Sequence record: SRR31156797_36538
Strand: one strand, 5' to 3'
DNA length: 40,219 nucleotides
Made by a program: the position numbers and the translations under genes. A model generated the notes under the pieces. It did not search any database. It was not told the origin of the DNA and was given only the letters and a program-made list of their open reading frames with translations. This document shows positions 1-40,219 of the stretch, piece by piece. Every line of letters starts with the position of its first letter. The stretch's first letter is position 1.

Positions 1-30
1 ATAAAGTTTAGCTTTAAAGCTTTTAGAAAC

Positions 31-56
31 TCTCTACTTCGGTGGGGCGTTTTTTG
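31..56 (+). terminator. Intrinsic terminator of the upstream + strand gene (probably eno, whose TAA may be at 2-4)
   Basis: CTCTAC-TTCG-GTGGGG hairpin with a UUCG loop and G-U pairs, followed by CGTTTTTTG. The eno identity is inferred only from recalled Vibrio synteny. Confidence 0.65.
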
Positions 57-70
57 TTTTGGGGCTGGTG

Positions 71-181
71 ATAAGGAAAGTCAGTACCGAACACAAACAC
101 GCATTAATTCATCCATGAAGCTCCAATTTGCCATCCATGGCAAATAAGGTTTGCTTATCGATACTCACTTACCTTCCTTAT
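71..181. repeat. Y-shaped palindromic element, copy 1 (two CATCCATG-core hairpins in an outer stem)
   Basis: Outer imperfect inverted repeat 71-90/158-181 and CAAAC/GTTTG inner closure. Hairpins TTCAT-CC-ATGAA (108-119) and ATTTGCCAT-CC-ATGGCAAAT (126-145). Confidence 0.75.
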
Positions 182-225
182 ATATTCTCAGAAACTAGCA
201 GGTATGAATTATTTTGTTGAGGGGG

Positions 226-319
226 GAATAGGTGTGCTGGAGCAAACATACAAGGGCATGGATGCCCTTGTTTAAGTGCACATGGATGTCTTGAACGGTT
301 TGCGGAAGTATTCCTATTC
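226..319. repeat. Y-shaped palindromic element, copy 2 (inverted relative to copy 1)
   Basis: Outer GAATAGG/CCTATTC and GCAAAC(242-247)/GTTTGC(298-303). Hairpins ACAAGGGCAT-GG-ATGCCCTTGT (250-271) and ACAT-GG-ATGT (280-289). Confidence 0.75.
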
Positions 320-325
320 TGCCTG

Positions 326-1540
326 TTAATCCAAAGAAGAAATCGCCTCAATCCGTCTTTTCTCTAGTTCATCTCTAATTGCTTTACCCTGAAAACCATC
401 AGCAATAATGTCTTTTACCTCGATGCTTAGTGCAGCTTGGTAAGCGGCTTCAAAAATGGCTTTTTGTGGATAAGGATTATCTTCACACCCTAAACGGCCA
501 GCATGGTCGGCTTGGCAGCAAAGTAAAACTTCTTCTAAACGCTCTGGTTTACGCCATACGTCGAGTTTATTGAGAATTTTAAGTTTGGTACTAGGTTTGA
601 GTTCTTCCGCTCTGTGGACGTTAGAATGCTGCTCACACACGAGTAGCGCTAATTCTTTAAACTCATTGGGCACGCGTACTCGTTCGCAGAGTTTTTTGAT
701 GATTTTCACACCCGCATGGCAATGCATTTTATGGCTTGGCCATTCTGATTTTGGCGTGACGCCTTTACCTAAATCATGCACTTGAGAAGCAAAGCGAACA
801 GGTAGGGATGATGAAAGTAGGGATGCTTGCTTTGCTACCATCAGGGTATGTATTCCGGTATCGATTTCTGGATGCCACTTCTCAGGTTGAGGAACGCCAA
901 ACAAGCAGTCAAGTTCCGGCAGTACAACCTTTAGTGCGCCACAATCACGTAATACAGATAAGAAGACTTCAGGGTTTTGGGTCGACAGTGATTTGTGCCA
1001 CTCCTGCCATACACGTTCAGCCGTTAGGTGCTTAAGCTCGCCACTTAGAGCAATTTGAGTCATCAAAGCCATTGTTTCATCAGCAATGGTAAATCCTAGA
1101 TGATGAAGTTTGGCTGCGAAACGAGCGAGACGTAATACACGCAGAGGATCTTCAATAAACGCATCAGATACGTGACGTAAAATACGATCATTGAGATCCC
1201 GTTGGCCGCCGTATGGATCGATGATGTTGCCTTGCTCATCTTGCGCCATCGCATTGATAGTGAGATCTCGTCGAATCAGATCTTCTTCCAAAGTGACATC
1301 TGGTGCGTAGTGGCACTCAAATCCTGTGTAGCCAGTACCTGATTTACGCTCTGTACGAGCCAAAGCGTGCTCTTGTTTCGTTTTGGGGTGCAAGAATACC
1401 GGAAAGTCTTTACCTACAGCAGTAAAGCCGTTGCTAAGCATTTCTTCGGGGCTACTACCAACCACTACCCAGTCTTTATCGTAAACCGGGATATTCAGTA
1501 ACTGATCGCGAACTGCGCCGCCAACTAGGTATATATGCAC
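326..1540 (-). CDS. cca: Multifunctional CCA tRNA nucleotidyltransferase / HD phosphatase
   Basis: [22 protein letters not shown] and [12 protein letters not shown] class II nucleotidyltransferase motifs; HD domain (HDLGK); 404 aa. Confidence 0.97.
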
Positions 1541-1629
1541 TTTATGACCTCAAAGAATCATCAATGTTAATGGATAATCATTAACAGCAATGATACTTTG
1601 CGCGTAATTACTTTTATAGAGGCGGGAGC

Positions 1630-3225
1630 ATGTATCAAGAATTTTTTGGCTTTGTCGAGTTACCATTCTCAATAGTGCCAAATTCTCGTTATTTGTATTT
1701 AAGTCAGCGTCATCAGGAGGCTATGTCGCATCTTCAATCCGGCTTAGGAGAAGGTGGCGGTTTTGCAATGTTAACTGGCGAAGTGGGAACGGGGAAAACG
1801 ACCGTTGCTAAAGCCATGTTAGCGAACTTGCCGATTCATACTCGGGCTGGCTTTATTCTCAACCCTACTTTTTCTGAACGTGAATTGCTTGAAGCGATTT
1901 GTGATGAATTCGCCATCGAATATCAAGACAACGCGACGATAAAACAGCTCAGCCAAGCCCTGTATGCATTTTTACTTGAACAGCATGCTTCCGGTAAACA
2001 GGTGATGCTGATTATTGATGAAGCGCAGCACCTAGCTCCCGATGTCTTGGAACAGCTCCGGTTACTAACAAACTTAGAAACTGACACTCGTAAGTTACTC
2101 AAAGTATTGTTGATTGGTCAGCCAGAATTACAGCAAAAGCTCCAGCTTCCTCAACTTCGCCAGTTAGCGCAGAGAATTACCGGTCGCTATCATTTACTTC
2201 CTCTTAATACCTCAGAAACCGCCCGATATATTGAATTTCGCCAACAGCAAGCGGGTGGCGATGGTTCGTTGTTCTCGAATCGATGTGCAAAATGGATAGC
2301 CCAAGAAACCTTAGGCATTCCGCGATTGATAAACCTGGTGTGTGATGCTGCATTAAAAAGTGCTTATCAAGAGGGGGAAAGAGAGCTTTCACTTGATAGA
2401 GTAAAGTTGGCTTGCCAGCAAGTGATGAGTTTCCAGTCGACTGTGTATCAGCAGCCGAAGCGTCAGGTTCAAACAAAGCGTTCTGCTTTGGTCGGGACGC
2501 TCTCTTTATTGTTAGGGTTATCTTTTGCTGCCGCGACTGCTTATTGGTTGCCACCTGTATTGAATCAACAGGTGGCCCAAATGATGCCGTTACCACAAGC
2601 TCCACTGCCGAACAAACAAGAGGTCTTTCCACAACAGGTTAGACACTCTCTGATGCAATCAACAGAGTTAGAGGCATCTTTGAAAACCTTATATGCAGCA
2701 TGGGGGTATCAAGCTTCTGTGTTGGATACGTTTTGCCAGTCAGCGGGAAGTTCAGTACTGCGCTGTGCTAAACATGCAGGGGATTGGTCGGCACTTAGCG
2801 ATTTGAATGTGCCAGTGGTGATGTCACTGAATCTCGACGATGTTCCTGTGTATGCGGTGCTTTATAAGGTTGAAGATCAGAATATTGAGCTGTTGGTGAA
2901 CCAAGAGCGGATTCGAATTGCTAAACAGTGGATTACGCCTTTGTGGTCAGGTGAATACTATCTGGCTTGGAAAGGGAGTTTTGACAGCACGCTGAAAAGC
3001 GGGATGAGAGGACCGGATATCGAGCTGCTGGATAAAAAGCTCTCACAAGTTTTAGGTGAACCGGAAAGGAACAGTTTGGTTTTTGATGAAGAAGTGGAAC
3101 GCAAAGTGTCATTGTTCCAGCGCTGGCAAAATATGGAAGTGGATGGTATTGCCGGCGAGCAGACGTTGCGTCGCTTAGAGCTACTCACTCAGCAAGATGC
3201 GCCGACTTTGGTGGAGGGAGCGTAA
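1630..3225 (+). CDS. gspA: Type II secretion accessory ATPase GspA/ExeA with peptidoglycan-binding C-terminus
   Basis: MY..FFG...PFSIVP start, Walker A GEVGTGKT, IIDEAQ Walker B, TM segment and C-terminal FQ....VDGIAG..T PG-binding motif. Confidence 0.93.
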   Translation: MYQEFFGFVELPFSIVPNSRYLYLSQRHQEAMSHLQSGLGEGGGFAMLTGEVGTGKTTVAKAMLANLPIHTRAGFILNPTFSERELLEAICDEFAIEYQDNATIKQLSQALYAFLLEQHASGKQVMLIIDEAQHLAPDVLEQLRLLTNLETDTRKLLKVLLIGQPELQQKLQLPQLRQLAQRITGRYHLLPLNTSETARYIEFRQQQAGGDGSLFSNRCAKWIAQETLGIPRLINLVCDAALKSAYQEGERELSLDRVKLACQQVMSFQSTVYQQPKRQVQTKRSALVGTLSLLLGLSFAAATAYWLPPVLNQQVAQMMPLPQAPLPNKQEVFPQQVRHSLMQSTELEASLKTLYAAWGYQASVLDTFCQSAGSSVLRCAKHAGDWSALSDLNVPVVMSLNLDDVPVYAVLYKVEDQNIELLVNQERIRIAKQWITPLWSGEYYLAWKGSFDSTLKSGMRGPDIELLDKKLSQVLGEPERNSLVFDEEVERKVSLFQRWQNMEVDGIAGEQTLRRLELLTQQDAPTLVEGA

Positions 3226-4002
3226 ATGTCACAAGTGATGCAAGCTTTGAGCTCTTCTCAACAGGGCTATCAAGATAACGCAATACCCACTCAATATGCG
3301 ACAAGCAAAGTAAATGAAGAAAAAAGTCGCTTTCGTTGGTATCACTCGATATTGCTGTTAGCGCCAGCGGCTATTGTTTGTGGTGGACTCACTTACAACA
3401 GTATTGAAAGCCAGAAGCAAAAAATCGCAAACCTGTTAGCGATGCCTGTGGCTGTTGAAACGGTTTCTGCGTCGTTTGATTACTTGGAGTATCCGCAGTT
3501 TTCTGAGCTAAAAAGCACTTATGTTGAACCTAAGCTAACGTTAGAAAATAACCTTAGTGAACAAACAAAAATTGTCACCTCTGAAAGTAAAGTGGAGCCT
3601 GAACTAGAGGCTACCAAGCCAGTTGTGCCTCAAGAAAATACTGCTGTGAACTTGCATCAACTTGACTTGAGTGAGCTTTCTCCAGCATTGGCAATGAGAG
3701 TTGAATCAGCATTGAAACAAAGCGCTACACCTAACTCAACGCAAATTATTCCATCGGATACCGTTTCACTTGTTCAACGTGCAGAGCAGTTCACTGGTCG
3801 ATTACCGGCCATGGATTTTCAAACCCATGTTTATGCGAGCGATGTTAAAAAGCGTTGGATTAAAATGAATGGGATTGAGTATCAGGAAGGAGATTGGATG
3901 CCTGATGGTGTTGAGCTACAGGCTATCACGCCTCGAACGGTCATAGTGGCGTTTGATAACCAATCGATTGAGATACCAGCATTACATACCTGGAAAGGTT
4001 AA
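3226..4002 (+). CDS. gspB: Type II secretion accessory protein GspB/ExeB
   Basis: Directly follows gspA; single N-terminal TM; C-terminal HVYAS...RWIKMNG..YQEGD GspB domain. Confidence 0.88.
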   Translation: MSQVMQALSSSQQGYQDNAIPTQYATSKVNEEKSRFRWYHSILLLAPAAIVCGGLTYNSIESQKQKIANLLAMPVAVETVSASFDYLEYPQFSELKSTYVEPKLTLENNLSEQTKIVTSESKVEPELEATKPVVPQENTAVNLHQLDLSELSPALAMRVESALKQSATPNSTQIIPSDTVSLVQRAEQFTGRLPAMDFQTHVYASDVKKRWIKMNGIEYQEGDWMPDGVELQAITPRTVIVAFDNQSIEIPALHTWKG

Positions 4003-4018
4003 GCTTGGTTGAAAAACA

Positions 4019-4044
4019 AAAAAGGTCACCGAGGTGACCTTTTT
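4019..4044. terminator. Bidirectional terminator between gspB and the SH3 gene
   Basis: AAAAAGGTCACC-GA-GGTGACCTTTTT between convergent genes. Confidence 0.85.
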
Positions 4045-4049
4045 CAATC

Positions 4050-4658
4050 TTACGCCCAACCCGCCGGGTTACGCTTACGACGAGGCACAACGTGAGGCAG
4101 AATTAAGCCAAGCAATAAGCCACCGCCAGCAACACCACCACCGTACATGAAGTACTTAAGAAGCAGGTCTTCTTTTTGAGTATCCAGTTTCGCTCGTAGT
4201 TCACGAATTTCTGTTTGGGAAGCGGTTAGCTGTTTGCTGATTTCACTATAGTTTTGTTCAAGCTCAGAAATTTGCTGATTGCGAACATCCAGTGACTCCG
4301 CTAAACCTGCTTTTTCAGAATCTGCTGTTTCACGAGCTGTCGCTAGCTGAGACTTCACTTGTGCGAGTTCTTTTTCTAACTGTGGTAAACGAACAGCCAT
4401 GCTGACAGTACGCGTTACAAAACGGCTTTCAACCCAACCTTTTCTGCCACGAGAATCAACAATCTCACTATAGTTTGATTCTTTGTTAGTCGAAAGAAGC
4501 TGTATTTTCTCACCTGCGTCAATACTGCCGATGATGCGGTATTGATTGCTTGGACCTGAATGCATGTAGGTAAACAGTTCATCGGCAATGTAGCGGTCTT
4601 GAGCAAACACAGGGCTTGCTAACATGGAAAATAGCACCATGCAGATAAGTTTTTTCAC
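4050..4658 (-). CDS. ygiM: TIGR04211-family SH3-domain membrane protein (YgiM/HtrG-like)
   Basis: Signal peptide, SH3b-like YMHSGPSNQYRIIG..GWVE, coiled coil and C-terminal TM. GTG at 4658 preceded by AAGGGA is the preferred start (the ORF extends to 4676). Confidence 0.85.
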   Translation of the reverse strand: MKKLICMVLFSMLASPVFAQDRYIADELFTYMHSGPSNQYRIIGSIDAGEKIQLLSTNKESNYSEIVDSRGRKGWVESRFVTRTVSMAVRLPQLEKELAQVKSQLATARETADSEKAGLAESLDVRNQQISELEQNYSEISKQLTASQTEIRELRAKLDTQKEDLLLKYFMYGGGVAGGGLLLGLILPHVVPRRKRNPAGWA

Positions 4659-4773
4659 GGTAAATCCCTTAGTCATATATTTAATACCAAACCCATATTA
4701 TTTAGTGGTGTTGGTACAAGCTTTACACTGATGTGGCAAATAGTAAAAAGTTTCTTATTCAGGTGCAACAAAG

Positions 4774-4794
4774 AAGGGAGGCAAAGCCTCCCTT
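4774..4794 (-). terminator. Terminator after the PiT transporter gene
   Basis: AAGGGAGGC-AAA-GCCTCCCTT, followed by a U-rich tail on the - strand. Confidence 0.7.
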
Positions 4795-4867
4795 TATGTG
4801 CGTTTGAGTCAAATCTGACCTTACGTTTACAAAGTACTAACTTGTATCAGTAAGTCAATTTTGCCAT

Positions 4868-6127
4868 TTAAGCAAAAACGGCTTGAATTGCGTAGAAGAA
4901 TACCACTGCAAGTAATGCACCTGCAGGTAGCGTTACAATCCAAGATGCAACGATATTACGAACAACACCTAGGTTTAGTGCTGCAATACCACGAGCAAAA
5001 CCAACACCCAGAACCGCACCAACAAGTGTTTGCGTGGTTGAAATTGGTAAACCTGTACCAGAAGCAAGAACGACGGTACAAGCTGTTGCAAGCTGAGCTG
5101 CGAAGCCACGGCTTGGCGTTAGTTCAGTAATACCTGTACCAACAGTTGCCATAACTTTGTGACCCATAGTTGCAAGACCCACGACAATACCAAAGCCACC
5201 TAGAGGAAGAATCCACCATGCGATAGTGCTTTTCGCTGTGATTTCACCCATGTGTTCAATAGTTGATACAACAGCAGATAGAGGGCCGATTGCGTTTGCC
5301 ACGTCGTTTGAACCGTGAGCGAATGCCATTGCACACGCTGTGATAACCATCAATACGCTGAAGATACTTTCAACGCCAGCAAAGCTGTGGTCATCTTCAC
5401 GATGGGCAAACTTCTTCTGAATGTAGAGGTAACCGCCAATCATAACTAAGCCTGAAACGCCCGCAGACCAGAACCAAGCTTCAGTATTTGATAGGTGTAA
5501 ACCAACGTGTTTTAAACCTTTCTTAATGGTTACCAGTGCAATCACCATAGTCGTGATGAACATGTACACTGGTACGAAACGTTTCGCGTTGAATAGTGGG
5601 TTTTCTGTGTCGAAAATCAGTCGTTGGGCGCTGACAAATATGAAGTAAGCAAACAAGCCTGAAATAAGAGGCGTGACAATCCAACTACCAACAATGCCTT
5701 GAACTGAGCTCCAATCTACCGCTTCGGTACCAAATGAAACGCACGCAAAACCGATGATTGCACCGATGATTGAGTGAGTGGTTGATACTGGCCAGCCCAT
5801 GTAAGACGCTAGCAATAACCATGTGCCCGCAGCAAGTAGTGCTGACATCATGCCGTAGATGAGAATGTCTGGATGGTTCGCGAATAATGAAGTATCGATA
5901 ACACCTTTACGAATAGTGTCAGTTACTTCACCACCGGCTAAGTATGCACCCGCAAATTCGAAAATCATCGCGATGATGATAGCTTGTTTTACGGTTAACG
6001 CTTTTGAGCCAACTGATGTGCCCATTGCGTTTGCAACGTCGTTTGCACCAATACCGATTGCCATTAAGAAACCGAAAAGCGCAGCAGTGATGATCAGGAC
6101 AGTGCCGTAGTTAGCAAGGATATCCAT
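4868..6127 (-). CDS. PiT (Pho4) family inorganic phosphate transporter
   Basis: Both PiT signatures GANDVANAMG and HGSNDVANAIG, plus PVSTTH and PISTTQ. Start set to the ATG at 6127 (MDILANY) with AGGT SD. Confidence 0.93.
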   Translation of the reverse strand: MDILANYGTVLIITAALFGFLMAIGIGANDVANAMGTSVGSKALTVKQAIIIAMIFEFAGAYLAGGEVTDTIRKGVIDTSLFANHPDILIYGMMSALLAAGTWLLLASYMGWPVSTTHSIIGAIIGFACVSFGTEAVDWSSVQGIVGSWIVTPLISGLFAYFIFVSAQRLIFDTENPLFNAKRFVPVYMFITTMVIALVTIKKGLKHVGLHLSNTEAWFWSAGVSGLVMIGGYLYIQKKFAHREDDHSFAGVESIFSVLMVITACAMAFAHGSNDVANAIGPLSAVVSTIEHMGEITAKSTIAWWILPLGGFGIVVGLATMGHKVMATVGTGITELTPSRGFAAQLATACTVVLASGTGLPISTTQTLVGAVLGVGFARGIAALNLGVVRNIVASWIVTLPAGALLAVVFFYAIQAVFA

Positions 6128-6270
6128 CTTTATACCTAGTTGTTGATAACAAGCGGAGCAAGTCTCGTTCGTGTTTTTTACACACGAGGTCAAACCGTTA
6201 GCGATAAAAACTTAACGCCTTTTCCTTGGTTAGCCGAAACTGCTCTTTGTTATTTGGTTAACTTTAAGAT

Positions 6271-6951
6271 TTAAGAACGAGAAAGCATGACTTCTAGACG
6301 AGCACCTACGCGCTGCGCCTGGTCGGCAATACCACCAACCCATTCTAGGATTTTGTATAAGAACATGACGTCAATTGGATTTAATGTCGATTCAATCGCC
6401 ATTAGTTGCTGACGAAGACGAATCTGAATCGCATCGGTATCATCTTCAATTTCATCCAATTGATTAATCATTTCAGCAACAAGAGTCACTTCACGGCCTT
6501 TGAAGCCTGTTTCTAGCAGCTCATCAAGCTCATTAATCACTTTTTGTGCTTGTTCCGCTGCATCTAAACAACGTTTCACATACACAATAAAGTCTTCTTG
6601 AAGAGGTGTTGGAATTACAAGCTGACGACCTACTACACGGCCTGCAATGTCTTTTGCAAGGTTAGCAAGTTTATCTTGTTGAGTTAGTAGCTCGAGCATG
6701 TCTGTACGATCGACAGGCATAAACAAACCACGTGGAAGCTTAAGGCGGATTTCACGTTTTAGTACGTCTGCTTCTTTCTCAAGGTGAGAAATCTGCGCAC
6801 GGATCTCAGCTGCTTTTTCCCAATCCCCTGTGGAACAAACCTCAAAGAAAGGAACTAGGTGAGAACAGCATTCGTTCACACATACTACGTGTCGTTGCAA
6901 AGGCTTAATAGGGGACTTTGCAAATAACCCCATGATTGTATTTACTGGCAT
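6271..6951 (-). CDS. DUF47/TIGR00153 PhoU-like phosphate transport regulator
   Basis: PhoU-like repeats LEKEAD and IEDDTD, LFMPVDRTD; immediately upstream of PiT. Start is 6951 or 6957. Confidence 0.9.
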   Translation of the reverse strand: MPVNTIMGLFAKSPIKPLQRHVVCVNECCSHLVPFFEVCSTGDWEKAAEIRAQISHLEKEADVLKREIRLKLPRGLFMPVDRTDMLELLTQQDKLANLAKDIAGRVVGRQLVIPTPLQEDFIVYVKRCLDAAEQAQKVINELDELLETGFKGREVTLVAEMINQLDEIEDDTDAIQIRLRQQLMAIESTLNPIDVMFLYKILEWVGGIADQAQRVGARLEVMLSRS

Positions 6952-7156
6952 GGTCATTCAACCTAATTGCTATAACCTAAAAAAAACATACACCATTTTA
7001 TGGCGAAATGTTGACCGATGGCTATAAAGGCGCGCATGGTAACCCATTAACAGTGTCATGAAAACTGTTTTAGATCATCAAACGCTCTATATTTCTCTCT
7101 TGCTCAGCCACAAATTAGGCCATATCCTTCTACTATCTGCTTTAAAAGGGTTAACT

Positions 7157-8674
7157 ATGGAAACCGAGATAGAACTGAAGTTTTTTGTTTCTCCAGAATT
7201 TTCAGAGGTTTTACGCCAAAAAATATCTGAAACCAAAGTACTTCAACACAGTTGTCGTGAGTTAGGGAATACTTACTTCGACACTCCAGACAACTGGTTA
7301 CGCCAGCACGATATCGGCTTGAGAATCCGACGTTTCGATGATGTTTACGTACAAACCGTAAAAACGTCGGGTCGTGTTGTGGCGGGTTTACATCAAAGAC
7401 CAGAATTCAATGCTGAGCATAACAGCAATGAACCTGATTTATCACTTCACCCCATTGATATTTGGCCGCAAGGTCGGGATATCGACAGCCTGCAAGCTGA
7501 GTTAACCCCGTTATTTTCAACCAACTTCACTCGCGAACAGTGGTTGATTGGCATGGCCGATGGTAGTCAGGTTGAAGTCGCGTTTGATCAAGGATTAGTG
7601 ATCGCTGGTGAGAAAGAAGATCCGATTTGTGAAGTTGAGTTAGAACTGAAATCTGGTCAAACGGATGCGCTGTTTACTTTAGCTCGTCAGTTCTGTGATA
7701 ACGGTGGGATGCGTTTAGGTAATTTAAGCAAAGCGGCACGTGGCTACCGTTTGGCTGCGGATTATCAAGGCGATGAAGTTAAACCTTTAACTCTTGTCAA
7801 TACTACGCATCAAGATACGGTCGAGTCTTGTTTAATCAATTCATTGGAACATGCTCTTTCTCATTGGCATTATCATGAGCAGCTTTACACTGAGCGTGAT
7901 TCGATCCCTGCCTTACACGAAATCAGTAACAGCATCCGTTTTATTCGCCAGGTTCTGAGTGTTTATGGTGGGGTTGTTCCTCGTCGAGCTAGCGCGATTA
8001 TCCGTCAGGAATTAAAGTGGTTGGAAGAAGAGTTGTCGTGGTTGAAAACCTATGATTACCTTGATGATCTATTAGAAGACAAAGGCTACACCTTACGTAA
8101 GCTGGATGCGCGTAAGTTCTTGGTGAGTGAACTTAAGAGCTTACAAGGGAACCTTCCTCAGCGTGATGAAACACTTAAGTTGCTTGACTCTGCACGCTAT
8201 ACCGGATTACTGCTTGATCTGAGTCGCTGGATATTAACTCGTGGTTGGCAGCCATTTTTGGATGATAAAGCACGTGAAAAAATGGCAACCAGCATCCATC
8301 GTTTCTCTGTGAAACAACTCGATCGAACTTGGGCTGAATTGATGGAGGCTTTTCCGCCTGAACACCATCTCACCAGTCAAGAGTATATCGATCAACAGTA
8401 TCGTTTAATGCGTAATCTTTATACCGGTATTGGTTTGGCGAGTTTATACAACGCTGATGAGCGCAACTCATTCCGTATGCCATGGGCAGACTTACTGCAC
8501 GGCATCGATGATTTATTGATGTTGAGAACGTTAGAGCCATTTGTCGATAAATTAGAAGGGGAAGAGCAGGAACAACTGCAGCGCTGGCTCATTCGTCAAG
8601 AGAACTCCATTCTTCATGCCATGGAGCAAACTCGTATTATTGGTATCGAAGCTCATCCGTACTGGCGAGATTAG
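7157..8674 (+). CDS. ygiF: CYTH-CHAD inorganic triphosphatase
   Basis: EIELK (ExExK), YFDTPD..L....GLRIR and EVELELK motifs with a C-terminal helical CHAD region. Start at METEIELK after AAGGG. Confidence 0.92.
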   Translation: METEIELKFFVSPEFSEVLRQKISETKVLQHSCRELGNTYFDTPDNWLRQHDIGLRIRRFDDVYVQTVKTSGRVVAGLHQRPEFNAEHNSNEPDLSLHPIDIWPQGRDIDSLQAELTPLFSTNFTREQWLIGMADGSQVEVAFDQGLVIAGEKEDPICEVELELKSGQTDALFTLARQFCDNGGMRLGNLSKAARGYRLAADYQGDEVKPLTLVNTTHQDTVESCLINSLEHALSHWHYHEQLYTERDSIPALHEISNSIRFIRQVLSVYGGVVPRRASAIIRQELKWLEEELSWLKTYDYLDDLLEDKGYTLRKLDARKFLVSELKSLQGNLPQRDETLKLLDSARYTGLLLDLSRWILTRGWQPFLDDKAREKMATSIHRFSVKQLDRTWAELMEAFPPEHHLTSQEYIDQQYRLMRNLYTGIGLASLYNADERNSFRMPWADLLHGIDDLLMLRTLEPFVDKLEGEEQEQLQRWLIRQENSILHAMEQTRIIGIEAHPYWRD

Positions 8675-8701
8675 TCTGTATCCAGTGTTACTTTTCTATA
8701 T

Positions 8702-8725
8702 GGGGGCAATCGCCCCCTTATTTTT
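8702..8725 (+). terminator. Terminator between ygiF and the K+ channel gene
   Basis: GGGGGC-AATC-GCCCCC followed by TTATTTTT. Confidence 0.75.
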
Positions 8726-9490
8726 TTACTGCTTTTCGGTTTGTTTGACTCTCTGCTCCAAGTTCTCAACTCGGTGGAGAATCTCATTTTGATTATCAAT
8801 GATCTGATTGAGCAGTTGCAGCTCTTTTCTATCGTGCCGAGACACTTTGTGATCGGGCGTGGTTAGGAATGATGTAATTAATCCTGAGATCATACCGAAA
8901 ATCCCCACCCCACATAAGATCATCGCTGTTGCGATTAGTCTACCTATTGTTGTTACTGGGTAATGATCGCCATAGCCAACCGTAGAAATCGTCACCATAG
9001 CCCACCAAAGTGCGTCTGCGCCTGAATGAATATTGGCTTGTGGATCTCTTGATTCAAAAAACAGCATAAAACTTGAGCCGAGAGCTATCATTAATACTAG
9101 CAATAACAGAATTGAAGCAATGGTTGTTTCACGTCTGTTTGCCTGTAACTGTTTTAACACATTACGACCAGAACGAAGCACCAGAATAATACGTAAAATA
9201 TGAAACAGACGAGCGTACCTTAGTGGCTCAATCATAGGGATGCTGGCGATGAAATCGATCCAGTGCAGTTTCATAAATTGCACTCGGTTTGAGGCTCGGA
9301 TCAAATCTACGATAAGTTGGAGCATAAATATGCTGCAGATAAGGAAATCTAAGCCGATAAACAAATGTCGCATCTCTCGACTAATTGGGAAAAATAATAA
9401 GCCAGAGATCACAATTAAAGCGAAGAAAGACAAAATTAGTGACAATAGCCCCATTGGTTTTGTTTCATTTTTGATATTATCTTTTTTCAT
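8726..9490 (-). CDS. 6-TM voltage-gated-type potassium channel
   Basis: Selectivity filter TISTVGYGD, pore helix ALWWAMVT, Arg-repeat S4 (LRYARLFHILRIILVLR), C-terminal coiled coil. Confidence 0.92.
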   Translation of the reverse strand: MKKDNIKNETKPMGLLSLILSFFALIVISGLLFFPISREMRHLFIGLDFLICSIFMLQLIVDLIRASNRVQFMKLHWIDFIASIPMIEPLRYARLFHILRIILVLRSGRNVLKQLQANRRETTIASILLLLVLMIALGSSFMLFFESRDPQANIHSGADALWWAMVTISTVGYGDHYPVTTIGRLIATAMILCGVGIFGMISGLITSFLTTPDHKVSRHDRKELQLLNQIIDNQNEILHRVENLEQRVKQTEKQ

Positions 9491-9587
9491 ACGAAGCTCG
9501 AAATAAATAAGAGTGTTTGTTTTACTTTTACTGAGAATGTAAAAAATACTTATATTTCAATAAATAAGATACTGTGGAGGCATAGCA

Positions 9588-10844
9588 ATGACAACACTGG
9601 CGTTTAAGCCATGGGAGCGGTTGATTACAAACGTACGCCTCGTTCCTAAAATGGTAATGCTTATGGTGTTCAGTACCTTACTGATCATTGGTAAGCAGCT
9701 TTGGGATGCTAACACCTTTTATAATGCACTTTTTGCTGCAACCCAAAATGCAGAAGTGGCTCAGCAACATTATGATGATTACATTGTCCAGGTGATCTGG
9801 CAAACCGGATTGTTGATTGCCGTCTTTGTTGTACTGCTGTTGTTTGCCGCGAGAGTCATGTTGCGTCAGACACAGTACCTTAGCGACTCAATCAAACAAA
9901 TGGCGCGTCGTGATTTATCAGAAGTCATCTCGATGGAATGTAAAGATGAGTATGGTGATGTAGCGCGAGAGTTAGAAAAGACTCGCCTACAATTGCAGGA
10001 GTTGATTCGAGCACAAGTTGAATCATCTCAAGAACTGACATCGATGACAGAGATCATGACGCTGAGCATGTCCGAAACGAAAGAATCGGCACAAGAAGAG
10101 TTCAATGAAATTGATCAGCTTGCCACAGCAATGAGTGAAATGACTTCAACAGTACAAACGGTCGCAGAGCATGCTCAAAGTGCTTCGTCATTAACAGAGA
10201 GTGCGTCGACTCAGGCACAAACCGGCCAGCAGTTTGTTCAAAGCACTGTGGGTAAGATGAGTGAGCTATCGAAAGATATTTCTCAGTCGGCTCAAGCGGT
10301 TAATCAGGTCGAAGAGCGCGTAATGTCGATCAGCAGTGTGGTTGGCACCATTCAAGGGATTTCTGAGCAGACAAACCTACTGGCACTTAACGCTGCTATC
10401 GAGGCTGCGCGCGCTGGTGAAGCAGGACGAGGTTTTGCTGTGGTTGCCGATGAAGTTCGCAACCTTGCTCAACGTACTCAGACCGCAACGGTTGAAATTC
10501 AGGACATGATTTCTCAGTTACAAAGCAGTGCAAACTCTGCGGTAGACTTGATGGAGAAAAGTGTTGTTGAAGTCGCTGAAGGTGTGGAGCTGGTAACCAG
10601 TGCTGGTACAGAGTTAGATGGTATCGTACGTCAAGTTCAGCAAATCAATGATATGAACTTCCAAATCGCAACGGCTGCTGGTCAGCAAAGTAGCGTGGCT
10701 GAAGAGATGAACCAGAACTTAACTAACGTTAAAGAGTTGGTTGAAGCTTCAGTAACGGTGGTGACTGAGCTGTTAGAAACCTCTGAAATCATGCAGAACA
10801 ACGCAGAAGAGCTAGACAGTAAAATTACAGGATTCAAAGTGTAA
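9588..10844 (+). CDS. Methyl-accepting chemotaxis protein (2 TM, HAMP, signalling domain)
   Basis: [34 protein letters not shown] hairpin tip; HAMP DEYG motif. Confidence 0.95.
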
Positions 10845-10872
10845 TTACTTTTTCTGGTCTGAAGTTATGGAT

Positions 10873-10904
10873 AAACGCCCACAATTGGTTTGTGGGCGTT
10901 TTTT
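10873..10904 (+). terminator. Terminator after the MCP gene
   Basis: AAACGCCCACAA-TTGGT-TTGTGGGCGTTT followed by TTT. Confidence 0.85.
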
Positions 10905-10962
10905 ATTGCTTTAACTTTGATATAACTACACTTATTGCTAGGTGCACCAACAAGGATAACTC

Positions 10963-13812
10963 ATGTCATTGCCATCTAATCTAGAACAGCATGCGCAAAC
11001 ACAGCTTCAACAATTGATTGAACAACAAACGGTGATTGAACAATGGAACCCCAATCACCGTCAGCAGTTAGTTGAAGTTTTAGGTTTAAGTGATTTTATT
11101 TACGAGACCTTGATGCGCGACGAAGTTCTGTGTCGTGAGCTTCCTGCAATGTTAGACACGCATTCTCGCTGTGAGCAATACCGTGAGAGGTTACAACAGC
11201 AGTTGGCGAGCTGTGAAGATGAAGCGAGTGGATTACGTTTGTTACGTCAGTTCCGCAATCGAGAGATGGTGTACATTGCATGGCGCGATTTTTTAAGCGA
11301 TTGGACGCTGGATGAGAGCTTGGCGCATTTGTCGCAACTGGCTGAAGCTCTGATTTTTGAAACCTACCAATGGCAGTATCGACTTTGCTGTCAGGAGTGG
11401 GGAACACCTTGCAACGCTCAGGGTGAAGCACAACCTATGCTAATCATCGGTATGGGTAAGTTAGGTGGAGGAGAGCTGAACTTCTCATCGGATATCGACC
11501 TGATTTTTACTTACCCAGAGAATGGTGAAACTCAAGGGCATCGTCGCAGTATTGCTAATGCACAGTTCTTTACTCGTTTGGGACAGCGAATTATTAAAAT
11601 GCTGGATCAGCAAACCTTCGATGGTTTCTGCTATCGCGTAGACATGAGGTTGCGTCCGTTTGGTGAGAGTGGACCTTTGGTGATGAGCTATGCGGCTTTG
11701 GAAGACTACTACCAAGAGCAGGGGCGTGATTGGGAGCGTTATGCGATGGTCAAAGCTCGGGTAATGGGGAGGGAAATGTACTCCCAATACCAAGAGCTAA
11801 GGCAGATGCTGCGTCCGTTTGTTTTCCGTCGTTATATCGATTTCAGTGCGATTCAATCACTGCGCCGAATGAAATCAATGATAAGCAGTGAAGTGCGTCG
11901 CCGTGGTTTGAGCAATAATATTAAGTTGGGGGCTGGTGGTATTCGTGAAATTGAGTTTATTGCCCAAGTCTTCCAGTTGATTCGTGGTGGACGCGAGCCG
12001 AGTCTGCGTCATCGGGGGCTGCTGGAAACATTGCAAGCTATTGATGAGTTGGGGTTGTTAGAGAAGCAAGATGTTGATGATTTGACTCAAGCCTACTATT
12101 TTCTGCGCCGTTTGGAGAATTTGATTCAAGCGCTGGCCGATAAGCAGACGCAAACACTGCCGGATAAACAAGACGATCAACTGCGTTTGGCTCATGCCAT
12201 GAGCTGTGAAAGTTGGGAAGATCTCTACCAACAAGTTCAACGTCATATGGCAAACGTTCATGCGGTCTTCGCAGATCTGATTGGTGATGAGGAAGAGCAA
12301 GATGAACAGTCATTAGCGGCGCATTTCCATGAACTGTGGGACATGAGCCATAACCGCGAAGTGATCGAAAATATTGTTGAAAAAGATCTTGGCATGAATG
12401 ATGGCGAGCCACTGATCGAAGCACTACTGAGCTTCAAGCAAGATTTAGCCAAAAGAACGATTGGACCTCGAGGCCGAGAAGTGCTCAATAGGCTTATGCC
12501 TAAAGTATACTCTGCGGTGTTTTCTCACCCTGATGCTAAATTTGGTCTTTCTCGGGTACTGACTCTGCTCAACAATATTGCCACTCGAACCACCTATTTA
12601 GAGTTGTTGGATGAACACCCTGCGGCATTGGTCCAATTAGTTCGCTTATGTACAGCTAGCCCAATGGTGTCGGAAAAGTTAGCGCGTTATCCTGTGCTAC
12701 TTGATGAACTGATTGATCCGCAACATCTTTATAATCCCATTCCATTGGAAAGTTATAAAACCGAGCTGCGTGATTTTCTTGCTCGGATTCCGGAAGATGA
12801 CATGGAACAGCAGATGGAAGCGCTGCGTCAGTTCAAGCAGATTTGTATTCTTAAAATCGCTGCGGCGGATATTGCCGGCGTATTGCCAGTCATGAAAGTG
12901 AGTGATCACTTAACTTACTTAGCAGAAGCCATTGTCGAAGCGGTGATTAACCAAGCTTGGTTACAAGTAACCTCAAAATATGGTGAGCCCACTCATCTTA
13001 AAGATCGAGATGGAAAAGGATTCGCTGTGATTGGTTACGGCAAAGTTGGCGGCTGGGAGCTCGGCTATAACTCTGATCTTGATATTGTTTTCATGCATGA
13101 TTGCCCAGTTAATGTCTACACTGATGGGGTAAAAGAAATCGATGGTCGTCAGTTTTATCTGAGATTGGCGCAACGTATCGTCCACATATTTTCAGTAAGA
13201 ACGGCTTCGGGTATTTTATACGAAGTTGACACACGACTTCGTCCGTCTGGGGCGTCAGGACTACTTGTCAGTCCAACAGAAGCCTTTGACGAGTATCAAC
13301 GTCAAGACGCTTGGACATGGGAACATCAGGCTTTAGTTCGAGCGCGTATGATTTATGGCGATGGATTATTGCAGCAGTCGTTTGATCAGATACGTCACAA
13401 TATTTTGAGTATGCCGCGAGAAGAGATGAAGTTGAAACAAGAAGTGGTCGACATGCGTATTAAGATGCGTGACCACTTGGGCGGTAAGAAATCCGGACGC
13501 TTCATGATTAAACAAGATGAAGGTGGTATTACCGATATCGAATTTTTAGCTCAGTATTTAGTGTTACGTTTCAGTCACGATAAGCCGAAGCTCACTCGTT
13601 GGTCTGATAACGTACGTATTTTTGAATCGTTGCTTAATCAAGACGTCTTAGAGGAACAGCAAGCATTAGCATTGACTCATGCTTATACCTCGATGCGAAA
13701 TCAAATTCATCATCGCAATCTGGTTAATCAAGATGCTGACGTTGATGAGAGTAAATTTGTAGCAGAACGTGAAACAGTAAAACGCGTTTGGAATCAGTGG
13801 CTAGGTCAGTAG
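10963..13812 (+). CDS. glnE: Glutamine synthetase adenylyltransferase/adenylyl-removing enzyme
   Basis: Two nucleotidyltransferase domains, [18 protein letters not shown] and [17 protein letters not shown]; 949 aa. Confidence 0.97.
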
Positions 13813-13892
13813 ACGCTAGTTTTAAGTAGCGACTTTAGCCGCACATAGGGCTGTGATAAACTCCGCCCAGAAACAGTTTTTGGAGATCCACA

Positions 13893-15323
13893 ATGAAACC
13901 AATCCTACCTGACTACAGTGATGCAGGGGTGTTAATTATTGGCGATGTCATGCTTGATAGATACTGGCATGGCCCAACTGGCCGTATTTCGCCAGAAGCC
14001 CCGGTACCCGTAGTAAAAGTAGAGCAAAATGAAGAGCGTCCTGGCGGTGCAGCAAACGTTGCGATGAACATTGCCTCATTGGGTGGCCATGCGCATATTG
14101 TCGGTTTAACAGGGATGGATGAACCCGCTCAGGTACTGAGTGAGAAACTGACTTCATTGAAGGTCAACTGTGACTTTGTGTCATTGCCGGACTATCCAAC
14201 CATCACTAAGCTACGCGTGTTAAGTCGTGGTCAGCAGTTGATTCGTTTGGACTTTGAAGACAAATTTGAGAACACCGATCCTGAGTTGATCTTATCTCGG
14301 ATGGAAAAAGCACTGCCTAACGTTCAAGCGGTGATTTTGTCAGATTATGCTAAAGGTGCTCTTGAGCATGTTCAGCAGTTTATTCAAAAAGCACGTGCTG
14401 CGAATGTGCCAGTGTTTATCGATCCTAAAGGTGCGGACTTTGAACGTTACCGTGGTGCAACACTTCTGACGCCAAACTTGTCAGAGTTTGAACACGTTGT
14501 CGGTAAAGTAAAATCTGACCAAGAGCTGGTTGAAAAAGGTTTAGGTCTGATTGAGCAATTTGATTTGGATGCACTGCTGGTAACACGCAGTGAGCACGGT
14601 ATGACGCTACTGCGTCGTGGAATGGATCCTTTCCATCTTCCAACTCAGGCACAAGAAGTTTATGACGTGACGGGTGCCGGAGATACAGTGATATCTGTGT
14701 TGGCTTCTTCAGTTGCCGCAGGAAAGCCTCTGGATGAAGCGTGTGCGTTAGCAAACGCAGCTGCGGGTGTGGTCGTTGGTAAGCTGGGTACATCAACCAT
14801 CTCAACCATTGAACTTGCTGAAGCAATCCACGGCAGCAAAGATACCGATTACGGTGTGATTGGTGAGAAAGCTCTGATTGCCGCAGTGAGAAAAGCACAA
14901 GCACGCGGTGAAAAAGTGGTGATGACCAATGGTTGTTTTGACATTCTTCATGCAGGCCATGTCTCTTACCTCAACCATGCTGGCGAACTCGGCGATCGTC
15001 TAATTGTTGCGGTGAATACAGATGAATCGGTCAAACGCCTAAAAGGTCCTGGTCGTCCAGTGAACCCAACGGATCGCCGTATGGCTGTACTTGCTGGTCT
15101 TGGTGCGGTTGATTGGGTGGTCCCTTTTGGTGAAGATACTCCTCAACGCCTGATTTCAGAAGTGTTACCGGATTTATTGGTTAAAGGTGGTGACTATAAA
15201 CCTGAAGATATCGCGGGTGGTAAAGAGGTGATTGCCGCTGGTGGTGAAGTTAAAGTGCTTAACTTTGAAGATGGTTGTTCAACCACTGAAATTATTGAAG
15301 CGATTAAAGGTGGTCGTGGCTAA
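13893..15323 (+). CDS. hldE: Bifunctional heptose 7-phosphate kinase / heptose 1-phosphate adenylyltransferase
   Basis: [11 protein letters not shown], PfkB DVTGAGD and cytidylyltransferase [10 protein letters not shown] motifs. Confidence 0.97.
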
Positions 15324-15349
15324 GTTCAAGTCGCCCGCCCAACTCATAA

Positions 15350-15378
15350 AAAAAACGCCAGCATTGCTGGCGTTTTTT
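15350..15378. terminator. Bidirectional terminator between hldE and tolC
   Basis: AAAAAACGCCAGC-ATT-GCTGGCGTTTTTT. Confidence 0.88.
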
Positions 15379-15398
15379 GATCAAATCTAAAACTGTTA

Positions 15399-16724
15399 CT
15401 ATTTAGCTTTTGCTGCTTTTAAGCCAGAGTTGATATCAATAATATCTTGTTCAGAAAGTGTACCGACTGCTTGGCGTAGCTGAAGTACGCTTAAGATATA
15501 ATTATAACGTGCTTCTGAAAGGTTTTTGTTCGCATCGTATAGGCTACGAGTTGAATCCAGTACATCAACAATAGTACGAGTACCTACGTCAAAACCAGCT
15601 TCTGTTGCTTCAAGTGCTGATCTCGCTGATACCACAGATTGCTCATAAGCGCGCAGTGCACCAATTGAAGCGTTGATATTGTTGTTGTTTGCACGTACGG
15701 CTTTTACCACGCCGCGGTATGAAGCTTCTAAATCTTGGCTCGCCGCAACATAAGCAAATTCAGCTTGTTTGGTTTGTGATGTCACGTTACCACCGGTGTA
15801 TAGTGGTACAGCCAAGTTAACACCAATGCTTAGGTCGTTATAATCATGACCGTCAAAAGCATACGAGCTTGCCGTATTATCGTATTGTTTTCCGTAATTA
15901 TAGCCGCCATCAAGAGTAAGAGAAGGTAGGTGGCCGGAGCTTGCTAGTGAAATGTTATCTTTTGCAACATCTTGAGCAATACGAGAAGACAATAAGGTTA
16001 GGTTTTTCTCTTGCGCTTCTTCAACCAGGGCCTCCATCGATGTTGATGACGGGCTTGCTGAGAAACGGTTAGTATCTAGGATACTTAGATTCTGGTGTTC
16101 CTGGCCAGTAATTTCACGCAATGATTCATAGCTGTTAACTAGACTGTTTTGTGCCAGAACTTCATCCGCTAACACGCTGTCATACTGTGCTTGCGCATCA
16201 TGTACGTCGGTAATTGCTGATAGCCCTACTTCAAAACGTTGTTTAGTTTGCTCTAGCTGACGGGCAACTGCCGCTTTTTCAGCCTGGACAAACTCTAGAT
16301 TGTCTTGTGCGCTTAACACGGAAAAGTAGGCTTGAGCAACGCGTAGAATTAAAGATTGTTGGGCTACTGCATATTGAGCATCAGACTGACGAGCCTGCTT
16401 CTCTGCAGTATCTAAACTAACCCAGCTTGAACGGTTGTAGAGTTCTTGAGAGAAAGAAATTCCTGCAGATAGGAGTTCGCTATCTCTACCCTGTTCATCA
16501 CTATTATTAATGTTGTAGCCCGCAGTTAGGTTAATTTGCGGTAGTAAGCTACTACGGCTAGTCGTCACTGCTTCAAATGCTGCGTCACGCTGGGCTGCTG
16601 CACTCAGTAATTGAGGGTCGTTTTCTTTTGCTTGATCGTAGATTTGTGCAAGGTCGTCAGCTGATACTGCAGCACTTAGGCTGCCAAGAGCTAAGCTAAT
16701 AAATACTGGAAGCAGTTTCTTCAT
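15399..16724 (-). CDS. tolC: Outer membrane efflux channel TolC
   Basis: Signal peptide; LLPQINL, RFEVGLSAITDV and GFDVGTRTIVDVL motifs; divergent from nudF. Confidence 0.96.
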   Translation of the reverse strand: MKKLLPVFISLALGSLSAAVSADDLAQIYDQAKENDPQLLSAAAQRDAAFEAVTTSRSSLLPQINLTAGYNINNSDEQGRDSELLSAGISFSQELYNRSSWVSLDTAEKQARQSDAQYAVAQQSLILRVAQAYFSVLSAQDNLEFVQAEKAAVARQLEQTKQRFEVGLSAITDVHDAQAQYDSVLADEVLAQNSLVNSYESLREITGQEHQNLSILDTNRFSASPSSTSMEALVEEAQEKNLTLLSSRIAQDVAKDNISLASSGHLPSLTLDGGYNYGKQYDNTASSYAFDGHDYNDLSIGVNLAVPLYTGGNVTSQTKQAEFAYVAASQDLEASYRGVVKAVRANNNNINASIGALRAYEQSVVSARSALEATEAGFDVGTRTIVDVLDSTRSLYDANKNLSEARYNYILSVLQLRQAVGTLSEQDIIDINSGLKAAKAK

Positions 16725-16802
16725 TGGTCCTATTCCTGCCTATTATAGAGTGATTGGGCGTTTCGAGAGTGTAACTCAATTTGAGCGTAATTTATTCGAA
16801 AC

Positions 16803-16817
16803 TTTGCACTTTTTTAC
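16803..16817 (-). promoter_or_regulatory. Putative CpxR box upstream of tolC
   Basis: The - strand reads GTAAA-AAAGT-GCAAA versus the CpxR consensus GTAAA-N5-GTAAA. Confidence 0.55.
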
Positions 16818-16963
16818 ACTTAATTATCCAGTTGTGCAATATAAACTTTATTTCATTTAAAAATATATATAAATTTTATATAAAAAGTTGAGCAATGTCC
16901 TTGGAAGTAACCGGTTACCGCTAGTAAACTAAACAGTCCTGACTTCATTGAGGTAAGTTTTCG

Positions 16964-17593
16964 ATGCCACACTCAGATAAGCCAATTAACGTTTTCACGA
17001 AACAGGATCTTGAAATCCTTTCCAAGGAGACTCTGTTTCAAGGTTTTTTCCGGATGGTGAAATATCGCTTTAAGCATAAGCTATTTCAAGGTGGCTGGAG
17101 CGAAGTGATTGAACGTGAGCTATTTGAACGTGGACATGCAGCGGCTTTATTGCCTTATGACCCCATTCGAGATCAAGTCGTGATCATTGAGCAGATCCGC
17201 GTGGGTACGTTAGAGCAAAAGCAACCTTGGCAGCTTGAAATCGTTGCTGGCATTATTGATCGAGATGAAAGTGCGATTGAGGTTGTTCGACGAGAAGCAG
17301 TAGAAGAAGCCGGTGTCGAAATTGGCCGGATAGAAACGGTGACGTCTTATTACCCTTCTGCTGGCGGCTGCTCAGAGAAGCTGGATGTGTACGTTGGAGA
17401 AGTCGACTCAGCTAAAGCAAATGGCGTTCATGGTTTAGACTATGAAGGTGAAGATATAAAAGTTCATGTAATGAGCCGTGAGCAAGCCTATGAATTGGTG
17501 AAAGATGGAACCATAGAGAATGGTGCGTCTATTATTGCTTTACAGTGGCTGGAGTTGAATTATCAAAGTTTGCGAACGCAATGGCAAAAATAA
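16964..17593 (+). CDS. nudF: ADP-ribose pyrophosphatase
   Basis: Nudix box AGIIDRDE....VVRREAVEEAG; ERGHAAALLPYDP. Confidence 0.95.
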   Translation: MPHSDKPINVFTKQDLEILSKETLFQGFFRMVKYRFKHKLFQGGWSEVIERELFERGHAAALLPYDPIRDQVVIIEQIRVGTLEQKQPWQLEIVAGIIDRDESAIEVVRREAVEEAGVEIGRIETVTSYYPSAGGCSEKLDVYVGEVDSAKANGVHGLDYEGEDIKVHVMSREQAYELVKDGTIENGASIIALQWLELNYQSLRTQWQK

Positions 17594-18030
17594 TGGAACC
17601 AAAACCATATCACGTTGATCTAAAAGAACTAATGCGGGTTTATGAGACAAACTACGCAAAACTGAACGCTTTGCTGCCAACGCAGCCGAGTGTCGATGAT
17701 TTACGTTGCTATCAAGCTGCACAAATGACTTATCAGCTACAAGTGCGAGAAGTCACAAAGTACACAACTTTGGTGGAGATCTGTCAAAGTGATGATATTT
17801 CGGTATTTCCATTGCCTACTATGTCTGTCAGGCTGTACCACGATGCTCGTGTTGCAGAAGTGCATAGTAGTGACCACCTTAGCCGGATTAAGGCGCGTCA
17901 CGAGTATCCCAATGAGAAAATGGTTCAAAAAGATGAAAAGGCCCAAGTTAATCGTTTTTTAGGTGATTGGCTGTCATTTTGTTTGAGACACGGCATTAGC
18001 CGTCAACCGATTAATTTTAGTCATTCATAA
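17593..18030 (+). CDS. yqiB: DUF1249 family protein
   Basis: YETNYAKL and VRLYHDARVAEV motifs; TAATG overlap with the nudF stop codon. Confidence 0.9.
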   Translation: MEPKPYHVDLKELMRVYETNYAKLNALLPTQPSVDDLRCYQAAQMTYQLQVREVTKYTTLVEICQSDDISVFPLPTMSVRLYHDARVAEVHSSDHLSRIKARHEYPNEKMVQKDEKAQVNRFLGDWLSFCLRHGISRQPINFSHS

Positions 18031-18049
18031 CGAGTTAGGTTTATCGAAA

Positions 18050-18871
18050 TTGAACGTGTCGCCCAGTATAGACAATTCAGACAGCATTAAGTTGTTACAG
18101 ATAACGGATACGCATTTATTCGCGCCTGATGACGGCAGTTTGCTTAGTGTGAATACAGCCGATAGTTTCCGTGCTGTTGTAAAAGAGATTGTTGCTCAGC
18201 AAGTTGAGTATGATGCAGTGTTGGCGACCGGTGATATTTCTCAGGATCACAGCCCAGAGTCATATCAGCGTTTTGCTGACGGTATTCAGCCGTTGGAAAA
18301 GGATTGTTTCTGGTTACCAGGCAATCATGATTACAAGCCTAATATGGGGTCTGTTCTACCCTCTGCGCAAATTAAAGCACCTGAGCATGTATTGCTCGGT
18401 GAGCACTGGCAATTAATTCTACTTGATTCACAGGTTGTTGGCGTTCCTCATGGAAGGTTGAGTGATAGCCAGCTGAGTCTGTTGGATGAAAAGCTAGCTC
18501 AACACCCGCAACGCCATACACTGGTGCTGCTGCATCACCATCCGTTGTTGGTGGGCAGTGCATGGCTTGACCAGCACACTTTAAAAGACAGCGAATCGCT
18601 GTGGGATGTCATTAAGCGTCACTCGAATGTAAAAGCAATTTTGTGTGGTCATGTTCATCAAGACATGGATAAAACCCACATGGGTGTGAAAGTGATGGCA
18701 ACACCATCCACTTGCATCCAGTTTAAGCCAAATTCTGATGATTTTGCGCTTGATAAAACCTCTCCTGGTTGGCGAGAGTTAGAGTTGCATCGTGACGGAA
18801 GTGTCACGACTCAAGTTAAGCGCCTCCCGAATGGTGTTTTCCAGCCCGATTTCAATGCGAGCGGGTATTAG
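18050..18871 (+). CDS. cpdA: 3',5'-cAMP phosphodiesterase
   Basis: Metallophosphoesterase motifs DTH, TGD, GNHD, HHHP and GHVH; TTG start; nudF-yqiB-cpdA-yqiA order. Confidence 0.95.
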   Translation: MNVSPSIDNSDSIKLLQITDTHLFAPDDGSLLSVNTADSFRAVVKEIVAQQVEYDAVLATGDISQDHSPESYQRFADGIQPLEKDCFWLPGNHDYKPNMGSVLPSAQIKAPEHVLLGEHWQLILLDSQVVGVPHGRLSDSQLSLLDEKLAQHPQRHTLVLLHHHPLLVGSAWLDQHTLKDSESLWDVIKRHSNVKAILCGHVHQDMDKTHMGVKVMATPSTCIQFKPNSDDFALDKTSPGWRELELHRDGSVTTQVKRLPNGVFQPDFNASGY

Positions 18872-18873
18872 CG

Positions 18874-19461
18874 ATGACGGAACGCCCTAGCTTACTGCTT
18901 TATATTCATGGTTTTAACAGCTCACCTTTATCTCATAAAGCCGAGGTAATGAGAGAGTTTTGCGAAAAACACCGCCCGGACATCAAAGTGGTAGTGCCTA
19001 GGATGCCATGCTATCCGGCTCAAGCCGCTGAGCACCTGTTAGAAATCGTTGACCGCTACAAAAATGACTACAAGATTGGCTTAGTGGGCAGTTCGTTGGG
19101 CGGCTATATGTCGACTTGGCTTAATGCCCAGTTTGGTTTCCCTGCCGTATTGATAAATCCAGCGGTAAAACCTTATGAGCTGCTGGCAGATTTTCTCGGT
19201 GAGCAACAGAACCCTTATACGAAAGAGCGGTATCTTCTGGAAGAGGTGCATATTCAGCAGCTTAAAGATATTGATACCCTGACGCTGGAACAACCCAAAG
19301 ATTTTTGGTTGTTGCAACAAACCGAAGATGAAGTGCTCGATTATCGTCAAGCCGTTGAAAAATATTGCGATTCAAAACAGACCGTCGAACAAGGTGGTGA
19401 TCATAGTTTTGTCGACTTTGAGCGTTATCCTGCCCAAATCATTCAATTTTTAAATTTATAG
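18874..19461 (+). CDS. yqiA: Esterase YqiA (UPF0227)
   Basis: HGFNSSP, nucleophile elbow GSSLGG, GGDHSF. Confidence 0.94.
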   Translation: MTERPSLLLYIHGFNSSPLSHKAEVMREFCEKHRPDIKVVVPRMPCYPAQAAEHLLEIVDRYKNDYKIGLVGSSLGGYMSTWLNAQFGFPAVLINPAVKPYELLADFLGEQQNPYTKERYLLEEVHIQQLKDIDTLTLEQPKDFWLLQQTEDEVLDYRQAVEKYCDSKQTVEQGGDHSFVDFERYPAQIIQFLNL

Positions 19462-19716
19462 CCTTTTCTGTGCGGTAATAGTCATAATTTTGTTTGCTAG
19501 TGACTGATGCTACTTGACATCAGTCGTTCTCTTCCAGACTATGTTCCTCTTAGACTTCACTCGTTTAAGTGTTAAAAAATGCGTTAAATCTTGGTTTATT
19601 GTTAGAAAAATAAAGCGTTAATAAACGAGTTGTAAAGTATTAAGGAGCTGTTGAAGTTTCTAATCAATTTCCTCAACCGTTCCTCCATAATTTTATCGAT
19701 AAAAGCATTACATACT

Positions 19717-21597
19717 ATGACAGAACAATATAATGCTGGAGCCATTGAGGTTCTTAATGGCTTAGAACCAGTGCGTCGCAGACCTGGGATGTACACGGAT
19801 ACCACGCGTCCAAACCATCTTGGGCAAGAAGTTATCGACAACAGTGTCGATGAAGCGTTAGCCGGGCATGCCTCAAAGGTTCAGGTGATTTTACATGCTG
19901 ATCAATCATTAGAAGTGATTGATGACGGCCGTGGTATGCCTGTTGATATTCACCCAGAAGAAAAAATTTCTGGTGTAGAACTGATTTTCTGTAAGCTTCA
20001 CGCCGGTGGTAAGTTCTCCAACAAGAACTACCAGTTCTCTGGTGGTCTGCATGGTGTAGGTATTTCAGTAGTAAACGCGCTTTCAAAGCGTGTTGAAGTT
20101 GTCGTCCGCCGTGATGGGCAAGTGTATGAGATCGCCTTTGAGCATGGTAATAAGGTTTCAGACCTCACTGTGACTGGCACATGTGGTCGCCGCAATCGTG
20201 GTACCAGTGTCCACTTCTGGCCTGATAGCTCTTATTTTGATTTTGCAAACTTCTCTGTATCAAGATTAGTGAATAACCTGCGAGCTAAAGCGGTGCTTTG
20301 TCCAGGTCTAGAAATCATCTTTACCGACAAAGTGAACGACAAAGAGTACCGTTGGCTTTATGAAGATGGTTTGAAAGATTACTTGGTAGAAGGGGTTAAA
20401 GGTTATACCGTTTTGCCAGAAGACCCCTTTACCGGTGAATTTTCCGCTGAAACAGAAGCGGCGACATGGGCGGTGATCTGGCAACCAGAAGGTGGTGAGC
20501 TGATCACCGAAAGCTACGTCAACCTGATCCCTACCGCGCAAGGCGGTACGCACGTCAACGGTTTGCGTCAGGGCCTTCTTGATGCGATGCGCGAATTCTG
20601 TGAATTCCGCAACCTGATTCCACGTGGCGTCAAACTTACTGGTGACGATGTTTTTGACCGCTGTTCGTATGTTTTGTCGATCAAAATGCAAGATCCTCAG
20701 TTTGCAGGACAAACCAAAGAACGTCTGTCTTCCCGTCAAACCGCAGCGTTTGTCTCAGGTGTGGTCAAAGACTCTTTCAGTTTATGGTTAAACGAAAAAC
20801 CTCAACTAGCAGAGCAGTTAGCTGAAGTTTGTATTGCCAATGCGCACCGTCGTATGCGCGCCAATAAAAAAGTGGTGCGTAAGAAAGTTGCTTCAGGCCC
20901 TGCTTTACCGGGCAAATTGACCGACTGTTCTGGTCAGGATACCAGTCGTAGTGAAATTTTCTTCGTCGAGGGTGACTCGGCGGGTGGCAGTGCTAAGCAG
21001 GCCCGAGATCGTGAGTTCCAGGCTGTCATGCCACTGCGCGGTAAAATTCTGAATACTTGGGAGGTTTCTGCTGACCAAGTTCTTGCGTCTCAAGAAGTTC
21101 ATGATATCTCGGTGGCTTTAGGGATTGACCCTGACAGCGATGATTTAAGTGGCCTGCGTTACAACAAAATTTGTATCCTTGCCGATGCGGACTCGGATGG
21201 TCTTCACATCGCAACGCTACTTTGCGCGCTATTCACAAAACACTTCAAAGCGCTTACCGCTGCTGGCCATATCTATGTTGCTATGCCACCTCTTTATCGT
21301 ATCGATTGCGGTAAAGAAGTTTTCTATGCACTAGATGATGCTGAAAAAGATGGCGTACTTGAGCGTCTGAGTAAGAAAAAAGCCAAGATCAACGTACAGC
21401 GATTCAAAGGTCTGGGTGAGATGAACCCACTGCAATTACGAGAAACGACGATGGATCCCAATACTCGTCGTCTAGTGCAGTTAACCATTGACGATACTGA
21501 TGCGACCAATGAGATGATGGACATGCTTCTAGGTAAGAAGCGTGCTGATGATCGTCGTTCGTGGTTGCAGTCCAACGGTGATCTGGCAGAGGTATAA
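19717..21597 (+). CDS. parE: DNA topoisomerase IV subunit B
   Basis: [43 protein letters not shown] and RFKGLGEM motifs. The conventional start is MTEQYNA; an in-frame TTG exists at 19651. Confidence 0.97.
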
Positions 21598-21599
21598 CA

Positions 21600-23873
21600 A
21601 TGACTACTGAAATTAATTACGATGGCGTTGAGCAGTTGCCAATGCGTAAGTTCACGGAAGATGCCTACCTGAACTACTCAATGTACGTCATCATGGACCG
21701 CGCCTTACCTTATATTGGTGATGGCTTAAAGCCGGTTCAGCGTCGTATTATTTATGCAATGTCAGAGCTTGGTCTCTCGGCTGCTGCAAAATATAAAAAA
21801 TCAGCTCGTACTGTTGGTGACGTGTTGGGTAAATACCACCCGCATGGTGACTCTGCGTGTTACGAGGCGATGGTATTGATGGCTCAGCCATTCTCTTATC
21901 GTTACCCGTTGGTTGATGGCCAAGGTAACTGGGGTGCTCCGGACGACCCGAAATCATTTGCTGCAATGCGTTATACCGAAGCAAAACTGTCTAAGTTTGC
22001 GGAAGTATTATTGGGCGAATTAGGTCAGGGTAACGTTGACTGGCAACCTAACTTTGATGGCACAATGAAAGAGCCACAAATGCTACCGGCTCGTCTGCCA
22101 CACATCTTACTGAACGGTGTAACGGGTATCGCGGTTGGTATGGCAACGGATATTCCTCCTCACAACGTACGTGAAATTGCCGATGCAACTATCCATTTGA
22201 TTGATAATCCGAAAGCTGAACTGCCTGATGTGATGCAGTTTGTTAAAGGCCCGGATTATCCAACCGAAGCAGAAATTATTTCGCCTCAGGCTGATTTAGA
22301 GAAAATTTACCGTACAGGTCGAGGTAGCGTTAAATCTCGCGCAATTTGGCATAAAGAAGGTGCTGATATTGTTATTACTGCGCTTCCGCATCAAGTATCA
22401 GGAGCGAAGCTGCTTGAGCAGATCGCCAACCAGATGCGAGCGAAAAAGCTGCCAATGGTTGAAGATTTACGTGATGAATCTGACCATGAAAACCCGACTC
22501 GTATTGTGATTGTTCCACGCTCTAACCGCGTGGATTGTGATCTGTTGATGAGTCACCTGTTTGCTTCAACCGATTTAGAAAAAAGCTTCCGCGTTAACTT
22601 GAACATGATTGGCTTAGACAATCGTCCTCAAGTGAAAGGCCTAGTCCGAATCTTAAGTGAGTGGATTGAGTTCCGTCGAGCAAGCGTTCGCCGCCGTCTT
22701 CAGTTCCGCTTAGATAAAGTATTAGCTCGTCTACACATCTTGGAAGGTTTGTTGGTTGCTTACCTCAACCTTGATGAAGTGATTGAGATCATTCGTACGG
22801 AAGATGATCCGAAAGCTGAGTTGATGGCTCGATTTGGTTTAACTGAGATTCAAGCTGATGCCATTCTGGATACCAGACTTCGTAACTTAGCGAAGCTGGA
22901 AGAGATGAAGATCCGCGGTGAGCAGGACGAACTGGAAAAAGAGCGTAAGAAGCTGGAACAGCTGCTAGGTTCTGAGCAGCGTATGAATACGCTGTTGAAA
23001 AAAGAGATCAAAGCGGATGCTGAAAAGTACGGTGATGATCGTCGTTCTCCATTGGTGGAGCGTGAAGAAGCGAAAGCGTTAACCGAACGTGATTTGATCC
23101 CGAGTGAAGCGATTACCGTTGTTCTGTCTGAAAAAGGTTGGATTCGTCACGCTAAGGGCCATGAAGTTGATGGTGCGAGCTTAAATTACAAAGCGGGTGA
23201 TGCGTATCTCGCGCATGCTTGTGGTAAGAGCAACCAGCAAGCCGTATTCCTTGGCAGTGATGGACGTAGCTATTCATTAGAGTCTCACACATTGCCATCA
23301 GCTCGTGGACAAGGCGAACCAATCACCGGACGTTTAAACATTGCGGAAGGTACAACGGTACGCCAAGTCGTGATGGGTGAAGAAGATCAATTGTGGTTGG
23401 TCGGCTCTGATGCGGGTTACGGCTTCGTATGTAAAGGCTCTGATCTGCTGTCGAAGAACCGCAGCGGTAAAGCTCTAGTAAACTTACCAGAAAACGCTGA
23501 GGTAATGACACCACAGGCGGTGAGTAACTTGGAGAATGATGAGATCCTGACCATTACTAATCTAGGTCGGATGTTGTTGTTCCCAATTAAAGATCTGCCG
23601 CAGCTAAGTAAAGGTAAGGGTAACAAGATCATCAATATTCCAGCGGCTAAGTCTAAAGCGCGCGAAGAATTTGTGTCTCATCTTATCGCTTTACCTAGCG
23701 GAGCATCGGTAACACTCTATGCTGGCAAGCGTAAACTCGGTCTTAAGCCAACTGACTTGGAAAACTTCCGTGGTGAACGTGGTCGCCGAGGTGGTTTGCT
23801 TCCAAGAGGTTTGCAGCGAGTGACTGAAATAGAAATTGAAGCCGTAGCCACGAGCGATGATTCAGACCAGTAA
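21600..23873 (+). CDS. parC: DNA topoisomerase IV subunit A
   Basis: [20 protein letters not shown] (wild-type Ser QRDR) and catalytic AAMRYTE. Confidence 0.97.
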
Positions 23874-23884
23874 TTCTTGTTGAT

Positions 23885-23917
23885 AAAAAATGCCCCGAAC
23901 ATTCGGGGCATTTTTTT
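23885..23917. terminator. Bidirectional terminator between parC and yacG
   Basis: AAAAAATGCCCCGAA-CA-TTCGGGGCATTTTTTT. Confidence 0.88.
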
Positions 23918-23956
23918 ATTCGTCATAGTCTCTTAGCGAAAAACAAGCCGAAACTA

Positions 23957-24160
23957 CTATCCGTTATAGTCTTCTGACCAACCGTCAGAATCTGACATAT
24001 CCGGTGCGCCAGCGATGGCATTCTCTTCATCTGCCCACTCACCAAAATCAATCATTTGGCATTTTTTACTGCAGAACGGGCGGTGAGGGCTTTTTTCATT
24101 CCAGACAACATCTTGTTTGCACTGCGGACATTTCACCACTGTAGGTTTTTTAGACGGCAT
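23957..24160 (-). CDS. yacG: DNA gyrase inhibitor YacG
   Basis: CPQC...RPFCSKKC zinc finger, IDFGEWADE; follows zapD. Confidence 0.95.
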
Positions 24161-24212
24161 GAGTATTTCCTATAAATGATGGGGTAGTGCACAAAGAGCT
24201 AAGGCGAATACC

Positions 24213-24953
24213 TTAGCAACACACAGCTAAATCAAAGGGTATATCTTCTGAGCTGGCTTGCCCAGATTTAAAGTCGATAAATTTAATCGCGAAACGATTC
24301 TTATGACCAGATATCATTGGGTATACGCCACTTTCCAGTGGGATTGATAGACGCAGGATATTCGCGCCTTCAGCATCACTTTGGTAAAAACCAGAATGGG
24401 CTATTTGCGGTTTAAATGCTCCTGTTTCACGGGTCAGTTTAAGCCACAGGCTGAGCGAATCAGAAAGGGGTTTCAGTGTGCTCATCCACTGCTGTGCATC
24501 TTGAGACTTTTTCTCAGGTGATAAATGTAGCCAGTAGTGTAGAGCAGGTAAATCAAAGCAACATGACCCGCCTGGTAGGTTGAAACGTTGGCGAATGGTC
24601 GATAGAAAACGATCTTCTTTCAGTGACTGACCAAAGCGGTCTGCTGCCATTAAGTTGCGATGAACGTCGTCAATATCAGCAAGTAACGAGGTCAACATGT
24701 TGTGATCGACGCCTTCAACGTTCAACCAACTGCGGTAAGTCAGTCGCTGCTTTTCGATATCTTTGGCCAGTTCACTCTTTAATTGGATCTGTTCAAAAAT
24801 TTCTAACAGATCAAACAGCGAGCGAAAGAATAATTGGTGTTGAATACTATCGGCGAACTGGGCTGCTTTTTCCATTTGATGCAACAAAGCCTCAACACGT
24901 AAATAAATACGCGTTTTTTCGTTGAGGGGATGTTCAAACTTGTGTGTGGTCAT
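24213..24953 (-). CDS. zapD: Cell division protein ZapD
   Basis: [32 protein letters not shown] and YPMISGHK motifs. Confidence 0.95.
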
Positions 24954-24984
24954 CAGCGTTGCCTTACATTCTTTCGGTTTATTC

Positions 24985-25593
24985 TCACAGATTTGTACCG
25001 CTTATGGCTAGGTACTTTTTGTGTAATTCTGTGATTTGAGGCAAAAGTCTCTGGTTTTGCGTATTATTTACAATCACATCGTCAGCAATGGCTAAACGTT
25101 GGGTTCGGCTGGCTTGCGAAGCCAAAATGGCTGCTGCTTGTTGTGGGGAGACATCATCTCTTTCAACGGTTCTTTTAATTTGTGTCTCTTCATCCACATC
25201 GACAACCAATACACGGTCAGCCATATGCTGGAGATTGTTTTCAGTCAACAATGGAACAACAAGTAACGCATAAGGTGAGACGACTTGTTTAAGCTCTTGT
25301 TCCATTTTTTTGCGGATCATCGGGTGAAGTAGCTGGTTAACCCAGGATTTTTCTTCGTCATTAGCAAAGATACGCTGACGAAGTTCACTGCGGTTAAGCT
25401 CACCTTGTTCCGTTAATATTGAAGCACCAAAATGTTGCTCGATGGCTTTTAAGCCTTCACTGCCTTTTTCAACGACTTGGCGAGCGATGATATCTGCATC
25501 CACAATATCAATGTCGAAATGATCTCTGAATAGGTTTGCGACGGTCGTTTTTCCGCTGGCAATGCCGCCCGTTAATCCGATAACTAATGCCAA
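24985..25593 (-). CDS. coaE: Dephospho-CoA kinase
   Basis: [14 protein letters not shown]-loop, DADIIAR, HPMIR; TTG start. Confidence 0.95.
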
Positions 25594-25596
25594 TGC

Positions 25597-26478
25597 TTAA
25601 ATTCCTAGAATATAAGAGTAGTAACTATTGATGATGTCATTTCCCCACAGCAGAGCCAACCAGCCCGCAATGGCAAGGTAAGGTCCGAACGGAAATGCTT
25701 TATCAATTCCTTGTCTTTTCAAGCGTAGTTGAATGATGCCGAATACTAAGCCAACTAATGACGAAAGCAGAATGATTAGAGGCAATAGTTGCCAACCTAA
25801 CCAAGCGCCTAAAGCGGCCAGCAACTTAAAATCACCATAGCCCATGCCTTCTTTACCGGTTGTTAGCTTAAATGCCCAATATACCGACCATAGAGCTAGA
25901 TAGCCTGCGATGGCACCGACAACCGAGTCTTGTAAGCTAACAGGACTAATATCAAAGAGTGACAGAGAAATACCAGCCCACAGTAAAGGGAGAGTTAACT
26001 GATCCGGAAGTAGCATGGTATCCAAATCGATAAAAGTGGCTGCAATCAGTACAAAACTGAAAAATAGCAATGCAATGGTAAACCAGCCAAAACCAAAATG
26101 CTGAGCAACAAGGAAGCTGACCACTGTCGTTAGTAATTCGATTAGAGGATAACGTGGACTGATGGCTGTTTTACAATGTGCGCATTTGCCGCGTAGGAAT
26201 AACCAACTGATAACTGGAATGTTTTCAACGATCCTTAGCGGGGTTTTACAGCTTGGGCATGTTGAGCGTGGAAAGCTTAAGGTCAACTTCCCTTCTGGTG
26301 GCTGAATGTTGGCGTCAGGAAAATACTCGGCACACTCTTGCTGCCATTCGCGTTCCATTATTTTGGGAAGACGATAAATGACGACATTCAAGAAACTGCC
26401 GACAATTAAGCCGAAAAGAGCGGCAGATGCGATGAAAAGCCAAGGATAGTACTCAAAAATTTCTGTTATTTGGTTCAT
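25597..26478 (-). CDS. pilD: Prepilin peptidase/N-methyltransferase
   Basis: [20 protein letters not shown], catalytic FIDLD and GYGDFKL, PFGPYL. Confidence 0.96.
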
Positions 26479-26576
26479 TTGCCACTTACTTGAATTAGGT
26501 GTTTCGTATTATCAACATCCAACAGGGTGGAGTGATTACAACGGTATTCCTAAACGTCTTAGGTTAGTTGAGTATC

Positions 26577-27803
26577 TTACCCCAACACACTCATTAAGTT
26601 AAAGATTGGCAGGTACATAGCGATAACTAATCCACCAATAATGACACCGAGCAGTACAATAATCAGAGGTTCGAGTATTTTACCTAGGTTATCGACGGTG
26701 TTATCCACTTCAAACTCATAGATAGTCGCTATTTTATTCAGCATCTCATCCAGCTTTCCAGATTCCTCACCAATCATCACCATTTGCAATACCATTTCCG
26801 GAAAGGCTTCAGTATTGCGCATCGCAATATACATCGGCATACCTGAGGCGGTATCTCGATGCACATGGTTTAACGCATGTTCAAAATAGGCGTTTCCGGC
26901 CGTTTTTGCCGTGGCTGTTAAACTGGACAGTATCGGAATACCGGCACTAAAACTGGTCGCAAGTGTTCGGCTGAACTTAGCAATGGATGCTTTCATAATG
27001 ATTGAGCCAATAACAGGTGTTTTAAGTCCAATTCGACTCGTTTTAAGTTTAATTCGCCCTGACTTTTTGCGTGCGGTTTTAAATATCAGTAAAGCCATAA
27101 CTAAGGTAATAAGCAGCGCTAAACTGTATGACCGGACCCAACCAGAAAGTGTTAATACTTGTTGAGTAAACCAGGGTAGCTCAGCACCGAAGCCGTTAAA
27201 CATGGTTTCAAATTCGGGAATGACCATGGTAAGCATTAAGTAACTGACTGCCAATGCAACGATGACGACCATAGCAGGGTAGATAAGGGCTTTAATGACT
27301 TTGGATCTTAGTTGTTCACTTTTTTCTCTGTATGTCGCAAGACGCTCAAAGACTTGAGATAAGTTTCCAGACTGCTCTCCTGTGTGGATCAAATCCACGT
27401 ATAGCGTATCAAAATGGGCACTGGCATTGCTCATCGCGCTAGAGATAGGTGTTCCTGCTTCTACGCCTTTTGAAATTTGAGTCAATATCGATTTCATTTC
27501 GGCTTTCTTGTGATTATCACTGACGAGCTTGAGGGCTTGAAGGATAGGAACACCCGCGGTGAGCATCGTTGAAAGCTGGCGAGTTAATAGGGTGATATCT
27601 TTACTTTGAACTCGGTGGAGCAAGCGAGTGAAGAGAGAAAGATGACGGCGACTGATTTTGCTAACTTTGATGTGCTGAGCACTAAGTTTAGTTCTAACTT
27701 CGCTCTCTCTGATAGCCAACATTTGCCCAGATACCTTTTTACCTAAGCTATTTTGGCCTTTCCAACGAAAGTTACTCAGTTGAGGTGTGGGTTTGTTTTT
27801 CAT
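26577..27803 (-). CDS. pilC: Type IV pilus platform protein PilC
   Basis: [30 protein letters not shown] and AMYLPIF GspF-family motifs. Confidence 0.95.
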
Positions 27804-27833
27804 ATCGATACCTACATGGACACCTGCGCAAGA

Positions 27834-29522
27834 CTAAAAATAGAGAACGCGTTGCAGTTCAGCGATGCTAGTCACCCCTTGTTTAAGCTTTTGAATACCA
27901 GACTCAGCTAGCGTGACCATTCCATTCGAGACAGCAATAGCTTCGATTTGAGACACGCTCGCGTTATTCATAATGGCAGCCGAGAGTTGCTCATCAAAGG
28001 TCATCACTTCATAGATACCCGTTCGTCCAGAATACCCGCCGTTGCACTCATTGCATCCCGATTGGCTGGATTCATAGATGACATCATGTGCCGTTAGACT
28101 GAATTGTTTCTGTAATGTCAGTGATGGGTGGGTGGCAGTTTTACAGTGATAGCAAAGCCGTCGGGCGAGCCGTTGGGCAACGATCAAACTCAAGGAAGAG
28201 GCGAGGTTAAAGGACGCAACGCCCATATTGGCCAAACGTATGACGGTTTCAGACGCAGAGTTTGTATGCAGAGTAGACAGTACTAGGTGACCAGTTTGCG
28301 CTGCTTTTACCGCCATTTCCGCTGTTTCTAAATCACGGATCTCACCGACCATCACTACATCAGGATCCTGACGAAGAAAAGAACGCAAAGCGTCTGCAAA
28401 CCCAAAGCCAATTTTAGGGTGCACCTGAACCTGATTGATACCGGACAGGTTTATTTCAACCGGATCTTCTGCGGTGGAAATATTGACCTCTTCGGTGTTT
28501 AAAAGACGTAAGCCAGTATAAAGCGAGACGGTTTTCCCGCTGCCCGTTGGCCCCGTCATTAGAATCATTCCCTGCGGTTTTTTGAGAGCATCCAAGTATT
28601 GCTGTTTCTGATGGTCGTTGTAGCCAAGTGTGTCGATATTCAGGTTGGAGAGATCGCTATCTAGCAGCCGTAATACGATCTTTTCTCCCCATAAGGTCGG
28701 TAATGTTGATACACGAATATCAACCGCGGTTTCGAGATTTAAGCGCAGTTTGATTCGTCCGTCTTGAGGAAGGCGGCGCTCCGCAATATCAAGTTTGGCT
28801 AGGATTTTTATCCGAGCAGCTAATCGGCGACTCAGTTGGTTGGCCGGATGATGAGTTGCAACCAGAATGCCGTCACAACGCAGACGGATACGATAGAAAT
28901 CTTCATAAGGTTCGAAATGAATATCTGAAGCACCTTTACGTACAGCATCAAGTAATACTTGATTGATGAAGCGGCTCACTGGCGATTCGTCTTGGCTTAG
29001 ATCTTCGCTTGATTGAATCTCATCATCAGACAACTCAACCAAGTTCGCCAGTTCATCTTGGCTGATGTCTTTGTTCCGAGGTGTTTGTTGATCAATGCTT
29101 TTGCCATATAGGCGACGAATGGCGGCTTTCAATGAATGATGTTCGGCCAGTACCAGCTCAATATTTTGCCCAGTGGTAAAGCGAAACTCATCGGCAATGT
29201 TCGGATGAGTTGGGTCGGAAACCGCGATGAGAATTTGGTTATGTTGATGTTCAATTGGCAGAGCGTTAAAACGCGTGATCAATTCACGTAGCCCGAGCTG
29301 CTGGCATAATAATGTGTATGAAAATTGGTTTAAGTCAGTAATCGGCATACCGAGTCGCTGGCTTAAGTACTGGGCCAAATCGTAAGGTTGAACAATACCT
29401 AAGTGACTTAAAGCTTCCGGCACATTAGTTCCAGAAACTTCAATATGGTTAATGACCGTTTGCGCTTGTTCTGGGCAGAGAATGCCAGACTCTCGCAACA
29501 GGCTAATTAGAGGGGTTACCAT
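27834..29522 (-). CDS. pilB: Type IV-A pilus extension ATPase PilB
   Basis: ASDIHFEP, GPTGSGKT, LRQDPDVVMVGEIRD, TGHLVLSTLH, CYHC/CNEC, GRTGIYEV. Confidence 0.96.
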   Translation of the reverse strand: MVTPLISLLRESGILCPEQAQTVINHIEVSGTNVPEALSHLGIVQPYDLAQYLSQRLGMPITDLNQFSYTLLCQQLGLRELITRFNALPIEHQHNQILIAVSDPTHPNIADEFRFTTGQNIELVLAEHHSLKAAIRRLYGKSIDQQTPRNKDISQDELANLVELSDDEIQSSEDLSQDESPVSRFINQVLLDAVRKGASDIHFEPYEDFYRIRLRCDGILVATHHPANQLSRRLAARIKILAKLDIAERRLPQDGRIKLRLNLETAVDIRVSTLPTLWGEKIVLRLLDSDLSNLNIDTLGYNDHQKQQYLDALKKPQGMILMTGPTGSGKTVSLYTGLRLLNTEEVNISTAEDPVEINLSGINQVQVHPKIGFGFADALRSFLRQDPDVVMVGEIRDLETAEMAVKAAQTGHLVLSTLHTNSASETVIRLANMGVASFNLASSLSLIVAQRLARRLCYHCKTATHPSLTLQKQFSLTAHDVIYESSQSGCNECNGGYSGRTGIYEVMTFDEQLSAAIMNNASVSQIEAIAVSNGMVTLAESGIQKLKQGVTSIAELQRVLYF

Positions 29523-29949
29523 TAACTTGTTTTAACGCAGAACAGCCTTTAAGTTTTTGGTCTGTATTATGGATACACGACCAACCTGATGCAGAGCGAG
29601 TAAAGGTAATGATTTTGTCTTTAAGGGCTGCTGACTCTCCAAGGGTGAATAAGAGTTTTCCGCTTTCGCCACTGATGCTATCGAATGAAAGAGCACCCAA
29701 TGCGCTCATACCACCAGAGGCTCCTACATCGGTTAAATTATTCGGAAAGCGCGAGTTCTCCTGAATATAGAGATCGATGTTGGTTAATAGAGAGCGTGGA
29801 ACACTGACCGCTGTGTTGGCTTCGGTTTTTAACAGGTAGCTTTTGTAAGCCGGAACGGCAATCGCGCTAAGAACCCCAATAATGCCCACGACAATCATCA
29901 GTTCAATCAGAGTAAAACCTTGCTGCTTCTTGGTTGGTATTCTTTTCAT
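29503..29949 (-). CDS. pilA: Type IV-A major pilin (competence/chitin-regulated pilus locus)
   Basis: Class III signal QQG|FTLIELMIVV and C-terminal Cys pair; first gene of pilABCD, next to nadC. Confidence 0.93.
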   Translation of the reverse strand: MKRIPTKKQQGFTLIELMIVVGIIGVLSAIAVPAYKSYLLKTEANTAVSVPRSLLTNIDLYIQENSRFPNNLTDVGASGGMSALGALSFDSISGESGKLLFTLGESAALKDKIITFTRSASGWSCIHNTDQKLKGCSALKQVNGNPSN

Positions 29950-30132
29950 TGGCTGTCTCCGGTTTTCAACTACTTAGAAGACGATATGTGTTTGGTTTAG
30001 TTTTGAAAATGATGAAAGAAAAGCAGCGCGAGTGAGGAGGGGGAATTTTTGGAACTTGATTAATGCTGAGTATGAGTTAGCTCGACCAGCTTCTCAGTTG
30101 AGTTTGAGGTTTCTCTGGGGGTAGAAATGAGA

Positions 30133-30152
30133 AAACCCGCCGAAGCGGGTTT
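30133..30152 (-). terminator. nadC terminator
   Basis: The - strand reads AAACCCGC-TTCG-GCGGGTTT followed by TCTCATTT. Confidence 0.8.
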
Positions 30153-30172
30153 AGATAATTTTGCGAGTTTGC

Positions 30173-31168
<996 letters not shown>

Positions 31169-31217
31169 TTATATACTCAAGTCACTTGAGTATAAGTCAG
31201 GGAAACTAAGGTTTTAT

Positions 31218-31763
31218 ATGATTGATAGCCAGGGCTGGTATCAGACTGCACGTAAAGTGCCGTCACCCTATTTTGATCAGCGAAGCGATGTTCAGGATAT
31301 CTCACTGCTGGTGGTACATAATATAAGTCTGCCGCCGGGTGAGTTTGGTGGAAACTATATTGAGCAATTTTTTACCGGTAAGTTGAATCCGGATGAGCAT
31401 CCATTTTTCAAAGTGATTCATAAGATGGGCGTTTCAGCGCACTGTCTGATTCGTCGAGACGGTGAGGTGGTACAGTTTGTACCGTTTACAGCCAGAGCAT
31501 GGCATGCTGGGCAATCTTCATTTGCTGGCAGGGCGAGCTGTAATGATTATTCGGTAGGCATCGAGTTAGAAGGGACGGATTTTGTTGCTTACACCGAAGC
31601 ACAATATCAAGCACTCGCCACATTAAGTCAGCAGCTTATGCAAACATACCCGCAAATTACAGCTCCAAGAATCACGGGGCATCAGTATATTGCCCCGATA
31701 CGTAAAACGGACCCCGGTTTGGCTTTTGATTGGGGTAAATATCGTCGCTTGTTGCGAGATTAG
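31218..31763 (+). CDS. ampD: 1,6-anhydro-N-acetylmuramyl-L-alanine amidase
   Basis: HNISLPPG, VSAH, RAWHAG, SVGIELEG and RKTDPG motifs; divergent from nadC; start set to MIDSQG. Confidence 0.95.
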   Translation: MIDSQGWYQTARKVPSPYFDQRSDVQDISLLVVHNISLPPGEFGGNYIEQFFTGKLNPDEHPFFKVIHKMGVSAHCLIRRDGEVVQFVPFTARAWHAGQSSFAGRASCNDYSVGIELEGTDFVAYTEAQYQALATLSQQLMQTYPQITAPRITGHQYIAPIRKTDPGLAFDWGKYRRLLRD

Positions 31764-31769
31764 TCGGGA

Positions 31770-32288
31770 TTAAAGAGACTCTTGGTACTCTACCAGAACT
31801 TGTTCCACCCAGGTGGCAATGCGCTCGTCGCTGAGTTCATACTGAGAGTCTTCATCCAGTGCTAGGCCTACAAACTGCGTACCATCTTCGGTTAGCGCTT
31901 TTGATGCTTCAAATTCGTAACCTTCATTTGGCCAGTAACCAATAATCTTAGCTCCGGTCTTCTTGATCTCGTCGTGAAGTAACCCCATCGCGTCCAGATA
32001 CCATTCCCCATAGCCTTCTTGATCGCCTAAGCCGTATAATGCGACGGACTTGCCGTTTAGCGGTACGCCATCGATTTGATCCCATAATTCATTCCAGTCC
32101 TCTTGGATTTCGCCAAAGTCCCACGTCGAAATGCCCAGTATTAACAGGTCATATTCACTCATTAAACTTAGCGGAGTCTCTTTCACATTGTGAATATCCA
32201 GCAGATCTTCACCGATGATAGCGCGCATTTTTTCTGCCGCCATCTCCGTGTAACAGGTGGTTGAGCCGTAAAATAGACCAATCTTCAT
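31770..32288 (-). CDS. fldB: Flavodoxin 2
   Basis: [31 protein letters not shown]; divergent from xerD. Confidence 0.95.
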
Positions 32289-32469
32289 ACGTATTTTAGT
32301 TCTTTGTTTCTCTGGAATGGTGAATTCTAAACATAAAACCGCCAAGAGTGCAGCGATTATCCTACCTGTGCGTTATTTTTATGGCATATCGACTTCATAT
32401 TTCGTAGCCTAAGTAGCTAATTGCTATATCGTTGTCATTTTTGAGAGTGATTAAGAATAAGAGGGAAGC

Positions 32470-33378
32470 GTGTCAGAACTGTATATACCTGACCAAGGAA
32501 TCATGGAGCAATTTTTAGATACCATGTGGCTAGAGCGTGGCTTATCTGAAAACACGGTGGTTTCTTACCGAAATGATCTTACTAAGCTGTTAGGTTGGAT
32601 GAACGCCAATAACTACCGCTTAGACTACATCAGTTTGTCTGGGTTGCAGGAGTATCAAACTTGGCTATCGGATCAGGATTATAAACAGACTTCACGAGCT
32701 CGGATGTTGTCTGCGATTCGTCGCTTGTTTCAATACTTACACAGAGAAAAGATTCGCAGTGATGATCCAACCGCACTGTTGGTCAGCCCTAAATTGCCGA
32801 AAAGACTGCCGAAAGATCTGACAGAAGAGCAAGTCGAAGCGTTGCTCAATGCGCCTGATTTAAACGATCCAATCGAGTTACGTGACAAGGCTATGCTTGA
32901 GTTGCTTTATGCGACAGGTTTGCGTGTTACAGAACTAATTTCACTGACCACAGAAAACATCAGCCTGCGTCAGGGCGTTGTTCGAGTTATCGGTAAGGGG
33001 GGGAAAGAGCGCCTAGTACCGATGGGAGAAAATGCGGTGGAATGGATTGAAACTTTTTTCCATCAAGGTCGGTCTGAATTATTAGGGCAACAAACTTCGG
33101 ATGTGGTTTTTCCAAGTAAACGAGCGCGACAGATGACCCGACAAACCTTTTGGCATCGGATTAAATACTACGCTGTGATTGCTGGAATCGATGCTGAAAA
33201 GTTATCACCGCACGTGTTGCGTCATGCATTCGCGACCCATTTGTTGAACCATGGCGCGGATTTACGTGTGGTTCAAATGCTTTTGGGGCATAGTGACTTA
33301 TCTACCACACAAATTTATACTCATGTTGCCACAGAGCGACTTAAACAAATACATAGTGAGCACCATCCAAGGGCTTAA
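32470..33378 (+). CDS. xerD: Chromosome dimer resolution tyrosine recombinase XerD
   Basis: LYATGLRVTEL, GKGGKER, HVLRHAFATHLL and LGH...STTQIY motifs; xerD-dsbC-recJ operon. Confidence 0.96.
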   Translation: MSELYIPDQGIMEQFLDTMWLERGLSENTVVSYRNDLTKLLGWMNANNYRLDYISLSGLQEYQTWLSDQDYKQTSRARMLSAIRRLFQYLHREKIRSDDPTALLVSPKLPKRLPKDLTEEQVEALLNAPDLNDPIELRDKAMLELLYATGLRVTELISLTTENISLRQGVVRVIGKGGKERLVPMGENAVEWIETFFHQGRSELLGQQTSDVVFPSKRARQMTRQTFWHRIKYYAVIAGIDAEKLSPHVLRHAFATHLLNHGADLRVVQMLLGHSDLSTTQIYTHVATERLKQIHSEHHPRA

Positions 33379-33389
33379 AGGTGATTTTA

Positions 33390-34151
33390 ATGAGCGTATT
33401 ACGCCGAATGACTCTACTGATTCTTCCACTATTAGCGATAGCCAGCTACAGCAATAGTGTGTTTGCTTCCTCACAATCAGGTATTGATAAACAATTATTT
33501 ATTAAAAAATTTGAAAGCCTAGGTATGCCGGTTATTGATGTCGTTCCATCACCAATAGAGGGTTTAGTGGAAGTAAAAACCGAAGGTGGAGTTTTATTTG
33601 CTTCTCCTGACGCGAAACATCTTATTGCTGGTACTTTATATGAGCTAAGTGAAGATGGTTCCTATGTGGATGTGATGGCAAAACGCCAAGCACCAATCAA
33701 TGCTGAGAAGATTGCTCAGTTCCAAGACAGCATGATTGAGTATAAAGCGGATAACGAAAAATATGTTGTAACGGTGTTTACTGATATTACTTGTACCTAC
33801 TGCGTTAAACTTCACCAAAAAATGAGTGAATACAATGCCAAAGGTATTACTGTTCGTTACTTAGCATTTCCTCGCCAAGGCCCAACAGGGCAGGTGGCAG
33901 ACAGCATGGCAAAAGTTTGGTGTGCTGAAGATCCGGCCTCTGCGATGCATAACGCAAAAGTTAAGCGCAGTTTACCCACTGTCGCGGAAGGTAAAGACTT
34001 AGCGCAATGCAAACAAACCATTACAGAACACTTTAAGTTGGGGAATCAACTGGGTGTTAGAGGTACTCCGGCTATTTTCTTAGCCTCTGGCGATATGATT
34101 GGTGGGTTCTTAGAACCCGATCAGCTTGAACAACGCCTCCAACAACAATAA
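33390..34151 (+). CDS. dsbC: Thiol:disulfide isomerase DsbC
   Basis: Signal peptide, VFTDITCTYC, YLAFPR, cis-Pro GTP. Confidence 0.93.
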   Translation: MSVLRRMTLLILPLLAIASYSNSVFASSQSGIDKQLFIKKFESLGMPVIDVVPSPIEGLVEVKTEGGVLFASPDAKHLIAGTLYELSEDGSYVDVMAKRQAPINAEKIAQFQDSMIEYKADNEKYVVTVFTDITCTYCVKLHQKMSEYNAKGITVRYLAFPRQGPTGQVADSMAKVWCAEDPASAMHNAKVKRSLPTVAEGKDLAQCKQTITEHFKLGNQLGVRGTPAIFLASGDMIGGFLEPDQLEQRLQQQ

Positions 34152-34158
34152 CTTCTAG

Positions 34159-34185
34159 CAGGCTTGAGGAAACTCAAGCCTGTTT
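34159..34185 (+). terminator. Hairpin between dsbC and recJ (weak terminator or mRNA stabiliser)
   Basis: CAGGCTTGAG-GAAA-CTCAAGCCTG followed by TTT. Confidence 0.55.
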
Positions 34186-34212
34186 GCATCACACCTCAGA
34201 CTTTAGAACATT

Positions 34213-35952
34213 ATGATTGAAATCCAGCGCCGACCAGAACCTGATCTATCTCTGCTTCCAGACTCGCTTCCTCCTATTTTAAAACGTATCTACCTTAATC
34301 GTGGGGTGACGGATTTAGAGCAGTTGAACAAAGCTGCCAAAGCACTTCATTCGTACCAAAAACTGCATGGTATCGAACAAGCGGTTGAGCTTTTGTATCA
34401 GGCTATTCGAGAGCAGAAACGCATCATCATTGTTGGTGATTTCGATGCTGATGGGGCAACCAGTTCTGCGCTTTCAGTACTCGCGCTTAGAATGCTGGGT
34501 AGTCGTAATGTGGATTATTTGGTACCTAATCGTTTTGAAGATGGCTACGGTTTAAGCCCTGAAGTGGTTGATCAAGCGTTAGCCATCAATGCTGAGATGA
34601 TTGTGACGGTCGACAATGGGGTTTCTTCGATTGAAGGTGTCCGTTACGCCAAGCAGCAAGGTTTGCAGGTTTTAGTGACCGACCATCACCTACCGGGTAG
34701 TGAGCTGCCTGAGGCGGATGCGATGGTCAATCCGAACTTGCAACAATGTGCGTTCCCGTCGAAGTCACTGGCAGGTGTTGGCGTTGCTTTTTATCTGATG
34801 ATGGCGCTTTGTGTTCATATGCGCAAAGTAGGTTACTTTTCAGAACAAGGTATGCAAGAGCCGAAACTGATGGAACTGATTGATTTAGTTGCATTAGGTA
34901 CTGTGGCTGACGTGGTTGCTCTGGATGAGAATAACCGAATTCTGGTTCATCAAGGGTTACAACGAATCCGTGCTGGTTTAGCTCGTCCAGGTATTCAGGC
35001 GCTGATCGAGGTCGCTAAACGCGATGCGAGTAAACTGGTTGCTGCCGACTTTGGTTTTGCGCTTGGCCCTAGAATCAATGCTGCAGGTCGCCTGGATGAT
35101 ATGTCGTTTGGCGTTGAGCTTTTGCTGTGTAACAACATTCATGCGGCACGTCGAATGGCGAGCGAGTTAGATGGCTTGAATCAGACTCGTAAAGATATTG
35201 AAGAGGGAATGAAACAAGAGGCGATGGCCTTTTGTGAGCGTCTTGAGTTTGGTAAAGACAGCGAACTACCGCACGGTTTAGTACTGTTTCAGCGCGATTG
35301 GCATCAAGGTGTCATTGGTATTTTGGCGTCGCGTATTAAAGAGCAGTATCACCGTCCCGTGATTGCTTTCGCTGATGGTGGCGATGGTTTGATCAAAGGT
35401 TCATGTCGTTCTATTCCAGGCCTGCATATGCGCGATGCGTTGGATAAGATCGATACTCAAAACCCAGGCATCATCAAAAAATTTGGTGGTCATGCGATGG
35501 CGGCTGGCCTGACTATCGCTGAGAAAGACTTTGAGCGTTTTTGCCAACTGTTTGATGCCGTTGTTCGCCAAGATCTCGATGACGCATTGCTGAAAGGGAT
35601 TATTCTTACCGATGGCGAGCTCACTCCTGAAGAGTTCTCTATGCATACGGCGGAAACTCTGCGCGCAGGTGGTCCTTGGGGACAAGCGTTCCCTGAACCG
35701 ATGTTTGATGGCGAGTTTAAAGTGCTTCATCAAAAGTTGGTGGGTGAAAAGCATTTGAAATTGATGCTAGAACCGCTGTTTAAAGGTCACCCAACCAATA
35801 TTATGATTGATGGTATCGCCTTTAATGTCGATCTTCGCCGTTGGCCAGATGCGTCAGTGAAAACGGTGCATTTAGCTTACAAGCTAGACATCAACGAATT
35901 TCGTGGAAATCAGTCGTTACAGCTGATGATAGATCACTTAGATGCAAAATAG
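34213..35952 (+). CDS. recJ: ssDNA-specific 5'-3' exonuclease RecJ
   Basis: DHH motifs GDFDADG, VDNG, TDHH; GTVAD; DHHA1 GSCRS and GGHAMAAG. Confidence 0.97.
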   Translation: MIEIQRRPEPDLSLLPDSLPPILKRIYLNRGVTDLEQLNKAAKALHSYQKLHGIEQAVELLYQAIREQKRIIIVGDFDADGATSSALSVLALRMLGSRNVDYLVPNRFEDGYGLSPEVVDQALAINAEMIVTVDNGVSSIEGVRYAKQQGLQVLVTDHHLPGSELPEADAMVNPNLQQCAFPSKSLAGVGVAFYLMMALCVHMRKVGYFSEQGMQEPKLMELIDLVALGTVADVVALDENNRILVHQGLQRIRAGLARPGIQALIEVAKRDASKLVAADFGFALGPRINAAGRLDDMSFGVELLLCNNIHAARRMASELDGLNQTRKDIEEGMKQEAMAFCERLEFGKDSELPHGLVLFQRDWHQGVIGILASRIKEQYHRPVIAFADGGDGLIKGSCRSIPGLHMRDALDKIDTQNPGIIKKFGGHAMAAGLTIAEKDFERFCQLFDAVVRQDLDDALLKGIILTDGELTPEEFSMHTAETLRAGGPWGQAFPEPMFDGEFKVLHQKLVGEKHLKLMLEPLFKGHPTNIMIDGIAFNVDLRRWPDASVKTVHLAYKLDINEFRGNQSLQLMIDHLDAK

Positions 35953-36021
35953 TTTCAATACACAAGTTGAAACGTTGTTTTAATATTTCGATAAAGAAAT
36001 AATTAAATCTCATGGTTAAGC

Positions 36022-36056
36022 AGAATAAAGCAGCTTTCTTGAAGCTGCTTTATTCT
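36022..36056. terminator. Terminator after recJ (potentially bidirectional)
   Basis: Perfect 15-bp stem AGAATAAAGCAGCTT-TCTTG-AAGCTGCTTTATTCT. Confidence 0.8.
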
Positions 36057-36155
36057 TTATATTTTGTGATTTATGTCGATAAAATAGCGTGTAATATTCA
36101 TGAAATATATTAATAACGAGCTCTACTCATAATCCTTCCTCTGTATACACAATGT

Positions 36156-36172
36156 AATTGGTCTTACCATTG
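36156..36172. promoter_or_regulatory. Distal PdhR operator
   Basis: AATTGGT-CTT-ACCATTG, two mismatches to AATTGGT-N3-ACCAATT. Confidence 0.65.
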
Positions 36173-36227
36173 TTATTACTGTAATGACTCATTATTGTTA
36201 ACAAACTGTATGCGCTCGCTGCTTAAT

Positions 36228-36241
36228 ATGATTTAGGTCAA
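36228..36241. promoter_or_regulatory. FNR-like site upstream of the pdhR promoter
   Basis: ATGAT-TTAG-GTCAA versus the consensus TTGAT-N4-ATCAA, just upstream of the -35. Confidence 0.55.
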
Positions 36242-36249
36242 TATTTGAC

Positions 36250-36279
36250 TGGACATTGGCGTTGGAGATATGTTAATTT
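36250..36279 (+). promoter_or_regulatory. sigma70 promoter of pdhR-aceEF
   Basis: -35 TGGACA and extended -10 TG-T-TAATTT, followed by the PdhR operator; layout matches the enterobacterial pdhR promoter as I recall it. Confidence 0.65.
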
Positions 36280-36293
36280 CTTTACCACTTTGA

Positions 36294-36310
36294 AATTGGT
36301 ATTACCAATT
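36294..36310. promoter_or_regulatory. PdhR operator
   Basis: Perfect palindrome AATTGGT-ATT-ACCAATT ending 38 bp before the pdhR start codon. Confidence 0.92.
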
Positions 36311-36347
36311 GTCAGCAAGAACATAAAGAGTAGAAGAATAATAAATT

Positions 36348-37118
36348 ATGGCTTATCAAAGGATTCGTCAGCCGAAACTCTCTGATGTTATCGAACAAGA
36401 GTTGGAACGGCTGATTGTCGAAGGAACTTTGTCTCCGGGACAGCAACTGCCACCAGAACGTGAACTAGCGAAACAGTTTGAAGTTTCTCGTCCTTCAATT
36501 CGAGAAGCTATCCAACGTTTAGAAGCTAAACGTCTGCTTACCCGCCGTCAGGGTGGAGGCACGTTCGTCAGTGAGCATATTTGGAAAAGTTTCTCTGATC
36601 CTCTGCTAAATTTATTGTCTAGTCACTCAGAAACTCAATTAGATTTACTAGAAGCGCGACATGCACTAGAAGGCATTTCTGCTTATTTTGCTGCGTTGCG
36701 TGGTACAGAAGAAGATTTTGCTCGCATTCAAGCCAGTGTGGCAAGAATCGATGAAGTGCAAGATAAGCACGACTTTGAAGCTGAAGCAGCAGCGGTAATG
36801 GAGTTCCTCATTGCGATTACCGAAGCGACACATAACGTTGTTATTCTTCATATCGTTCGTAGCCTTGCGCCTCTACTTGAACAAAACATTCTACAGAATT
36901 TTAAATTACTCCGTCACCGCCCAGAAGCGGTTGAGAAAGTAAACAAGCACAGAGCTAACATTGTGGATGCGATACTTTCTGGCAAGCCAGATATGGCGCG
37001 TGAAATGTCACATTCTCATTTAGCTTATATTGAAGAAACATTGTTGGAACTGACCCGAGAACAGTCTCGTCGTGAGCGTTCTTTACGTCGAATCCAACAG
37101 GGTAATGAGCCGCAATAA
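36348..37118 (+). CDS. pdhR: Pyruvate dehydrogenase complex repressor (GntR/FCD)
   Basis: [34 protein letters not shown]; upstream of aceE. Confidence 0.97.
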
Positions 37119-37170
37119 GCGGTCCATTGCGATTATAAATAGAATCCAACCAATAGAAGGATAGATCGCC

Positions 37171-39831
37171 ATGTCCGACATGAAGCATGACGTAGATGCA
37201 CTGGAAACTCAGGAGTGGTTAGCTGCACTTGAGTCAGTTGTACGTGAAGAAGGTGTAGAGCGTGCGCAATTCATTCTAGAAGAAGTACTAGAAAAAGCGC
37301 GTTTAGATGGTGTTGATATGCCTACAGGCATCAATACTAACTACATCAATACGATTCCTGCAGATCAAGAACCAGCATACCCGGGTGATACAACGCTTGA
37401 GCGTCGTATTCGCTCTATCATCCGTTGGAACGCAATCATGATCGTTCTACGTGCATCTAAAAAAGATTTAGAGCTAGGCGGCCACATGGCGTCTTTCCAA
37501 TCTTCTGCTGCATTCTACGAGACATGTTTCAACCATTTCTTCCGTGCTCCAAACGAGAAGGATGGCGGTGACTTAGTTTACTACCAAGGTCACATCTCTC
37601 CTGGTATCTATGCTCGCGCATTCGTTGAAGGCCGTCTAACTGCTGAGCAGCTAGATAACTTCCGTCAAGAAGTTGATGGTAAAGGTATCCCTTCATACCC
37701 ACACCCTAAATTGATGCCTGAGTTCTGGCAATTCCCAACAGTATCTATGGGTCTTGGTCCAATCTCTGCAATCTATCAAGCTCGTTTCCTTAAGTACCTA
37801 GACGGTCGTGGCCTGAAAGATACTAAAGAGCAGCGTGTATACGCGTTCTTAGGTGATGGTGAGATGGATGAGCCAGAATCACGTGGTGCTATCTCTTTTG
37901 CTGCGCGTGAGAAACTAGACAACCTATGTTTCCTAATCAACTGTAACCTACAGCGTCTAGACGGCCCTGTAATGGGTAACGGTAGCATCATTCAAGAACT
38001 AGAAGGTCTATTTAAAGGCGCTGGTTGGAACGTTGTTAAAGTTATCTGGGGTAGTAACTGGGATTCTCTATTAGCAAAAGACACGTCTGGTAAGCTTCTT
38101 CAGCTAATGAACGAAACTATCGACGGTGATTACCAAACATTCAAATCTAAAGATGGCGCGTACGTACGTGAGCACTTCTTTGGTAAATACCCAGAAACTG
38201 CTGCACTAGTAGCAGACATGACTGATGACGAAATCTTCGCTCTTAAGCGTGGTGGTCACGATTCTTCTAAACTGTACGCAGCATTCAAGAATGCTCAAGA
38301 AACTGACGGTCGTCCAACTGTAATCCTTGCGAAAACAGTTAAAGGTTACGGCATGGGTGAAGCGGCAGAAGGTAAGAACATCGCGCACCAAGTTAAGAAG
38401 ATGGATATGACTCACGTTCTACACCTACGTGATCGTCTGGGTCTTCAAGACATTCTAACTGACGAAGCAGTGAAAGAACTTCCATACCTAACTTTGGAAG
38501 AAGGTTCAAAAGAACACGAATACTTACACGCTCGTCGTAAAGCGCTACACGGTTACACACCGCAGCGTCTACCAAACTTTACTCAAGAGCTAACAATCCC
38601 AGCGGTTGAAGAGTTCAAACCTCTGCTTGAAGAGCAGAAGCGTGACATCTCTACAACAATGGCCTTTGTTCGTACTCTGAACGTATTGCTAAAAGATAAA
38701 GGCATTGGTAAGAACATCGTTCCTATCATTGCTGATGAAGCGCGTACTTTCGGTATGGAAGGTCTGTTCCGTCAAATTGGTATCTACAACCCGCACGGTC
38801 AGAACTACACACCTCAGGATCGCGACATCGTTTCTTACTATAAAGAAGCAACGTCTGGTCAGGTACTACAAGAAGGTATCAACGAACTGGGTGCTATGTC
38901 TTCATGGGTTGCAGCAGCGACTTCATACTCGACAAACGACCTACCGATGATCCCGTTCTACATCTACTACTCTATGTTCGGTTTCCAACGTGTTGGCGAC
39001 ATGGCATGGATGGCAGGTGACCAACAAGCGCGTGGTTTCCTACTAGGTGCAACAGCAGGTCGTACTACGCTGAACGGTGAAGGTCTACAGCACGAAGATG
39101 GTCACTCTCACATCATGGCGAACACAGTACCGAACTGTATCTCTTACGACCCAACCTTCGCTTACGAAGTTGCGGTAATCATGCAAGACGGTATCCGTCG
39201 TATGTATGGTGAGCAAGAGAACGTTTACTACTACTTGACGTTAATGAATGAGAACTACGCAATGCCAGCAATGCCAGAAGGCGCTGAAGAAGGCATTCGT
39301 AAAGGTATCTACAAGCTAGAAACTTACACAGGTTCTAAAGGTAAGGTTCAGCTAATGAGCTCAGGTACTATCATGAATGAAGTACGTAAAGCGGCTCAAA
39401 TCCTAAGCGATGACTACGGTATTGCATCTGACGTTTACTCTGTAACTTCATTCAACGAAGTCACTCGTGACGGTCAAGCGGTAGAGCGTTTCAACATGCT
39501 TCACCCTGAAGCGGAAGCACAAGTTCCTTACATTCAAACTGTAATGGGTACTGAGCCTGCAATCGCTGCAACTGACTACATGAAGAACTACGCAGAGCAA
39601 GTACGTGCGTTTATCCCAGCTGAGTCATTTAAAGTACTAGGTACTGATGGCTTCGGTCGTTCAGACAGCCGTGAAAACCTACGTCGTCACTTCGAAGTGA
39701 ACGCAGGTTACGTTGTGGTTGCAGCGCTAAGCGAACTAGCAAAACGTGGTGATGTTGAGAAATCTGTTGTTGTTGAAGCAATCAAGAAGTTCGACATCGA
39801 CACAGAGAAAACAAACCCGCTATACGCTTAA
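37171..39831 (+). CDS. aceE: Pyruvate dehydrogenase E1
   Basis: DVDALETQEW, FPTVSMGLGP, TPP motif GDGEMDE..N, GEGLQH; highly expressed codon bias. Confidence 0.98.
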   Translation: MSDMKHDVDALETQEWLAALESVVREEGVERAQFILEEVLEKARLDGVDMPTGINTNYINTIPADQEPAYPGDTTLERRIRSIIRWNAIMIVLRASKKDLELGGHMASFQSSAAFYETCFNHFFRAPNEKDGGDLVYYQGHISPGIYARAFVEGRLTAEQLDNFRQEVDGKGIPSYPHPKLMPEFWQFPTVSMGLGPISAIYQARFLKYLDGRGLKDTKEQRVYAFLGDGEMDEPESRGAISFAAREKLDNLCFLINCNLQRLDGPVMGNGSIIQELEGLFKGAGWNVVKVIWGSNWDSLLAKDTSGKLLQLMNETIDGDYQTFKSKDGAYVREHFFGKYPETAALVADMTDDEIFALKRGGHDSSKLYAAFKNAQETDGRPTVILAKTVKGYGMGEAAEGKNIAHQVKKMDMTHVLHLRDRLGLQDILTDEAVKELPYLTLEEGSKEHEYLHARRKALHGYTPQRLPNFTQELTIPAVEEFKPLLEEQKRDISTTMAFVRTLNVLLKDKGIGKNIVPIIADEARTFGMEGLFRQIGIYNPHGQNYTPQDRDIVSYYKEATSGQVLQEGINELGAMSSWVAAATSYSTNDLPMIPFYIYYSMFGFQRVGDMAWMAGDQQARGFLLGATAGRTTLNGEGLQHEDGHSHIMANTVPNCISYDPTFAYEVAVIMQDGIRRMYGEQENVYYYLTLMNENYAMPAMPEGAEEGIRKGIYKLETYTGSKGKVQLMSSGTIMNEVRKAAQILSDDYGIASDVYSVTSFNEVTRDGQAVERFNMLHPEAEAQVPYIQTVMGTEPAIAATDYMKNYAEQVRAFIPAESFKVLGTDGFGRSDSRENLRRHFEVNAGYVVVAALSELAKRGDVEKSVVVEAIKKFDIDTEKTNPLYA

Positions 39832-39850
39832 TTGAAGGTAGGAAAGAATA

Positions 39851-40219
39851 ATGGCAATCGAAATTAATGTACCTGACATCGGTGCGGATGAGGTTGAAGT
39901 TACTGAGATTCTTGTCAGCGTAGGCGACAAGGTTGAAGAAGAGCAGTCTCTGATTACAGTAGAAGGCGACAAAGCTTCTATGGAAGTACCCGCTTCTCAA
40001 GCTGGTATTGTAAAAGAAATTAAAATCTCTGAAGGCGATAAAGTAACCACTGGTTCACTTATCATGATCTTCGAAGAAGAAGCGGGCGCTGCTGCGCCTG
40101 CTCCAGCGGCAGAAGCGGCTCCTGCTCCGGCAGCAGCACCTGCAGCAGCTGAGCTTAAAGAAGTTAACGTTCCAGATATCGGTGGCGACGAAGTTGAAGT
40201 GACTGAAATCATGGTTGCT
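39851..40219 (+). CDS. aceF: Pyruvate dehydrogenase E2 (partial, runs off the window)
   Basis: [28 protein letters not shown] lipoyl domain, Ala/Pro linker, start of a second lipoyl domain. Not in the ORF track because it is truncated. Confidence 0.96.

Follow-up and report, generated by a model that had tools for sequence, protein, structure and literature searches.

Two Y-shaped palindromic elements lie back to back behind the stop codon of a cca-type gene in the window, the stretch of 40,219 nucleotides analysed here (record SRR31156797_36538), and each carries two CATGGATG loops. Judged by its sequence, the doublet is homologous to YPAL and TwoAYGGAY elements and is predicted to work like them, as a compact variant rather than a formal member, since it falls below the Rfam cut-off and is without YPAL ends. 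The explanation that we find reasonably probable as a whole is that the two copies are old insertions of YPAL/TwoAYGGAY type which would have been moved by an IS630 transposase and whose core may have been kept for putative CsrA binding.

Copy 1 (70..178, - strand) is Y-shaped with an outer stem and belongs to a type A subfamily (GATAAGCAAAC), and copy 2 (218..327, + strand), likewise Y-shaped and abutting the cca stop, belongs to a type B subfamily (GGAGCAAAC). Each scores 81 bits on our covariance model R1, in whose training set both were included. The core of copy 1, 60 nt from CAAAC to GTTTG, occupies 94..153 on the - strand and contains a long hairpin (126..145), the loop of which, CATGGATG at 132-139, fits CANGGANG, and a short hairpin (108..119) with its loop at 110-117. 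The 60-nt core of copy 2 lies at 243..302 on the + strand, with a long hairpin at 250..271 (loop 257-264) and a short hairpin at 280..289 (loop 281-288). There are five CATGGATG matches in the whole window, against a shuffle mean of 1.35, and four of them are the loops of the two elements. Direct reading bears out the original prediction that two elements are present at this position with this order of parts. That prediction had also taken the differences between the stems of the two copies for covariation that arose at the locus, and here it does not hold: types A and B each also occur singly elsewhere in Vibrio, so the differences between copy 1 and copy 2 are differences between subfamilies. 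The 5′ ends of the copies are separated by a spacer (179..217) with no detectable IS630-type end, the end profile scoring it no better than shuffles. An intrinsic-terminator-like hairpin with a T run (26..60, + strand, stem 32-47) forms the context outside the elements on one side, and on the other is the cca-type gene itself (326..1540, - strand), with PolyA_pol, PolyA_pol_RNAbd and HD domains.

Folded as RNA, copy 1 reaches -36.9 kcal/mol (z -4.4) on the - strand and -24.2 kcal/mol (z -2.8) on the + strand, while copy 2 reaches -48.0 kcal/mol (z -5.5) on the + strand and -29.6 kcal/mol (z -4.2) on the - strand. Both copies fold better than shuffled sequences and both fold better on the strand bearing CATGGATG. 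Among 52 outer stems, found by pattern alone, there are 42 G.T pairs against five A.C pairs, which identifies the AYGGAY strand as the folding one and makes the pair divergent. The structure and order of the elements had therefore been read correctly but on the complementary strand, copy 1 being on the - strand and copy 2 on the + strand. In single-sequence and consensus folds there was no sign of the features of the extended Pseudomonadota form of TwoAYGGAY (three extra hairpins, a 3′ pseudoknot and 5′ short repeats).

To place the doublet in a family, GTDB was scanned for GCAAAC plus two loops, giving 120 matches at 119 loci. GTTTG, which was not in the search pattern, follows the second loop by 9-12 nt in 56 of the 120 matches, mostly from Gammaproteobacteria. 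Filtering kept 60 distinct sequences, of which 51 were aligned together with the two window copies, three of another architecture and six near-duplicates or truncated copies being left out. Double-sided changes occur in every one of the 18 outer and 8 hairpin pairs of this alignment, and 85.8% of its paired cells can pair, compared with 58.9% in shuffles (0 of 500 reach the observed value) and 32-42% in slid controls; the covarying structure that had been predicted is thereby supported. A second alignment, of 129 further copies, was fitted to the model and so leans towards the model's structure. The outer stems stay about 90% paired despite divergence to 37-53% mean identity. R1, which was built without Yersinia sequences and trained on CATGGATG loops only, finds matches in 29 of 151 Vibrio-genus genomes, in a search that counted no more than 25 per genome, and in 36 of 151 gammaproteobacterial genomes (about a quarter); element-bearing genomes have 1 to 90 matches each. 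Deeper searches gave 7, 10, 13, 90 and 43 matches per genome in one set, 26 and 89 in another, and 25, 66, 39 and 22 in a third, the values of 7 and 10 being those of the two sister genomes of the window organism. Further copies in related genomes had been anticipated, and their number and patchiness support the proposal of a family of non-autonomous palindromic elements. The neighbours of 47 loci (86 ORFs) are unrelated housekeeping genes, on which ground a cis-regulator of one gene family was rejected, and no transposase family was matched among them. Viral contigs held 17 pattern matches, none of them convincing as an element by eye, and among the matches listed for a phage collection there were only 36-nt matches within coding regions.

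How such elements move is best seen in the Vibrio genome with 90 matches, where 47 copies in 45 loci, picked from high and low scores, were read and the ends called in 42 of them without use of the flanks. An identical triplet stands on both sides of 32 of the 42 and is always TNA, a 3-bp target duplication; permutation among the 36 copies with TNA on both sides gave a mean of 12.3 identical pairs and a maximum of 24 in 200,000, against the 32 seen. The lengths cluster at 159, 169 and 184 bp. A sister of the window organism has an IS630 element, with DDE_3 and HTH domains, whose two ends correspond to those of the MITE (23/27 and 26/31 identity), and this IS630 has 26/27 end identity with copies of a second species. 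Another Vibrio has a related element of the IS630 family that ends in TACCA and lies between matching TNA triplets. At infB-rbfA, a type B copy is flanked by TTA repeats in two genomes and the site is empty in all 19 readable of 23 other loci. At this site the insert is bounded by ends of IS630 type and includes both arms of the outer stem, so that an origin of the stem from target DNA was rejected here. By their ends and flanks, the young Vibrio copies are MITEs of 140-185 bp with the Y core as interior, IS630-type ends and a TNA duplication. It would seem likely from these shared ends that an IS630 transposase acting in trans also moved the ancestors of the window copies. Counting against this route, the IS630 of the sister genome has unequal flanks, TTA and TAA. 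The 90-copy genome has no IS630 (DDE_3) match, and 17 copies from the window and the two sister genomes show neither an IS630 end nor a TNA duplication. A candidate remnant of an IS630 end, TCATACC at 201-207 (- strand), was rejected, as the sisters do not conserve it and its score is no better than that of shuffles. An IS4/IS5-type (DDE_Tnp_1) mobiliser was also rejected, there being no convincing TACC/TNA end pairs among 20 loci of five high-copy genomes.

In being short, non-coding and sharing ends with IS630, the young copies resemble the IS630-dependent MITEs (RUP with IS630-Spn1, and the TA-flanked ERIC and Correia elements), as reviewed by Delihas (2008). Those elements duplicate TA, whereas here there is a TNA triplet and a structured interior conserved across orders. 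A sister genome has core-less 159-bp MITEs with the same IS630 ends; in genome G002, six loci hold a second MITE of about 159 bp with these ends and the TNA duplication but no Y core. Separately, at six loci of genome G033, IS630 copies are nested or in tandem, inserting into each other. In the literature on Vibrio MITEs, searched with few subscription journals covered, there was no paper with IS630 plus a target site duplication.

The family itself is not new, contrary to what had been supposed, as TwoAYGGAY, YPAL/RU-2 and Rfam Ysr224 cover close relatives. YPAL was described by De Gregorio (2006), as cited in Delihas (2007, 2008). The suggested likeness to YPAL proved sound: two YPAL copies on Yersinia plasmids score 75.9 bits on R1, and YPAL/RU-2 has the same core order and junction as the window copies. 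The Yersinia copies match Rfam Ysr224 as well as the RU-2 sequence printed in PMC2759123 (part compared by eye). At about 167 bp YPAL is close in length to the young Vibrio copies (159-186 bp), and both are intergenic with a target duplication, which for YPAL is given as 3-26 bp in the Delihas review. The differences are in the ends: YPAL has IS1182-type ends and long duplications, the young Vibrio copies have IS630 ends and the 3-bp TNA, and the window copies have no ends, with neither YPAL termini nor the long target duplication of variable length which YPAL makes at dyad-symmetric targets. Ysr224 (RF02770) lies on the opposite strand of YPAL, and its only match in the window reaches 12.4 bits against a cut-off of 70. 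TwoAYGGAY (RF01731, clan CL00106; Weinberg 2010) has two hairpins with AYGGAY loops on a basal stem, as here, and shares with the present elements a variable copy number, divergent doublets and covarying stems with conserved loops. Checked against Rfam, as had been proposed, the doublet does match TwoAYGGAY (copy 1 at 68-180, 20.8 bits; copy 2 at 203-345, 24.9 bits), but below the gathering threshold of 43 bits, the window copies being compact compared with the Pseudomonas form. Only one of 12 family loci scanned passes this threshold, a training-set member at 55.4 bits. The Minerva preprint (10.64898/2026.09.22.753630) reports that 68.4% of Pseudomonas TwoAYGGAY doublets are divergent and describes copy-number variation and a mobile-like spread of TwoAYGGAY; a transposase, a target-site duplication, YPAL, MITE and Vibrio are all absent from its main text. 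Among the works listed in literature searches that covered few subscription journals, none connects YPAL with TwoAYGGAY or proposes IS630 as the mobilising element.

The conservation of the core centres on the loops. Across the 129 further copies, loop 1 reads C127 A128 (T100 A16 G11 C2) G129 G126 A129 (T117 C6 A5 G1) G127, counts in which copies within one genome are not independent, and loop 2 varies in the same way. The loop A and the GGA are kept in 96-100% of these copies and the variation falls at the two N positions. The inner A-T pair is lost from 11 and 32 copies in which the A is nevertheless retained, so that the loop is ANGGAN closed by C-G. The GGA starts of the two loops are 22-24 nt apart; two sites at such a spacing suit one CsrA dimer, so that a single dimer could bind both loops. 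Variation of the ANGGAN type is that of the Rsm consensus CANGGANG, the CsrA/Rsm site (PMC6849547), and CsrA binding has already been proposed for TwoAYGGAY by Gardner and Eldai (PMC4333381). From their sequence the loops look like docking sites for CsrA, a reading that we consider somewhat better than even. Hairpin loops with GGA that fit the Rsm consensus are a feature of the titrating sRNAs CsrB, CsrC, RsmY and RsmZ as well; the elements here differ from these in having two sites only and in being dispersed and mobile, and their binding of CsrA is putative. Two results speak against a role in host mRNAs. Co-occurrence with csrA is not significant (32 of 36 genomes with the element and 91 of 115 without it, p = 0.23, tallies which include two unpublished genomes, G211 and G313), and one genome with at least 25 copies had no csrA match. 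Between co-directional genes there was no strand preference, with sense to antisense ratios of 6:7 for young and 5:8 for old copies when gene direction was taken from a rough codon model. Among three RNA contig sets, an RNA-library contig of a relative spans positions 2-270 with 18 differences; such contigs show neither strand nor level, and DNA was possibly present, so that the contig is given no weight here.

If the loops were only inherited, or belonged to another binder, the elements could act as generic 3′ stem-loops that stabilise mRNA or serve as RNase III-type processing sites, a role already suggested for YPAL. The copies are mostly at gene 3′ ends, with 18 of 32 fully called young copies between convergent genes, the outer stems remain paired while their sequences diverge as described above, and the Delihas review reports co-transcription of YPAL with an effect on upstream transcript stability. 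A stabiliser would, however, require the stem and not two near-invariant CANGGANG loops together with invariant junction bases, all of which are kept from Vibrio to Yersinia and Legionella; we consider a generic stem-loop unlikely. The reading that we slightly prefer is that the core, when transcribed, would be kept both as a CsrA-binding module and as a 3′ stabiliser.

The same core is also found between other ends. The Yersinia plasmid copies have duplications of 20 and 13 bp, and the left end of YPAL matched 46 plasmid records, in all three inspected of which an IS1182-type transposase adjoins the match. In genome G003 the core is bounded by GTAAC ends, and two of six complete copies show, by eye, an exact duplication of 8 bp. 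The GTAAC end also precedes a fragment of DUF6444, which we take to be a mark of IS66-type transposases, and these ends are probably IS66-type. At six further loci of G003 GTAAC-ended elements have a different palindromic interior, so that cargo of more than one kind has been taken up by a single end pair. Three loci of genome G170 have a further end type, inverted repeats like CTTTGTACACGAC, around the same core.

A core found between three kinds of ends could instead be a signal in single-stranded DNA (or RNA) for a mobilising enzyme of its own, with IS ends captured secondarily and conservation due to recognition by the enzyme or to palindrome repair by template switching. Matched terminal repeats are missing from many copies, among them all 22 examined in Thiopseudomonas and 21 of 23 from four other Vibrio genomes. 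Divergent doublets are recurrent (10 pairs among 39 Thiopseudomonas copies), the orientation of the elements is unbiased relative to host genes, and G.T pairs form in single-stranded DNA too. Against such an enzyme, the 86 ORFs at 47 loci yielded no transposase family, and the filled and empty sites at infB-rbfA differ by an insert with IS630-type ends that includes both stem arms; template switching, for its part, leaves the invariant unpaired bases unexplained. A link to REP/REPIN elements and HUH (RAYT) transposases had been suggested and was not borne out, none of five Y1-transposase loci in five element-bearing genomes, a small sample, having an element nearby. DDE transposases, rather than HUH enzymes, are indicated both by the ends and by the target duplications. 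An enzyme of the core's own seems to us distinctly improbable. The 39 copies of Thiopseudomonas (G171), with their 10 divergent doublets, include no convergent pair within 400 bp; each copy has an outer stem of its own, and in many a GCAC motif precedes the core by about 40-45 nt.

At the cca locus, the doublet does lie between the terminator and the cca stop as predicted, but enolase, which had been placed in the window, is not there; in a sister genome the neighbouring convergent gene is eno. The terminator adjoining copy 1 in that genome comes after a second, altered version of the eno 3′ end and not after eno itself, and similar terminators are present at element-free eno-cca loci of other Vibrio. 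An altered second eno 3′ end with its own terminator was seen behind eno in several Vibrio (positions 2445-2640 of sister locus L144, and four further loci); window positions 1-60 are the tail of such a duplicate, and the duplicate contains two short insertions with partial complementarity to each other, a hint of a structured RNA derived from a gene tail. The doublet is present at the cca 3′ end of the window and of two sisters and at none of 24 other loci, seven of which have an eno-type neighbour, so that the comparison of eno-cca regions that had been proposed does reveal element-free loci in other Vibrio. Between the window and the two sisters the cores differ at 1 and 0 of 120 sites (copy 1 at 1 and 0, copy 2 at none), as against 7 and 9 of 43 columns in the spacer (16-21%; Fisher p 4e-4 and 3e-6) and 109 of 168 and 69 of 172 four-fold cca sites (40-65%). 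This is good evidence, from three genomes only, for purifying selection on the cores after loss of the ends. Recent transfer of a neutral doublet among the three lineages would agree with its restriction to these genomes and with the frequent recombination in Vibrio, but is very improbable given that the spacer differs by 16-21% and the cores by 0-1% within the same stretch. In both sisters the cca stop codon is within the 3′ arm of copy 2 (2899-2912 in L144), so that the coding sequence is extended by four codons from the element. Unrelated palindromic repeats occupy the same cca 3′ end at two loci in other Vibrio, which suggests that it is an insertion hot spot.

Taken together, the doublet would go back to two old insertions of YPAL/TwoAYGGAY type that came to lie back to back behind cca, with one copy stemming from each of the two Vibrio subfamilies and the ancestors having been moved by an IS630 transposase supplied in trans. 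No transposon ends are left at this locus, and the cores are conserved. Once transcribed, the core may present two ANGGAN loops on a long stem, both of which one CsrA dimer could bind. In 3′ regions such an RNA may serve as a small module that binds CsrA and, through its stem-loop, as a stabiliser. Where two convergent genes enclose a divergent pair, transcription coming in from each side would yield an RNA with one loop-displaying copy.

The family and the idea of CsrA binding are already in print. What is new here is a candidate mobiliser in Vibrio (IS630, with TNA), the finding of one and the same core with ends of several IS types, and a locus at which the core has stayed conserved although its ends have been lost. 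Most of the copies tested are below the Rfam cut-off and so are missed by annotation. The 2026 preprint leaves open both the multiplication of TwoAYGGAY and whether its mobility and Csr/Rsm regulation are connected; with the findings given here, both points become accessible to simple assays. Rather more speculatively, the two-loop Y could be a portable CsrA-binding RNA module that has been picked up as MITE cargo by each of several unrelated transposon families, namely IS630, IS1182 and probably IS66. If this were true, TwoAYGGAY and YPAL would form one superfamily, and bursts of transposition would spread CsrA decoys with two sites each through a genome, as many as about 90 of them, some of which, the present divergent pair included, would be kept by the host after their ends decay. 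Transposition would then offer bacteria a way of acquiring CsrA titration and of adjusting it.
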